A stretch of DNA of 64,000 bases. Source: Verrucomicrobiota bacterium (GTDB lineage Bacteria > Verrucomicrobiota > Verrucomicrobiia > Limisphaerales > AAA164-E04). Below are positions 1 to 64,000 of this stretch, piece after piece. How positions within the stretch are numbered: position 1 is the first letter of the stretch; each line of letters begins with the position of its first letter. A program made the translations under genes and the position numbers. The DNA is taken from the NCBI GenBank assembly GCA_047947115.1, contig CP170459.1, forward strand, positions 4,864,001-4,928,000. The letters are read 5' to 3'. The notes beneath the pieces are model-generated. The model was not told the origin of the DNA. It did not search any database and saw only the letters and a program-made list of their open reading frames with translations.

Positions 1-115
1 GAAGCTTTGAGTGGTTATGACGTTTTCGATGGTTGCTTGTTTTTATCGCAAAGACGCAAAGACGCGGAGGCGCAAAGTTTTTTTTGAGGCAAATCGCGTA
101 GGGGGTTGGATGGTG
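1..115 (-). repeat. Dispersed ~110-bp repeat, copy 1 (inverted relative to the copy at ~5130-5240); may extend beyond the window edge
   Basis: Reverse complement of 1-88 (cctcaaaaaaaaactttgcgcctccgcgtctttgcgtctttgcgataaaaacaagcaaccatcgaaaacgtcataaccactcaaagcttc) aligns closely with 5151-5240; weaker similarity continues to ~115/5130. Confidence 0.85.
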
Positions 116-225
116 TGGGCTTCCCGAAATGAAGGTGGATGTTCAGGGGTGCTGTGAGAGGGCGTACCGGGACGTCCCGTGGCTACCCGGGGGAAGCGCA
201 TGGTTTATCTGATGTCCTGCTTTGT

Positions 226-1740
226 TCATTTCTTGCGGGATAGAAGTTCCTTTTTCTTTTCCCAAGAAACCGAACGATCAAACACGGTTCCGAAGGGTTG
301 GTAGTTATTGAAGGGAACTGCTTTGTCGCGCCAGTTTTGCAGTTCAATGTCGTAGTGATGACGCATGATGACCAGTCCGGGGTGTTCGGATGGTTGTTGC
401 AGCAGGTTTCTCATTTCGTAGGGATCGAACTGGATATCGAACAGTTCTTCCTGAGGTTCCATGCCTTCTCCGTAACACCAGTAAATGTATTTGTATTGTT
501 CAGTCACAACACTCAACGCATAGGTACCGGCCGGACCCCATACCTGGATCAGGGGTAAAGTCTCGCGCACCGCCTTCTTTTCACCTCGAACGATGGGCAT
601 GAGACTTTGTGCGTCCAGATTGGACCGATCCCCTACTCCGGCCAGATCCATGATGGTGGCGGCGATGTCGATGTTGCCGCTGACGGCTGAAGTGCGCCGC
701 CCACGTTGAGCTTCGGGCACGCGTGGATCGTAGATCATCAAGGGCACGCGGGAACCTTCTTCATAGGGCAGCACTTTGCTGCCAAGTCCGTGGGAACCGT
801 TGAAGAATCCGTTGTCGGACGAGTAAATGATCACGGTATTATCGGCGATGCCCTGGGCTTCGAGTTCATCAAGAACCATGCCGACCGCCACGTCGATACC
901 GTAGATCTGTTGGTTGTAGATTCGCAACGCGGCCTGGTAGGTTTCTTCCGTGTGGTATCCCCATTCTTCGAACCTTGGATACTGCCGCCCCAGTTTATGT
1001 TGGGGGGCGAGGTGTTCTCCTGCTTCGCGTCCGTAATTCGGGAGTTTGCGAAAGGTGGTGTCTCGATAGATCTCATCAAAAGCAGGATCCGGCGTGGTGG
1101 GTCGATGGGGTGCTTTGAAAAACAGTGTCAGGTTGAAGGGTTGATCGGTTTTGACGGATTCACGGATGAAATCCACTCCCGCAGCGCCGTAAGCTCTGGA
1201 ACTGTGAGGATACCGGTCGGCATAGGGTGCGAGGTATTTGTTTTTGGAAGTGTCGTAACTGGTCTGCCCGATGCCGCCCACCCAGAAATCAAAATCATCG
1301 ACCGGCAGGTTGTCGTAAGTATTCTCCCCTCCTCCCTTGCGCGGATCATCCACCACACCGAATCCAAACTTGCCGCCAAAGGCGGTGCGGTATCCGGCGC
1401 GCCGCAGTCGCAGCGGATAGGATTCGTTCCAGATGGAACGCGCCATGGGACCGTGCATGAAATTGCACCCGGTCCGGTACTCGAGCAGTCCGGTCATCAC
1501 ATTGGCGCGGCTGGCCATGCAGATGGCGGTGGTGTTGTAGTGTCGATCAAAGATCAATCCGGAACGTCCGATGCGATCCATGTTGGGCGTTTTGACGTCC
1601 GGATTTCCATAGCAACCTATCGTGTCATAAGCCTGATCGTCCGCAAAAAAGAAGATAATGTTCGGGCGTTCACCCGCGTGGGCCAAGAGCATGGCACCCG
1701 TCAACCAGCAAAGGGATAATTTCAACCATGTGATTTTCAT
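226..1740 (-). CDS. Formylglycine-dependent (S1) sulfatase, secreted
   Basis: Signal peptide; RPNIIFFFADD; active-site CMASRANVMTG (CxAxR variant); GYRTAFGGKF; SSDNG; YEEGSRVPL; ELFD..DPYEM. Confidence 0.93.
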   Translation of the reverse strand: MKITWLKLSLCWLTGAMLLAHAGERPNIIFFFADDQAYDTIGCYGNPDVKTPNMDRIGRSGLIFDRHYNTTAICMASRANVMTGLLEYRTGCNFMHGPMARSIWNESYPLRLRRAGYRTAFGGKFGFGVVDDPRKGGGENTYDNLPVDDFDFWVGGIGQTSYDTSKNKYLAPYADRYPHSSRAYGAAGVDFIRESVKTDQPFNLTLFFKAPHRPTTPDPAFDEIYRDTTFRKLPNYGREAGEHLAPQHKLGRQYPRFEEWGYHTEETYQAALRIYNQQIYGIDVAVGMVLDELEAQGIADNTVIIYSSDNGFFNGSHGLGSKVLPYEEGSRVPLMIYDPRVPEAQRGRRTSAVSGNIDIAATIMDLAGVGDRSNLDAQSLMPIVRGEKKAVRETLPLIQVWGPAGTYALSVVTEQYKYIYWCYGEGMEPQEELFDIQFDPYEMRNLLQQPSEHPGLVIMRHHYDIELQNWRDKAVPFNNYQPFGTVFDRSVSWEKKKELLSRKK

Positions 1741-1752
1741 GATGTCCTGTTG

Positions 1753-3726
1753 TTAACGGTCCAGGTAGTAAAACCGGCCATCCTCGGCCCCCACCAACAA
1801 TTCACGTACACCGTCCTTGTCCCAATCCACGGTGGTGGGACTGGTGGTGTGTCCGGCGAGTTGTTGTTTGGACAGCGGGCCCATGTTTTCGAAGTGGACT
1901 TTACCATGCTTCATGCCGGTGTTTCGCAGCCAGTCCACATTGGTGGAGTTGACGAGCAGGTCCAGTCGGCCATCATTGTCCCAATCCACCACACACAACT
2001 TGCGTCGCCCGCTGCCGCCATTCGTTCGGTTGTTCAATTGCAGGCTGGATGCATCCTCGCCTTGCTGCTTGTTTTTCGAATCAAAGAAGCCTCCACTGAA
2101 GATGCGTTTGCCGGGCATCACGTAGAGTTGGTTTCCTTCTTTGCGACGTTCGAAAAGCGCCAGGTGCCCTTCGTGATCGAGCATCAGCAGGTCGTTCCAG
2201 CCATCCTCATTCCAGTCCACAACCACGGGGGTGGTCCGCCATTGGGTGACCAGTTCGCCATGGCGCGGGGTCCACCAGGTCCAGGCGGGTTTGGGGGGAT
2301 TGTCCGGCCATTCCACGAGAACCGGCATGGCCTCGGCAAGCTCCGGTTCGGTTTTGCTGCCGATGTTGGGATACCACAGCACCTTGCCCCAAATGGAATT
2401 CACAATGAGGTCATGACGTCCGTCATGATTCCAATCCGCAACGGTCAATGTGGTGTATCCCCATTTGGCTTCGGCGGGGCCCTGAATGGATCCGTTGCGC
2501 CCTGCTTGCAGGTGGATGACGCGGTCGTTTGCTTTCAGTAGTTTGGGAAGTGCCCATTTCGGCGGGGAACCACCGTCCAAATTCTCGATCCAGGCTATGT
2601 TCCCTGATGTGTTGCCACAGATGAGGTCTTCGTCGCCGTCGGAATCCCAGTCAAAACTAACCGGCGTGACCAGGGCTCCGAATTTCAGGTCCTTTGCTTC
2701 CTGTTGGAAATACACCGGATGTTGAAACAAGGGCACGCCGTCCATCATCCCTCCGGTATTTTCAATGAATGCCACGCGACCGTCTTCATCGCCACAGATC
2801 AAATCCACATCCCCGTCCTGATCCCAATCAATGGCACTCGGAGTGATCATTTGAACGTGCATGCGAATTTTGTCCCCTCCATGCTTGAGGTAGGCGCCTT
2901 TGACGAACCGAGGTTCTTTGCGGGTGCCCACATTTTCAAAGAAAGTGAATCCATCCAGAAATTCAGCACAGATGAGGTCCAGATCGCCATCCAGATCAAA
3001 GTCGGCCATGTTGGGCATCGGGTTTCCGTAGACATCCAGATCCGCGCCATCGGCCTGAACACGGAAGGGTTCCTTGTATGCAGGTTCGTCATCGGTGCCG
3101 GTGTTGAGGAGAATGTAAACGTAGCCGTGCAGTTTGCCGCGTTTCCAGTTGCCTTTATCGTCGTAGCCATCGTCCCATCCGAAATCGTTCCAGTCATCGG
3201 TGCCAACCATGAGGTCCTGCAATCCGTCTCCGTTATAGTCGAGGAAACTCCAGACATTGAATCGGTCCTTTCCTTCGTTGCCCATCATTTTTTCGACAGG
3301 GTGCACGATGCGTGTCTCGTTCAGATCCCCCTTCAACAAGCCAACCAGTTCTTCGTTGGCGACCAGGACGCGTGGTTTTCCATTGACGTGGGATACCTGG
3401 AGGTTTTTCACGCCTTTACCGATGCGCACGCCGGGTTTGAACAAGGGTTGTGCGACGTTGCCCACGATGTTCTCGAAGAAGAAAGTACCGTTGTGTGGCA
3501 TGTCCGGACAGGAAACAATCAGGTCAAAATCACCGTCCTGATCATAATCAAGCGGAACAGGCCAGGCCCAGAGTCCAACCCCAAGATCCGCCTTAAGGCC
3601 GGGGTGGTTGTATTGGACGATGTCAAACGCGCGTGCGAGTGGCATCATCAGTCCCAATGCCAGCCACAAGCAAACAATACGTGGAATCAATGGAATTACT
3701 TTCATGGTATGCATGGAATCATGCAC
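1753..3726 (-). CDS. Secreted FG-GAP/VCBS repeat (beta-propeller) protein; true start may be 3705
   Basis: Many DxDxDGxxDL Ca-binding repeats (DYDQDGDFDL, DFDLDGDLDL, DWDQDGDVDL, DWDSDGDEDL, DWDNDGRLDL); signal peptide; 12 bp upstream of the sulfatase. Confidence 0.9.
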   Translation of the reverse strand: MHDSMHTMKVIPLIPRIVCLWLALGLMMPLARAFDIVQYNHPGLKADLGVGLWAWPVPLDYDQDGDFDLIVSCPDMPHNGTFFFENIVGNVAQPLFKPGVRIGKGVKNLQVSHVNGKPRVLVANEELVGLLKGDLNETRIVHPVEKMMGNEGKDRFNVWSFLDYNGDGLQDLMVGTDDWNDFGWDDGYDDKGNWKRGKLHGYVYILLNTGTDDEPAYKEPFRVQADGADLDVYGNPMPNMADFDLDGDLDLICAEFLDGFTFFENVGTRKEPRFVKGAYLKHGGDKIRMHVQMITPSAIDWDQDGDVDLICGDEDGRVAFIENTGGMMDGVPLFQHPVYFQQEAKDLKFGALVTPVSFDWDSDGDEDLICGNTSGNIAWIENLDGGSPPKWALPKLLKANDRVIHLQAGRNGSIQGPAEAKWGYTTLTVADWNHDGRHDLIVNSIWGKVLWYPNIGSKTEPELAEAMPVLVEWPDNPPKPAWTWWTPRHGELVTQWRTTPVVVDWNEDGWNDLLMLDHEGHLALFERRKEGNQLYVMPGKRIFSGGFFDSKNKQQGEDASSLQLNNRTNGGSGRRKLCVVDWDNDGRLDLLVNSTNVDWLRNTGMKHGKVHFENMGPLSKQQLAGHTTSPTTVDWDKDGVRELLVGAEDGRFYYLDR

Positions 3727-3737
3727 TCACCTTACCT

Positions 3738-5134
3738 GGAGGGGCAAGCTCCGTCTTGCGCCCACTTCAGACCTTAGAGTTCTTGAACCACCACAGCGCT
3801 GCAATGGAAATGTCCTTGGTTTTCGGATAGTTCGGGCTTCCCGCGTTCCATGTTTTTGGGTCAGGGAAGTTGTCAGGAGGAAGTTTGGGTTCGAGGTGGC
3901 ACTCGACCCTCCGGTTCTCCGGTTATTTTGCAACGGAGGGGCAAGCGCCGTCTTGCGCCCACTTCAGATCTCAGAGTTCTTGAACCACCACAGCGCTGCA
4001 TTGGAAATGTCGTTGGCTTTCGGATAGTTCGGGCTTCCCGCGTTCCATGTTTTTTGGTCAGGGGAGTTGTCAGGAGGAAGTTTGGGTTCGAGGTGTCACT
4101 CGACCCTCCGGTTCTCCGGTTCTTTTGCAACGGAGGGGCAAGCGCCGTCTTGCGCCCACTTCAGACCTCAGAGCTCTTGAACCACCACAGCGCTGCATTG
4201 GAAATGTCGTTGGCTTTCGGATAGTTCGGGCTTCCCGCGTTCCATGTTTTTTGGTCAGGGGAGTTGTCAGGAGGAAGTTTGGGTTCGAGGTGGCACTCGA
4301 CCCTCCGGTTCTCCGGTTATTTTGCAACGGAGGGGCAAGCTCCGTCTTGCGCCCACTTCAGACCTTAGAGTTCTTGAACCACCACAGCGCTGCAATGGAA
4401 ATGTCCTTGGTTTTCGGATAGTTCGGGCTTCCCGCGTTCCATGTTTTTGGGTCAGGGAAGTTGTCAGGAGGAAGTTTGGGTTCGAGGTGGCACTCGACCC
4501 TCCGGTTCTCCGGTTATTTTGCAACGGAGGGGCAAGCGCCGTCTTGCGCCCACTTCAGACCTCAGAGTTCTTGAACCACCACAGCGCTGCATTGGAAATG
4601 TCGTTGGCTTTCGGATAGTTCGGGCTTCCCGCGTTCCATGTTTTTTGGTCAGGGGAGTTGTCAGGAGGAAGTTTGGGTTCGAGGTGGCACTCGACCCTCC
4701 GGTTCTCCGGTTATTTTGCAACGGAGGGGCAAGCGCCGTCTTGCGCCCACTTCAGATCTCAGAGTTCTTGAACCACCACAGCGCTGCATTGGAAATGTCG
4801 TTGGCTTTCGGATAGTTCGGGCTTCCCGCGTTCCATGTTTTTTGGTCAGGGGAGTTGTCAGGAGGAAGTTTGGGTTCGAGGTGTCACTCGACCCTCCGGT
4901 TCTCCGGTTCTTTTGCAACGGAGGGGCAAGCTCCGTCTTGCGCCCACTTCAGACCTCAGAGTTCTTGAACCACCACAGCGCTGCAATGGAAATGTCCTTG
5001 GTTTTCGGATAGTTCGGGCTTCCCGCGTTCCATGTTTTTTGGTCAGGGGAGTTGTCAGGAGGAAGTTTGGGTTCGAGGTGGCACTCGACCCTCCGGTTCT
5101 CCGGTTATTTTGCAACGGAGGGGCAAGCGCCGTC
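3738..5134. repeat. Tandem array of 7 full 197-bp units plus an 18-bp partial unit; each unit has two inverted GGAG-tagged palindromes (REP/BIME-like)
   Basis: ggaggggcaagc starts at 3738, 3935, 4132, 4329, 4526, 4723, 4920 and 5117 (period exactly 197); about 11 biallelic variable sites. Confidence 0.97.
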
Positions 5135-5240
5135 CAACTCGCTGTTATTTCTCTCAAGAAAACTTTGCGCCTCCGCGCCTTGGCTTCTTTGCGATAAAAA
5201 CGACCAGCCATCGAAAACGTCATGAACACCCAAAGGTTCG
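5130..5240 (+). repeat. Dispersed ~110-bp repeat, copy 2, abutting the right end of the 197-bp array
   Basis: Inverted match to window positions 1-115; contains ctttgcgcctccgcgccttggcttctttgcga. Confidence 0.85.
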
Positions 5241-5323
5241 TTACAACCTGCATTCAACGTAGACCAACGCATCACTGAAGTAGATTACTGGAGGTGGATC
5301 CGTATCCCTCAACCATTTGTTCT

Positions 5324-5356
5324 CGCCAAGGCGCAAAGAACGCCAAGGACGCAGAG
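5324..5356 (+). repeat. Short-period (8-9 bp) CGCMAAG-type repeat
   Basis: cgccaagg-cgcaaagaa-cgccaagga-cgcagag; same motif at 47-77 (+) and ~5163-5194 (-). Confidence 0.7.
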
Positions 5357-5520
5357 AATTTGTTTACCTTTGTGCTCTGTTTAGTAAATGGTTTGGTACA
5401 AGAATTTACATACCCGCAAGTTTTATACATCCCGAAGGATCAAGGTTATGCACGCCACTACGATTATCCTTTAATTTCGACAAGTATTGGATGCGTTGGC
5501 GGGCCATCCCGCGATTGCGG

Positions 5521-5626
5521 GTGCGGTTACTTTGTTCATCTGGTCTTCCACACTTTGGCAAGTGCGGCTACTTTGTTCTTCTGGTTTTCCACACTTTTGC
5601 AAGTGCGGCTACTTTGTTCATCTTGT
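5521..5626. repeat. 41-bp tandem repeat, about 2.6 copies
   Basis: gtgcgg(t/c)tactttgttc(a/t)tctggt(c/t)ttccacacttt(g/t)gcaa at 5521 and 5562; partial copy at 5603. Confidence 0.9.
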
Positions 5627-5653
5627 TCAAAGGTAAAAGCCGGGGCTCCCCGA

Positions 5654-7240
5654 TTATTTCCGGGTCCAGGCCAGCCAGCGTTTGAAAAGTCTGGCCACGA
5701 AGGGGGTAAGTCGGGTGCGGTTATAGAGGTCCCCCACTTTCCGGAAAGCATCGGCCTGGGTGGGGTATGGATGAATGGCATTGGCCACGGAACCCAGCCC
5801 GATCTTTTGGCTCATGGCCAGGGAAATGGCGCCAATCATATCACCAGCATGACTGGACACCACGGTAGCACCAAGGATCGTATCACTACCCTTTTTCACA
5901 TGCACCCGCACAAAACCCTCCGTTTCACCGTCAAGAATCGCTCGATCCACTCCCGACATGGGTTGAGTAAACGTATCGATGTCGATTCCCTGCTGATGCG
6001 CATCTTGAGGTGTCAAACCAATGTGGGCCAATTCAGGTGCCGTGTAGGTGGATCTGGGGATCAGCAATGAACTGTGCTTCATACTGCCTTTGAACAAAGC
6101 ATTGCGCACGACCGCGCGCGCCATGAAATCCGCTGCGTGGGTGAACTGGTGCGGCGAACAGATGTCGCCGGCTGCGAATATGTTTTTGTTGCTCGTTTGA
6201 AAGGTGTCACTGATCGTAACGCCTTGTTCATCGTAGGCCACACCTGCGTTCTCAAGCCCCAATCCTTCCACATTGGGTTTGCGTCCGGCAGCCACCAGGA
6301 GTTGGTCCACTTCCAGATCGTATCCCTGTTCGGGATGTTCATACTTCAGGATGACACTCCCCGATTCGGAAGATCGAACCGTGACATCGTGTGCCCCCCC
6401 GAACAAACGTATGCCATCATTTTCCAAGGATTGCTGTACAATGGCAGCGGCTTCACGGTCTTCGTTGGGCAACAGTCCTCTCTTGGACGTGATCAAGCTG
6501 ACTTCGGAACCGAACCGCGCAAATGCCTGAGCCATTTCCGCTCCGATGGGCCCCGCGCCCAACACGGCCAATCTTCGAGGAAGTTCAGTGAGGGAGAACA
6601 GAGTTTCGTTGGTCAGGTATGGGACTTGATCCAGTCCATCCAGGTCAGGAGTGGCCGCGCGTGCACCCGTGCAGATGACCGCCTTGGCGAAGCTCAGCCT
6701 CTGGCCATCCACTTCAATCGTGGTGTCATCCACGAAAGACGCTTGTCCCAGATAAACATCAATCCCCATGTCGCTGAAACGCTGAACGGAATCATGCGGA
6801 CTGATCCCGCTGCGCAGTTGGCGCATGCGGCGCATGACGGCTGCGAAATCAACCGTCACCGGAAGCACGACATCGTTGGACGGACCGGACGTTTTCTGCT
6901 TTTGCGATGGCTCTCCTATCGAACCGACATGCACCCCGAAGCATCCCGCACTATGCACATCAGCGGCCCTACGTGCAGCACTGAGGAGCGCTTTGGACGG
7001 AACACACCCGACATTCAGACAATCGCCACCCATCAGGGAACGTTCGATCAGAGCCACTTTCCCGCCCAGACCGGCGGCCACAGAAGCTGCGACCAGTCCG
7101 GCGGTCCCGGCGCCGATCACCACCAGATTGTATCTTCCGGACGGAACCGGATTGCGGTAATCCGTCGGATGGACCATGGATTGAAGCACACGATTGTGTT
7201 CGTCCATGGGTTGGAGGGCTTCAAATTCGGGTTGGTTCAT
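5654..7240 (-). CDS. FAD-dependent pyridine nucleotide-disulfide oxidoreductase (mercuric-reductase/LpdA-like, not true MerA)
   Basis: GAGTAG FAD motif; GGDCLNVGCVPSK redox disulfide; GAGPIGAE; AAGD; HPYPT; no C-terminal Cys-Cys. Confidence 0.9.
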   Translation of the reverse strand: MNQPEFEALQPMDEHNRVLQSMVHPTDYRNPVPSGRYNLVVIGAGTAGLVAASVAAGLGGKVALIERSLMGGDCLNVGCVPSKALLSAARRAADVHSAGCFGVHVGSIGEPSQKQKTSGPSNDVVLPVTVDFAAVMRRMRQLRSGISPHDSVQRFSDMGIDVYLGQASFVDDTTIEVDGQRLSFAKAVICTGARAATPDLDGLDQVPYLTNETLFSLTELPRRLAVLGAGPIGAEMAQAFARFGSEVSLITSKRGLLPNEDREAAAIVQQSLENDGIRLFGGAHDVTVRSSESGSVILKYEHPEQGYDLEVDQLLVAAGRKPNVEGLGLENAGVAYDEQGVTISDTFQTSNKNIFAAGDICSPHQFTHAADFMARAVVRNALFKGSMKHSSLLIPRSTYTAPELAHIGLTPQDAHQQGIDIDTFTQPMSGVDRAILDGETEGFVRVHVKKGSDTILGATVVSSHAGDMIGAISLAMSQKIGLGSVANAIHPYPTQADAFRKVGDLYNRTRLTPFVARLFKRWLAWTRK

Positions 7241-7995
7241 GGTGTGGGTCGATCGGATGTTAACTCTTTTGGTGAACTGAAGCGATTCATCACCTTTTTG
7301 ACCACAAGGGGAAACAAGCCCAGAATGACGAATGCCAGGATCAATTGAGGACTGAGAATGCCTTTGGCTCCTTTTTCAGCTAGCGCCTGCAAACTGGGAA
7401 ACTGCGAGCCAGCGTAAACATATACAGCGGTACCGGGCAGCATCCCCACCTGGCTCACCCACCAGAACGTCCGAACCGGCAATGGAGTCAATCCCATGAC
7501 CAGATTGATCACGAAAAAGGGCACCACGGGAATCAATCTCAAAGTGAACAAATAGAACGCGCCCTCGCGTTTCAAGGCATCGTTGAACCTCGTCAAGCGG
7601 TCTTGAAACTTCGACTGCACCCAGTCACGCAAGAGAAACCGGCTGATCAAAAAAGCGAGAGTCGCTCCGGCAGTCGAAGCGAAACTGACCACCACAAAAG
7701 CCCTTGCAAACCCAAAAAACCACCCCAGCACCAGAGTCATGATGGCCGCGCCAGGAAGTGAGAAACCTGTTGCCAGAGTGTAGCCGACAAATGCTCCCCC
7801 CAAAGCAAGCCCAATGTGAGCATCCCCCCAGGAACGAAGAGCCGCTTCGTGCTGCACCAAATGATTCAATTGAAGTAAATGACCATACCTGACAAACAAC
7901 ACGACACCACCACCCATCAATCCCAAAACCAAAAGGATACGTTTTGCTGCCGTATAATTGTTTGCGCCATGCTTTATGTGCTTATCGTGTGCCAT
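7237..7995 (-). CDS. TVP38/TMEM64 (DedA/VTT, SNARE-associated) membrane protein
   Basis: SLPGA..TLxxGxxFG; LRLIPVVPFFVINLxMGLT motif; 4-bp overlap with the oxidoreductase, a commonly paired gene. Confidence 0.9.
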   Translation of the reverse strand: MAHDKHIKHGANNYTAAKRILLVLGLMGGGVVLFVRYGHLLQLNHLVQHEAALRSWGDAHIGLALGGAFVGYTLATGFSLPGAAIMTLVLGWFFGFARAFVVVSFASTAGATLAFLISRFLLRDWVQSKFQDRLTRFNDALKREGAFYLFTLRLIPVVPFFVINLVMGLTPLPVRTFWWVSQVGMLPGTAVYVYAGSQFPSLQALAEKGAKGILSPQLILAFVILGLFPLVVKKVMNRFSSPKELTSDRPTP

Positions 7996-8166
7996 CCGGA
8001 TTCACTTTTTCCCAGGATGCACGAAATCCCCATTTTGTGCCACAACGGAACGCATGATGCCAAAAACAACCAACGCCACACGATCAATTGCATTCACGGA
8101 ACAAGCACTCGATAGAATCCGCTGGCATGCTGTGGACTTAGCAGATGAGGACTTTCATGGGTAAGA

Positions 8167-8349
8167 TCACTCCAGGGACCTTCGGGTGAGAGGCCCATCA
8201 GGCAACTGAAGCGTGAATCGGATCACTTTCTCCAGTTCAGGATCCTTAATGGACACCTCTTGTCCCCGGCATGAAAGCCAAACAGACCAACTGAACAAAA
8301 CTGACAGGCATAAAACCGAGCGCGGAATGCTAAAACGTGATTGGATCAT
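8167..8349 (-). pseudogene. 5' remnant of a secreted leucine-rich-repeat (internalin-like) protein
   Basis: Signal peptide followed by VSIKDPELEKVIRFTLQLPDGPLT, typical of an LRR N-cap; stops before any LRR. Confidence 0.55.
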
Positions 8350-8719
8350 AACGTGTCTACTGCCTCCTTTCAGGTATCGATGACTTCCACCTTCACCCCT
8401 TCCCCTAAACCCTCATGTGAACTGCGTGCAAGCGCGAAACTAACCCAACAAATCAGGAATTCAAGATTATTAAATTCAGACACTTATTAAGAAACTATTC
8501 CAATTTTTACACTTCACTTTTGCAGGAAGAAACACTGAAAACACAGGAATCCGCAATCGCGCCCGACGACCACCTTTTCAGAAACGATGCACGATATGTC
8601 ACACCATCCTGACCAACATGTAAAAATCCCGCAGCCCGGAGCTGAGACGGTTGTCCAAAAACAACACGAGAAAATCCTTTTCTTCTGAACTCATAACCAC
8701 AAACTGATCGACATCATTT

Positions 8720-11389
8720 ATGGCTAAGAAAGCTGCATCACAATCAACATCCGGCGGTTACTGGTGGAAGGCCCTCCTTTTGATGGCCATCCCCTTGCTG
8801 TTGTTGTTCCGACAGGGATTTCAATCCGAAATGGTCCTTTTTTCAAATGACGGTCCCCTTGGCGTGATCAGCGCCGCCGCAGGCGCTCTGCCGGGGACTT
8901 TTTTCGGTTATTGGCACGACTTGAACTGGGTCGGGATGGAAAACCCAAGTGCGCTGCCTGACTTTTCCATGCTGCTTGGCTGGATGATCAGCAACCCGGT
9001 TGTGTACTCCAAAATATATGCTCCTGCGGCTCTGTTATTTCTGGGATTCAGCGCCTGGTTGATGGGGAGATCCCTCAAATGGAACCCCTGGGTTTGTGTG
9101 TTGGTCGGACTGGCCGCGGCTTTGAATTCAAACGCCTTTTCGAACGCCTGCTGGGGACTCCCATCCAGAGCAACCACCATGGCATCCGTCTTCCTGGCAC
9201 TGGCGGCGGTGCATGCCTCGCGTCCGAAACTAGCCATCCTGCGTTATCTGCTGGCCGGATTCGCCATCGGTCATTCCGTTCTGGAGGGATTTGATGTAGG
9301 TGCGCTTTACAGCATCGGTTTCGGGATTTATGTGGTTTATCTAAAGTGGAGCCAAAGCGAAGAAAAAGGCAAGGGAGCGGCAGCGGGACTGGGCACCCTG
9401 GCGTTGATTGTCGTGGCGGCGGGCTGGATGGCTTCGCAGGGCCTGGTCACACTGGTCGGAACCCAGCTGAGCGGGGCCGCCGAAGTGGACGCTGCTGATC
9501 CCAAGGCCACGGAAGCGCAATGGAACTTTGCAACGCAGTGGAGTTTACCAATCAATGAATCCGTCCGCCTTTTCATTCCTGGTGTATTCGGATACCGCAT
9601 GACGAATTTGGACGGCGGCATGACCGAATCCTCCTATTGGGGAGGTGTGGGACGTGACCCCAACTGGCAACCCGGACAATCCCCGATTGGATTGATGCGT
9701 CACTCGGGTTCAGGTGAATATGCCGGACTCCTCGTTATGTTGGTCGCACTGTGGGCCTTTGTGCAGACCTTTCGAAGTGAACAGCCGATTTTCGATCCGA
9801 AACAGAACCTTCTGATCCGGTTCTGGGGAGCCATGGTGGTCGGCGGATTGTTGCTGGCATTCGGCAGACATGCGCCCTTCTTTCAAATCATTTATCCCCT
9901 GCCCTTTATTCATTCCATCCGAAACCCGATCAAGTTCATGCATCTCACGCACCTCGCCTTGGTTGTGTTGTTCGGTTACGGACTTCAGGGACTTTACCGC
10001 TATTACCTGGGAGACGAAGACAAGCAGCCTGCGCCCTTTGGGGATCATCTGCGCAAATGGTGGGCGGATGTGAAAGGCAGCGACCGGACCTGGACCTGGA
10101 CCTTTGCCGTCTTCACCGGTATCAGTGTCATGGCGTGGTTGATCTATTCCTCCTCCAAAGCGGAGATGAGCAATTTTCTTATGACCGTGGGCATCCCCGC
10201 CCAGATGGCGGATCCAATCCATGCATTCAGCGCCGCCGAAGTAGGGATATTTGTGTTCTGGCTGATTGTTTCAGGAGTGGCTTTATCGACCATCCTGAGC
10301 CGTTATTGGTCGAAAGCACAATCCACAAATGTGTTTCTCATGTTGGGCGTGATACTGGTGGTGGATCTGGGGAGGGCCAACATTCCCTGGATTCAATATT
10401 ATGATTATCAATACAAATATGCGACGCATCCGGTATTGGATTTATTAAAAGAGAAACCTTACGAAGGCAGAGTGACCGCCTCCCTGAATCCGTTTGCAGG
10501 CAGTTCGCTTGCCAACCAACAGGGCGGACAATTACTTCCACAGATTTACAACGACTGGTTGCAGCACTCTTTTCCGTTCCACAACGTCCAGAGTCTGGAT
10601 GTCATTCAATGGCCACGCCCTCCAAGAATGGATCTGGATTTTGGAACAGCGTTCGCTCCGGCAGGAAATGGAGATCTGGACAAATACACTCGGCTGTGGG
10701 AATTGACCAGCACCCGTTATATTCTCGGCATGACCGGATACCTCAATTATCTGAACAACAACTTTGATCCGGGCAAGAATCGCTTTCGAGTTCACACACA
10801 ATTCAATTTCGCGCCCAAACCAGGCAAGCAGGTTGACGCGGGATTGGGCGCGGATGATCTGACCACGATCATTCAGACCAACGGCCCCTTTGCGATATTT
10901 GAATTCACGGGAGCCCATCCGCGTGCCAAACTCTACAACTCATGGCAAAGCGCCGGCACAGATCAGGAAGCCCTTGGCACACTATCCAATCCGGAATTCG
11001 ATGTATCCCGAACAGCGCTCATATCGGAAGGCTCGACGGGCACGCAAGCGACACCCTCGCCGGATACGGAACCGGGCGTTGCCGAGATCACTTCCTACGC
11101 TCCGAGAGACATTGAAATCAAATCCAATGCAACGGCACCTTCCCTATTGGTGCTCAACGATCGATACCACCCTGACTGGCATGTCTACATCGACGGAGAA
11201 AGATCTGAAATCCTTCGCAGCAATTACCTGATGCGAGGAGTGTTTGTGCCGGAGGGAGAACACCTGGTCACCTTCAAATTCGAACCGGCAGCCACGGGAC
11301 TCTATGCCGGCGTGATGGCCTGGATCACGGCTCTTGGCATTATTGGAATCGGATGGCAGGAACGCAAACAGGATCCGCCACTTCCTTAA
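8720..11389 (+). CDS. YfhO-like polytopic membrane protein (putative GT-C glycosyltransferase)
   Basis: More than 10 TM segments; C-terminal LVLNDRYHPDWHVYIDG...NYLMRGVFVPEGEHLVTFKF YfhO signature. Confidence 0.8.
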   Translation: MAKKAASQSTSGGYWWKALLLMAIPLLLLFRQGFQSEMVLFSNDGPLGVISAAAGALPGTFFGYWHDLNWVGMENPSALPDFSMLLGWMISNPVVYSKIYAPAALLFLGFSAWLMGRSLKWNPWVCVLVGLAAALNSNAFSNACWGLPSRATTMASVFLALAAVHASRPKLAILRYLLAGFAIGHSVLEGFDVGALYSIGFGIYVVYLKWSQSEEKGKGAAAGLGTLALIVVAAGWMASQGLVTLVGTQLSGAAEVDAADPKATEAQWNFATQWSLPINESVRLFIPGVFGYRMTNLDGGMTESSYWGGVGRDPNWQPGQSPIGLMRHSGSGEYAGLLVMLVALWAFVQTFRSEQPIFDPKQNLLIRFWGAMVVGGLLLAFGRHAPFFQIIYPLPFIHSIRNPIKFMHLTHLALVVLFGYGLQGLYRYYLGDEDKQPAPFGDHLRKWWADVKGSDRTWTWTFAVFTGISVMAWLIYSSSKAEMSNFLMTVGIPAQMADPIHAFSAAEVGIFVFWLIVSGVALSTILSRYWSKAQSTNVFLMLGVILVVDLGRANIPWIQYYDYQYKYATHPVLDLLKEKPYEGRVTASLNPFAGSSLANQQGGQLLPQIYNDWLQHSFPFHNVQSLDVIQWPRPPRMDLDFGTAFAPAGNGDLDKYTRLWELTSTRYILGMTGYLNYLNNNFDPGKNRFRVHTQFNFAPKPGKQVDAGLGADDLTTIIQTNGPFAIFEFTGAHPRAKLYNSWQSAGTDQEALGTLSNPEFDVSRTALISEGSTGTQATPSPDTEPGVAEITSYAPRDIEIKSNATAPSLLVLNDRYHPDWHVYIDGERSEILRSNYLMRGVFVPEGEHLVTFKFEPAATGLYAGVMAWITALGIIGIGWQERKQDPPLP

Positions 11390-13158
11390 GGATCACATGA
11401 GTTCAAAGCTCTGTCCCCCATTCCAACAGGAGGCAGAAAGAACGTGGACACGCTGAGCTTGTCGAGCTGGAAACCGTCCTCCCGAAACGCCAGAGTGAGG
11501 GTGTGAGGCCCGGATTCCAATGCGTGCTTTTCCATGGTGATCCATTGCCAACCGCTGGTGCCAAGACCATTGCGGGTGATGAATTCGCCGTCATCGATTT
11601 TATACCAGCAAGAGTCATCGTCGGCAGAAGGACAATTCAGACGGGCAAACACGGTAAAGAGGCCGTCACGATCCAGATTGAAAGGAATGATCACGTGATT
11701 TTCGCTTCCATCGGGAGCTGTCTGTGGACTTTGGAGCCCCGGTTTTGGGGTAACATATTTTCCACCTGAAGTCTGAGAATCGCTTCCCACAACCCAGTTG
11801 CCTCCGACAGCGGCGCATTCCGCCTCGAGCGTCATGGTATAGGCATTGGAAGCACCAGGGAACTCGGGTTTTCCGCTCCCCCACCAGGCGAACCAGCGGG
11901 ATGCGTCCACCCCTTCAAATGAATGAGTGGTTACGAGCGTGTCAGCCTGGGAGTCTCCCAACAAAAATTTATCAATGAATGCCTCCACCTCAGGTCGCTG
12001 ACTTTCGGGTAATCGGCAATGTCCATGTTCATCGACAATGGAAAACCCAAAGCGATCCCCGATTCCAAAGGTCTGCCAGACCTCGTGGGCGGCCCGGCAG
12101 GAGACATATCCGGATTCTTCAGCCAACCATTGATAATCCGGATTCCCCAAAACGAGCAACGCTCTGGGAGCCACCATGGCCATGAGTTCATGATGATCCA
12201 TCGGAAGTTTCCAGACATTGCCACCTGAAAACTGAAACATGCTTTCCATGAACCAGGCATGACTGGTCGCCCCGAGTTTCTCCACATTGCCGAGTGTCTC
12301 AGACACACGCCATGCCGCCGCTCCGCCACCTCCGGGTTCCTGAGCGATGGTCAGGGCGATCCGTTCATCAAATGCCCCGGCAAACAAGGACATTTTTCCG
12401 GCAAAAGAACATCCCGTGATGGCAAGATGTTTCAAATCAATGGGAAATTGATCCTGCACCAGCTCCAATCAATCGATCAAACGACTCACGCCCCACGACC
12501 AGGCACTGTAAGCTCCCATATGGACCAGATCAGGATAAAGCCGGTTAATGGGTTCTTCGCCGCGTTTTTGAGTATGACTCATGACCTGCCTGAAATCGTA
12601 GGCAATCCGGGCTATCCTCCGGTTGGCAAACATATCCGAAGGCAGACTGCCCGTGTCTCGACCAATCCCGATGACCGCAGGAAACGGTCCGTCTCCTTCC
12701 GGGAGTGCTATTTGCGAAGTCAGGGTAAGGGTTTGATCATTCACCGTGATGTTTACCGTGAGGGTACCATGGTTGAAGTCTGCCTGAATGTTTTCCGGGC
12801 GCCCTGGCTTCGGTCCGATTTCGTAATGTTCCATCTCCGCCTTAATCTCGGCGCGCCGCCGTGGCCAGTCCTCGAATCGGGTCGAACGCCCGCTGCCATC
12901 AGACCACGCAAACGGATCGGTCAGAGGAACAATGGCCGGTAATTCATCCAAAGCAGGAAAAAGCGGCAAAGGAAACCCAGCGCCTGTGTGCTCTGCTCCG
13001 TAAACCAAAGGAATGGAATCCTGCAAATCATCGACAAGCTCCTGAGCCACCGCACCCCCATGAAACAAACCTGAAACCATGGCGAGCATGCCAAAAGTGG
13101 ACGCAAGCCGGTTAAGACGGATGAGGGATATCCAGGAAATGCAATATGCTTTTATCAT
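11386..13158 (-). pseudogene. CE15 glucuronoyl-esterase-family protein with a C-terminal CBM-like domain, interrupted by one in-frame TGA at 12469-12471
   Basis: ORFs 12469..13212 and 11386..12468 are in the same frame: AWSWGVSRLID*LELVQ...TGCSFAGK...AQEPGGGG...DHHELMAMVAPR; CBM-like EAE domain at the C-terminus; start position approximate. Confidence 0.85.
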
Positions 13159-13267
13159 GAGATTCGGCTTTGGGTGTGCCGACAAAATGATGCAACGCAC
13201 TTCGGAACGCAATCTGAATCCTGTTTATACAAGCTCCGCAAGCTTCAAGAAAACTTCCCAACCTGAA

Positions 13268-14050
13268 TCAATCACGCTTGCGAACATCACGGCAGATCCC
13301 CCGTTCAGAACCCTGAATAAAGACCAGAACATCCTGGCATGGTTTCGAGGTAAACATTTCCAATCCCTGAATCACCGCTTCACTCAGACGCAAATCACCG
13401 GAGTGAAGAAAACGATATAGCCGCTTGAGTTCGGTACGTTCGTCGACACTGAATCCGGCACGTCTCAATCCAACGGTATTCAGCCCGCACACGGTGTTGT
13501 TGGACATGGCCATCATGTACGGCGGCAGATCTTTGCTAATACCGGCCCCGCCCTGCATCATGGCCAGCGTTCCGATCCGGGCAAACTGGTGCACCATGCA
13601 GTTTCCCGAGATGAAGGCACGGTCCTCAATCACGACGTGACCCGCGATCAAGGCGCCGTTGGCAAAGGTATTGTGGTTTCCAATGTGACAATTGTGTCCC
13701 ACGTGCGAATGGGCCATGAAAAAATTCCCGTCACCGATGACGGTATCTTCTTCCAGACTGTTGGAACGATGGACCGTGACGTGCTCGCGAAAGACATTTT
13801 TAGAACCGATCCTCAATCGGGTAGGCTCCTCACCATACTTCAAATCCTGAGGTGCATCCCCGATGACCGCACCTGCATGAAACCGGCAGCCTTCCCCTGC
13901 TTCGAGGTCACCGGTCAAATGTACGTGCGGACCGACCTCGCAGTCAGGCCCCAGACGAACAGCCTCGTCAATCACGGCAAAAGCACCCACCCGAACGGAC
14001 GGATGCAGTTCGGCATCGGGATGCACAACAGCGGTGGAATGTATCAACAT
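13268..14050 (-). CDS. lpxA: Acyl-ACP--UDP-N-acetylglucosamine O-acyltransferase
   Basis: IHSTAVVHP hexapeptide start; GDAPQDLKY; REHVTVHR; HVGHNC; VHQFARIG; GLNTVGLRRAGF. Confidence 0.93.
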   Translation of the reverse strand: MLIHSTAVVHPDAELHPSVRVGAFAVIDEAVRLGPDCEVGPHVHLTGDLEAGEGCRFHAGAVIGDAPQDLKYGEEPTRLRIGSKNVFREHVTVHRSNSLEEDTVIGDGNFFMAHSHVGHNCHIGNHNTFANGALIAGHVVIEDRAFISGNCMVHQFARIGTLAMMQGGAGISKDLPPYMMAMSNNTVCGLNTVGLRRAGFSVDERTELKRLYRFLHSGDLRLSEAVIQGLEMFTSKPCQDVLVFIQGSERGICRDVRKRD

Positions 14051-14053
14051 GCC

Positions 14054-14764
14054 TCAACTGTAAAAATATCCGAGCTCACGTAAAGAAGCGAAATCACGGG
14101 AGCGCTCTTCGGTTGCCTGACCGAGGATGACATGATCCAGCACATCAATGCGCAACACCTTCCCGGCCCGGATCAAATCACGCGTCACCTTGATATCCGC
14201 TTCCGACGGGGTTGGATCTCCTGACGGATGGTTATGAGCCAGAACGATGGCCGAAGCATGGTGCGCCACGGCCGGGCGAAACACCTCCCGCGGATGAATC
14301 AGTACGGAATCCAGAGTGCCTTGGGTGATCTCCACCACACGAATCAACTTGCGACGCGTATTCAGCAGCACGACCTGAAAATGCTCCACTTCCCGCATCC
14401 GGGCCTCTTCACGCAACAAATCGGCCACCCGTTCGGGTGTGTCCAGCATGGGAGCATCCGACTGGATCTCCCTGGCCATCCGCTGTGCCAGCGTAAACCC
14501 CGCCTTCAGGGTCACCGCCTTGTCCGGCCCCACGCCCGGAATCTGACGCAATTCCTGCAGGCTCGCTTTGGCCAGGCGATGCAGAGACCCAAAAGCCCGT
14601 ATCAACTGTTCAGAAACATGTATGGCGCTACGCCCCTTGAGCCCGGTCCTCAGCAGGATGGCGATCAAATCGGTATTATCCAAAGCATCCGCCCCGATTT
14701 CTATCAAACGTTCTCTGGGACGTTCTTTAAGTGGTAAATCCTTGATGCGTACACTGTGAGTCAT
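14054..14764 (-). CDS. radC: RadC (JAB domain) protein
   Basis: ERPRERL; HhH motif GVGPDKA; HPREVF; HNHPSGDPTPSEAD; LDHVI. Confidence 0.95.
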   Translation of the reverse strand: MTHSVRIKDLPLKERPRERLIEIGADALDNTDLIAILLRTGLKGRSAIHVSEQLIRAFGSLHRLAKASLQELRQIPGVGPDKAVTLKAGFTLAQRMAREIQSDAPMLDTPERVADLLREEARMREVEHFQVVLLNTRRKLIRVVEITQGTLDSVLIHPREVFRPAVAHHASAIVLAHNHPSGDPTPSEADIKVTRDLIRAGKVLRIDVLDHVILGQATEERSRDFASLRELGYFYS

Positions 14765-15247
14765 ATCCCCCTATCACAATCAAACGAATGGAAAAGAGCA
14801 AACCTACGCAGCTCCATCGGATCAAATAATCCAAGTAATCGAAGGTCGCCTTTTCAGAGTTTTCACCGCTTCGGAATCGAAATACCACGAAAATGGACCA
14901 TCACGGTGTGCATCGCATCATCGGGAACTCGACCGACCATGGCCCAAGTGACCCATGATCCAATCCCATCCAGAAAGCGGTAACTTTTTGTTAAAGCTTC
15001 CGTCAAACTTCCGAGTCATCAGATGGACTTACTCTCAACCTTCAACCAACGGGTGGTCAGTCAACAACCAAGCAGTTTCGAGCTTACAGGAGGGCCGAAA
15101 TATATGGGCTGGCGTGTGGGACGGTCCAGACACCAACAGGAGGGTGCTATGATAACAACAAGGAGAATTCCAATTTTTTTGGAAGCAGTTGGATTGTGTC
15201 CGGGACCATCGGAAAAAGAAGCCCCAGGGAGGACTGGGAAATCTGCC

Positions 15248-15931
15248 ATGTTGAGCCGGCAGAGCCTCATATACATATTCAGGTGGGCGATGCTTGGCTG
15301 GATGATCTGGTTTTCGGTCGAAAAGTCAGTCGCCCAACAAAGCTGGCTTGTACCGTTACGTCCGGAAACCATCCGTCGATCAGCGCCCCCCGCACTGGCG
15401 AGGGTTCCGAACGCTTCGGAAACCGGTTCCATACCGGATCATTCTGAAGAAAAGGAAATCAGAGGAGCTTTCGGTTTCGCACTGGGCGAAAAGGTGGATC
15501 CAAGGTTCAAGTTATATCATGACAGCCATGAGAAGGATCTGCCCTATTACAAGATCACGCCCGAGCTGACATTGACGGAAAAGATATCCATCGATTACCG
15601 GGTCCTGTTAACTCCCGGCGAGAAGAGGGTGGCCTTGATCAGAGCCAAGTGCATTTTGGAATCATTTCACGATGTCCGATCCTTTTCGCAGCGGATTCAG
15701 GAATTGATTTTGACAAAATACGGCAAAGGGACGCAGCACATCCAACCAACCAAGTTTGGTCGGAAATGGTATTATTCCAAATCAAAGCAACCAACGGTTT
15801 CCATCAGCATTGAAGAGGACTCCACCACTGGAATCGTTTATATTCAGTACTCTGATGAAGCACTTGTCAGCGAAATCAGACGGGATGTGTGGGAAAAAAG
15901 AGTGGGGAAATTCAATCTTTCGGGGCTGTAA
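15248..15931 (+). CDS. Hypothetical exported protein (start uncertain; ORF open from 15023)
   Basis: Hydrophobic signal-like segment ending SVA-QQ; globular C-terminal part; no family recognised. Confidence 0.6.
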   Translation: MLSRQSLIYIFRWAMLGWMIWFSVEKSVAQQSWLVPLRPETIRRSAPPALARVPNASETGSIPDHSEEKEIRGAFGFALGEKVDPRFKLYHDSHEKDLPYYKITPELTLTEKISIDYRVLLTPGEKRVALIRAKCILESFHDVRSFSQRIQELILTKYGKGTQHIQPTKFGRKWYYSKSKQPTVSISIEEDSTTGIVYIQYSDEALVSEIRRDVWEKRVGKFNLSGL

Positions 15932-16011
15932 GCAGCCTCGCAGGACGGATCCTTCCTGCAAGACTCAAGTGTATGGCTGCTGATTTCCGGCAGATCGTTC
16001 AGCACCGCAGA

Positions 16012-16845
16012 TCATTTGTCCTTGCTACCCCGGGTGATAATGTAGCCGCCCGATTTTTCATCGCGGGTGAATCCAATGTGACCATTTTTTCCGGCGTCCT
16101 CCACCAGGTCACCAAATGATCTGTAACCATAATAAGATTCCGTGAATCCCGGTTTCCTCCGCTTCAGCGCTTCCTTAACCATGGAACCCCAAATTTTATC
16201 TCCCTCTCCCCGGTCCTGGAGCAAAGCTTCATACGTCTCGGCTATCAGCATCCAGGCTTCTTTTTTATTGATGATCTCGTCTGCCTTGGCGGATTCATCC
16301 ACCTTGACGGCTTTTTTGGATTTCTTTGAAGTAGAAGGCTTCGACGGAGGTGTGGTTTGTCGGCTTGCTTTACGACGGACAAGGTCATCATAAAACACAA
16401 ACTCGTCGCAATTCGATATGAGCAGATCCGAGGTGGAATTCTTGACCCCCACACCAACCACACGCTTGTTGTTCTCACGCAACTTGCTGACCAACGGTGA
16501 AAAATCCGAATCACCGCTGATGATAACAAAGGTATCCACGTGCTGCTTGGTATAACAGAGATCCAACGCATCCACCACCAACCGGATATCTGCAGAATTT
16601 TTGCCGGATTGACGCAGGTGTGGAATTTCGATCAATTCAAAAGAGGCTTCGTGCATCAACGATTTGTATTCGCGATAGCGAGCCCAATCGCAGTATGCCT
16701 TTTTGACGACGATATTGCCCTTTAGCAAAAACCGCTCAATGATCTTTTGAATCTGAAAACCATCGTACTTGGCATCTTTAACCCCGAGGGCAATGTTTTC
16801 GAAATCGCAAAAGAGAGCGATAATTTGAGTAGCTGAAGTTGTCAT
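16012..16845 (-). CDS. NYN-domain (LabA/PIN-like) protein with C-terminal OST-HTH/LOTUS domain
   Basis: ALFCDFEN; GKNSADIRLVVDA; SGDSDFSPL; PGFTESYYGYRSF. Confidence 0.92.
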   Translation of the reverse strand: MTTSATQIIALFCDFENIALGVKDAKYDGFQIQKIIERFLLKGNIVVKKAYCDWARYREYKSLMHEASFELIEIPHLRQSGKNSADIRLVVDALDLCYTKQHVDTFVIISGDSDFSPLVSKLRENNKRVVGVGVKNSTSDLLISNCDEFVFYDDLVRRKASRQTTPPSKPSTSKKSKKAVKVDESAKADEIINKKEAWMLIAETYEALLQDRGEGDKIWGSMVKEALKRRKPGFTESYYGYRSFGDLVEDAGKNGHIGFTRDEKSGGYIITRGSKDK

Positions 16846-17124
16846 AATGAAGCATGCACACCCGCAATTGAGTTCCTTGCGGATCTTTGTGGACCGCTGC
16901 CCCTAATCTGGATGAATTCCAGGCGGTTTCAACCAAATTCATCCTGTATTTTGAGTTCTATTCAGAACGCGTGATTGACGGCAGAACCCGACCTGACCTT
17001 TTGCTTCAACAAGGAGCAAGGTGCGATCAGTCACACCCCCCCAAACCCACAAAAGAACTTCGAAAGAAATTTGTATTTTCCATTAGGTTTTCGGAGGTGA
17101 TTCGGCGTATTATGCCTTTTTTGA

Positions 17125-19152
17125 ATGAAGCCAACTCTATTCTCTGAACTGGGACTTTCTCCCGAAATCGAAAAAGCGATCAAAAAGCTCGGATTCGAGC
17201 AGGCCTCCCCCATCCAGGCGGCGGCCATACCTGTCCTGATGGAAGGCAAAGATGTCGTGGGTCAATCACAAACAGGTTCCGGTAAAACGGCAGCCTTTGG
17301 CATCCCAGCCATAGAAAAGACCGATCCGAAACTCAAAGCGGTGCAGGTGCTGATCCTGTGCCCCACCCGTGAACTGGCGGTTCAGGTTTCCGAGGAGCTT
17401 CACAAGCTCAGTTACTATCAGAAAGCCATCACCTGCCTCCCCATTTACGGAGGCCAGTCGTATGAACGTCAATTCGTCGGGCTGCGCAAGGGGGCCCAGA
17501 TCGTTGTGGGCACGCCGGGACGCGTGATGGATCATATGGAGCGCGGCACCCTGCAGCTGGACCAGCTCCACACCATGATTCTGGATGAAGCGGACGTGAT
17601 GCTGAACATGGGATTCCGGGAAGATATTGAAATCATCCTGGGTTCACTCCCAAAAGAACGTCAGACGGTCTTCTTCTCAGCAACCATGCCCCAACCGATC
17701 CGGAATTTGATCGAAAAATTCGCCCGGAATCCGGAAAGCATCAAGATGAAACAGCAATCCATGACGGTGCCGACGGTGGAACAGTCATTTTTCGAAGTGC
17801 ATCGCCGCTTGAAAATCGAGTTGCTGACGAGACTGATCGACATCCATGACCTGAAACTGGGCATCATCTTCTGCAATACCAAGGCAATGGTCGATGAACT
17901 GGTGGAACATCTGGTCGCTCAAGGCTACCAGGCCGACCGTCTGCACGGGGACATGAGTCAGCAACAGCGGGACCGGGTCATGAACCGTTTTCGCAAATCC
18001 AGTCTTGAATTTCTAGTCGCCACGGATGTGGCAGCTCGGGGGATTGATGTCGACGACGTCGAGATCGTGATCAATTATGACATTCCCTATGATCCGGAGG
18101 ATTACGTTCATCGAATTGGACGCACAGGGCGGGCAGGTCGCAACGGCTTGGCGATGTCGTTTGTTTCGGGACGGGAAGTTTTTCGGATCAAAAACATTGA
18201 ACGCTTCACCGGCACCCACATTCGACGCACCAAGGTCCCGACCCTCCAGGACGTTGGGGAAGCCCGCAACAGCCACGTGCTGAACCGCGTCCGGGACACT
18301 TTGAGAGAGGCAAACTTCCGAAGTCAGGAACCCTTGGTGGAAAGGTTATTGGAAGAAGGATACACCTCCACCGACATTGCCGCGGCACTTCTTTACCAGC
18401 TACAGAACGGAGAATCCAATCTGGTCAAGGAAGGACAACCGGACCCTTTCGCAGAACAACCCGACCGACGCAGCACGGGAAGTGACCGACGACAAGATTC
18501 CTACCGTGAGACACGACAGGATCAAGATCATCGCAGAGAGGAACGCGGCAGTTTTCGGGAAAGACAGGGAAGGACGGGTGACCCGCGCTTTAGAAACAGG
18601 GATGATCGTCGAGGATGGGAAGACCGAAGCGCTACCCCCCGTCATCCGGCAAAAAGAAATCAGGACACAAAACCGAACGAAACCCGTAAACCAGTGCGGG
18701 CTGAAAAACACACGGCCAAACCAGAACAAAGAGCCGATGCTCCCGCCCGCAAAAATCAAGGGCCCTCGGAGTCCCTACCACCTTCATTGAGACAGAAAAG
18801 CCCGACGGAATCACCGTCGAAGCCGGAAGCCACCATCAAGACAGAAGCACGCAAGGCAACTCCTCAAACGGAACCTAAAGCCAGACCCACCCCCCCTGCT
18901 CCAACAAAAAAAGGAAACCAGGGAACGCGGCGGTTCCGTTTAAGTATCGGCAAAGAAGAAGGCATATCCTCGGAACAACTGCGGGAAGCCATCTTCAAAC
19001 TGACAGGCGTTCCAGAAAATGCCCTGGGCAAAATCGAGGTGCAGTCGAAAGGATCGATCATCGAAGTCTCCTCGGATCAGGCCGAATGGACCGCCATGAA
19101 AATGAAGCGCGCCCTCATCGCCGGCAAACGAATCAAGGCAAAATTACTCTAA
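17125..19152 (+). CDS. deaD: DEAD-box ATP-dependent RNA helicase (DeaD/CsdA-like) with C-terminal DbpA-type RNA-binding domain
   Basis: Q motif; QTGSGKT; PTRELA; DEAD; SAT; HRIGRTGRAG; long charged linker. Confidence 0.92.
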   Translation: MKPTLFSELGLSPEIEKAIKKLGFEQASPIQAAAIPVLMEGKDVVGQSQTGSGKTAAFGIPAIEKTDPKLKAVQVLILCPTRELAVQVSEELHKLSYYQKAITCLPIYGGQSYERQFVGLRKGAQIVVGTPGRVMDHMERGTLQLDQLHTMILDEADVMLNMGFREDIEIILGSLPKERQTVFFSATMPQPIRNLIEKFARNPESIKMKQQSMTVPTVEQSFFEVHRRLKIELLTRLIDIHDLKLGIIFCNTKAMVDELVEHLVAQGYQADRLHGDMSQQQRDRVMNRFRKSSLEFLVATDVAARGIDVDDVEIVINYDIPYDPEDYVHRIGRTGRAGRNGLAMSFVSGREVFRIKNIERFTGTHIRRTKVPTLQDVGEARNSHVLNRVRDTLREANFRSQEPLVERLLEEGYTSTDIAAALLYQLQNGESNLVKEGQPDPFAEQPDRRSTGSDRRQDSYRETRQDQDHRREERGSFRERQGRTGDPRFRNRDDRRGWEDRSATPRHPAKRNQDTKPNETRKPVRAEKHTAKPEQRADAPARKNQGPSESLPPSLRQKSPTESPSKPEATIKTEARKATPQTEPKARPTPPAPTKKGNQGTRRFRLSIGKEEGISSEQLREAIFKLTGVPENALGKIEVQSKGSIIEVSSDQAEWTAMKMKRALIAGKRIKAKLL

Positions 19153-19244
19153 GGTCCTGGGATTCGAACCATGTCTCATCCAGTAAATTTGATTACGTAT
19201 TGAGTTGACAAGTTTACCAGGAGTCATGTAACAAGCTTGGCAGC

Positions 19245-19313
19245 ATGAATTGGACACTGACAGCCCTACTGAATGAATTGCTACTTACCGGTAGCGAAGC
19301 AGCAGGGGTCTGA
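19245..19313 (+). CDS. leuL: leu operon leader peptide MNWTLTALLNELLLTGSEAAGV (22 aa, 6 Leu)
   Basis: ATG 19245 to TGA 19311-13; Leu codons CTG, CTA, CTG, TTG, CTA, CTT; directly upstream of a terminator and leuA; TTGACA at 19205-19210. Confidence 0.85.
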   Translation: MNWTLTALLNELLLTGSEAAGV

Positions 19314-19376
19314 TTCTTAACGACAGAATTTTCCGAAACCCCGCTGCCTTTTACCCGGCAGCGGGGTTTTTGTTTT
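19299..19376 (+). promoter_or_regulatory. Transcription attenuator (antiterminator/terminator) of leuA
   Basis: Terminator stem aaaccccgctgcc (19336-48)/ggcagcggggttt (19357-69) plus T tract; gcagcaggggt (19299-309) can alternatively pair with accccgctgc (19338-47). Confidence 0.87.
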
Positions 19377-19427
19377 CCTGCGGCGGGTTTTGTCGTTACA
19401 ACTAGAACAAACAATAGATAAAAATAC

Positions 19428-21005
19428 ATGAAGAATAATCGCATCCTCATCTTTGACACCACCCTGCGCGACGGCGAACAATGCCCCGGAGCTTCCATGA
19501 ATCTGCGTGAGAAGCTCGAAGTGGCGCGCCAGCTGGCACGCCTGAAGGTGGATGTGATCGAGGCCGGTTTCCCGGTGATCAGTGATGGCGATTTCACAGC
19601 GGTCCAGACAATCGCCAAAGAAATCAAAGGTCCCATCATCGCCGGACTCGCCCGTTGCGTGCCTAAAGACATTGATGCGGCCGGTGAAGCAGTCAAACCC
19701 GCCGGCAAAAAAGGACGGATTCATGTGTTTTTGGCCACTTCCAAGATTCATCGGGAGTTCAAATTGGGCAAAGCTCAGGATGAAATCGTGCGATTGGCCG
19801 TCAGAGGCGTCGAGCAGGCAAAAAAATACGTCGACGACGTGGAATTTTCTCCCGAAGACGGATCGCGAACAGAACCGGAGTTTCTGGTCAGGGTATGCAA
19901 GGAAGTCATTGCCGCAGGCGCCACCACCATCAACATCCCCGACACCGTCGGTTGGGCGGTCCCGGGGGAGTTTGGGGAATTGATCAGTCATTTGTACAGC
20001 GAAGTTCCCGAGTTCCAATCCGGCAAGGCCATCATCAGTGTCCATTGCCACAATGACCTGGGCTTGGCGGTCGCCAACTCCCTGGCCGCAGTGCAGGCCG
20101 GGGCGCGTCAGGTGGAATGCACGGTCAACGGTATCGGCGAACGTGCCGGCAACGCATCACTGGAAGAAGTGGTGATGGCCATGAAAACGCGTGCCGATGT
20201 TTACAAGGGTTTCAAATGCGGTGTGAACACCAAGGAAATCGTCAAGTCATCGCGTTTGGTGTCACGAATGAGCGGTTTGACCGTTCAACGCAGCAAGGCC
20301 ATCGTGGGTGAAAACGCCTTCGCACACTCAAGCGGCATCCATCAGGACGGCATCCTGAAAAAGCGGGAAACTTACGAAATCGTTGATCCTGAAGATGTGG
20401 GTTGGGGGCAGACTGAGTTGCCATTGACCAAACACAGCGGACGTGCTGCGGTGAACGCACGTTTGAAGCACTTGGGTTTCAAGATGACCGACACCGACGT
20501 CCAGGCCATCTTCGCCCGCTTCAAGGAAATCGGAGACAAGAAGAAGTTTGTCTATGACGACGACCTGCTCACATTGGTGGAAGGGCATATCACGGAAGTT
20601 CCGGAAACCTGGTCTCTGGAATACGTGCAAGTCACCACCGGCAATCAAGCCATCCCGACCGCAACCGTCCGGTTGGTCAAGGCTGGAAAAAAGAAATCGG
20701 AAAAAGCCGAGACCATGGAAGATGCCGGTATCGGAGACGGTCCGGTGGACGCGGCCTTGAAGGCAATCGACCGATTGACCACGACCCACGGTGTGCTCAA
20801 GGATTACAACATCCGGGCCGTGTCCCAGGGCAAGGACGCGCTCGGTGAAGTCACGGTCAAGGTCGACTTCGGGGACGGAGATCTTGTGACTGGAAAAGGC
20901 GCCGGCACCGACGTCATCGTCGCCAGTGCCAAAGCCTACCTGAATGCGGTCAACCGCTTCATGTCGAGCGAATCCAGAAAGGGCAAAGCCAAAATGCAGC
21001 CCTGA
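19428..21005 (+). CDS. leuA: 2-isopropylmalate synthase
   Basis: IFDTTLRDGEQCPG; HCHNDLGLAVAN; GIGERAGNASLEE; HSSGIHQDG; GDGPVDA regulatory domain. Confidence 0.97.
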   Translation: MKNNRILIFDTTLRDGEQCPGASMNLREKLEVARQLARLKVDVIEAGFPVISDGDFTAVQTIAKEIKGPIIAGLARCVPKDIDAAGEAVKPAGKKGRIHVFLATSKIHREFKLGKAQDEIVRLAVRGVEQAKKYVDDVEFSPEDGSRTEPEFLVRVCKEVIAAGATTINIPDTVGWAVPGEFGELISHLYSEVPEFQSGKAIISVHCHNDLGLAVANSLAAVQAGARQVECTVNGIGERAGNASLEEVVMAMKTRADVYKGFKCGVNTKEIVKSSRLVSRMSGLTVQRSKAIVGENAFAHSSGIHQDGILKKRETYEIVDPEDVGWGQTELPLTKHSGRAAVNARLKHLGFKMTDTDVQAIFARFKEIGDKKKFVYDDDLLTLVEGHITEVPETWSLEYVQVTTGNQAIPTATVRLVKAGKKKSEKAETMEDAGIGDGPVDAALKAIDRLTTTHGVLKDYNIRAVSQGKDALGEVTVKVDFGDGDLVTGKGAGTDVIVASAKAYLNAVNRFMSSESRKGKAKMQP

Positions 21006-21031
21006 CCCAAGTTTGGTCATCAAACACTTGC

Positions 21032-21066
21032 AAAAAGGAAAGATCCAAAAGGGTCTTTCCTTTTTT
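21032..21066 (+). terminator. Intrinsic terminator after leuA
   Basis: aaaaaggaaagatcc-aaaa-gggtctttcctttttt. Confidence 0.85.
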
Positions 21067-21255
21067 CGTGGGAAACGTGGAACGATATGTTCATGCAATG
21101 TTTGAGGCATCCGCCCCAACTTTTTTTGAATAAAAAGCGCCACCCATGCGTCCGCAGGGAAGTTGAAAGCAAATTAACGATTTCCACGATCAAGACAACA
21201 CGCGCGGGTTGCATGCATTCAGGGAATCGTGATACGGTTTCGATCTGATTTGGGC

Positions 21256-23097
21256 ATGAACTTTTTGGAAACGATCAATCAAAATAAATGGATAGTAGCA
21301 GGAGGGGCCATTGCCCTCATTTCTGTGTTCTGGCTATTTCCATCCGGCAACACCACCGAGCAAGCGACTTTTACTGCCATCCGTGGCCCGATGTCCATAG
21401 ACGTCATTGAAGGCGGCACCATTGAAGCAACTGAAGCTCAAGTCATTAAATCACGAGTGGAAGGACGGGACGGCACCACCATCCTCAAAATCGTCGAACA
21501 AGGCTACCAAGTCACCGAAAAGGACGTGGCCGACAAAATGGTTTTGGTCGAACTCGATTCCTCGGCTATTGAAGAACGTATCAGAGCCCAGCAAACGGAC
21601 GTCCAGGGCGCGCTGGCGAATCTGATGGAATACGTCAAGCAACGTGAGATCCGGGAAAGCGCCAATTTGAGCAACATCAAGGACACCGGTATGAAGGCGA
21701 AGTTTGCCCTCATGGATTTCCAGAAATACCTGGGAGAATCGGCTGCCCAGAAAATTCTGGATGACATCGGATTATCCAAGGAATCCATCGACCAGGAAGC
21801 GGGTCAGCATTCGGCGGCTGGATTGAGCATGTTCGAAACCAGCCTCATGGACGCAGCCAACACCAATGCCATCGCCAAGGGCGATTCGACCCTTATCGAT
21901 GGCTTGGGTGACCCGGCGGCCATGATCAACAACTGGGGCACGAACGACGATCAGGATTTGTTGCCTGAGATCCGTGATTACAACGTGGACTTCAGCATCT
22001 ACACCCGGGAAGGAAATGAAGACCTGTTGGGTGATGGCGACGCGCGACAGGAACTACGCAAGCTCATGGATGCCGTATTGATTGCTGAAGCGGAATTCGC
22101 CTTGAAGAAAAAAACCTATGAAGGCGCCGTACGGCTCAACAAAAAGGGATTCATCACTCCCAACGAACTACAGAACAAGAAAATCGATTTCGACAAGAGC
22201 CAGAATTCGTTGGCCTCGACCCGCGCCTCACTGCAATTGTTCAAAACCTACAATATCCAGAAAGAAGCCGAACAATATCTGCTGAATTACGAACTCGCGC
22301 TCATGCGTTTGAGCCGGGCCAAAAAGGACGCCATTGCCGAAATGGCGGATAGTATCGGCGACCTCAATCGCGCCGAACGCGCCTACCGATGGGAAAAGAA
22401 ACAGTTGGACGATCTGGTGATTCAATTTCAGGCCTGCACCATCCGGGCCGAACGACCGGGACTGGTCGTTTACGGGGATGGGCGCGACCGATGGGATCCC
22501 GACGAGATCATTCGTGAAGGCGCCCGCGTTCGCGAGCGTCAGGCCATTATCACCATTCCCGACATGCGCCGCATGGCGGTTATGGTGCGGGTTCATGAAT
22601 CCCAGGTCAAACGCGTCAAGAAAGGGATGCCGGTTGAAATTGCCGTGGATGCTGAACCGGATCGATCCCTGACCGGTGAGGTGGAAAACGTCGGTGTTCT
22701 GCCGGATTCGGAAAACCGCCGATTCAATCCAGACCAGAAAGTTTACAAAACCTCCATTCGCATTGCCGGTATTCACGACTGGCTCAAGCCGGGCATGGCC
22801 GCGCAGGCGCGCATTGTGATCCGAGTATTGCAGGACGCCGTCATGGTGCCGGTCCAATCCGTTTTCAACTACGAAGGAATCACCTACTGCTGCGTGGAGA
22901 CATCATCCGGCCCTGAGGTGCGTCTGGTGCAAGTTAACGATTACAACAATCGGTTTGCGGCCATTCAGTCCGGCATCGAAGAAGGCGATGTGGTTTACCT
23001 GAGAAGACCAGATTCCGTCGACACCAGCGATATCGAAGCACTTGTCCCCGACACGCAAAACAATCTGCCGGCGACATTGCCCGGGAATGAGTCCTGA
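21256..23097 (+). CDS. Efflux periplasmic adaptor (HlyD/MacA-like membrane fusion protein) with a long helical hairpin
   Basis: N-terminal TM; GYQV..LVELDSS lipoyl half; TIRAERPGLVVY; VHESQVKRVKKG; LKPGMAA. Confidence 0.88.
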   Translation: MNFLETINQNKWIVAGGAIALISVFWLFPSGNTTEQATFTAIRGPMSIDVIEGGTIEATEAQVIKSRVEGRDGTTILKIVEQGYQVTEKDVADKMVLVELDSSAIEERIRAQQTDVQGALANLMEYVKQREIRESANLSNIKDTGMKAKFALMDFQKYLGESAAQKILDDIGLSKESIDQEAGQHSAAGLSMFETSLMDAANTNAIAKGDSTLIDGLGDPAAMINNWGTNDDQDLLPEIRDYNVDFSIYTREGNEDLLGDGDARQELRKLMDAVLIAEAEFALKKKTYEGAVRLNKKGFITPNELQNKKIDFDKSQNSLASTRASLQLFKTYNIQKEAEQYLLNYELALMRLSRAKKDAIAEMADSIGDLNRAERAYRWEKKQLDDLVIQFQACTIRAERPGLVVYGDGRDRWDPDEIIREGARVRERQAIITIPDMRRMAVMVRVHESQVKRVKKGMPVEIAVDAEPDRSLTGEVENVGVLPDSENRRFNPDQKVYKTSIRIAGIHDWLKPGMAAQARIVIRVLQDAVMVPVQSVFNYEGITYCCVETSSGPEVRLVQVNDYNNRFAAIQSGIEEGDVVYLRRPDSVDTSDIEALVPDTQNNLPATLPGNES

Positions 23098-23105
23098 GAT
23101 TGCGC

Positions 23106-24410
23106 ATGATCCCCTTGTCTCTGTCCCGCATCTCACACATCCTCAAGTTGGGATGGAAAAGCCTGTTGCTCCACAGACTGCGATCCATTTTGACGACCTT
23201 GGGCATGGTATTTGGCGTTGCGTCGGTGATTGCCATGCTGGCCATCGGTGAAGGAGCCAATCATGAAGCCCAGTTGCAGATTCAAGAACTGGGCAGCCAG
23301 AACATCATCCTGCGCACCATCAAACCGCCCGAGGAGGAAGACAAGCAGCAACGTCAGGGCAGTTACATTCTGGATTACGGGCTCACTTACGAGGACGTGA
23401 TGTCCATCCGAGAAACCATATCGGGCATCACACTGGTGGTGGAAGACCGCAAGGAACGCAAGACAGCCTATGCGGGACGCCAGAATGCCAATGTGGAAAT
23501 GGTGGGCACCGTCCCCTGGTATGGCGACCTGCGTCAGATCCAACTCAAGCGCGGACGCTTTCTGACAGAACGCGATCTGGAGGAAAACGCCAAAGTGTGT
23601 GTCATTGAAGAAAGTCTGAGTCAGCAACTGTTCCCCATCCATAAAATCATGGGCAACACTCTCCGCTTGGGGAGGCACTACTTTGAAGTGGTCGGCATGC
23701 TGCGGGATCCGGTATCACAGGAATCCGACCAGCCCGGCGGCGAGGACACGGAAACCGAAGATGCGGAGATACCACCGAGGGTCTTTATCCCGATCACCAC
23801 CGCGAAACGATTCTTCGGCGAAACCAGCGTGAAACGCATCGGATCCTATTTCCAAGCCGAGGCGGTGGAACTACACGAGGTCACCCTGAAGGTGGAAAAA
23901 CTCGAGGAAGTGGAAAGCATCTCCGAAGCGATCAAGGCTCGACTGGCCCAAACCCATGACAAGAATGATTTCGAGGTGGTCGTGCCCCTCATGCTCATGC
24001 GACAAGCGCTCCGCACGAAACGCATTTTCAACACCGTGCTGGGATCGATAGCAGGCATCTCGCTACTGGTGGGTGGAATCGGCATCATGAATATCATGTT
24101 GGCCAGTGTATCGGAACGCACCCGTGAAATCGGCATCCGACGCGCCCTCGGCGCCACACGACGGGACATCCTTTCGCAATTCATGACCGAGACGACTCTG
24201 CTGGCGAGTTCAGGAGGTATTCTTGGCGTGACATTGGGAATGGTCATTCCGTGGGTGGTGGGACAAGTGACGGATATGGTCACCATCGTGACCTGGTGGT
24301 CTCCCCTTCTGGCCTTTTCCGTGTCGGCGGCCACCGGTTTGATTTTTGGCATTTACCCCGCCAACAAAGCTGCGTGCCTGAGTCCCGTGGAAGCAGTAAG
24401 ACAAGAATAA
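23106..24410 (+). CDS. MacB-like ABC transporter permease (MacB_PCD + FtsX)
   Basis: RSILTTLGMVFGVASVIAMLAIGEG; SLLVGGIGIMNIMLASVSERTREIGIRRALGA; GIYPANKAA. Confidence 0.93.
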   Translation: MIPLSLSRISHILKLGWKSLLLHRLRSILTTLGMVFGVASVIAMLAIGEGANHEAQLQIQELGSQNIILRTIKPPEEEDKQQRQGSYILDYGLTYEDVMSIRETISGITLVVEDRKERKTAYAGRQNANVEMVGTVPWYGDLRQIQLKRGRFLTERDLEENAKVCVIEESLSQQLFPIHKIMGNTLRLGRHYFEVVGMLRDPVSQESDQPGGEDTETEDAEIPPRVFIPITTAKRFFGETSVKRIGSYFQAEAVELHEVTLKVEKLEEVESISEAIKARLAQTHDKNDFEVVVPLMLMRQALRTKRIFNTVLGSIAGISLLVGGIGIMNIMLASVSERTREIGIRRALGATRRDILSQFMTETTLLASSGGILGVTLGMVIPWVVGQVTDMVTIVTWWSPLLAFSVSAATGLIFGIYPANKAACLSPVEAVRQE

Positions 24411-24477
24411 GCTTTTTGTGATCATCGTGTATTTGTTTTTGAACCATCAAAAGGGAAATAAAAACCGGTTGGGACAC

Positions 24478-26214
24478 ATGTTCCGAACCGGCCGGGCGGG
24501 TGCCTGCTTCGTCATCATCCTGTTTGCATGCGCCACCAGCTGGACCGGATGTTCCACCCAACATTACGAAAGGAGCGCCAATCGTGAAGCCGCCTCATTG
24601 ATTGCGGAAAAGACCCCCGACGTTGCCAACATGGATCCGAAATTCGAGTTAACCAAACATGAGCCGGCCGTCCTGGAAGACTTGCCAGTTTACAACACTC
24701 TGGACACATTTCTTGGCCCCACCGGTCAAACCGAACTGGGAGCACGCGTCGTTTCTCTGGAAAAAGCCATTGAATTGGCCACAAAATACAACCGCAACTA
24801 CCTCACCCAAAAAGAAGATCTCTACCTGCAGGCCCTGTCCCTTTCACTCGCCCGGTTCCAATACACCCCCATATTCGGAGCTGGCGCCGGTGTTGCCACC
24901 ACGGATCGACAGCGGATTGCGGAAGACACCGCGACAGGTGTGGACGTCATCACACGCGAGCGCACCGTCAACAGCGACGCTGGAGTGGGGTTCAACTGGC
25001 TCTTGAGAACAGGAGGTCGCATTGCGACCGACTTCACCACCGACTTCGTTCGTTTCGTATCCAACGATTCCGGCTGGGCTACATCCTCCGCACTAGGAGC
25101 CAGCTTCACACAACCGCTTCTGAGAGGGGCGGGTTACCGTATCGCCATCGAAAACCTCACACAGGCCGAACGAAACCTGCTCTATCAGTTGCGTGATTTC
25201 ACCCGCTTCAGAAAGGAGTTCACAGTAGATATCGTCGCCAGTTACTACCAGGTGCTGCAGAACCGCGACCGGGTGCGAAATTCCTACCGGGGTTATAACA
25301 GTTTCAAAACCAGTGTGGAAAGGGAGACCGCACGGTCCGAAGAAGGCGAAACACCGATTGCGGAGTTGAATCGACTCAGAGAATCACTGCTCTCCACCGA
25401 ACAAGGCTGGATCAGTGCCATTCGCAATTACCAATTGTCGAGGGATCGGTTCAAAATCGATCTGGGACTCTCAATGGACATCCCCATCGTGCTGGATCAA
25501 AACGAGCTCGACAATCTTTCCATTCATCACCCCACCATCACCGTGGAGCAGGCCATCAAAGCCGCCACCCTGATGAGGCTCGATCTTGAAACAGTCCGGG
25601 ATCGACTGGTGGATGCACAACGAAAAATCAATGTCGCGGCAGACGGATTGCAGGCGGATCTGGATCTCTCCCTTTCCGGAAACATGTCCAGCCGACCGGG
25701 TAGCGGCGTGCAATTACCCGATCCACAGCAACGTTCCTGGACCGCATCACTCGGACTCGATCTCCCGATCAACCGCAAACGGGAACGCAACAACTACCGG
25801 TCCGCATTGATCGCTTTTGATCGGGCACAGCGTCAACACGACTTGTTCATCGATCAGGTCAAACTTGAAATTCAGGATGGCTGGCGAAATCTGGAACAAC
25901 GGAAACGTGAATTTGAAATCAGCGAGGTGCGAGTCGCCCTCAGCGAAAGTCGCAGTGAGGAGGAAATATTGAAACAGGATCTGGGACTTGGGCTGGCACT
26001 GAACCTGGTGGATGCTCAGAACGATTTGATCAATTCCCAGAACCAGCGAACCAGCGCCCTCATCAGTCACACCATTGCAAGACTGGGATTCTGGCGGGAC
26101 ATGGGCATATTGTTCATCAAGGAAAACGGTCAGTGGGAAGAACTCGACTATGAGGTCATCGACGAACAGTCATTGACTTCGATGCCAAAACTTGATCCAT
26201 CCGCCGGTCAATAA
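24478..26214 (+). CDS. TolC-family outer-membrane efflux lipoprotein
   Basis: Lipobox WTG-C; TQPLLRGAG; LDLPINRKRERN; two OEP repeats. Confidence 0.88.
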   Translation: MFRTGRAGACFVIILFACATSWTGCSTQHYERSANREAASLIAEKTPDVANMDPKFELTKHEPAVLEDLPVYNTLDTFLGPTGQTELGARVVSLEKAIELATKYNRNYLTQKEDLYLQALSLSLARFQYTPIFGAGAGVATTDRQRIAEDTATGVDVITRERTVNSDAGVGFNWLLRTGGRIATDFTTDFVRFVSNDSGWATSSALGASFTQPLLRGAGYRIAIENLTQAERNLLYQLRDFTRFRKEFTVDIVASYYQVLQNRDRVRNSYRGYNSFKTSVERETARSEEGETPIAELNRLRESLLSTEQGWISAIRNYQLSRDRFKIDLGLSMDIPIVLDQNELDNLSIHHPTITVEQAIKAATLMRLDLETVRDRLVDAQRKINVAADGLQADLDLSLSGNMSSRPGSGVQLPDPQQRSWTASLGLDLPINRKRERNNYRSALIAFDRAQRQHDLFIDQVKLEIQDGWRNLEQRKREFEISEVRVALSESRSEEEILKQDLGLGLALNLVDAQNDLINSQNQRTSALISHTIARLGFWRDMGILFIKENGQWEELDYEVIDEQSLTSMPKLDPSAGQ

Positions 26215-27796
26215 GCTCGTCCAGAACCCGTTTCATCACGGTGTCGACACGGCCCGTTGACCGGACCCGCACGAGGTTGTTCAACTCGGCATCACCAGGA
26301 GAGGCATACCGTGCAGCGAGCGTGGAAAAATCCTGGAGTCGGGCATCAGAGACCACTTGCTGCTCGCTGTCCCGACCTTTCAATCGCCGCCTGATCAGTG
26401 CATCCGAGGCGGTCAACTCAATCCATATGACCTCGACCTGCTTTCTTGCAAAGGCGCTGGCAAGTGCCTTTCTCACGGCTTCCTGCCCAAAGGTGGCATC
26501 CAGCACGACCGAACGATCACTCAGAACACAAGCTATCGCCCTGTCACGCAGAGCAGCGTAGGTCTTCTTGGTCATGGAGGATTGGTACAGGCGCTTTCTT
26601 TCCTCCTTGTCCGAACGATGCGTTGGAGTCATCCCCAGCAGTTCCTTGCGGACACGGTCCGAATTGATATGATCATATCCCAGACAGTCAGCCAGTCCCG
26701 CAGCAATGGTGGATTTGCCCGTTCCGATATTTCCCATAATAACAATCACCACCGGATGACGTCCCGTCACGGCATAATCCAGCGCAAGCTGAAAATAAGA
26801 AAAGGCACGCTTTCGTTTCAGGAGATTCCCCTTCCCTGATCGATCAGAACCCGAATCATACACCTGAAGAGATTCCACTTTGGCGCGCACCATGGCTCGA
26901 TAGGTTTTATAAAAATCCACCACCTGATGCATGGTGGCATCACCCATTAGGGCGGAGCTGCGTCGAAGCAAGTGGCGGGCCAGGTCGGATCGCCCGTAAA
27001 AATCCAGATCCATCGCCAGAAACCCCAGATCATTGGCCTGATCGATCCAACGCAAACCATCATTGAACTCAATGCAGTCGTAAATACGAATCGCCTCAGG
27101 GGTGACATGAATGTGGTCAAGATGCAGATCCCCATGGCACCAGCGCCAACACCGCCGCATGCGCTCAGTCAGAATACCACCCAAACGTTCGAATCCCAGT
27201 CGGGCATGTCGTCGCAGGGAAGCATGAACACAAGCAGGGACCAGGTCGTTGACAAATGGTTTGGTGAAACGGAAATTGTTTCGGATCGCAGTGCGCAAGT
27301 AGGAGACGGTTCCTTTCCTGGCCGACTGTGTTTCGGGTTGCGAATAAAAATCGTTCAGTAAAGAGATCACTCGATCCATGTCCGCAATCGTGATATCCCC
27401 CTTTTGTATTCGTCGGTCAAGAAACCATCTTGGTTGCAAATACCGCATCACCAACACCCATTCCACCAAATCCCCATGGGTCCATGAAAGGCGATCTCCA
27501 TGGCAGTAGAGGGGGATCAAATCAAGATAAACATCCGGAGCCAACTTTTGATTATACCGAAGTTCCCGCTCAAGATTGAGTCGGCGCAATGAAAGTGTGG
27601 AATAATCAAGAAATCCAAAGTCGACGTTTTTTTTGATCTTGTACACATATGGTTTGGCGATGATCACCAGGGATCCATGTGTCTGAATCACCTGGGTTTT
27701 TCCGGGGTGATGCGGATAAAAGGATGGATCCTGAAGACGCGCCAACAACCATTGAAAATCGGGCAACTTCTTTGAAGATGGTTTCGCTTTTGTCAT
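26156..27796 (-). CDS. Bifunctional aminoglycoside-phosphotransferase-like / AAA_33 P-loop kinase protein
   Basis: IQTHGS; YKIKK.VDFGFLDYST; CHGDLHLDHI; DCIEFN; GNIGTGKST; SDRVRK; VLDATF. Confidence 0.9.
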   Translation of the reverse strand: MTKAKPSSKKLPDFQWLLARLQDPSFYPHHPGKTQVIQTHGSLVIIAKPYVYKIKKNVDFGFLDYSTLSLRRLNLERELRYNQKLAPDVYLDLIPLYCHGDRLSWTHGDLVEWVLVMRYLQPRWFLDRRIQKGDITIADMDRVISLLNDFYSQPETQSARKGTVSYLRTAIRNNFRFTKPFVNDLVPACVHASLRRHARLGFERLGGILTERMRRCWRWCHGDLHLDHIHVTPEAIRIYDCIEFNDGLRWIDQANDLGFLAMDLDFYGRSDLARHLLRRSSALMGDATMHQVVDFYKTYRAMVRAKVESLQVYDSGSDRSGKGNLLKRKRAFSYFQLALDYAVTGRHPVVIVIMGNIGTGKSTIAAGLADCLGYDHINSDRVRKELLGMTPTHRSDKEERKRLYQSSMTKKTYAALRDRAIACVLSDRSVVLDATFGQEAVRKALASAFARKQVEVIWIELTASDALIRRRLKGRDSEQQVVSDARLQDFSTLAARYASPGDAELNNLVRVRSTGRVDTVMKRVLDELIDRRMDQVLASKSMTVRR

Positions 27797-29019
27797 GGCT
27801 GAAGGACTGGCAACTGGTTGAGCATCTGCTGCAGTTGATCGCTGGCCTTGGTGACAGCCTCGTGCGTCGCCGCATCTTCCACCGTTGCACGCACCGTTTC
27901 CAGGATCTGCATGCGTGTTTTGATCTCGTCGGCGGTGACGGGCGCATCGGCCAGGATCATTTGGTTCGCCCCGGTCATGCCCTCTGCCAGAGACTGCTTG
28001 ATGACTGCTGGAATCTGGGCATCCAGCATCAACGCATGATACATGCTGTTGGCCTGTTCGTTGGCACCAACGAACTTAAGGGCCCGCTGCGCCAGGGCGA
28101 GCTTGTCGGCAAGTCTCAACCGTTCCTCATTCTGAAAAATATTCGAGAGTCGATCCATGGCAGATTCCCCCTCCTGCTCCATGATGTAATCCAGTGCGTT
28201 GGCATCCAATCTTCCATCTGCGCGGACCACCTGTGTCTTTGCTTGTTCCAAATGACTCAGATCCCCAAGTTGATCCAGCAGGCGAAACAAGGCCAGACGA
28301 TCGGCATTGCTCAGTTCAAACCCGCTCTCGACCGATTCCGCGGCTTTGAGTAATTCGCGGGCGGCGGAGGCAATTTCGGCATTGTGTTTTCCGGGAGCCA
28401 GGGCGTCCAATTTGCCGGCAAGATGAATGATCTCCTCGGTACTTCCTGTCACTTTGAGCACATCCACCAGCGCTGCTTCAGAAGCGGGGCTTGCCATCAG
28501 GGAAAGCACTTCGATCAGGCCAAGACGAAGCGTTTCCGGCGCAGTGGCATCACTGGAATCTGTCGCGGCCCCCGGAAAGACCATCCCACCTGAAGCAGCG
28601 GCAGGACGCACGAAGACAACATCCTGATTCAATTGCAGAAAGTCCTGAATGGCGGGAATGGCAGTCTCACCGCTTTCAAGTAATTGTTCCAAATGATGAA
28701 TCACCCGCCAGAGTCGATGCTGATCGCTCGACCAATTAGCCTCATTCAAGACAATCAAGGCGTCCACAATACCGGCAGGGTCCAGTTGCGCTGTGCCCCC
28801 CTTTTCCACCGGCACCTCCTCACGCACCCACTGTGTCTTGTCCGCCTTAACCTTTTCCAGTTCGGCTTCCAGGGCATCAATACGTGTCTGCATCCGCGAT
28901 TCGATCACGGTCTGATGCTCTTTGAGCTGGTCCTTTTTCCACTGGGAAAGGGTGAAGAAACAGGTTGTATATCCAACCACCAGCGCAACAACGATCCAAA
29001 TCCAAGATTTCATATCCAT
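27793..29019 (-). CDS. Hypothetical membrane-anchored alpha-helical (HEAT-like) protein
   Basis: N-terminal TM and coiled coil followed by helical repeats; 4-bp overlap with the downstream gene. Confidence 0.7.
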   Translation of the reverse strand: MDMKSWIWIVVALVVGYTTCFFTLSQWKKDQLKEHQTVIESRMQTRIDALEAELEKVKADKTQWVREEVPVEKGGTAQLDPAGIVDALIVLNEANWSSDQHRLWRVIHHLEQLLESGETAIPAIQDFLQLNQDVVFVRPAAASGGMVFPGAATDSSDATAPETLRLGLIEVLSLMASPASEAALVDVLKVTGSTEEIIHLAGKLDALAPGKHNAEIASAARELLKAAESVESGFELSNADRLALFRLLDQLGDLSHLEQAKTQVVRADGRLDANALDYIMEQEGESAMDRLSNIFQNEERLRLADKLALAQRALKFVGANEQANSMYHALMLDAQIPAVIKQSLAEGMTGANQMILADAPVTADEIKTRMQILETVRATVEDAATHEAVTKASDQLQQMLNQLPVLQP

Positions 29020-29068
29020 TCCTCTCTTAAAGCCTAATCAAATACCCAATGGGAAGCAATCAACCATC

Positions 29069-31426
29069 TCAACGATAATGCAGCTGAATCACATCGTGGA
29101 TATCTTCCACCTGAACCTCCACTTTTCGACTGCGCTGTTTGATTTTCGTGTTCTCATTCCAAGCTCGCGCCTTCCGTATCCGATCACGTGTATGGATCGT
29201 CGCGCGGAACATTGGAGGATCCTCCATCATGGAAGGCAACACGTAAGGACGATTCTTTGCCGGAATCGTTTGCGGTGGCGCATTGTATCCCAGAAAATGC
29301 ACGCGCAGAATCTTTTCATCAGGATCGTCTGTGATCACGGTTTCCACATGGGCTGGAGCTTCAATGGAAATGCGCGGTTTTGGATCGAGAAACCGAATGG
29401 CTCTGTCAATCAGGCTGCGCGCCTCGGGAATGTGATGTTCTCCTCCGGCCGCATATCCGGGGGAAGCAGCCAGGGTGTAAACGACGCCTTTGCCGAGAGC
29501 ATGAATCAACACGGCCGGACCGACCGCTTGATCCGCACTTAATGGCCAGTCCGGATTGTATCCCCCCTGATCATGAAGAACGGAGCGATGCGGTTTCATG
29601 ATCTCCCCCACCGAAACGGCAATTGTTGGCTCATAAACCACCCCGGGTCCTCGAACCAGGAAAGGCCAGGGTTCCCCCTGGTGGCTTGGAATCAATTGGT
29701 TCGGATTAAAGTTTCGACCAAGCGTCCCATTGAGTCCGCGATCTGAATGAACTCTGTCATCATCATGCTTCGACTGCACGATATTCAACAAAACAGCATC
29801 TAAAACCGCATCGCGGGGCGCTTTCGTTTCCGAGAGGCGCACCCAATTGTCGGTCGTAGGCATTACTTGTTTCATCTTTGCTCCAATCAGGGATTCCATG
29901 GCGGTTTGTGGCTCGATTTCTCCCATATAATCATACCATCCGCTCAAGCCTGTCAGAATCAATCGTCCGCCCTGTTCCACGTACGTTTTGAAGATGCGGA
30001 TCTCCCGCTCGGAAAGGATGGCCGCATTGGGAACCAGCAAAACAGGTAAGTCGATCAATCCTTCAAAAGTAAGCGCTTGGTCAAAAACAAATTCCCAGGG
30101 AACATGGGCATACACCAAGGCTTTGTGCGCCCCCTGCAGGGATTGATAGTATCGGGGCGGATCATTCCTGGCATACCAATCACGCGTTCGCGTGGAAACA
30201 TAAAGTCCTACCTGACGAACGGGCGCTTGACCAAAGTGCTCCCGTTTTTCCCGAGACTCTTTAAGGACACGCCCCATCCGATCATAGGCCACAGGATCCA
30301 GCGTTCCGTCAAATGCCGTCTTATCGATCATCGTGACAAAAGCGCCATGAGCCAGGAGATTGAACATTTCCCAACGCATATCGTGCAATGGACGAGTTGT
30401 CTGATCATGATACATCCGAACCCCGCGTTGCATGGCGACCTGATAGGGTTTGTCAGGCGTTGCGGCACGGTACCATTCGGCATTGAAACCAACCGTCAGG
30501 GCACTGAATCCCCAAACCCCGGTTTCGCCTGTCACAAAATCCCCGCGCCGCGCATGTGGAACAGGCATCTGCCCTACTTCCCAGGAAAATGGCGGATTTC
30601 CATGATAGTTGAAGTCCACTGAAACACCGGGACCTCGAGTTCGAACGTGCTCGGTCAATTCATGCTCAAATTCCAAACTGGTCGAATAACGAAAATCAAG
30701 CATGTCATCCCAAGCTGGGGACCAATCAACGCCTTCGGGCATATCGTGACCATATCGCTGTTGGTATTTCTCCTTGCAGAATTCGCACCAACACCCGACT
30801 GGTTGCCCAAATCCCTGATCCACCATGTCCAGATGAAACCCGTCGATGCCGTATTCGAGCATTTCATCGAGCAACAGTTTGACGAAATCCTTGTAGGGCG
30901 AATTGAAACATACCAAATGATTGATCGGTTCACCGTCACTTTTGATGATGCGCCAATCCGGATGCGAGCGCAGCGTTGAACTGGGGTATTGCAAGACACA
31001 ATATGCGATCACCGGCATACCATGTCCACGTGCCGCATCCATGGTTTCACGGAGACAATCACGTGCTCCAAATCCCGGAGGTTTGGGCTGATGTTTCGAA
31101 TCATAGTATGCAAACTCCCCATCCCGCGCCCACATGACCACATACTCGGCGTGGGCCTTCACTGCGGCATTGACAATCACGTCACCCCGGAATTCGGAAG
31201 CATATTCCAGGTCCTTGACATCCCCCCCAAACTGAGCCCCCGTCGGACCAATCTCCATTCCTACAAGGGCCCGCTCATACCAAGGTTGCTCCCCGCCATT
31301 CAATGAAAGGCAGAAAAGCAGTATCGCGACCGGCCAAATGCTGCGGTTGTTGGCGAAAAAGATCGTAAATCTACCACCTGAGCGAAAGTGTTTTTCCATG
31401 GCCGTTAAGGTTACCACCAAATGCAT
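29069..31426 (-). CDS. Putative glycoside hydrolase (GHL6/fucosidase-like TIM barrel + GH42-type trimerisation domain); start uncertain
   Basis: HAEYVVMWARD; CFNSPY; YGIDGFHLD; CWCEFC Zn motif; VLLVPNAAILS...YVEQGGRLILTG. Confidence 0.78.
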   Translation of the reverse strand: MHLVVTLTAMEKHFRSGGRFTIFFANNRSIWPVAILLFCLSLNGGEQPWYERALVGMEIGPTGAQFGGDVKDLEYASEFRGDVIVNAAVKAHAEYVVMWARDGEFAYYDSKHQPKPPGFGARDCLRETMDAARGHGMPVIAYCVLQYPSSTLRSHPDWRIIKSDGEPINHLVCFNSPYKDFVKLLLDEMLEYGIDGFHLDMVDQGFGQPVGCWCEFCKEKYQQRYGHDMPEGVDWSPAWDDMLDFRYSTSLEFEHELTEHVRTRGPGVSVDFNYHGNPPFSWEVGQMPVPHARRGDFVTGETGVWGFSALTVGFNAEWYRAATPDKPYQVAMQRGVRMYHDQTTRPLHDMRWEMFNLLAHGAFVTMIDKTAFDGTLDPVAYDRMGRVLKESREKREHFGQAPVRQVGLYVSTRTRDWYARNDPPRYYQSLQGAHKALVYAHVPWEFVFDQALTFEGLIDLPVLLVPNAAILSEREIRIFKTYVEQGGRLILTGLSGWYDYMGEIEPQTAMESLIGAKMKQVMPTTDNWVRLSETKAPRDAVLDAVLLNIVQSKHDDDRVHSDRGLNGTLGRNFNPNQLIPSHQGEPWPFLVRGPGVVYEPTIAVSVGEIMKPHRSVLHDQGGYNPDWPLSADQAVGPAVLIHALGKGVVYTLAASPGYAAGGEHHIPEARSLIDRAIRFLDPKPRISIEAPAHVETVITDDPDEKILRVHFLGYNAPPQTIPAKNRPYVLPSMMEDPPMFRATIHTRDRIRKARAWNENTKIKQRSRKVEVQVEDIHDVIQLHYR

Positions 31427-32264
31427 TCAGCGTCAGGTCGACACCTTGCTTATGAAAGCGGCCATTCATCCATCCCACCGGTTGGTCGTCATTGAAGTTG
31501 TAACCCACCGCCGGAAGGTTGATCAGGTGTTTACCCTCCCGCCATCCATAAACATACGTGTGGGAATGACCGTAAAACACGGCCTTGACCTGGGAGTGCG
31601 GACGCAGAATGTCGAACATCTTGTCGGCATCCAACAAGTCTCCATCGTTATCCCCTAATGTATGGTGCACGAAAATTACGGTCGGTTTGTTGGATGATTC
31701 CGTTAAAAATCGATCAAGCCACTCCCGCTGGCTTTTACCCAGCAAACCGGCGACCTTGTCCACATACAATAGCGAGTCCAGTTGAATGATGCGCACGGTC
31801 GGGTGTTCAATCACGAGAACATGTTTGTCGGTGACGTCCGCCTTTGTCACTGCATCAGGTTGGATAACTTTGTTGAAATGCTCCCGGTCATCGTGGTTTC
31901 CCATCCCCACATAGATGGGACAATGGGATACCACGGGCTCCAACAATTTCTTTAGTTGAACGTAGTCCTCCGGTTCTCCCGTCAACCGTGCCGCATCTCC
32001 GTTGATCAACACTCCATGAGGGTTGGATGCCACGATATCGGGCACGATACGCTTCAGGTTTTCCCATGGTTTAAAGCCTCGAAATTCGTTGAGTGCGTCC
32101 GCTGGAATATGGGTATCCGAAAGTATTGCCAAATGATAGTGTTCAGTGACGGAAGCGCTCTGCAGTGGTTTACCGAAGGAGCCCAGCGTTAGCGCCGCGG
32201 TCGTCAATACGCCGTTGCGAACGAAAGTTCGTCGGTCCTCTAAAGCCGATAATATGGATGGCAT
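31371..32264 (-). CDS. Tat-exported calcineurin-like metallophosphoesterase (CpdA/Icc-like)
   Basis: RRTFVR Tat motif; SDTH; NGD; GNHD; HH; GHSH. Confidence 0.9.
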   Translation of the reverse strand: MPSILSALEDRRTFVRNGVLTTAALTLGSFGKPLQSASVTEHYHLAILSDTHIPADALNEFRGFKPWENLKRIVPDIVASNPHGVLINGDAARLTGEPEDYVQLKKLLEPVVSHCPIYVGMGNHDDREHFNKVIQPDAVTKADVTDKHVLVIEHPTVRIIQLDSLLYVDKVAGLLGKSQREWLDRFLTESSNKPTVIFVHHTLGDNDGDLLDADKMFDILRPHSQVKAVFYGHSHTYVYGWREGKHLINLPAVGYNFNDDQPVGWMNGRFHKQGVDLTLNAFGGNLNGHGKTLSLRW

Positions 32265-32850
32265 AGGTCTTGCATGCCCTTTTGGAGCAAAGTTCGCAAG
32301 GTTATTCCGAGTGTTGTATTGATCGTTTTCAGTGGTTCGAACATCGCACGCCCTTGTGTGCGGCATCAATGGATACGTAGGAGGTCAATCATCCACACCA
32401 TTACTTCAGAAAGGACTGCGCCGACTCGAAAATCGATTCCATAGCAGCGCAGGTATTTGTGTCATCCATGAAGACAAACTTTCCATCCAAAAACAGTGCG
32501 CAAAACCATGAGAGGACGTGTGAACCTTGAAAATGCCGCATCAATCTTTGGTGGCTTGAATCCGAATGCATCGAAACTCCGATCCATCGGTCAAACCATT
32601 CTCATCGCCTGCGGCACCATCTGGCATGCGGCCTTGACCACCGAAGCCAGGTTGAAGCGGATGATGTCCTTTTGATTCCGGGAATACTGAAATCTCTCTA
32701 TTCATTACTGGCAGTGATTCCATTGTGATTGCTTTCATACGAAATCGCGCTTGCGAGAGGTTGTGAATTAGACAAACCAAGCAAACTGGTCGGAAGCGTG
32801 ACCGTGGAATAAGTCCTACCATTGTGAAACCAAAACCCATGCTTGAGTCA

Positions 32851-33822
32851 CTACTTTGATTTGCGTCTAGGTGAGGGCTTTTTATGCCCTGGTTGATCGG
32901 AGTCCCTTACATCATCCCTGCTACTTCCGAACAAGTTCTGTCGCGCATTTTCGGTAATCTTGACCACGGCAGGATGTTTCACTTTCCGCTCGATGGTGAT
33001 GGCGTAAAAAGACTCTCTTACCGCCCGAGTGGACCCAATGGATTTCACCCCATATTCCCTGCAAATTTCATCGGCAATGACAGTAGGTCCGGCAAATACC
33101 CCGGCCCCTTCACGTCCGAAAACTTTGAGCAGAGCGCTGTCATGAAATTCAGCCACCATTCTGGGGAACAAATCACGAGAGCGAAACCATCGATCCAAAG
33201 AGCGTCGGAGCACAGTGTTCTCAGCCGGTGCAAGAAAGGGGACACCATCCAAACACTGGGGAAACATTCCCCTGATGCGTTTCGCCAACTGGGGCGCTGC
33301 AAAAAAATGAACGCCGCATTCCCCCAGGAAGTGATTGAATGCTTTCACCTTGACCGAGCCTGCGATCGGAGCATCGGCAAGCACCAGATCCAGGTGCTGA
33401 ATAGAAAGTTCAGCCAACAACCGTTCGGTCATGTCTTCCTCACAAATCAACTGCGTGTTGCTCATTTCGTTAAGCACGGGTGCCAGGATACGGTGACAGA
33501 CCAATTTCGGCAAAACATCGGAAGCGCCTACCCGCAGTTTTCGTGGTCGCTGAGTCCCGACTCCCTTCATGCTCTCAACAAATTCCTGTCCCAGTGAAAA
33601 TATCTCTTCAGCGTAGTCAAAAGCCAACCGCCCAGCTTCAGTCAGATCCATGCGTCCTGCATTCCGGTCAAATAAGGGTTCACCCAATTGATCTTCGAGT
33701 ATTTTGATTTGTTTGGAAATCGTGGGCTGGGTCAGGTTCAAGGCAATGCTCGCCTTGCTGACTCCCCCTTCACGAACCACGGTCCAAAAGTAATGCAAAT
33801 GATGATAGTTCAGCCAGTGCAT
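32851..33822 (-). CDS. nhaR: LysR-family transcriptional regulator, NhaR-like
   Basis: WLNYHHLHYFWTVVREG; LTQPTIS; YAEEIFSLGQE; AEFHDSALLKVFG; ERKVKHPAV. Confidence 0.88.
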   Translation of the reverse strand: MHWLNYHHLHYFWTVVREGGVSKASIALNLTQPTISKQIKILEDQLGEPLFDRNAGRMDLTEAGRLAFDYAEEIFSLGQEFVESMKGVGTQRPRKLRVGASDVLPKLVCHRILAPVLNEMSNTQLICEEDMTERLLAELSIQHLDLVLADAPIAGSVKVKAFNHFLGECGVHFFAAPQLAKRIRGMFPQCLDGVPFLAPAENTVLRRSLDRWFRSRDLFPRMVAEFHDSALLKVFGREGAGVFAGPTVIADEICREYGVKSIGSTRAVRESFYAITIERKVKHPAVVKITENARQNLFGSSRDDVRDSDQPGHKKPSPRRKSK

Positions 33823-33832
33823 ATCTTCACGC

Positions 33833-33849
33833 TATAGACTTTTTCTATA
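33833..33849. promoter_or_regulatory. LysR-type operator (T-N11-A dyad)
   Basis: Perfect inverted repeat TATAGA-N5-TCTATA in the 75-bp divergent gap between the LysR gene and carbonic anhydrase. Confidence 0.7.
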
Positions 33850-33900
33850 TATTCACGCCAAAAATAATCATTAGACTATGACGCGATAAAGGGCAGTGTG

Positions 33901-34515
33901 ATGGTGATGAATCACTCAGCAACTTACAAGGATGTGTTGGCAGGATACGAAACCTTCAGAAGGGAAGTATTACCGAAGAAAGAAAATTTGTTCAGGCAGC
34001 TGGCAGGATCACAGAGCCCACACGTTACGTTGCTGACATGCTCCGATTCGAGAATTGATCCTTGCCTCATCACGCAGACAAACCCCGGAGATTTGTTTGT
34101 AATTCGCAACGCAGGCAATATGGCACCGATTGCTGAAGCCGGCACCAGCGGAGAGCTTGCCACCCTTCAATTTGCAGTGTGTGGTCTAAAAACCCGTCAT
34201 ATCGTCGTGTGCGGTCATTCTGACTGCGGGGCTATGAAAGGGTTGTTGGCCCCTGAGAGTTGTGCCCACCTGACCTACCTCTCAGCTTGGCTGTGCGAGG
34301 CACAAGAGGCGCTGATGATGATCGAGGAAAATCTCCCACAAGAAGAAAAACTAAGGGCGGTGACAAATGCCAACGTCAGGCTTCAATTAACCAACCTGCG
34401 GAAACTTGATTTTGTGCGTCAAGCAGAGGAGGAGGGACAACTTGAACTCCATGGCTGGGTCTATGACATCGGCTCAGGGAACCTCCAAATCGTAAATAGT
34501 GAACAGATCGTTTGA
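33901..34515 (+). CDS. Beta-class carbonic anhydrase
   Basis: CSDSR; PGDLFVIRNAGN; CGHSDCGAM; LHGWVYDI. Confidence 0.95.
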   Translation: MVMNHSATYKDVLAGYETFRREVLPKKENLFRQLAGSQSPHVTLLTCSDSRIDPCLITQTNPGDLFVIRNAGNMAPIAEAGTSGELATLQFAVCGLKTRHIVVCGHSDCGAMKGLLAPESCAHLTYLSAWLCEAQEALMMIEENLPQEEKLRAVTNANVRLQLTNLRKLDFVRQAEEEGQLELHGWVYDIGSGNLQIVNSEQIV

Positions 34516-34564
34516 TCACCTGTTCAGGCCGTGAGGTTAACCTCGCTAAGGAAATTACTCACTT

Positions 34565-36121
34565 ATGTTTAGAAACGTATTCACCCTGCCAAAAAAAGTG
34601 GAATGGAACCGGGAAATCCTGGCTTCCGTCGTTGTTTTCTTGGTCGCACTCCCCCTTTGCATGGGGATCGCCATCGCTTCCGGCGCTCCACCTGCTCTGG
34701 GATTGATCAGCGGCATCATCGGCGGTCTGGTTGTTGGTTTCATTGGAGGAGCACCGCTGCAGGTCAGCGGACCGGCGGCAGGACTTGCCGTGTTGGTCTG
34801 GCAATTCATTGAAAAACATGGCCTACCGGCCTTGGGTTGGGTGGTTCTGGGAGCCGGCATTCTGCAAATGATATCAGGGGCCTTGAAGCTGGGCCGCTGG
34901 TTTCGTGCGGTTTCGCCATCAGTCATACAAGGCATGCTGGCTGGTATCGGAGTGCTGATTTTGGCAAGCCAATTTCACGTCATGATGGACGACAGCCCCC
35001 GAGGATCCGGCATCTCCAACCTACTCACGATCCCGGTTTCGATCTACAAAGGCATCTTCCCGGTCGACGGATCGGTTCACCACATGGCCGGTGCGATGGG
35101 TTTGATTTCAATTGGATCCATTGTTTTATGGACGAGATTCAAACCCAAAAAACTTAAGTCAATACCCGGCCCCTTGGTGGCAGTCGTCATCGCCACGATC
35201 ATTGCGACCGTTTTTAATCTCCCAATCCAATATGTAAGCATTCCGGAAAGCATATTTGACAGTTTAAATGTTCCAAAACTTGCAGAAGTCGCATTATTCG
35301 CGACCCCCAGTTTTTGGGGAACCATGATCGGGTTTGCAGTGATTGCTAGCGCTGAAACCTTGCTCTGCGCTACTGCGGTAGACCGAATGCACGACGGCGA
35401 GAGAACAAACTATGATCGCGAGCTTTTCGCACAAGGTATCGGAAACGCCCTATGCGGCTTATGTGGAGCACTTCCCATGACGGGAGTCATCGTGAGAAGC
35501 TCGGCCAATGTCGAAGCAGGCGCCAAAACGAAATACTCAGCCATCATGCATGGAGCTTGGTTGCTGCTGTTTGTTGTTTTCCTTCCCTTTCTGATCAGTT
35601 GGATCCCCACCTCCGTGTTGGCCGCCATCCTGGTCTATACCGGTTACAAATTGGTCAACCCGGCCATGATCAGAAAATTGTGGAAAGCCGGCAAATCGGA
35701 AGTCTTCATTTATGCCGCAACCGTGATCGCCATCGTTTCCACCGACTTACTTACGGGTGTTCTGATCGGTTTTGGCATCGCCTTGTTGAAATTGCTTTAC
35801 ACCTTCCTGCACTTAGAAATTATCAAGAAAATTGACACCAAGAAGGGACGCGTGGACGTGGCCTTAAGAGGCACGGCCAGTTTCATTAAACTACCAAGAA
35901 TAGCGGATGAGCTTGATTCGATCGACGGGAACATGGAAGTTCACTTTCACCTGGGCGCCCTGGCTTATGCAGATCACGCCACCCTTGAACTTTTCGACGA
36001 ATGGCGAAGCCGACGGTCGGGCAAGGTTTTTATGGAACTGGATGAATACCACGCGCGAGCCAGAGGCAAAATGGCACTCCCCGAAGTGGAAATCACGGCA
36101 AGCTCACCCCAGCGTAGTTAG
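34565..36121 (+). CDS. SulP/SLC26 anion (probably bicarbonate) transporter
   Basis: VVFLVALPLCMGIAIASG; QVSGPAAGL; PMTGVIVRSSAN; degenerate STAS domain. Confidence 0.93.
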   Translation: MFRNVFTLPKKVEWNREILASVVVFLVALPLCMGIAIASGAPPALGLISGIIGGLVVGFIGGAPLQVSGPAAGLAVLVWQFIEKHGLPALGWVVLGAGILQMISGALKLGRWFRAVSPSVIQGMLAGIGVLILASQFHVMMDDSPRGSGISNLLTIPVSIYKGIFPVDGSVHHMAGAMGLISIGSIVLWTRFKPKKLKSIPGPLVAVVIATIIATVFNLPIQYVSIPESIFDSLNVPKLAEVALFATPSFWGTMIGFAVIASAETLLCATAVDRMHDGERTNYDRELFAQGIGNALCGLCGALPMTGVIVRSSANVEAGAKTKYSAIMHGAWLLLFVVFLPFLISWIPTSVLAAILVYTGYKLVNPAMIRKLWKAGKSEVFIYAATVIAIVSTDLLTGVLIGFGIALLKLLYTFLHLEIIKKIDTKKGRVDVALRGTASFIKLPRIADELDSIDGNMEVHFHLGALAYADHATLELFDEWRSRRSGKVFMELDEYHARARGKMALPEVEITASSPQRS

Positions 36122-36593
36122 ACCAAAAACTCCATCAGCAAGTAAGAAATTTGTTTCTTACGGGTATTTCTGGTGATTTTTTACTGATCAAGACAAAGTT
36201 CCAATCCACATGGATGGAAAATTACGCCGGTGTGGATTCTCTTTTTATTGCGGCAACAATATGCCTTTTTAATCAATCCCTGTATCTCGTTGTTCAGCAC
36301 TTCGATGGGGCCTTTGATAATTGAGTATAAAAAAGATTGGGAATTCGATCCATGTCCCCTTTTGACATGCGAGTCATTTTGTTTCCCAGCTCAAGACAGC
36401 GGAGGATCACCCAGTGATACCAGGGCGTGAGGTATCCTTCTGCCGTTAAGCGGTCGCTCATCGACCAAAACCATCTGAAGGTCTCTTTCAGGCATCACCC
36501 TTTGGCAGTTCGCACATGCACATTGGCCAATGATTCCAAAACAAATGAATTGCAAACAAAGCCCGGTAAGATTTCAATGATCCAGAATTTCCC

Positions 36594-38762
36594 ATGAAAA
36601 AGATTGCCTTCACCCCAAAGACGTCGCAGCCCCTTATGGTTTGCCTACACATGTTATGGACCTTGTCCCTGGGCGGTTTCATTTCAAACAGCCAGGCGGG
36701 TTCGATGCCAAGCGCACTATCCAATGGCTCACATCCGGAGGATCATCGTCATGCACCATTAACCGATCTGAACGGTTACTTCCCTTTTCAAGTTCCTGAG
36801 ACCATCGCCGAATGGGAAGATCGTGCCGAGCAATTGCGGACACATCTTTTGGTTGTCAACGGCCTTTGGCCCATGCCCACCAAAACCGCCTTAAACACGG
36901 TCATTCATAGCAAAGTTGATCAGGGAGATTACACGATTGAGAAAGTGTTTTTCGAGAGCTTCCCGGGGTTTTATGTCACCGGCAGCCTTTACCGCCCCAA
37001 AGGGTTCGCTGGACCACGCCCGGCCATACTCTGCCCCCACGGTCACTGGAACAATGGGCGGTTCACTGAAAATGAAAGCATCTGGTCTGAAATCAACTCC
37101 GGCGCCGAACGTTTCGAAACGGGTGGCCGCAGTCCCCTGCAATCCCGCTGCGTCCAACTCGCCCGCATGGGCTGCGTGGTGTTTCATTACGACATGATCG
37201 GCTATGCAGACAGCATTCAGATTTCCTACGACCTTGCCCACCGCTTTGCCAAGCAACGTCCGGAAATGAACGGTTCTGACCGTTGGGGTTTCTTCAGCCC
37301 GCAGGCCGAGTCACATCTGCAAAGCATCATGGGACTTCAAACATGGAATTCGATCCGTTCGCTCGATTTCCTGGAAACACTTCCCGATGTCGACCGCAGC
37401 CGGTTGGGCATCACGGGAGCCAGCGGCGGCGGCACCCAGACCTTTTTACTGGCGGCCATTGATGATCGCCTGGCAGTCAGTTTTCCGGCGGTCATGGTGT
37501 CCACCGCGATGCAGGGTGGTTGTACCTGCGAAAACACCTGCGGCCTTCGCATCCCGGCAGGCAACGTGGAATTCGCCGCCCTTTTCGCCCCAAAACCCCT
37601 CGGCATGACCGGAGCCAATGACTGGACGGTGGAAATGTCCTCCAAGGGATTCCCCGAACTCCAGAAGCTTTACTCGATGTATGGTGCCAAGGACAACGTC
37701 CAACTGGCCCAACTCAATCATTTCGGTCACAACTACAATTACGTCAGTCGCGCTTCCATGTATCAATTCATGAACAAACACCTCAATCTTGATTTGGGAG
37801 GCCCAATTATCGAGCAAGATTATGAATTCCTGAGAGCAGACGACTTGTCTGTTTGGACCAATGGGTATGAAGCGCCCAAAGGCGGCCCGGAGTTCGAGCA
37901 GGAACTCCTGCAATACTGGAGACGAGATGCGGAGGAAAAACTGGCCCCCAGCGCCCAGAGCATCCATGCTTTCCAAAACCTGCATGCCCCGGCCATCGAG
38001 GCCATCATCGGACGCACAATCGAATCGGTCGGCAAGACCGAACTGGAACTCAACCACAAATCACAGAAGGACGGCTACCTGGAAATGGCCGGGGTCGTAA
38101 AAAACCTCACCCACGGGGAAGCAGTGCCCACCCTTTACCTCCATCCGGATGACTGGAATGGTCGTACCATCATCTGGCCGACCATCAATGGAAAGAACGG
38201 ACTGCTCGATTCCAACGGCAAACCGAACTCAGAAGCACGAGCACTGCTGAACGAAGGCTGCACCGTGGTGGGTGTCGACCTGCTCTTCCAAGGTGAATCC
38301 CGGGGAAATGAATCCCCCGTCAACCAAAACCAGGTCGTCGACAATCCACGTGAATTCGCGGGTTACACCTACGGATACAACCATCCCCTCTTTGTCAAAC
38401 GCGTCCACGATCTGCTGACAAGCATCGAAAACATCCGCACCAATGAAAAACGCGCCTCGAGCACGATCGAACTGAAAGGATCCGGCAGCGCCGCTTATCT
38501 GGCAGCGGCAGCTCGGGCGGTCAGTCGTGACACCATTCAAAACGCGATCCTGGACCTGGATGGTCTGAGCAACGAACCGATAAGTGATTATCGTGATCCC
38601 GATTTTTTCTTCGGTTCCGCCAAATTGGCAAGCATTTCAGCTTGCCTTGCCGTCGGCGCTCCCAGTCGACTTCAAGTAAGGAACGGTGACCAGGAACTCA
38701 AGAACCTGTTGGCCGGCATCTATGCATCTGCAGGTTTCCCTCATCGTTTGGTGACCGAATAG
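36594..38762 (+). CDS. Secreted alpha/beta-hydrolase (acetylxylan-esterase-like)
   Basis: PAILCPHGH; YDMIGY; nucleophile GASGGG; CTCEN; second degenerate hydrolase domain. Confidence 0.85.
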   Translation: MKKIAFTPKTSQPLMVCLHMLWTLSLGGFISNSQAGSMPSALSNGSHPEDHRHAPLTDLNGYFPFQVPETIAEWEDRAEQLRTHLLVVNGLWPMPTKTALNTVIHSKVDQGDYTIEKVFFESFPGFYVTGSLYRPKGFAGPRPAILCPHGHWNNGRFTENESIWSEINSGAERFETGGRSPLQSRCVQLARMGCVVFHYDMIGYADSIQISYDLAHRFAKQRPEMNGSDRWGFFSPQAESHLQSIMGLQTWNSIRSLDFLETLPDVDRSRLGITGASGGGTQTFLLAAIDDRLAVSFPAVMVSTAMQGGCTCENTCGLRIPAGNVEFAALFAPKPLGMTGANDWTVEMSSKGFPELQKLYSMYGAKDNVQLAQLNHFGHNYNYVSRASMYQFMNKHLNLDLGGPIIEQDYEFLRADDLSVWTNGYEAPKGGPEFEQELLQYWRRDAEEKLAPSAQSIHAFQNLHAPAIEAIIGRTIESVGKTELELNHKSQKDGYLEMAGVVKNLTHGEAVPTLYLHPDDWNGRTIIWPTINGKNGLLDSNGKPNSEARALLNEGCTVVGVDLLFQGESRGNESPVNQNQVVDNPREFAGYTYGYNHPLFVKRVHDLLTSIENIRTNEKRASSTIELKGSGSAAYLAAAARAVSRDTIQNAILDLDGLSNEPISDYRDPDFFFGSAKLASISACLAVGAPSRLQVRNGDQELKNLLAGIYASAGFPHRLVTE

Positions 38763-38773
38763 AAATTACAAAC

Positions 38774-38808
38774 AAAAAGGGCCGGGGACGAATCCCCGGC
38801 CCTGTTTG
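38774..38808. terminator. Bidirectional intrinsic terminator between convergent genes
   Basis: aaaa-agggccgggga-cgaa-tccccggccct-gtttg. Confidence 0.85.
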
Positions 38809-38827
38809 TGATTTACCTATCCGAATA

Positions 38828-39994
38828 CTATCGGGTGGAGAATCGGTGCACGGTGTGATGCGTGTAGGTTTCTCCCGGCCTCAAAACGACCGTCGGAAAA
38901 TGAGGCTTGTTGGGTGAATCGGGAAAGTGCTGGGTTTCCAGGCAGAATCCGTTGTGCTTGTTGTAAATGCCGCCCGACTTGCCGGTCAGGGTGCCATCCA
39001 GAAAGTTTCCGGAGTAGAACTGAATGCCGGGTTCAGTTGTCAGAATTTCCAATACGCGTCCGGTAGTCGGTTCATGCACGCGGGCTGCCAGTTCCAGTTT
39101 ATCGATCCCTGACTTGCGCAAGACGAAGTTGTGATCGTAACCGCCCGGATCACCTGTCATCTGGGCAATACGCGCCCCAATGGCTTTCGGCGTGCGAAAG
39201 TCCAAAGGCAAGCCGTCCAAAGGCCGGATCTCACCGGTGGTGATCAAGCTGTCATCAACCGGAGTGTAAAAGTCTGAGACCAGTTCCAGTTCATGGCCAA
39301 GAATGTCTCCGGTTCCTTCGCCTTTCAGGTTCCAGTAAGCATGATTGGTCAAGTTGAGCACGGTGGCTTTGTCGGTGGTCGCTTTGTAGTCCACTGTCAG
39401 TTCGTTGTCATCAGTCAATGTGTAAACAACAATGCTTGTCAAATTGCCGGGATACCCTTCTTCACCATCCTTGCTGGTGTAGGAAAACTCCACCGCAGCC
39501 CCCGAATCGCTATTCAAAGCACGAGCGCTCCATACCCTTTTGTCGAATCCTTTGTCCCCACCGTGAAGGTGATTAGGGTCGTTGTTTGTCGCCAGGGTGT
39601 ATTCAACACCATCCAAAGTGAATTTCCCTTTGGCGATTCGATTGCCATAACGGCCCACCGTTGCCCCGAAATAAGGATGCCCATTCACATAAGCCTCAAG
39701 ACTATCAAATCCAAGAGTTATGTCGCCCAGTTTACCATCGCGATCCGGCACATGCATCTCTGTGAGCAAAGCCCCGTAGGTGCTGATTTTGGCGACCAGG
39801 CCGTTTTTATTCTTAAGAGTGTAGATATCGACGGATTCACCGTCGGGTGTCGTTCCGAAAGATGCTTTTTCCACGTTTGAGGGTAGTTGATGTGAGGTTG
39901 ATGTTGAACAGGGACAAGTGGCACAGGAGACAGCCAAAACAGCTACCAACGCGCACAAACTTGACCAGATAAGTTGTCGTCTTTGAGTGATCAT
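38828..39994 (-). CDS. galM: Aldose 1-epimerase (galactose mutarotase), probable lipoprotein
   Basis: GRYGNRI; HLHGG; GYPG; NLTNHAYWN; GYDHNF; CLETQHFPD; lipobox-like AVS-C. Confidence 0.95.
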   Translation of the reverse strand: MITQRRQLIWSSLCALVAVLAVSCATCPCSTSTSHQLPSNVEKASFGTTPDGESVDIYTLKNKNGLVAKISTYGALLTEMHVPDRDGKLGDITLGFDSLEAYVNGHPYFGATVGRYGNRIAKGKFTLDGVEYTLATNNDPNHLHGGDKGFDKRVWSARALNSDSGAAVEFSYTSKDGEEGYPGNLTSIVVYTLTDDNELTVDYKATTDKATVLNLTNHAYWNLKGEGTGDILGHELELVSDFYTPVDDSLITTGEIRPLDGLPLDFRTPKAIGARIAQMTGDPGGYDHNFVLRKSGIDKLELAARVHEPTTGRVLEILTTEPGIQFYSGNFLDGTLTGKSGGIYNKHNGFCLETQHFPDSPNKPHFPTVVLRPGETYTHHTVHRFSTR

Positions 39995-40230
39995 TGTTCT
40001 GATGGATTTGAAGTGGTTCCACTTCGCTTCACAAAAAAACGAACGGAATCCACTTGTGATGAGTCGAAGTATCCACAGGCGCTGGTTGGATTTCAATGCC
40101 GTGTTTTAAGAAAAAAACAATAAAGTGAAACAAAACGGAAGCGGGATGCGTACAGGACAAGGTGTCCTGCTTGATGCGAGGGATATGGATTTATCCTTGA
40201 ATCTTGGCCGAATGTCAATTCTTTTTGGCT

Positions 40231-41115
40231 TTATTTTAGTGTCCCGGCCAACTTAGTCAGCTTATTGCGACTGCGATTTCGTATCTTTTCGTAATCATGC
40301 ATATCCAACTGCAAGCTCCTAAGCAACTGGTTGAGTTCGCCATCTACCAAATCTCCTCCCCCTTTTCGACCGATACTCTTGGCAATTTGATTGGCTAATT
40401 GAAGGACTTTCACTTCGGGAGAGTTTCCATCGATTGTGTCATGATGATGTGCCAAACAATCCACGACGGTGGGACCAAATCCCCAGTGCCTGGCCACCGA
40501 GGCGCCGATCGTAGCGTGTCCCAGACCATACATACCCACTTCCTGTTGATGGTGAGCAAGTTCACCATCTCCATTTCCGATACGATCCATCGGGGCAGAG
40601 GCAAATACTTCCTGGTAACGATCGATAAATATTTTCCCTACATCATGAACCAACCCAGCCACAAAACATTCCGGGGAAACACGAAAGCTCAAATCCACCT
40701 CAATGCTCTCGGCTGCAACAGCCGTGGCAAAAGCATGCATCCAAAAATCTTCTGCACGGATGCCATACGTTTTTAATGGTACCGTTAAGAAGGATTTGAA
40801 CTTGGATAACAAGGTGATCTGCACCATGGATCCCACTCCGACACGCATGATGGCGGTTTTGAGGTCGGTAATACGTTCGACGGCCCCAATTGACGCCGAA
40901 TTTGCCCATAGAAGGATCCGGGCAGAAGTGGTTTCATCATGCTAAACTAACTCAACCGTTTCATCCAGGCTACGATCTTCACTATCCTTCAACAGCGATG
41001 TCATAACGCTTGGAAGCAAGGGCGGGTGCCTCAAAACAGTCTCTGTTGGCACAACCTGCTTTACCCATTCCGACAACTTCGGGACATCCCCGTTCGGTGT
41101 TTGTATGCTGTCCAT
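40231..41115 (-). pseudogene. HDOD-domain protein interrupted by one in-frame TAG at 40942-40944
   Basis: One frame from ATG 41115: ...PPLLPSVMTSLL...VELV*HDETTSARILLWANSA...ITDLKTAIMRVG...FWMHA...GLVHDVGK...HATIGA...HHH. Confidence 0.82.
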
Positions 41116-41307
41116 AATTCATGCGATGCTTGACGCTCCAGAACATTTCCTTCCTTGGCAACCTCATCATAAGCTGATAGGATCCCCTGATTCCACTTCA
41201 CCTCGTTGGGGGTGTATAGATCAAGCGATGTTCACATGGGAATCACCACCTAACATCAACGCGTGATTGGAGTAAAAGGAACGGATGAAATAAACCAAGT
41301 CAAGCAT

Positions 41308-42252
41308 ATGTCAAAAAGAATTGGATTTGTAGGAGTCGGACGCATGGGGGCCAACATGGCGACCCGCTTGAAAGACTGCGGCTATAAGGTCACAGCCATT
41401 TACGATGCCAACGATCAAACCGCGGCGGAGGTGGCCCAGTCAGTGGGGGGGCTGCACTGCAAGAGGCTGGATGAGGTCACTGCGAATGCGGATGTAATCA
41501 TCACCGTTGTCACGGACGACACATCCATGAACCAGATTTTCAAAGCAACCGGAAACAGCCTGCTCAAAGGAGCCAAAGGACGGATTTTCATCAATTGTGC
41601 CACAGTCAGCCCTGCCACTCATGTCAAAGTGGAAGAGCGCGCAAAAAAGGCTGGTGCCAAGACACTTGAAGCCTGCATGGCATCCAGCATCACCCAGGCA
41701 CGGGAAGGCACCCTCTACTTGATGTGCGGTGGAGATCGTCGCACCTACCAACGTGTAGAACCCTTGCTGAAACACCTCAGTAATTCCATGCGCTACATTG
41801 GTCCGGCCGGCAAGGCTGCAGAGGTCAAGGCTCTGGTCAATATGGTCATGAACATCAACACCGCCGGCCTGGCTGAAGGACTAGGGCTTGGGGAAGCGCT
41901 GGGGCACGACCTGAACATGTTGCGCGAGGTTTTCTCACAAACCGGCGCCAACTCAAGGGTCCTGGAAACCGACGGTGAAGACATGCAAAAACGCGACCAT
42001 GACTGCTATTTCTCGGCAGCTCACGCCGCCAAAGATTCCGGCATCGCGCTCAAGCTGGGAAAATCAGCCAAGCTGAATCTCCCGCTAGCCGAAGCCACCC
42101 TGGGACAATATGCAAAAATGGAATCCATCGGACTGGGTCATCTGGATAAATCCGGTGTCGCCGAATTAACCTTCAAGGGGCGCGGCCCCGCCAAAGCCAA
42201 AAAAGCGAAGAAAACCACCAGGAAGAAAAAATCGGCAACATCAAAAAAATAG
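41308..42252 (+). CDS. NAD(P)-dependent beta-hydroxyacid dehydrogenase family protein with Lys-rich tail
   Basis: IGFVGVGRMGANMA; INCATVSP; GTLYLMCGG; KALVN. Confidence 0.88.
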   Translation: MSKRIGFVGVGRMGANMATRLKDCGYKVTAIYDANDQTAAEVAQSVGGLHCKRLDEVTANADVIITVVTDDTSMNQIFKATGNSLLKGAKGRIFINCATVSPATHVKVEERAKKAGAKTLEACMASSITQAREGTLYLMCGGDRRTYQRVEPLLKHLSNSMRYIGPAGKAAEVKALVNMVMNINTAGLAEGLGLGEALGHDLNMLREVFSQTGANSRVLETDGEDMQKRDHDCYFSAAHAAKDSGIALKLGKSAKLNLPLAEATLGQYAKMESIGLGHLDKSGVAELTFKGRGPAKAKKAKKTTRKKKSATSKK

Positions 42253-42297
42253 GCCTTTCAACCAAGGATGGATACAACCATCCACACATTTTTCCGT

Positions 42298-42334
42298 CAC
42301 CTGCAAGCTGATTCCTTGCAGGTGCTTTTGTTTT
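42298..42334 (+). terminator. Intrinsic terminator
   Basis: cacctgcaag-ctgattc-cttgcaggtg-cttttgtttt. Confidence 0.8.
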
Positions 42335-42397
42335 CAGGATTCTGTTGTCTATTCCGTCATTTCATGACAGGGTGTGAAGGCGTAGGAGAGACCTGAC

Positions 42398-43702
42398 ATG
42401 TCACTCACCTCCCCCATTTTGAACTATGTGTTCCGCAAGGAAATGTCCGCATTCCTGAGACCGGAGTCGGTTGAGGAAGAAGTCTTTCAATTCTCAGCTC
42501 CACCCTCTCACGACGATTACCTGCTCTACATCCACATCCCTTTTTGTGAGTCTCTGTGCCCCTACTGTTCATTCCACCGTTGCGAATACAGTGCTCGTCA
42601 GACAGAGTCTTATTTCCAGGCATTGTATAATGAAATCGATCTGTACCGGGAACATGGTTTTCAATTCAGATCCGCTTATATCGGCGGCGGCACACCCACC
42701 ATCCGGATGGACCTGTTGGTGCAGCTGCTCGGTAAAATAACCAACGCTTTTCCTCTCAGAGAAATCTCGGTGGAGACTAACCCAAACCATCTTTCCAAGG
42801 ACCACCTGGATCGCATGAAAGACGGAGGTGTCAATCGCTTGAGCGTCGGGGTGCAGAGTTTCGATGACGACATCCTGCACCACATCGGACGCCTTGAAAA
42901 ATACGGTTCCGGCCACACCATTCAAAAACTTCTCGAAAAGGCTTCCGGTATCCTTGAAACCTTGAATGTCGACTTGATCTTCAATATCCCTATTCAGACT
43001 GATGAAAGCCTGAATCATGATCTGAAAGTCATTCACTCCCTGCAACCAGATCAAGTCACCTTTTATCCTTTGATGACTGCTCCCTCGGTGGAAAAAACGC
43101 TGAATCAAATGCTGGGGCGCATGGATTACCGCAATGAGGAGAGACAATATCTCCATATTGTGAATCAAATGTGCGAGACTTACAACCAATCGACAGCCTG
43201 GTGTTTCTCGCGCTCATCGGGCAGCATTGATGAATACATCATCGATCACGACGAATATGTCGGGGTGGGAAGCGGATCCTTTGGTTTTTTTAACAACACA
43301 TTGCACATCAACACATTCAGCAATGCAACATATATCCAAAAACTGAAACAACGTGAGTTACCTGTTTCGCATGTCAAACAATTCACCCCCAAAGAACTTC
43401 AGTATTATTGCATGTTGCGCCGCTTGTTTGCATTGAAGACTCCGGCAAGACAATTGATCTCGGAATTAGATGCACTGGGGCCGGGGCATTTGAGTTGGTT
43501 GTTTCAGATTCTGACTCGGGGAGGCGCATTGAAGAAACAACAGGATTTTTTCCACCTCACCCGCAAAGGACAGTATATCTGGATCATGGCCATGAGAGAG
43601 TTTTTCATAGCAGTCGACACACTGCGTGATCAATTCAGAAACCAAGCCCAAGGAGGGGCAACGAATCAAATTTACCTTAGCATCAACACCTTACTGCCCT
43701 GA
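42398..43702 (+). CDS. HemN-like class C radical SAM enzyme, probably menaquinone methyltransferase (MenK/MqnK family)
   Basis: YIHIPFCESLCPYCSF; GGGTPT; RLSVGVQSF; QVTFYPLM (QxTxYPLM); C-terminal MREFF; RBS aggag. Confidence 0.75.
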   Translation: MSLTSPILNYVFRKEMSAFLRPESVEEEVFQFSAPPSHDDYLLYIHIPFCESLCPYCSFHRCEYSARQTESYFQALYNEIDLYREHGFQFRSAYIGGGTPTIRMDLLVQLLGKITNAFPLREISVETNPNHLSKDHLDRMKDGGVNRLSVGVQSFDDDILHHIGRLEKYGSGHTIQKLLEKASGILETLNVDLIFNIPIQTDESLNHDLKVIHSLQPDQVTFYPLMTAPSVEKTLNQMLGRMDYRNEERQYLHIVNQMCETYNQSTAWCFSRSSGSIDEYIIDHDEYVGVGSGSFGFFNNTLHINTFSNATYIQKLKQRELPVSHVKQFTPKELQYYCMLRRLFALKTPARQLISELDALGPGHLSWLFQILTRGGALKKQQDFFHLTRKGQYIWIMAMREFFIAVDTLRDQFRNQAQGGATNQIYLSINTLLP

Positions 43703-44116
43703 GGCAACCGCTTCCGTTTCCACTTTGACCTTCTTGAGATTTGCCATTCTCGCGGCATCCATGACGAAAAACGTTTTGCCGAAATGGGATTCCACATCGG
43801 ACCGAATGATTAAAGCCGTGTTTGGGTCCTTGGCGGAGACGGATTTCAGTTTTTCTTCCAGTTCCGCCTTGGACAAGGCTTCTTCCCCCCAATAAAAACG
43901 ATCCGGGTCATCCTTCAGAATACTGATTGTCACACTGCTTGGTTCCGCCTGAGTGGACATCTTGGACCTTGATTGAGGCAGGCTGACATTCAGAGCGGGT
44001 TTGTGCTTAAATGTCGTGGTGACCATCATAAAGATCAACAATACGATCAGAATATCGATCAAAGAAATGATGATGATCGTAGGCGGTTTATGACGTTTGC
44101 GCTCCAGAAACTTCAT
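43691..44116 (-). CDS. exbD: Biopolymer transport protein ExbD/TolR
   Basis: SLIDILIVLLIFMMVTT TM with conserved Asp; LIIRSD. Confidence 0.92.
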   Translation of the reverse strand: MKFLERKRHKPPTIIIISLIDILIVLLIFMMVTTTFKHKPALNVSLPQSRSKMSTQAEPSSVTISILKDDPDRFYWGEEALSKAELEEKLKSVSAKDPNTALIIRSDVESHFGKTFFVMDAARMANLKKVKVETEAVASGQ

Positions 44117-44146
44117 AGGGGGATATGAAACCAGGTACCAGGGATG

Positions 44147-44872
44147 TTATCTGCCATCGCGTTTGCGCCGCGCTTTTTTTCCAGTAGTCGAGGGTTCGGC
44201 GAAAGACTCCGGCTCTTCCAAAGTCCCCTGTTGTCCTGACGCGTAGGCAAGAGGCTGGGAAGCATGCGCTGAAGGCGGATAATATCGCTGCAACAGATCG
44301 TCGCAGAGAGCTTCCAACTCAATGGCCATGGTCTCAACCTTCTTGTTGTAATAGCTCCAGGCAATCAGAGAAGGAATGGCAATCAACAGGCCTGTGAGTG
44401 TGGTGTTCAGGGCAATGGATATCCCTTTTGCCAACGAGGTATGATCGGCCATACTCGCCGCACCGAAGTCTCCGAACAAAGTAATCAGTCCATGCAAGGT
44501 CCCCACCAAGCCCAGCAAAGGAGCCGACCCAACGATCACCTCAATGACCACCAGTCCGCTTTCCAAAGTAGAGATTTCCTTGCGAGCCCGTGTTTGGAGC
44601 GCCTCAATATTTTCTGCTTTCGAGTAAGCAAACTGATCCATCGCCGCCAGAAGCATACGGCTGGCGGGTGATGGCAGTTGCCGACACACGGTCTGCAAGG
44701 TGGCCAAGTCATTTTCATTCTCACATTGGCTCAACGTGGTCGCAACTTGCTCCGGCACGACGTTGCGCCAACGCAAAGCCAATCCTCGCTCGATGATATA
44801 AGTCAACGCCACCACCGACATCGTCAGCAACAGCCACATAAAAGGTCCGCCTGCCTCTAAAAACTCAAACAT
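44147..44872 (-). CDS. exbB: MotA/TolQ/ExbB proton channel
   Basis: GGPFMW; APLLGLVGT; GISIALNTTLTGLLIAIPS. Confidence 0.92.
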   Translation of the reverse strand: MFEFLEAGGPFMWLLLTMSVVALTYIIERGLALRWRNVVPEQVATTLSQCENENDLATLQTVCRQLPSPASRMLLAAMDQFAYSKAENIEALQTRARKEISTLESGLVVIEVIVGSAPLLGLVGTLHGLITLFGDFGAASMADHTSLAKGISIALNTTLTGLLIAIPSLIAWSYYNKKVETMAIELEALCDDLLQRYYPPSAHASQPLAYASGQQGTLEEPESFAEPSTTGKKARRKRDGR

Positions 44873-44949
44873 GGTTCCTCAATTTTTCTGTAAGTTGCCT
44901 CGCTCCACTTCGAAAAGGCGAACGAGTCTGCGGTGTTGCCACCAGGTTT

Positions 44950-46053
44950 TCAATTGTAATAAAAAGTAAATCTTATATTGCGATAATCCGCCCCAACCAG
45001 ACGTCTCATGTCGCTGGGCCATTTGCCATACGGGGCAGGATCGGAAATGGCACGCTGGCAGAGAAGAGACTGAATCACACCAACGGTGTCTTCCTCTATG
45101 TCCACTTCACGCACCTCTCCGGTCGAGGTCAGTTCGAATTGTACCACGACCTTGCCCGAAGCGTTCCTTGCCGAAGGCAATCCTTCCAGCAGGCCAAACC
45201 AGCGCTGCTGAATGGCCTGGATCACCGCTGCATCATAAGCTCCAAAGGGCGTCGCCAACAAGTCCGGTGAGGATTCAATCCGAAAACGCTTCACTCCCCC
45301 TTCCTGCTGCATGGATTCACCTAGCAGCATACCACTCCGTTTCTTGGCCTCAGCCAGGGTCTTGGGACGCTCCTGCGGGGGCGCGGCGGGGCGTTGTTGT
45401 GGCGTGACCGGGCGAGGTTGTATATTGGAGAGCATTTCCGCGGTATCCGATGTCTCAGTCTCTTTCGTTTCCTCATCCACGGGATCCTCGGGCTCAAGCA
45501 CCATGTCCTCCTCCGGAACTTCCAATTCATTCACAACCACATCCGGGTTTTCAATGAGAGACGGATCGACAGGCGGGATTTCATCTGCGTCCGGGAAATA
45601 GGGCTGGAAGGACTCGAATGGCTGCTCCTCTGTCAACTGCTCGGAAGGTCCGGTATCAGTCGTCTTATGTACCAGATCCTGTTTCCCCTCCAATTCGGGC
45701 TGCTCCATATCCTTCGAAGTGTCCGGATTCCCCGCCAATGAGTCGATGATCGCGTAATAGGGTGTGTCGTCCGGTTTATCCTCCGTCGCCAGCGAAGGAT
45801 CGGCATCGAAAAAAATGGTGGGCTGGGGGTCTTGAACCAGATTGATTTCCAATTCCTGCGTTTCCTCTTCGGCCGTCAAATCCGGCATTTTAGGAGCCAG
45901 CAACATCGAAACAGGCCCCTTTTCGGTCAGGCCGTAATAATGAGCCAGCTCCAAAGAAGCAATGACCACGAAATGAAACAAAATGGACCACAAATAGGCC
46001 TTCAGCAGCAAAGGCTGCAGCCGTCGTGTTCCATGTATATCAAAACTGATCAT
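44950..46053 (-). CDS. TonB/TolA-like energy transducer
   Basis: N-terminal TM with SxxxH; acidic/Pro-rich linker; C-terminal YDAAVIQAIQQRW...VVVQF...AISDPAPY; upstream of exbB/exbD. Confidence 0.8.
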   Translation of the reverse strand: MISFDIHGTRRLQPLLLKAYLWSILFHFVVIASLELAHYYGLTEKGPVSMLLAPKMPDLTAEEETQELEINLVQDPQPTIFFDADPSLATEDKPDDTPYYAIIDSLAGNPDTSKDMEQPELEGKQDLVHKTTDTGPSEQLTEEQPFESFQPYFPDADEIPPVDPSLIENPDVVVNELEVPEEDMVLEPEDPVDEETKETETSDTAEMLSNIQPRPVTPQQRPAAPPQERPKTLAEAKKRSGMLLGESMQQEGGVKRFRIESSPDLLATPFGAYDAAVIQAIQQRWFGLLEGLPSARNASGKVVVQFELTSTGEVREVDIEEDTVGVIQSLLCQRAISDPAPYGKWPSDMRRLVGADYRNIRFTFYYN

Positions 46054-46178
46054 GCGCAGCTAACTTGATCAATTCACCGGCCCAACGCAACCGATATATG
46101 CACTAAATTGTAGAAAATCGCCAGTAAGCCCTCATGTGCCCATTTCCTTGGAGCATCCACAAACAGGCCCCTACACAA

Positions 46179-46207
46179 GAAGAGGCGGCCTTGAAAGCCG
46201 CCTCTTC
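46179..46207 (-). terminator. Hairpin (probable terminator) after the Gfo/Idh/MocA gene
   Basis: gaagaggcggc-cttgaaa-gccgcctcttc, 11-bp perfect stem; weak U tract. Confidence 0.6.
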
Positions 46208-46236
46208 AAAAGGTTGTGATGTAAAACCCAATTCGA

Positions 46237-47571
46237 TCAGATCACCACGGTCTGTCCGGGGACTGCTGTGGCATACATCCCGTCCGGTCCCGGCAGAGAC
46301 TTCGGCATGGCATCCCATGCAAAGCGTTCAGGCAGCAGGCTGATGTTGGAATTGATCGCATCGTTCCAATCCACCACTTTTCCGGAATAAGTTGCCATGC
46401 GTCCAAGAATGGAGGTCATCGAACTCTTGGCTCCGTATTCGGCTTCGTTGTAGGCGATGTTGTTGCGGATCGCGTGGAACAGGTCGTCATGTTCCTGCTG
46501 GTAAGGGTTCTTGCCCTGCCCCTCGAAACGCCATCGATTTTCACCGCGAATGATATAACGATTGATTTCGGCGCTACCTTTGCTGCCGTGAGCATATTCG
46601 GAAACACTGTTCCAACATCCCACCTGGTGGCGACATTGGCTATACAGACGAGAACCGTCGGCATATTCAAACTCAACGGCGTGATGGTCGAAAATTTCAC
46701 CGTAATCAATGCCAACCCGAACTTCGGCACCGCCCATACCATTGGCACGAACAGGAAAGTCGCCCTTGAGCCAGTTGATCACGTCCAGATTGTGGATGTG
46801 CTGCTCGGTAATATGATCTCCGCAGATCCAGGCGAAGTAATACCAGTTGCGCATCTGATATTCCATTTCGGTTAATTTGCGACCGTATTGTTTCTCGAGA
46901 TCCTCACGCTTGCGCACCCAGGGAGTATTGCCATTCCAATAAGCGCGAGTGGTGATGATATCTCCGATGGCCCCATCCTGAAGGCGTTTGATGGTATCAA
47001 TGTACCCAGCTTGATGATGGCGCTGAAGTCCCACTCCTACTTTCAGGTTTTTGCGCTTGGCTTCTTCCGCCGCAGCCAGCACTTTGCGAACTCCGGGAGC
47101 GTCGGTTGCAACGGGTTTTTCCATGAAAACATGTTTCCCTTGCTTGACGGCCTCTTCGAAATGAATGGGGCGGAATCCAGGAGGCGTCGCCAAAATCACC
47201 ACATCGGCCAATTCAATGGCTTTCTTGTAGGCATCAAAACCGATAAAGCGACGATCTTCCGGCACATCCACACGGTCACCATGCTTGCGAGCCAGATTGT
47301 TCAAACTGCCTTCCAACCGATCACCGAAAGCATCAGCCATGGCGATCAACTTGATGGGCCCCTGGTCGTGCGTGTTCAGGGCTTGGTCTGCGGCCCCGGA
47401 GCCACGTCCACCGCACCCGATCAGGGCGATTTTGATCTCGTCATTCTGCGCCGCAAAGACGCCGTGATTGAGCGCCATCGATCCTAATACGCTGCCCCCG
47501 ACAACGGTGGAGGACTGCTTCAGGAAATCTCTGCGCGTCACTGAATCCTGGTTTTGATTCTCTTTTTTCAT
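46237..47571 (-). CDS. Tat-exported Gfo/Idh/MocA oxidoreductase
   Basis: TRRDFLK; IGCGGRG; ATPPGFR; MEKP; GDHITEQHIHNLD. Confidence 0.93.
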   Translation of the reverse strand: MKKENQNQDSVTRRDFLKQSSTVVGGSVLGSMALNHGVFAAQNDEIKIALIGCGGRGSGAADQALNTHDQGPIKLIAMADAFGDRLEGSLNNLARKHGDRVDVPEDRRFIGFDAYKKAIELADVVILATPPGFRPIHFEEAVKQGKHVFMEKPVATDAPGVRKVLAAAEEAKRKNLKVGVGLQRHHQAGYIDTIKRLQDGAIGDIITTRAYWNGNTPWVRKREDLEKQYGRKLTEMEYQMRNWYYFAWICGDHITEQHIHNLDVINWLKGDFPVRANGMGGAEVRVGIDYGEIFDHHAVEFEYADGSRLYSQCRHQVGCWNSVSEYAHGSKGSAEINRYIIRGENRWRFEGQGKNPYQQEHDDLFHAIRNNIAYNEAEYGAKSSMTSILGRMATYSGKVVDWNDAINSNISLLPERFAWDAMPKSLPGPDGMYATAVPGQTVVI

Positions 47572-47675
47572 AGGGTTTTGATTTATAGCTTAAACGCTCT
47601 CTGCATGTTTCCGCATTGAGCAGTGGTTTTCTGGAAATACGGCTGATTTTAAACTTTCCAGAGCCGTTGGCGAGT

Positions 47676-49403
47676 CTAATCTCGTTCACTCAGATTGTTC
47701 CAATACAATGCCATCTCTTCCTTACTCGGAACTTTCAAAGGCCGGACAACTCTCATCCCCAAAACTTGTGCATCTGTCAGATACCAAATGCTTTTCGGAA
47801 GTTGGGGATCTTGCATTTTCCACTCGGGGTTCGAACCACGTCGTGCGGCGCTTCGCATCGATTCCTGATAATCATCCCAAGAACCGCCACGTGCCGTGCG
47901 CGGATACAAGGTTTTGGCAACATTCCATGGATCGATCTGCAGTTGATCTTTGAACAACTGGTAACCATCCGCGGTATAAGCATCCAGCACCCATTCGGCG
48001 ACATTACCGTGCATGTCGTAAAGTCCCCAGGGGTTGGGTTTCTTGGTCCCAACCTTCTGATATTTGAAGTCGGCATTGTCGGCATACCATTCATACTTTT
48101 CGACATCATCAGGATTGTCCCCCCACCAAAAGGCCGTGGTGGTTCCCGCGCGACAGGCATATTCCCATTCTGCTTCGGTCGGCAACCGATAGAAATGCCC
48201 CGTTTTGGCGCTCAGCCATTGGCAATATTTATTGGCGGCATGCTGTGTCATACTGATGGCGGGATACCCGTCTTTACCCATTCCAAAGCTCATTTCCACA
48301 TAAGGTTTGGTGGGTTTTGTGACGGCGTCCGCCAAGGGATCGTGGTAATCATCGCCCGCATTTAACAAGCGAGCCATTTCTTCGGGATACATGAACAACT
48401 CATATTCATTCCACGTGACCTCATGTTTTCCGATCCAGAAGGGTGACACCTGAATGTCCACCTGAGGTCCTTCATCATCACGACGCCCTTCTTCACTGGC
48501 CGGACTGCCCATTTTGAAGGTGCCTCCCTTGATGGCCACCATGTCAAAGGTGATCTGCGTGCCGGTAATGGTTTCCGTGTAAGTCTCCATTTGAGACTCT
48601 TCGCTGATCGTGTTCTTTTCGATAATGCGATCGTGAATGGATGTAACCAGTTCCATATTGGCACCGGTGGGTCCATCCTCTGCTTTTCTGGGAACCAGCG
48701 TGATACCGTCCGGCCACTGGGCTCCCTGATCGATCCAGAAACGCAGGATATCGGTCTCTTCTTCGGACATCGGACCGTCCTTCTTGGCGGGAGGCATCAG
48801 GTCTGCGTGGTCTTCGGGCAGAATGGTGAATGTGTAGAGAGAACTCAGGCTGGAACGGCCGGGTATGATAGCTTTCCCGGATTTACCTCCGGCAAATGCC
48901 TTTTCACGCACGTCCAACTGCAAATCGCCATCAGCATGGCCTTCCCGATGGCAACTGACACAGTTCTGCTCCAGGACCAGCTGAACGTCTTCCACAAAAT
49001 CAACCTTGCGGGCCGGTTTCAGCACCACATCTTCAGGCCACTCAGCTCCCTGCTCGATCCAGGTCTTCAAGATATCCGTTTGCCCTTTCGTCAAAGGATC
49101 TCCTTTGGGAGGCATGATGTCTTCATCATCCGGATCCAGAATGGTCAAGGTGTAAAGCGAACTCTTATCCGGTTTACCGGGCTCCAGCGCCGGGCCATAC
49201 TCACCGCCGATAATCACGTTTTCGCGTGTATCCATCAGGAGTTCTCCCTTGACGTTTTCGGGATTATGGCAACTCAAACAATTGGCTTCCAATATGGGTT
49301 TGACCTGCTTGGAGAAATCGACGGCGTCCTGCCCCTGAATCGTAAGACTCAGACCAAGCGCCATCCAACTCGAACGTGCTATGTGAATTGTCGTTTTCTT
49401 CAT
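47676..49403 (-). CDS. Secreted protein with two planctomycete-type cytochrome c domains fused to an FGE-sulfatase (SUMF1) domain
   Basis: VDF..VKPILEANCLSCH...MPP...WIEQGA and a second copy with CVSCH; RLPTEAEWEYACRAG; NPWGLYDMHGNVAEW; RGGSW. Confidence 0.9.
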   Translation of the reverse strand: MKKTTIHIARSSWMALGLSLTIQGQDAVDFSKQVKPILEANCLSCHNPENVKGELLMDTRENVIIGGEYGPALEPGKPDKSSLYTLTILDPDDEDIMPPKGDPLTKGQTDILKTWIEQGAEWPEDVVLKPARKVDFVEDVQLVLEQNCVSCHREGHADGDLQLDVREKAFAGGKSGKAIIPGRSSLSSLYTFTILPEDHADLMPPAKKDGPMSEEETDILRFWIDQGAQWPDGITLVPRKAEDGPTGANMELVTSIHDRIIEKNTISEESQMETYTETITGTQITFDMVAIKGGTFKMGSPASEEGRRDDEGPQVDIQVSPFWIGKHEVTWNEYELFMYPEEMARLLNAGDDYHDPLADAVTKPTKPYVEMSFGMGKDGYPAISMTQHAANKYCQWLSAKTGHFYRLPTEAEWEYACRAGTTTAFWWGDNPDDVEKYEWYADNADFKYQKVGTKKPNPWGLYDMHGNVAEWVLDAYTADGYQLFKDQLQIDPWNVAKTLYPRTARGGSWDDYQESMRSAARRGSNPEWKMQDPQLPKSIWYLTDAQVLGMRVVRPLKVPSKEEMALYWNNLSERD

Positions 49404-49532
49404 GGAAAAAAGTTGAGACCAATGTGAAGACAGACCCTTCGATTGTCAATCATCGGCTCCCTTGTATGACTTGATTTGACCTGAATGAATTCATTTACGA
49501 GCAAAAAAGGCCCATTGGGTCACAAAAATGTC

Positions 49533-50867
49533 TTATCCGTTCGCTTCTTCATGCATGGAGTGGAACCGGCGCCGCAACAAAGGTTCTTTTTCGGAAATGA
49601 CCGATCTCAACGATTCAACCGGCAGCGCGCCATGCTGAAATCGTCGCTTTTCAAAAACCGGCATGTCAACACTGGTCACGGCCTTGACCCCGGCTGCAAC
49701 AATGCGTCCTTTCAAGTCGTAAAGCTTTCCGTGCTCGTAATCGGTCATATCGATGTAGGGAATCCCCTCAGACACTTCGATGACAGACGGACGCGTGAAC
49801 GGACTGAACCCTTCGAAACCATAATGCTTAGCAGGCGCATAGGTTCGGGTATAGGATCGACTCAAACCTCCGCTGTAGGTGAGAGAATGCTTGATCTTAC
49901 CGACACCCCAGCCTTCGTGATAAAGCATCTGATTGTGCAGCACGCTCTTGATGGTTAATTCCGGATTTTCTTCGATAGGGTAATCCTTGAGATTCTCATC
50001 CCCTCCATCGCCATCCAACAAAAACTTCCAATCCGGATAACGCTCACGAATCCCTTTGTGCAACAACATGCCCATCGCGGCGCACTCCACATCCAGAGGC
50101 TTGTAATCTTCTATCGCCTGAAGGGTTGCGTCCAAGTTGATATCATCTGCATTGCCACTGATCTCTTCCAGAAACAAGCTATGGCCGGTTTTCTTCAAAA
50201 AATCTCGAGCCTGCGTGGCATCCTCCCCACCGCCCAGGTTCAGTGTAAACGCTTTAAGGCGTGTCAAAGGGGTTCCCATGGATTGCATCACGTGGTGCGT
50301 CGTCAGAAAAACAGCTCCACTGTCGATCCCACCTGAAAAGCAAATCCCAATGGGCTCTTTCGAAGGAACAGTGGAAATCCATTTGGCAATTTCCTCCGCC
50401 AATGCCCCGATATAACGGCGACCAATCTGATCCAGATCGTTTGGCTGCGTGTTCTTCTGCGGATCAAAAAATCGGGTGTAAACGGGATCCGGGTCGGGAC
50501 AGCCAATCAATTGGATTTCCACAACATAATGAGCCGGAACCATTCGGGTGTAGCTCGGGTGAAATTGATCACCAAAACCCTCCTGATGAAGCCAGTCCCG
50601 AATCGTATCCATGCGATCGGCAACAATCAGGGCCGGACCCTCTTCTCTTTTAGCCAGAAAATAACGCATCGGCCGATCCATCGACCGGGCCAGACGCACC
50701 GTCTTGCCTTCCTTGGCCAGCAAGGCGAAGGACCCATCGATCTCGCGAACGGATTCTGGTTTACCGGAAAGCACCCTTTCTCGAGCGTCCTCAACACTCA
50801 TATTATAAAGCCGCTGCGAATCCTCACTGATGAGGTTGACGACACGTTCCACGTATTGGTTGATCAT
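49533..50867 (-). CDS. Asparagine-synthase-related PP-loop ATPase
   Basis: FSGGIDS; DGDGGDE; SPF; truncated Ntn-like N-terminus without Cys1. Confidence 0.8.
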   Translation of the reverse strand: MINQYVERVVNLISEDSQRLYNMSVEDARERVLSGKPESVREIDGSFALLAKEGKTVRLARSMDRPMRYFLAKREEGPALIVADRMDTIRDWLHQEGFGDQFHPSYTRMVPAHYVVEIQLIGCPDPDPVYTRFFDPQKNTQPNDLDQIGRRYIGALAEEIAKWISTVPSKEPIGICFSGGIDSGAVFLTTHHVMQSMGTPLTRLKAFTLNLGGGEDATQARDFLKKTGHSLFLEEISGNADDINLDATLQAIEDYKPLDVECAAMGMLLHKGIRERYPDWKFLLDGDGGDENLKDYPIEENPELTIKSVLHNQMLYHEGWGVGKIKHSLTYSGGLSRSYTRTYAPAKHYGFEGFSPFTRPSVIEVSEGIPYIDMTDYEHGKLYDLKGRIVAAGVKAVTSVDMPVFEKRRFQHGALPVESLRSVISEKEPLLRRRFHSMHEEANG

Positions 50868-50932
50868 GGACTTATCAAATTCCCATCACCCACTGAAAGC
50901 AAGTGAAAATCTCCTGCAAAAGGCAACTTGCC

Positions 50933-52804
50933 CACGGCTTTTTTCTCGGAGAGTCTTTCTCATTGATAATGAACGGAATCAATTTTTGCTAGACCCAATC
51001 GCCTAAATTTGCCATGGTAGGCCGGTATGAGCAGCTCTCAAAACTCCATCTCAAAACAGCAAATCACGGTTCAAGTCCTTTCCCCCAAACAGCGAGGTCG
51101 ATTTAACCAGCTCTTAAAAAAACATCATTATTTGGGAGCCACACCTCCGGTGGGTGATTTCATTGAGCAGGTCGTCCTGTGTGATGGTAAGTGGGCGGCT
51201 TTGCTGATTTGGGGACCGGCTGCACTCAAACTTAAGGATCGAGAACGATGGATTGGCTGGAATCCGCTGCAACGAGCCGAACGTTTAAAACTGGTGGTTC
51301 AAAACAGACGGTTTCTTCTTCTCCACAAAAAGGGAACTCAACCACATCTAGCTTCCAAGGCGCTTGCTGCAGCCTGCAAACACTTGCCCGCGCAATGGCA
51401 GGAACGTTTTGGATATCGCCCACTGATAGCAGAAACATTCACCGATCCTGAACAATTTCATGGTACTTGCTATAAAGCCAGTGGGTGGGACGCTGTAGGC
51501 ATGAGCCAGGGGAGCCGAAGGGATCATGTCGATTTCTATGTCGATGAAAAACATCCTAAGCGTCTATGGCTTAAAGAACTTTGCCCCAAAGCTCGAAAGA
51601 CCATTGCTTCCACGCAACTGCCGCACCAATTCAATGAAGCTACCGTGGCAGCAGCCAATGGCATCCTCCCATTGCCCCCAGCTTCTCAGCGCAGTCTTTT
51701 TGAAACATTTCAAAAAGTCAAAGATCCACGTCGTTCCAATAATCGTTTCCCCATCGGCTCGGTACTTACCCTCATTGCCATGGCTTTGTTGAGTGGTGCT
51801 AAACAGATTTCGGAGATCGCTCGTTTTGCTCAACGATTACGGCCTAACCAACGTGCCCAGCTCAGGCTACCGCTCAAACGAGGCACTCGTCGTTTCTATC
51901 AAGTCCCCAGCTACAGTGTTTTTTATCAATTACTTACCCGCATCAATCCCGAAGAGTTCACCAGAATGTTGAGCGACTGGCTCACGCAAGAGGAAGGGCA
52001 TCTTCCAGGAGTGCTGGCTTTGGATGGAAAAATGATTCGCGATGTCATCGGGACCGTTACGCTGGCAAATGTGGAAGATGGTTCCCCAAGAGCGATGGCC
52101 ATCATGGACCAAAAGGAAGACACTGATCGATGCGAACTCAAAGCTGCACAAGAACTGCTCCAGGCTCAGCCTGGTTTGGACGGCGTCACAGTGACCGCGG
52201 ACCCATTGCATTGTCAAAAACAGAGCGCACGTATTATCGCCGAAAAAGGAGGCGAATACTTTCTGCAAATCAAAGGAAACCAGCCCAATCTTCTCAAAAA
52301 GGCCCGACAGCAGATCAAACCGTCCCCCTTTTTACCCAAATCAATCATGGGCACGGACGGATAGAAGAACGAGAGGTGAGCTCTTCGAGTGCTCTCCCCA
52401 TGGCAACTGGATTTCCCTACAGTAAAACGATCATCACCATCCGCAGTCGGCAAACAAATCAGAAGACGGGAAAGGTGAGTCAAGAAACGCGCTATTACCT
52501 TTCCAGTCAATATGACTTTGAACGGAGCAGTGAAGAATGGATCAATTTAAGTCGCCAACATTGGGCTGGAGTGGAAAGCCGTAACCACTGGCGACGGGAT
52601 GCGACCATGGGGGAAGATCGCACTCGGCTTGGCAATCCCAATGCGCTGGCCAACCTGGCATTGATCCGCAATCTCAATCTGCATGTTCTGGCAAGGCAGT
52701 CTTGGGATGTCTGGTTGCCGGGCTTGATAGAAAGATTGGCTGCCAATCCAGCCGAAACATTGACCATGCTCAAAGCGTGTTAGCCTTTAAAACAAAAAGC
52801 CGTG
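50933..52804 (+). mobile_element. ISAs1-family-like insertion sequence, 1872 bp
   Basis: Terminal inverted repeats cacggcttttt/aaaaagccgtg (11 bp perfect); 10-bp direct repeat gcaacttgcc at 50923-32 and 52805-14 (alternative parse: 8-bp DR with 12-bp IR). Confidence 0.93.
51027..52783 (+). CDS. ISAs1-type DDE transposase with N-terminal DUF4338 (DruA-like) domain, split by a -1 frame change near 52324-52333
   Basis: ORF A: HHYLG, RFL, ETFTDP..FHGTCYKASGW, DPR, ALDGK, ADPLHCQ, IKGNQP; ORF B (-1): HGRIEER, RYYLSS, HW..E..HW.RD..GED..R. Confidence 0.88.
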
Positions 52805-52928
52805 GCAACTTGCCCACTCCCCCAGCCAAATTCCCCAGGTGCCTTTGCCACCTAGTCAGAGAACAAAAACCCACCACCCATTTTCACTCGCCTTCCCTCT
52901 CACCATTCTCCATCATCCACACAAAATC

Positions 52929-54482
52929 ATGAACTTTGCTTTTGAAGAAGTCGCAGTGCGACTACATCCGGCCGATCATGTCGCTGTGATGAAGAAAACC
53001 GTGAAGGCCGGGACCATACTCAACACGTCCCAAGGTGACATCCAAACCAAGGCCATCATCCCGGCCGGACATAAAATGGCCCTGATGGATATCACCAAAG
53101 GCGCTCCCTTGGTTAAATATGGTCAAACCATCGGATTCGCGACGGCAGACATCAAGGCGGGAGATCACGTGCATGTTCAAAACCTGGGCATGGGCGATTT
53201 TGGTCGCGAATACAAGATTGGAGAACGCTACCAGGCCATTAAACCTGCCGCAGACGCGGATCAACGCACGTTCATGGGATTCGACAGAGGAGAGGGCCGT
53301 CCGTCCGGGACGCGCAATTACATAGCCATTATCTCCAGCGTCAACTGCTCCGCATCGGTATCAAAATACATCGCCGAACGATTCAAAGGAGACGATTTCA
53401 AGCGCGACTTCCCACACATTGACGGGGTGATGGCTCTGACTCATAAATCCGGTTGCAGCCTGATGCCCGATCAACCGCTGGACGTCCTCCAACGCGTTCT
53501 GGCGGGCATGGCCACCCACCCCAATGTCGCAGGATACATCCTTGTGGGACTCGGATGCGAGGTGAATCAGATTCCCCACCTGATTGACAGGTATTCACTG
53601 ACCGACTCGGGCAATCCCGCAGCGCAACCCGTCCATATGAACATCCAGACCGTGGGGGGCATACGAAAAACCGTCGAAGCAGGGATCAAGGCGGTCAGCG
53701 ATTTCCTCCCCAAGCTCTCGCACCTCAGGCGCACCCCCCGGCCTATCCGCGACCTGATCCTGGCAATGAATTGTGGCGGATCGGATGGCAACAGCGGCAT
53801 CACAGCCAATCCGGCACTGGGAGTCGCGTCGGATATGCTGGTACGTTACGGCGCAACATCCGTTCTGGCGGAAACCAGTGAAATCTACGGGGCAGAACAT
53901 CTGCTGACCCAAAGAGCCGCATCCAAGGAAGCCGGAGAAAAACTACTGAAACTGATCCGCTGGTGGGAAGACTACACGGCCAAATTCGGAGCCACCATCG
54001 ACAACAATCCATCCTATGGCAACAAAGAGGGGGGACTGACCACAATCTACGAAAAAAGCCTCGGCGCCGTCGCCAAAGCAGGTCAGGCGCCCCTGGAAGC
54101 GGTCTATGACTATGGCGAAAAAATCAGCGCGTCAGGGCTTTGCTTCATGGACACACCCGGCAATGATCCGGTGAGCATGACCGGATTGGTGGCTGGTGGC
54201 TGCAATCTGGGTGTTTTCACGACAGGCCGGGGCAGCGTATTCGGATGTAAACCCACTCCCTGCATCAAAGTCGCCACCAACACTCCTCTCTACAACTGGA
54301 TGGAGGACGACATGGACATCAACGCCGGTACCGTCCTCGATGGAACCGAAACAGTGGAAGAAGTCGGCCAGCGCCTCTTCGAAAAAATGATCGGCGTCGC
54401 CAGCGGTGAAAAAACCAAGAGCGAACAATCCGGTATGGGTGACGAAGAATTTGCCCCTTGGATGCTGGGCCCAACGCTATGA
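52929..54482 (+). CDS. uxaA: Altronate/galactarate dehydratase (UxaA family, SAF + GD_AH)
   Basis: GHK.AL; KYGQTIG; HVHVQN; GTRNY; VGLGCE; CGGSD; SGITANPALG; GGLTTIYEKSLG; FTTGRG. Confidence 0.9.
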   Translation: MNFAFEEVAVRLHPADHVAVMKKTVKAGTILNTSQGDIQTKAIIPAGHKMALMDITKGAPLVKYGQTIGFATADIKAGDHVHVQNLGMGDFGREYKIGERYQAIKPAADADQRTFMGFDRGEGRPSGTRNYIAIISSVNCSASVSKYIAERFKGDDFKRDFPHIDGVMALTHKSGCSLMPDQPLDVLQRVLAGMATHPNVAGYILVGLGCEVNQIPHLIDRYSLTDSGNPAAQPVHMNIQTVGGIRKTVEAGIKAVSDFLPKLSHLRRTPRPIRDLILAMNCGGSDGNSGITANPALGVASDMLVRYGATSVLAETSEIYGAEHLLTQRAASKEAGEKLLKLIRWWEDYTAKFGATIDNNPSYGNKEGGLTTIYEKSLGAVAKAGQAPLEAVYDYGEKISASGLCFMDTPGNDPVSMTGLVAGGCNLGVFTTGRGSVFGCKPTPCIKVATNTPLYNWMEDDMDINAGTVLDGTETVEEVGQRLFEKMIGVASGEKTKSEQSGMGDEEFAPWMLGPTL

Positions 54483-54546
54483 ACAACAACCAAGGATCAA
54501 GGAAGTATACAGATGAACCAGACCGGCGCTTGCTCCGGCTTAAAGT

Positions 54547-55737
54547 TCAAGAACTTTCTTCCATGTCTTGCTGAAAGGCACAGGGCAGCACTTTGATAAT
54601 CCAGATGAGAACAGCCCCTCCCCAGCAAATCGCGCCATAGATGTAGTGGGATTTCATGATCTTCGGCCAGATATCCCCACTGACGCGCGAGACCATTCCC
54701 ACCCAGATCAACAGGACCATCACGAGCACCCAGCCCGACTTTCTCCTAAGCAACTGCATTTTTCCACTGTGCCCCATCATGATCCGCGTTGCCACCATGA
54801 GAGTCAGCGCACTGAGCCCCCCCACCAGCGACCAATGCACCCAGGCAACCCGATAGGCAGGCAACAAGCCGGCAAACAGGTAGGCCAAAGGAAGCGCCCA
54901 AAGGCAGAAGCTGAGACACTTTGTCAGTTTATCCCCTTTGAACCGTAGCAATGGTGGGGGGAGTTCCTTACAAAGATACCATCCTATGAACCCTCCACGC
55001 AGGATCAATCCCATCCGGTTCAACCCGCCGGCCTCCAAGATCATGCTGGCAAACACTCCCAGAAACAGAACGACCGCGGTCCCGACACACAATGCCCACT
55101 CAAGGGTCGGGGTGGAGCTGTCAGGAAGATCGTGCTTGCTTGGAGATTGCACGAACTTGGGGAGAAAAAACGGGCATAACCCGAGAAAAGGCAACAACGG
55201 CCACGCTTGAAACAGCAAAAGAGTGCGCAACTGGAGTGCAAATGAAGAGGTTTCCTCCCCCCAATCCATCGTGTAAAGGACACCACCGGCAATAGCGCAA
55301 AGTATCGCAGGTATCAGTAACACAAAGCCCGGAGGCGGAAGGCATTCCCGATGGCGCATATGCATTAAAAGCAGGAAGGCGAAAAGTATCAGTGAGACCA
55401 GAAAGATCACATTTCCTTTCCAAACCGGACCATAACTCAGCAGGGATTGAGTCACGATGAACAATCCCGCAAGAACCAATGTTCCCGAGGCGGACCGCCA
55501 CTTTGAATCCATCATTCTGGGTAAAGCGGTGAGTGCAAATCCAAAGATGAATGCGGCAAAAAAACCTTCCACCATTAAAAAAGCATGGTTCTGGCCGGGA
55601 TAGGATGCTGACTCCGCCCAGAACATGTAAGGCCACTGCATCACACCGATCAAACCGGCGATGACACCAAACAGAAAAAAGAACCGAAAGGGTTCGGCAA
55701 CAAAGAGGTCCAAGGATCGCGCTCGAATTTTTATCAT
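54547..55737 (-). CDS. nnrS: NnrS-family membrane protein
   Basis: EPFRFFF; H..LMVEGF...GFALTALP; ATRIMMGHSG; about 12 TM. Confidence 0.85.
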   Translation of the reverse strand: MIKIRARSLDLFVAEPFRFFFLFGVIAGLIGVMQWPYMFWAESASYPGQNHAFLMVEGFFAAFIFGFALTALPRMMDSKWRSASGTLVLAGLFIVTQSLLSYGPVWKGNVIFLVSLILFAFLLLMHMRHRECLPPPGFVLLIPAILCAIAGGVLYTMDWGEETSSFALQLRTLLLFQAWPLLPFLGLCPFFLPKFVQSPSKHDLPDSSTPTLEWALCVGTAVVLFLGVFASMILEAGGLNRMGLILRGGFIGWYLCKELPPPLLRFKGDKLTKCLSFCLWALPLAYLFAGLLPAYRVAWVHWSLVGGLSALTLMVATRIMMGHSGKMQLLRRKSGWVLVMVLLIWVGMVSRVSGDIWPKIMKSHYIYGAICWGGAVLIWIIKVLPCAFQQDMEESS

Positions 55738-55947
55738 CTCACAACTCCTTGAAGCTTAACCAAGTCCACAACAAGCACAAGAAAATCGAAAATCTTTTGA
55801 ACAATTCAGTCTCAAGTGCAGTCTCATCCAATGTAGTTATTAATGTTCTCATACATCATCAGTTGCTCATATCGTTCAGTGTTTGTGAATATTCAACCAA
55901 CGGCAGTATCATAGCAGCAATCGTTGGAGTTAGTTGTTTGGGTTTGG

Positions 55948-55977
55948 AAAAGCGCCGGTTTCGACCGGCGCTTTTTT
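55948..55977 (+). terminator. Strong intrinsic terminator with no upstream + strand CDS
   Basis: aaaagcgccggt-ttcg-accggcgctttttt. Confidence 0.85.
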
Positions 55978-56101
55978 CATGCTGTCCGCTCAACAGAGAC
56001 ATCAATCGAGAGAGCTTATAGGTTGCTTTTTGCTTAGAAAATGATACCTGCTGGTGTTAGGCTGATCTCACCGAGAAAAAGTTATGGGCTGTAAATTGCA
56101 A

Positions 56102-57280
56102 ATGAACTTACTGGAAAAATTACGATATGGAAGTTGGGCATGGATGGTTGCTTTAGCCATTCAGCAGATCGACCCCGTGATTGCCGCTGATTCACCGGAT
56201 GCAACCATGGGCATGGCGACCGAAAGTGCATGGCCCATGTACCGAGGCAACCCGTCCTTGAACGGAGTCTCCCCAGCCAAGATTGGCCCCAAGTTGAAGG
56301 AAGTATGGCAATTTGAAGCGGAGCACTCGATTAAGTCTTCGGCCGCCATCGTAGATGGGCGGGTGTTTATAGGTTCGGACGACGGTTTCATTTACGCCCT
56401 GAATTTGAAGAATGGAAAGCAGATCTGGAAATACGAAACATTGGGTAATGTCGAAAGCTCCCCTCTCGTTCTGGGCGATTATGTCTACGTAGGTTCTGGA
56501 GACGGCTTTGTTTACAAGCTCGCGACCAAAGACGGTTCTTTGGCCTGGAAATATGAAACCGAGGATCAGGTCCTTGGAGCGCCCAACTGGATTATGTCCC
56601 CGGATGGCAAGGAACCATGGATCCTGGCCGGCAGCTATGATTTCAAACTCCACTGCATCAAAGCCAGCGACGGCAGCAAGGTATGGGATTACGAAACGGG
56701 TAATTACATCAACGGCACCCCTGCTGTGTCCAATGGCCAAACGGTGTTTGGTGGTTGCGACGCTCTTTTGCACGTTATACAGCTTTCCGATGGCAAGAAG
56801 GTAAAGGAAATCGAGGCGGGCGCCTATATTGCCGGTTCGGTGGCCATGGCAGGTTCCAAAGTGTATGTCGGACATTATGAAAGCGAGTTTCTTTGTTTCG
56901 ACCTCGAAAAGGGAGAGCTCGCCTGGAAATACCGCGATCGTAGTTTCCCCTATTATTCTTCTCCGGCCATCGCTGGGGATCGAGTATTGACCGGTTGCCG
57001 CGATCGGCAACTTCACTGCCTGAACCGGGATACGGGTGAAAAAATCTGGACCTTTCCTACAAGGGGCAAAGTGGACAGTTCTCCTGTGGTTGTGGGTGAT
57101 GAAGTCATTTTTGGCTCGCAGGACGGCCGCCTGTATCGTGTCCGCATCAGTGACGGTAAGGAGATTCAATCAATTGACCTGGGTCAGCCACTGACCGGAT
57201 CCCCGGCGGTGATCAACGACTGGGTGGTGATCGGCAGCGAAGACGGGAATGTTTATGGTTTCCAATCCGTGACGGATTAA
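56102..57280 (+). CDS. PQQ-like beta-propeller repeat protein (BamB-like fold), secreted
   Basis: WPMYRGN; repeated SSP...VYVGS.DG..YAL...G...W blades. Confidence 0.9.
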   Translation: MNLLEKLRYGSWAWMVALAIQQIDPVIAADSPDATMGMATESAWPMYRGNPSLNGVSPAKIGPKLKEVWQFEAEHSIKSSAAIVDGRVFIGSDDGFIYALNLKNGKQIWKYETLGNVESSPLVLGDYVYVGSGDGFVYKLATKDGSLAWKYETEDQVLGAPNWIMSPDGKEPWILAGSYDFKLHCIKASDGSKVWDYETGNYINGTPAVSNGQTVFGGCDALLHVIQLSDGKKVKEIEAGAYIAGSVAMAGSKVYVGHYESEFLCFDLEKGELAWKYRDRSFPYYSSPAIAGDRVLTGCRDRQLHCLNRDTGEKIWTFPTRGKVDSSPVVVGDEVIFGSQDGRLYRVRISDGKEIQSIDLGQPLTGSPAVINDWVVIGSEDGNVYGFQSVTD

Positions 57281-57322
57281 ATAAAGCAAGCCCGTTCATC
57301 AGTCATCCATTCATAACTCGAC

Positions 57323-58612
57323 ATGAAGATCGTTCAAATCACCCCGGGCGCGGGAGGCATGTACTGCGGCGGGTGTTTCAGGGATAACGCCTTGGTCAAA
57401 TGTCTGCGAGACGAGGGGCATGAGGTGTTGATGGTGCCACTTTACCTGCCTCTCACCCTTGAAGATGCCGATCAGAGTTCCCAAACCCCGATCTTCTTTG
57501 GAGGCATCAATGTCTTTCTCGACCAGACCTTGGGGCTTTTTCGAAAGCTGCCGGTTTCATGGACTTCCTGGCTGGACAAACGCTCGGTCCTGAAACGCAT
57601 CTCCAAATATGCAGCCCGCACCCGACCGGAAGACGTGGGAGATTTGACCGTCTCCATGTTGATGGGAGAAGAAGGACGTCAGCAAAAAGAACTCGATCAG
57701 CTGGTGGATTGGCTGAAGGAAAACATGCAACCGGACGTGGTCTGCCTTTCGAACGCGCTCTTGATCGGCATGGTTCGGCAAATAAAGGACCAACTCGGTT
57801 GTGCCGTGGCCTGCACGTTGCAGGGAGAGGACACGTTTCTGGACGCGCTGCCTGCCGATAACCGCAGACAAGCCTGGGATGTGCTTTCCACCCGAGCCAG
57901 GGAAGTCGATGCATTCATCACACCCAGCCAATATTTCGGCGAACTGATGCAACAACGCATGGGTTTTGACATTTCCAAGCTGCACATCATCCCCAATGGC
58001 ATCCCGACGGAAGGTTACACACGCAGTTCCCTCCCCATGGATCCCCCGGTCCTCGGCTACTTTGCACGCATGTGTCGAGAGAAGGGACTTCCACTACTGG
58101 TGGACGCATTCATTCGACTGAAATCCATGGAACCTCACCAAAACCTCCGCCTGATGGTTGGAGGCGGCATGGGACCTTCAGACGAACCCGTTGTTGATGA
58201 GCAAAAGAAGAAACTCCAATCAGCTGGGGTTGCCGAGCATGTCACCTGGCATCCAAATCTTGATCGGGAAGAAAAACTGGATTTCTTTTCCAAGCTGACG
58301 ATCTTCTCGGTTCCAGCGTTGTATGGAGAAACGTTCGGTCTGTATCTTCTGGAAGCGATGGCTGCCGGAGTGCCGGTCGTGCAACCTCCGCACGCGGCTT
58401 TTCCGGAAGTGATCGAAGCAACAGCCGGTGGCATCATAGCGACAGGTCTGGAGGCAGGGCATCTCGCGGAAAGTATCAGTTCCATGCTTGGTTCAAAGGA
58501 TGATCTGAAAGATTTATCAGACCAGGCCTATCGGTCGGTCCACGAAAGATTCAAATCCTCCGATATGGCAAAGCAGGTCGTGGCAGCCTACCAAGCGTGC
58601 CTTCCTCATTAG
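57323..58612 (+). CDS. Glycosyltransferase family 4 (GT-B)
   Basis: MYCGGCFRD; IPNGI; EKGL; ETFGLYLLEAMAAGVPVV. Confidence 0.9.
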   Translation: MKIVQITPGAGGMYCGGCFRDNALVKCLRDEGHEVLMVPLYLPLTLEDADQSSQTPIFFGGINVFLDQTLGLFRKLPVSWTSWLDKRSVLKRISKYAARTRPEDVGDLTVSMLMGEEGRQQKELDQLVDWLKENMQPDVVCLSNALLIGMVRQIKDQLGCAVACTLQGEDTFLDALPADNRRQAWDVLSTRAREVDAFITPSQYFGELMQQRMGFDISKLHIIPNGIPTEGYTRSSLPMDPPVLGYFARMCREKGLPLLVDAFIRLKSMEPHQNLRLMVGGGMGPSDEPVVDEQKKKLQSAGVAEHVTWHPNLDREEKLDFFSKLTIFSVPALYGETFGLYLLEAMAAGVPVVQPPHAAFPEVIEATAGGIIATGLEAGHLAESISSMLGSKDDLKDLSDQAYRSVHERFKSSDMAKQVVAAYQACLPH

Positions 58613-61600
58613 GAAAACAGAAACTCAAAATCTTTTAAACTCAGCGATTCGGAGAATTTCTCCTCTCCCAACACATCTTCCGCCATGGATTTTTTTGTTT
58701 TCTGTAAAGCTCGAATCTTTTCTTCGATGCTGTTTTTAATCAGCAATCGATAAGCGATCACCTTGTTGGTCTGGCCGATGCGATGCGTTCGATCGATGGC
58801 CTGATTTTCTACAGCGGGATTCCACCAGGGATCGAACAGCACGACGTAACTGGCAGCGGTCAGGTTCAACCCTGAACCACCGGCTTTGAGTGAAATGAGA
58901 AACACCCCCGCTCCGTCATGGGCCTGGAATGAATCGACCAGGGATCCTCGTTCCTCCGTTTTGCCGGTCAGTTTCCAGATTTTCCACTTTTGCTTTTTCA
59001 ACTGCTTTTCCAACAAATCCAAAAGTTCAACAAACTGGGAAAACACCAGCACTTTGTTCCCCTCCTCCATGATGGGTTCCAATTGTTCCAGCAAAGCTTC
59101 GAGTTTGGCGCTTTCCGCTTTGGAGGCCGAACGAATCAATTTCGGATGACAACAGATTTGACGCAACCGCAGCAAAGACGTCAAAAAATTGAATCGCAGT
59201 TTGTTCAATTCTTCCTTGGTTTTGACCTTGAGAAGCAATTGTTGGGCGCGCTTTTGTTCGGCTTTGTAAAGGGTTTCCTGTTCGCCTTCCATTTCACAGA
59301 AAATATCCTCCTCAATGCGGTCTGGCAGGTCATTGGCCACTTGCGCCTTCGTTCGACGAATCAGGAATGGACGAACTCTTGAGGACAACCTCAAACGGGC
59401 AAATGGATCATCCTTTGCGTTGTAAAGTTTCCCGAACTGATTGCGACTGCCCAAAACGCCCGGCATCGAAAATGCCATCAAACTCCAGAGATCCAACAAC
59501 CTGTTTTCAATGGGGGTACCAGTGAGAACCAGGCGGTGCAATGCGTTTAAAGACCTTGCGATCTGGGCGCTCTGGGAGGAAGGGTTCTTGATGTATTGCC
59601 CCTCATCCAGAATGACGGTCAAAAACTGTACAACTCCCAAAGGTTCCCCAAGGGATCGAAGTTGGTTGTAGTTGATGACGTGAAGATGGTAGGAAAACAC
59701 TTCGGAGTCGAACTGGTCCAGTTCCCTCGGGTTCCAAACCTTGACCTTGAGTCCGGTCACAAACTTTTCGGCTTCCGCCCGCCAGTTATCCATCACACTT
59801 TTCGGGCAAACGACCAATGAGGGCAATTTTCTGTGAGCTTTCTTGCAGCGCAGCCACTCAAGCCAGGCGAGTGTCTGAAGCGTTTTGCCCAATCCCATGT
59901 CATCCGCCAGGATGCCGCCGAACTGATTGGTGGAAAGGTAGGCTAGAAAATGAAATCCCTCCACCTGATAGGATCGCATGTCCGCTTTGATGGTCCGGGG
60001 TATTGCCGGTTGAACGCTCGTTTTTACTTTTTCCCCTCTGATCCGAATGGCCTCGGCCTGCTTTTCGGGAAGAAACCGCGCGGCCACGGGATTCGCCAAC
60101 TGCAAAGCGTGAAACCGCTGAGGCTCGCCACCCATGTTTTCGGGGCTGATCCCCAGTTTCGCCAGGTCCCGGCTGTCTTCCTCACTGATTTCATAAAGCA
60201 TCCGGCGCCATCCTTTTTCCCCCATCCGAACCCATTTACCTTTGGCTTTCGTCAGGAGCTGGATTTCTTCTGTTGTCAATTCGGTGTCTTCGATTTTTGT
60301 AACAAGCTGCACATCAAACCAATCAATATCGTTTTCCTTGGCGGTCAAGCTGACGGAGCGACTCGCCGATTTTTTGGAAAACGATTCCAAGGGCCCCTCC
60401 AGACGCACCTCCACTTCCCGGGGCAAAGTTTCCAACCATTCAAAAAACTGTTTGGGGAAGGCGTTGGAAATCTTCTTCCTGAATTGTGAAATTCCCTTCT
60501 CATAGGAATAACGTCCGTACGGGATACTCTGCCGCACTTTGAGCGGATCCATAATGGATGGCACACCGCTCAACTGCCCTTGGTCATGGATCACAAAGTT
60601 TTTTCCTTTCGCGCCCTGATTCTCCTGCAACACAAGTGAGTCCCCATCCGATTCCACATTGATCCAATGACCATCCGACCAAGCCTTAAGCAGTTCACCA
60701 TCGGTATTCGCCGCAAATACCTCCACAAGACATTCCTCTACGGACGCGCCATCCAACCGGCATCTCAAGACAGGATGCAAAGACTGGATATCGATTCTTT
60801 CTTGAATGTGTTTCGGAAAACGCACGCCTGCGTTTTGAAAAAAACAGACACCATCCTGACTCTCAATCACCTCCTTTGGAACAAATCGGACGCCACGAAA
60901 TGGAAACAACTTGTCCAAGAACTTTGGACCGACTCGCCATTCGTTTCCGGTCCGATACAGGGTCGGTTTCCCATGCAAAGTCCACCCCGGCTCTTCGATT
61001 GGGGCGCCATCAGATGCTTCCAAAAAGAATTCATACCCCTCCCAGCCTTCATGAACCTTGGGCTGCATGGCCCACACAAGGGGGACATCGCTGAATGCAA
61101 AAGGATTTCCGGCTTGATCCACACATTTCGATCTCAAATGGGGGCTCATCAGAAGACCAATCAGTGATTGAGCATCTGAATGAGAAGCAAAATGCAGCGA
61201 GACCCGATAATGGGACCGTTGATCTTCATCCTGAATGCGACCAAACAATGATTCATCATCGGCTGACATGGAGATGCGGCCTTGATGCAGATCTTCCATC
61301 ATCTGTTGGGCAGCTTTCCGCGTCATTTTGGTCCAACCAAGATCTTCCCTGTTCGATTCCAACATCGCCTTGTCATTTTGAAGTTTAAGACGCAATTGGA
61401 CAGGAGTTCCCTTCTTTGTGAAAGCACCCCCATCCAAGGCCATGCCTCTTGAGGCCCCGCCCTGCCACTCGTCTTGCAGAAAGAGGGTCTGCCAGTGATT
61501 GATGATTTTTCGCCGTTCCAACTGCAGCATTCGGTCAGCTATGAGGGAAACATCGCTGACTGGCTCCAGTTCCATGGGAAATGTTCCTCCATTTTTCCGG

Positions 61601-62190
61601 CAATACGCCACGATATGGAGCCAAAAAACATGATCGTTTTCGGGAAATTCATCCCACAAATCGATCGTCCCCCAAAAATAAGTATCGCACTGAACGTTTA
61701 TCCGACTCAGCATCCACGCATTTGGGGTGCTCTTTCTGGGAACCAATTCCTCGTAGATTGCGTTGACAGACTTGACTGCCAACATTTCCTTTTTGGACAA
61801 GGGCTCACCCTTCGCTTTACGGAAAGCCTCCTCCAATGCCGAGGAGTTTTGTTTGCTAGCAGGCTGTTTATCCAGATGAGAAGGTTGTTTACCAAGTTGT
61901 TTCAGAGCCAGAATCACCGCAAACATGTGCTCGCAATAGTCGTAACAATCCAACCCGCTGCATCCCCCAACCCAACCTTCTTCATCGTAATGGGAAAGCC
62001 ATACCTCACTGGTCTCGTTCTGACAGACAACGACAGCATCCACGTCATCGGCTCCGGAAATCATCTCCAAATGTCGAACGGCTCCTTGAGCATGGATTTC
62101 CACACCTTTTTGCATCATATCAGCGTCAAATTCTCTCGAAAACGGGTTGAGATCTTTGATTGCTTCGGGACTGATTTGTCTTTCACTCAT
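58609..62190 (-). CDS. SNF2/SWI2-family helicase with N-terminal SWIM-like Zn finger
   Basis: C...C...CEH; ILADDMGLGKT; DEGQ; LTGTPIEN; VFSQF; GGSGLNLT; DPWWNPAVENQAIDRTHRIGQ. Confidence 0.95.
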   Translation of the reverse strand: MSERQISPEAIKDLNPFSREFDADMMQKGVEIHAQGAVRHLEMISGADDVDAVVVCQNETSEVWLSHYDEEGWVGGCSGLDCYDYCEHMFAVILALKQLGKQPSHLDKQPASKQNSSALEEAFRKAKGEPLSKKEMLAVKSVNAIYEELVPRKSTPNAWMLSRINVQCDTYFWGTIDLWDEFPENDHVFWLHIVAYCRKNGGTFPMELEPVSDVSLIADRMLQLERRKIINHWQTLFLQDEWQGGASRGMALDGGAFTKKGTPVQLRLKLQNDKAMLESNREDLGWTKMTRKAAQQMMEDLHQGRISMSADDESLFGRIQDEDQRSHYRVSLHFASHSDAQSLIGLLMSPHLRSKCVDQAGNPFAFSDVPLVWAMQPKVHEGWEGYEFFLEASDGAPIEEPGWTLHGKPTLYRTGNEWRVGPKFLDKLFPFRGVRFVPKEVIESQDGVCFFQNAGVRFPKHIQERIDIQSLHPVLRCRLDGASVEECLVEVFAANTDGELLKAWSDGHWINVESDGDSLVLQENQGAKGKNFVIHDQGQLSGVPSIMDPLKVRQSIPYGRYSYEKGISQFRKKISNAFPKQFFEWLETLPREVEVRLEGPLESFSKKSASRSVSLTAKENDIDWFDVQLVTKIEDTELTTEEIQLLTKAKGKWVRMGEKGWRRMLYEISEEDSRDLAKLGISPENMGGEPQRFHALQLANPVAARFLPEKQAEAIRIRGEKVKTSVQPAIPRTIKADMRSYQVEGFHFLAYLSTNQFGGILADDMGLGKTLQTLAWLEWLRCKKAHRKLPSLVVCPKSVMDNWRAEAEKFVTGLKVKVWNPRELDQFDSEVFSYHLHVINYNQLRSLGEPLGVVQFLTVILDEGQYIKNPSSQSAQIARSLNALHRLVLTGTPIENRLLDLWSLMAFSMPGVLGSRNQFGKLYNAKDDPFARLRLSSRVRPFLIRRTKAQVANDLPDRIEEDIFCEMEGEQETLYKAEQKRAQQLLLKVKTKEELNKLRFNFLTSLLRLRQICCHPKLIRSASKAESAKLEALLEQLEPIMEEGNKVLVFSQFVELLDLLEKQLKKQKWKIWKLTGKTEERGSLVDSFQAHDGAGVFLISLKAGGSGLNLTAASYVVLFDPWWNPAVENQAIDRTHRIGQTNKVIAYRLLIKNSIEEKIRALQKTKKSMAEDVLGEEKFSESLSLKDFEFLFS

Positions 62191-62326
62191 TTGAAAAAAA
62201 GCCTGTTTTTAAAGATTTAAAGACACATGACAAAAAACTGGCAGGGAAGCAAATTAATAAGGAGTTTTGACCGAGACCGACTTGTTCCTGCTTGTGTCCC
62301 GCTCTTTCAACGGTTAATTTGCATTC

Positions 62327-62721
62327 GGTTTCAGGGAGACAGAGGATCGCTTCCGGTCTTGAGCCGGGGGAGGAAAGTCCGAACTCCAAAGAGCACGATG
62401 CCGCGTAATCCCGTTTTCGGGCGGGAGTACATGCGGGCAGCGCATCCGCGAGGAAGTGTTGACGGCCAGTGCAGCAGAAAATAAACCGCCCCGTTTCGGC
62501 GGGGTAAGGGTGAAATGGTGGGGTAAGAGCCCACCGCTCGAGGAGTAATCCAAGAGGCACGGTAAACCCCATCGGGTGCAAGACCAAATAGGGAGCCTGG
62601 AGGCTGCTCGTCTCGTGTCCGTTTCGGCGGACGAGGTTCCGGGTTGGGTCGCTCAGATAAATGGTCCTCCGTCCCGATTCATCGGGATCGACAAAATTCG
62701 GCTTATCGTCTCCTTGAAACC
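62327..62721 (+). ncRNA. rnpB: RNase P RNA (type A)
   Basis: gaggaaagtccgaactc; cagaaa; gggtgaaatggtggggtaagagcccacc; ggtaaacccc; acaaaattcggcttat; P1 ggtttcagggagac/gtctccttgaaacc. Confidence 0.97.
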
Positions 62722-62789
62722 AATTTCAGTTTTCGATTGCGATTTGTGCTGTTTATGGCTCAATAGCACCTTCATTCCTTAATTTAATT

Positions 62790-64000
62790 ATGTGGAAATC
62801 ATCGTTTAAATCGCTGGCGGCAACCATGGTTGCCATCACGGCTGGAGCCCTTGGGTTCTCCAGTCAGCAATTGGAAGCACAACTGAACCTCGAAGATGGG
62901 GATCGAGTCTGCATCATCGGCAACACCTTAGCCACGCGCATTCAATACAGCGGCTGGCTTGAAACTCTGATTCAGAGCCGCTCCCAAGGCAAGCACCTGA
63001 CATTCAGAAATCTCGGTTTCCCCGGAGATCAAGTGGCAAAACGTCCACGAAACTCGGGGTTCATGACTCCGGAAGAATACCTCACTCATTGTGAAGCCGA
63101 TGTCATCTTCGCCATGTTCGGTTACAACGAATCTTTCGCAGGAGAAGAAGGATTGGATGCCTTCAAAAACGATCTCCGCAGCATGATTGACAATTACCGC
63201 AACCTCAAACCCAACGGCAAAACCGAGCCCATCATCGTTTTGTTCTCTCCCATTGCGAACGAGGACATTGACGACCGCAATATTCCGGACGGAACCAAAA
63301 ACAACGCCAATCTGGCTCTCTATACCGCAGCCACCCGCCAAGTCGCCGTTGAAAAGAATGTCTCCTTTGTCGACCTGTTCGCAGCCAGCCAGGCACTCTA
63401 CCAGGCTTCGGATGAACCATTGACCTTGAATGGCATTCACCTCAACGACGAAGGCAACCGCCTGATCGCCCAGTTCATCGGCTCCACCCTGCTGAACGAA
63501 TCCTTCACCGCCAGTTCCGAACTGGAAAAACTCCGTCAGGCCGTGTTGGACAAGAATTTCCACTGGTTCAACCGCTACCGTGCCACCGACGGCAATGACG
63601 TCTGGGGTGGACGCTCCACTCTCAAATTCGTTCAGGGCCAGACCAACCGCGAGGTTCTGATGCATGAATTGATCATGTTCGACATCATGACCGCCAACCG
63701 CGACATACGCATCTGGACCTTGACCGAAGGCCGCGATATTGAAATCGACGACAGCAACGTTCCCCCTCCCGTTCAAGTGGTATCGAACGTCGGCGGCGGC
63801 AGCCCCAGCTCCAGCGCCCAGAAGGAAGGAAACCTGAATTACCAGGACGGCCAACAGGCCATCGGCAGCATGACCGTCCCGGAAGGTTTTGAAATCAACC
63901 TGTTCGCAGATGAAAAACGTTTCCCCGAACTGGTCAACCCCGTTCAACTTTCCGTCGACACCAAAGGTCGCCTTTGGGCCGCCACATGGAAAACCTATCC
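62790..64000 (+). CDS. Secreted SGNH/GDSL + PVC-type membrane-bound dehydrogenase (probable heme-binding) protein; 3' truncated, missing from the ORF track
   Basis: ATG 62790, MWKSSFKSLAATMVAITAGALG...; GDRVCIIGNT; RNLGFPGD; FGYNE; NGIHLN; VPEGFEINLFADEKRFPELVNPVQLSVDTKGRLW; open to the window end. Confidence 0.88.
   Translation, partial: MWKSSFKSLAATMVAITAGALGFSSQQLEAQLNLEDGDRVCIIGNTLATRIQYSGWLETLIQSRSQGKHLTFRNLGFPGDQVAKRPRNSGFMTPEEYLTHCEADVIFAMFGYNESFAGEEGLDAFKNDLRSMIDNYRNLKPNGKTEPIIVLFSPIANEDIDDRNIPDGTKNNANLALYTAATRQVAVEKNVSFVDLFAASQALYQASDEPLTLNGIHLNDEGNRLIAQFIGSTLLNESFTASSELEKLRQAVLDKNFHWFNRYRATDGNDVWGGRSTLKFVQGQTNREVLMHELIMFDIMTANRDIRIWTLTEGRDIEIDDSNVPPPVQVVSNVGGGSPSSSAQKEGNLNYQDGQQAIGSMTVPEGFEINLFADEKRFPELVNPVQLSVDTKGRLWAATWKTY

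Follow-up and report, generated by a model that had tools for sequence, protein, structure and literature searches.

Results

Seven GGAG-tagged doublets form a tandem array between two genes

The window, by which we mean the whole 64,000-nucleotide stretch of DNA analyzed, is part of a genome assembled as a single contig of 6.08 Mb. It carries an intergenic array between two protein-coding genes (Table 1). A preliminary description had read this region as seven 197-bp copies of GGAG-tagged palindromes, and the array is real: Tandem Repeats Finder returns 3738-5134 with a period of 197, 7.1 copies, 96% matches, and no indels. Eight A heads follow one another at a spacing of exactly 197 bp, from 3738 to 5117, and the eighth breaks off after 17 nt. 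We found that each unit consists of an A hairpin, a spacer of about 123 bp, and an inverted B hairpin, which together make a doublet of 175 bp, plus a linker of 22 bp. The description had drawn attention to the pair that faces tag to tag across each junction; the real unit is the pair with its tags outermost (unit positions 1-175), and the further stem proposed to close across the junction is absent from the minimum-energy DNA fold of both strands. Identity within the array is at least 95%. Eleven columns vary among the seven units; eight of them lie in the spacer and one each in the A loop (unit position 13), the B loop (162), and the linker (188), so that within the array polymorphisms of the palindromes are restricted to loops and linker, as first described, and the stems are identical in all seven units.

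Table 1. Positions of the array, its parts, and the neighboring genes within the window.
Feature	Position	Strand
Tandem array, 7 × (175-bp GGAG doublet + 22-bp linker) + 17-nt eighth A head, intergenic	3738..5134	+
Doublet copy 1, unit identical to copy 4	3738..3912	+
REP A of copy 1: GGAG tag, bulged stem, 6-nt loop; recurs every 197 bp	3738..3763	+
REP B of copy 1: GGAG tag on minus strand, bulged stem, 6-nt loop; recurs every 197 bp	3887..3912	-
22-bp linker, equal to the B-side flank; 8-bp internal duplication, missing from the congener's orthologous flank	3913..3934	+
Doublet copy 2, unit identical to copy 6	3935..4109	+
Doublet copy 3, unit one base from copy 5	4132..4306	+
Doublet copy 4	4329..4503	+
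Doublet copy 5	4526..4700	+
Doublet copy 6	4723..4897	+
Doublet copy 7	4920..5094	+
Truncated eighth A head (tag, left stem arm, loop); unique sequence beyond	5117..5133	+
FG-GAP repeat protein gene, start just left of array (context only)	1753..3726	-
Pyridine nucleotide-disulfide oxidoreductase gene (context only)	5654..7240	-

Other repeats occur in the window as well. Short phased repeats of the CGCAAAG type, also dispersed in the genome, lie at 5150-5360 and 40-90. A 41-bp unit is repeated 2.5 times at 5521-5623, just downstream of the oxidoreductase gene, and depth in four runs suggests that its copy number varies. The gene at 51021-52364, with DruA and DDE_Tnp_1-associated domains, probably belongs to an IS copy.

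The doublets belong to a dispersed REP family

We searched the genome with BLAST and pattern scans, and then with a profile of the doublet. Genome-wide, the repeated entity runs from A tag to B tag over 175 bp with its tags outermost. The profile gave 114 matches, 67 of them full length, at 81 loci, eight of which hold more than one copy. On a crude ORF map 77 of the 81 loci lie outside long ORFs, and between co-oriented genes the two orientations are unbiased (15 versus 17). Among 30 full copies, one per locus, the tag is GGAG at 29 A ends and at all 30 B ends, and the stems show compensatory swaps in register: B pair 10-19 is G-C in 14 copies and A-T in 14, B pair 9-20 is G-C in 19, C-G in 6, and T-A in 3, and A pair 8-21 is C-G in 17 and T-A in 7. 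The "invariant stems" of the preliminary description are thus a property of the array, not of the family. Matches are confined to 4 of 40 relatives, all of the same genus.

The elements have the marks of REPs, REPINs, and BIMEs: a tagged imperfect palindrome, arranged as an inverted doublet that is extragenic and present in high copy, with a RAYT gene flanked by the same repeats in the congener G007. The doublet flanks that gene on both sides, and we therefore assign it to a REPIN/BIME family. The tag is GGAG rather than the canonical GT[AG]G, and for that reason we class the doublet as a variant and not as a canonical GTAG family. The arrays resemble BIME-2 in that two REP types alternate, tandem copies are homogeneous per locus, and copy number varies between relatives. 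Together, dispersal, compensated stems, and the flanked RAYT bear out the original proposal of a GGAG-type REP/BIME family, served by a RAYT and here amplified in tandem.

Palindrome centers, those of REP hairpins included, are the insertion sites of an IS of about 1520 bp whose DDE frame spans 488 aa (G000:C1:392471 and some ten further sites; L212). Short palindromic inserts in some A and B hairpin loops may be its footprints.

A probable cognate RAYT is found in a congener

The RAYT foreseen in the preliminary description lies on contig C71 of G007. To one side of the gene (P0001, 175 aa) lie four doublet copies, and to the other a partial copy and a near-full one. Its product passes the NCBIfam model NF047646 (REP-associated tyrosine transposase) with 89.4 bits against a cut-off of 80 and matches the E. 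coli TnpA-REP structure 4ER8 (E 3.7e-8); in the alignment with the E. coli enzyme, Asp128-Arg129 stands opposite Glu100-His101.

No GGAG-type RAYT was found in the genome of the window (96% complete) when six-frame ORFs of at least 50 codons were searched with a 111-protein profile. Pfam Y1_Tnp (5 matches), phmmer, a motif scan, tblastn, and the same profile yielded seven Y1 genes, none of which carries the GGAG doublet: the four short ones have GTAG-type repeats of their own, and no REP was seen at the three long ones. A GTAG-type RAYT (44% identity) is present. Searches with P0001 in five further congeners (G001-G005, 75-88% complete) gave no RAYT. We consider it likely that the lineage of this genome lost the GGAG-type RAYT. 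Loss of a RAYT with survival of its REPs has been described in Pseudomonas (PMC3686654), and decay of REPINs after such loss in a preprint (10.1101/2021.07.10.451892), as far as the available text of these sources goes.

The repeats of the short Y1 genes at G000:C1:5390959-5391453, 1508067-1508639, 2361010-2361828, and 2128217-2128747 number about 55, 16, 45, and 4 copies, respectively, across the genome under strict patterns. The gene at 1508067 has an in-frame stop shortly past its catalytic motif and is flanked by a GTAG doublet of about 175 bp and similar build. One long Y1 gene (G000:C1:774604-777927, L003) lies within 31-bp inverted repeats of the TIRtron type, and 495 bp of its 3′ end are duplicated.

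The GGAG tag co-varies with the residue at E. coli His101

As relatives of P0001 we gathered 111 RAYT loci, the best matches of each search. An automated caller assigned GGAG to loci with Thr (27), Arg (21), Val (1), and His (2) at the position of E. coli His101 and GTAG to loci with His (32) and Asn, Gln, and Arg (1 each), with no call for 25; both GGAG-His calls were inverse-strand errors. We then curated the calls by eye with the residues known, that is, not blind, and kept 106 rows after dropping four that were poor or long-branch and one duplicate. In the curated set all 57 GGAG loci have Thr (31), Arg (25), or Val (1) and none has His, while 44 of 46 GT[AG]G loci have His (the others Arg and Tyr); three remain uncalled. 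No other column distinguishes the two groups as well as that of His101 (0.99). In a tree from which those columns were left out, tag changes number five and residue changes six; independent contrasts on supported branches number only three, all in the same direction, which is not significant (sign test, p 0.25). One locus with Arg and GGAG (L111) is nested within a supported His/GTAG clade, and one Arg enzyme with GTAG (L061) is a counter-example.

The accessible parts of the structural work on E. coli TnpA-REP suggest how the two changes would fit. T2 of the tag is hydrogen-bonded to the protein, and A3 and G4 are free to read the CT cut site (PMC3479197); H101 is among the guide-binding residues labeled in Fig. 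S11 of Quentin 2018 (PMC6006769); and the enzyme tolerates no tag substitution (PMC3479197, PMC8266576). Replacing T by G at tag position 2 would thus leave the cut site as it is and call for a change in the protein, which fits the residue change observed. By analogy with the E. coli enzyme (PMC3479197, PMC8266576), the GGAG-type RAYT would bind hairpin and tag strand-specifically as single-stranded DNA and cut at CT, a cut we predict to be retained because the bases that read it, A3 and G4, are unchanged and only the protein-read base 2 has gone from T to G. The co-variation across these sequences makes it reasonably probable that His101 to Thr or Arg accommodates G at tag base 2.

GGAG tags thus mark a wide group of RAYTs in Verrucomicrobiota, which is new. 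A literature search, with subscription journals largely outside its coverage, found no GGAG class of REPs. The string "GGAG" is absent from the main text of PMC3733652, PMC6006769, PMC8266576, and PMC12306157; figures of these papers, for instance Fig. 1 and the eps supplement of PMC3733652, might still show a family of this kind. Two rows of Table S1 of Quentin 2018 (PMC6006769) begin with GGAG, so that the tag does have some record.

A supported RAYT clade with GTGG tags (L074, L089, L093, L100, L109, L110, L113) shares the motif FQSRGWHH (FQSLGWHH in L074), possibly a second tag-linked signature.

The array probably grew by local recombination

We conclude, with a probability of about 0.8, that the array consists of seven local copies of a 175-bp REP doublet and likely grew from a single resident copy by unequal recombination. 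The hairpins of this doublet also flank the RAYT of a sister species, which likely binds and cuts them in single-stranded form. The orthologous site in the congener G001 holds one copy, 86% identical. Copy numbers at orthologous sites, G001 versus here, are 1 versus 7, 1 versus 5, and 2 versus 3, counts to be read with the fragmentation of the G001 assembly in mind, which could have collapsed an array. The five arrays are only 62-71% alike among themselves; thus, each expanded from the copy resident at its site. The linkers consist of B-side flank and measure 12-13 bp in the four other arrays, 13 bp in the array flanking the RAYT of G007, and 22 bp in the window, where the extra length is due to an 8-bp duplication. 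At a distance of one linker past the last B tag, the window array and two others close with an A-like head, either full or decayed.

We favor, with some reserve, the following course. The locus would have started as one doublet with a partial A head 13-14 bp downstream; exchange between the head of the element and the downstream head would have given the first duplication, and unequal crossing-over would then have raised the number to seven units. No host function is needed to explain the array.

The main rival for its growth is that the same element was multiplied directly by RAYT cut-and-join, in a rolling-circle-like form of BIME amplification. The enzyme would have been either the GGAG-type RAYT, at a time when its gene was still present, or the GTAG-type RAYT of this genome, working on GGAG. 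Strand transfer at an iREP/linker CT has been demonstrated and tandem growth modeled on it, according to the available text of Ton-Hoang 2012 (PMC3333891), and the placement of the junctions at the A tag and the linker lengths of 12-13 bp in the four other arrays and 13 bp in that of G007 fit such a route. Against it, the six-frame profile search found no GGAG-type RAYT in this genome, and the intolerance of E. coli TnpA-REP to tag substitution, as stated in the accessible parts of PMC3479197 and PMC8266576, tells against use of the GTAG-type enzyme. Moreover, units recur as identical blocks (1 and 4, 2 and 6; units 3 and 5 are one base apart), which fits recombination. We therefore regard direct amplification by a RAYT as unlikely. 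A mixed route would combine a RAYT-made first duplication with later recombination.

Many dispersed copies are wrapped in a MITE

Comparison of 31 G001 loci with this genome revealed nine that are empty here, and the piece missing is longer than 175 bp. The extra arms end in 12-bp inverted repeats and define an element of about 233 bp without an ORF. In this genome eight single loci have both ends and 20 loci have one. One end or more survives at 28 of the 81 loci (background 1%), and seven of the eight multi-copy loci keep none. This genome, G001, and metagenome contigs together supplied 22 end-bounded copies. Ten are flanked by a 9-bp target duplication (9-mers matching at 8 or 9 of 9 positions), duplications of length 8 occur in two copies only and of other lengths in none, and mismatched pairings gave 0 of 462. 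The remaining 12 have no clear duplication, one being off by one. For seven of 15 foreign copies the orthologous site in this genome is empty. A fixed 9-bp duplication is a mark of DDE transposition and not of Y1 HUH enzymes. We conclude that a DDE transposase probably moved the MITE-wrapped copies in trans. The reading of the repeats as REP/BIME was right about the identity of the family; it missed the lack of a detectable cognate RAYT in this genome and the MITE, with its 9-bp target duplications, around many dispersed copies.

The same 12-bp ends bound other cargo. In G009 they enclose elements of 93 and 153 bp without the GGAG doublet, and in G050 elements of 188-191 bp with a different hairpin pair, one with an 8/9 duplication. 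REP-like hairpin pairs of other kinds lie between these ends at L335-L337 (G050) and L328 (G095), which belong to different families of the order. One copy (G000:C1:1033647-1033820) has the doublet inverted relative to the MITE arms, which suggests that the doublet is a separate module able to flip at its tags. At G001 contig ends (L229, L235, L250-L254) there is a second GGAG-headed repeat, located in some cases within the left arm of this MITE or at 15 bp from a B tag; it was not found in this genome.

Searches of this genome, 401 genomes of the order, viral contigs, metagenome matches, and plasmids brought up no MITE transposase or autonomous IS with the same ends; the plasmid search was empty. 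No IS256 was found as a partner, and none of the multi-copy repeats has the 12-bp ends. Matches to a 16-mer occurred in 44 of the 401 genomes and in viral contigs, most of the single ones inspected being coding sequence without a partner end. In enterobacterial prophage contigs (L288, L292, L299) the same 12-mer faces outward at the ends of an insertion, ends that may resemble those of the IS3/IS150 type. A literature search, covering little of the subscription journals, found no MITE-borne REPIN. RAYT copies linked to an IS1106 fragment in Neisseria, as given in the available text of a preprint (10.1101/2021.07.10.451892), are a partial precedent for hitchhiking.

Could the MITE account for everything, with a DDE transposase delivering all copies, that of the window included, the bare ones having since lost their ends and REP ancestry no longer mattering? 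The 28 loci with ends speak for this, and the split between bare and wrapped copies is not clean, because some bare copies retain arm remnants. In a tree of 53 copies, rooted at its midpoint only, wrapped copies fall into few groups with short branches, end status changes four times, and the copies of G007 are bare; the long terminal branches of bare copies also speak for this reading. However, no remnant of the MITE ends is present at the window array or its G001 orthologue (p 0.45/0.49 and 0.35/0.97), whereas the tags of both are preserved; in G007 the doublets around the RAYT are bare and the end motif has zero matches; and the ends also bound elements that lack the GGAG doublet or hold another REP pair. 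We judge this alternative improbable and retain the REP doublet as the primary element.

Structured RNA, CRISPR, and assembly error are unlikely to account for the array

The preliminary description had offered an array of structured RNA units as an alternative, and we found no support for it in Rfam, folding, or orientation relative to transcription. On this account the units would be structured RNAs or regulatory leaders, retained because they act as RNA, and their amplification would serve dosage. The spacer is conserved at 62-71% with fixed motifs, and a gene start follows shortly after the array; four RNA runs share 0.34-0.47 of the words of a 3.6-kb stretch that takes in the flanking genes, which we do not count as evidence. 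Rfam gave only two chance matches far below the gathering score, the consensus fold of 53 copies pairs only the near-invariant ends with no co-varying interior helix, and there is no strand bias relative to transcription. An RNA function is therefore very improbable as the reason for the array. A CRISPR array, with identical short repeats and unique spacers, was rejected, as whole 197-bp units repeat here.

An assembly artifact has a negligible chance: no contig in four runs spans the whole array, so that the count of seven rests on the given assembly, but the 11 variable columns occur in recurring haplotypes, unit depth exceeds flank depth, and contigs pass from unit to unit in separate studies. 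The array is present in contigs of four sequencing studies (one run may be the source sample). In run X11 a 227-nt (197 + 30) unitig reaches a depth of 16.3, compared with 5.1 for the flank, and in run X1 a contig joint goes back 197.

Discussion

Comparisons in this section are with the available text of the papers cited. One close system is E. coli BIME-2 with TnpA-REP (Ton-Hoang 2012, PMC3333891; Messing 2012, PMC3479197, PDB 4ER8). Both have two different bulged REPs in inverted arrangement, tandem copies well conserved per locus, copy numbers that vary between strains, and a Y1 HUH transposase gene bordered by the repeats. Here, in contrast, the tag is GGAG and not GTAG, the spacer is long (about 123 bp) and conserved, the cognate enzyme has Arg or Thr at His101, and many copies are MITE-wrapped with 9-bp duplications. 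The REPINs of Pseudomonas fluorescens SBW25 (Bertels & Rainey 2011, PMC3116915) are likewise replicative doublets with tags outside; their GI-GIII arrays set two REP types in tandem with a 184-bp period and up to 12 members, and tandem clusters there also include flanking DNA. Their tags, unlike ours, are GTGG or GTAG, and that text reports neither target duplication nor MITE wrapper. Among PVC-phylum REPs, the GTAG families of Opitutus terrae and Rhodopirellula baltica (Di Nocera 2013, PMC3733652) share the head-head dimers with tags outside and the clusters reiterated with flanking DNA, whereas the tags named there (GYAG, GYRG, GTRG, GTMG, GTGG) never have G at position 2.

The same paper describes fusions of REPs to unrelated inverted repeats in Pseudomonas. 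It also describes TIRtrons (TIRYT), whose ends fit GGGGWSAS and border a tyrosine transposase gene, unlike the 12-bp ends here, which border no gene and come with 9-bp duplications. The wrapped elements described here resemble bacterial DDE-mobilized MITEs (PMC3733652, PMC2817692), which measure 70-300 bp, are non-coding, have terminal inverted repeats and a target duplication of fixed length, and differ in presence between relatives. They depart from usual MITEs in carrying a complete REP doublet that descends from the HUH world of mobile elements, and the window array has no MITE ends.

The window array itself is an ordinary BIME-like local expansion; what is new is the GGAG enzyme group, with its candidate specificity residue, and the MITE-borne spread. 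Our joint reading, which we put forward tentatively and at somewhat less than even odds, is that a one-residue tag code (His101 for GT[AG]G, Thr or Arg for GGAG) operates in a large undescribed RAYT group of Verrucomicrobiota, and that REPINs can outlive the loss of their RAYT by a switch to DDE-MITE mobilization, being captured between DDE-type MITE ends and spread thereby. On this reading such captures took place in two or more families of the order, each time of a different REP pair.

REP surveys have looked for GT[AG]G feet, which makes families with GGAG, and the enzymes that go with them, easy to miss; more than 50 GGAG loci turned up in one phylum. The natural pairing of tag and residue offers a direct test of how TnpA-REP reads its guide, which tag point mutants of E. 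coli could not give, and could help to retarget these small single-stranded DNA nucleases. Published models expect REPINs to decay once their RAYT is gone. The young MITE-wrapped copies suggest an escape route, one that would link HUH and DDE mobile elements.
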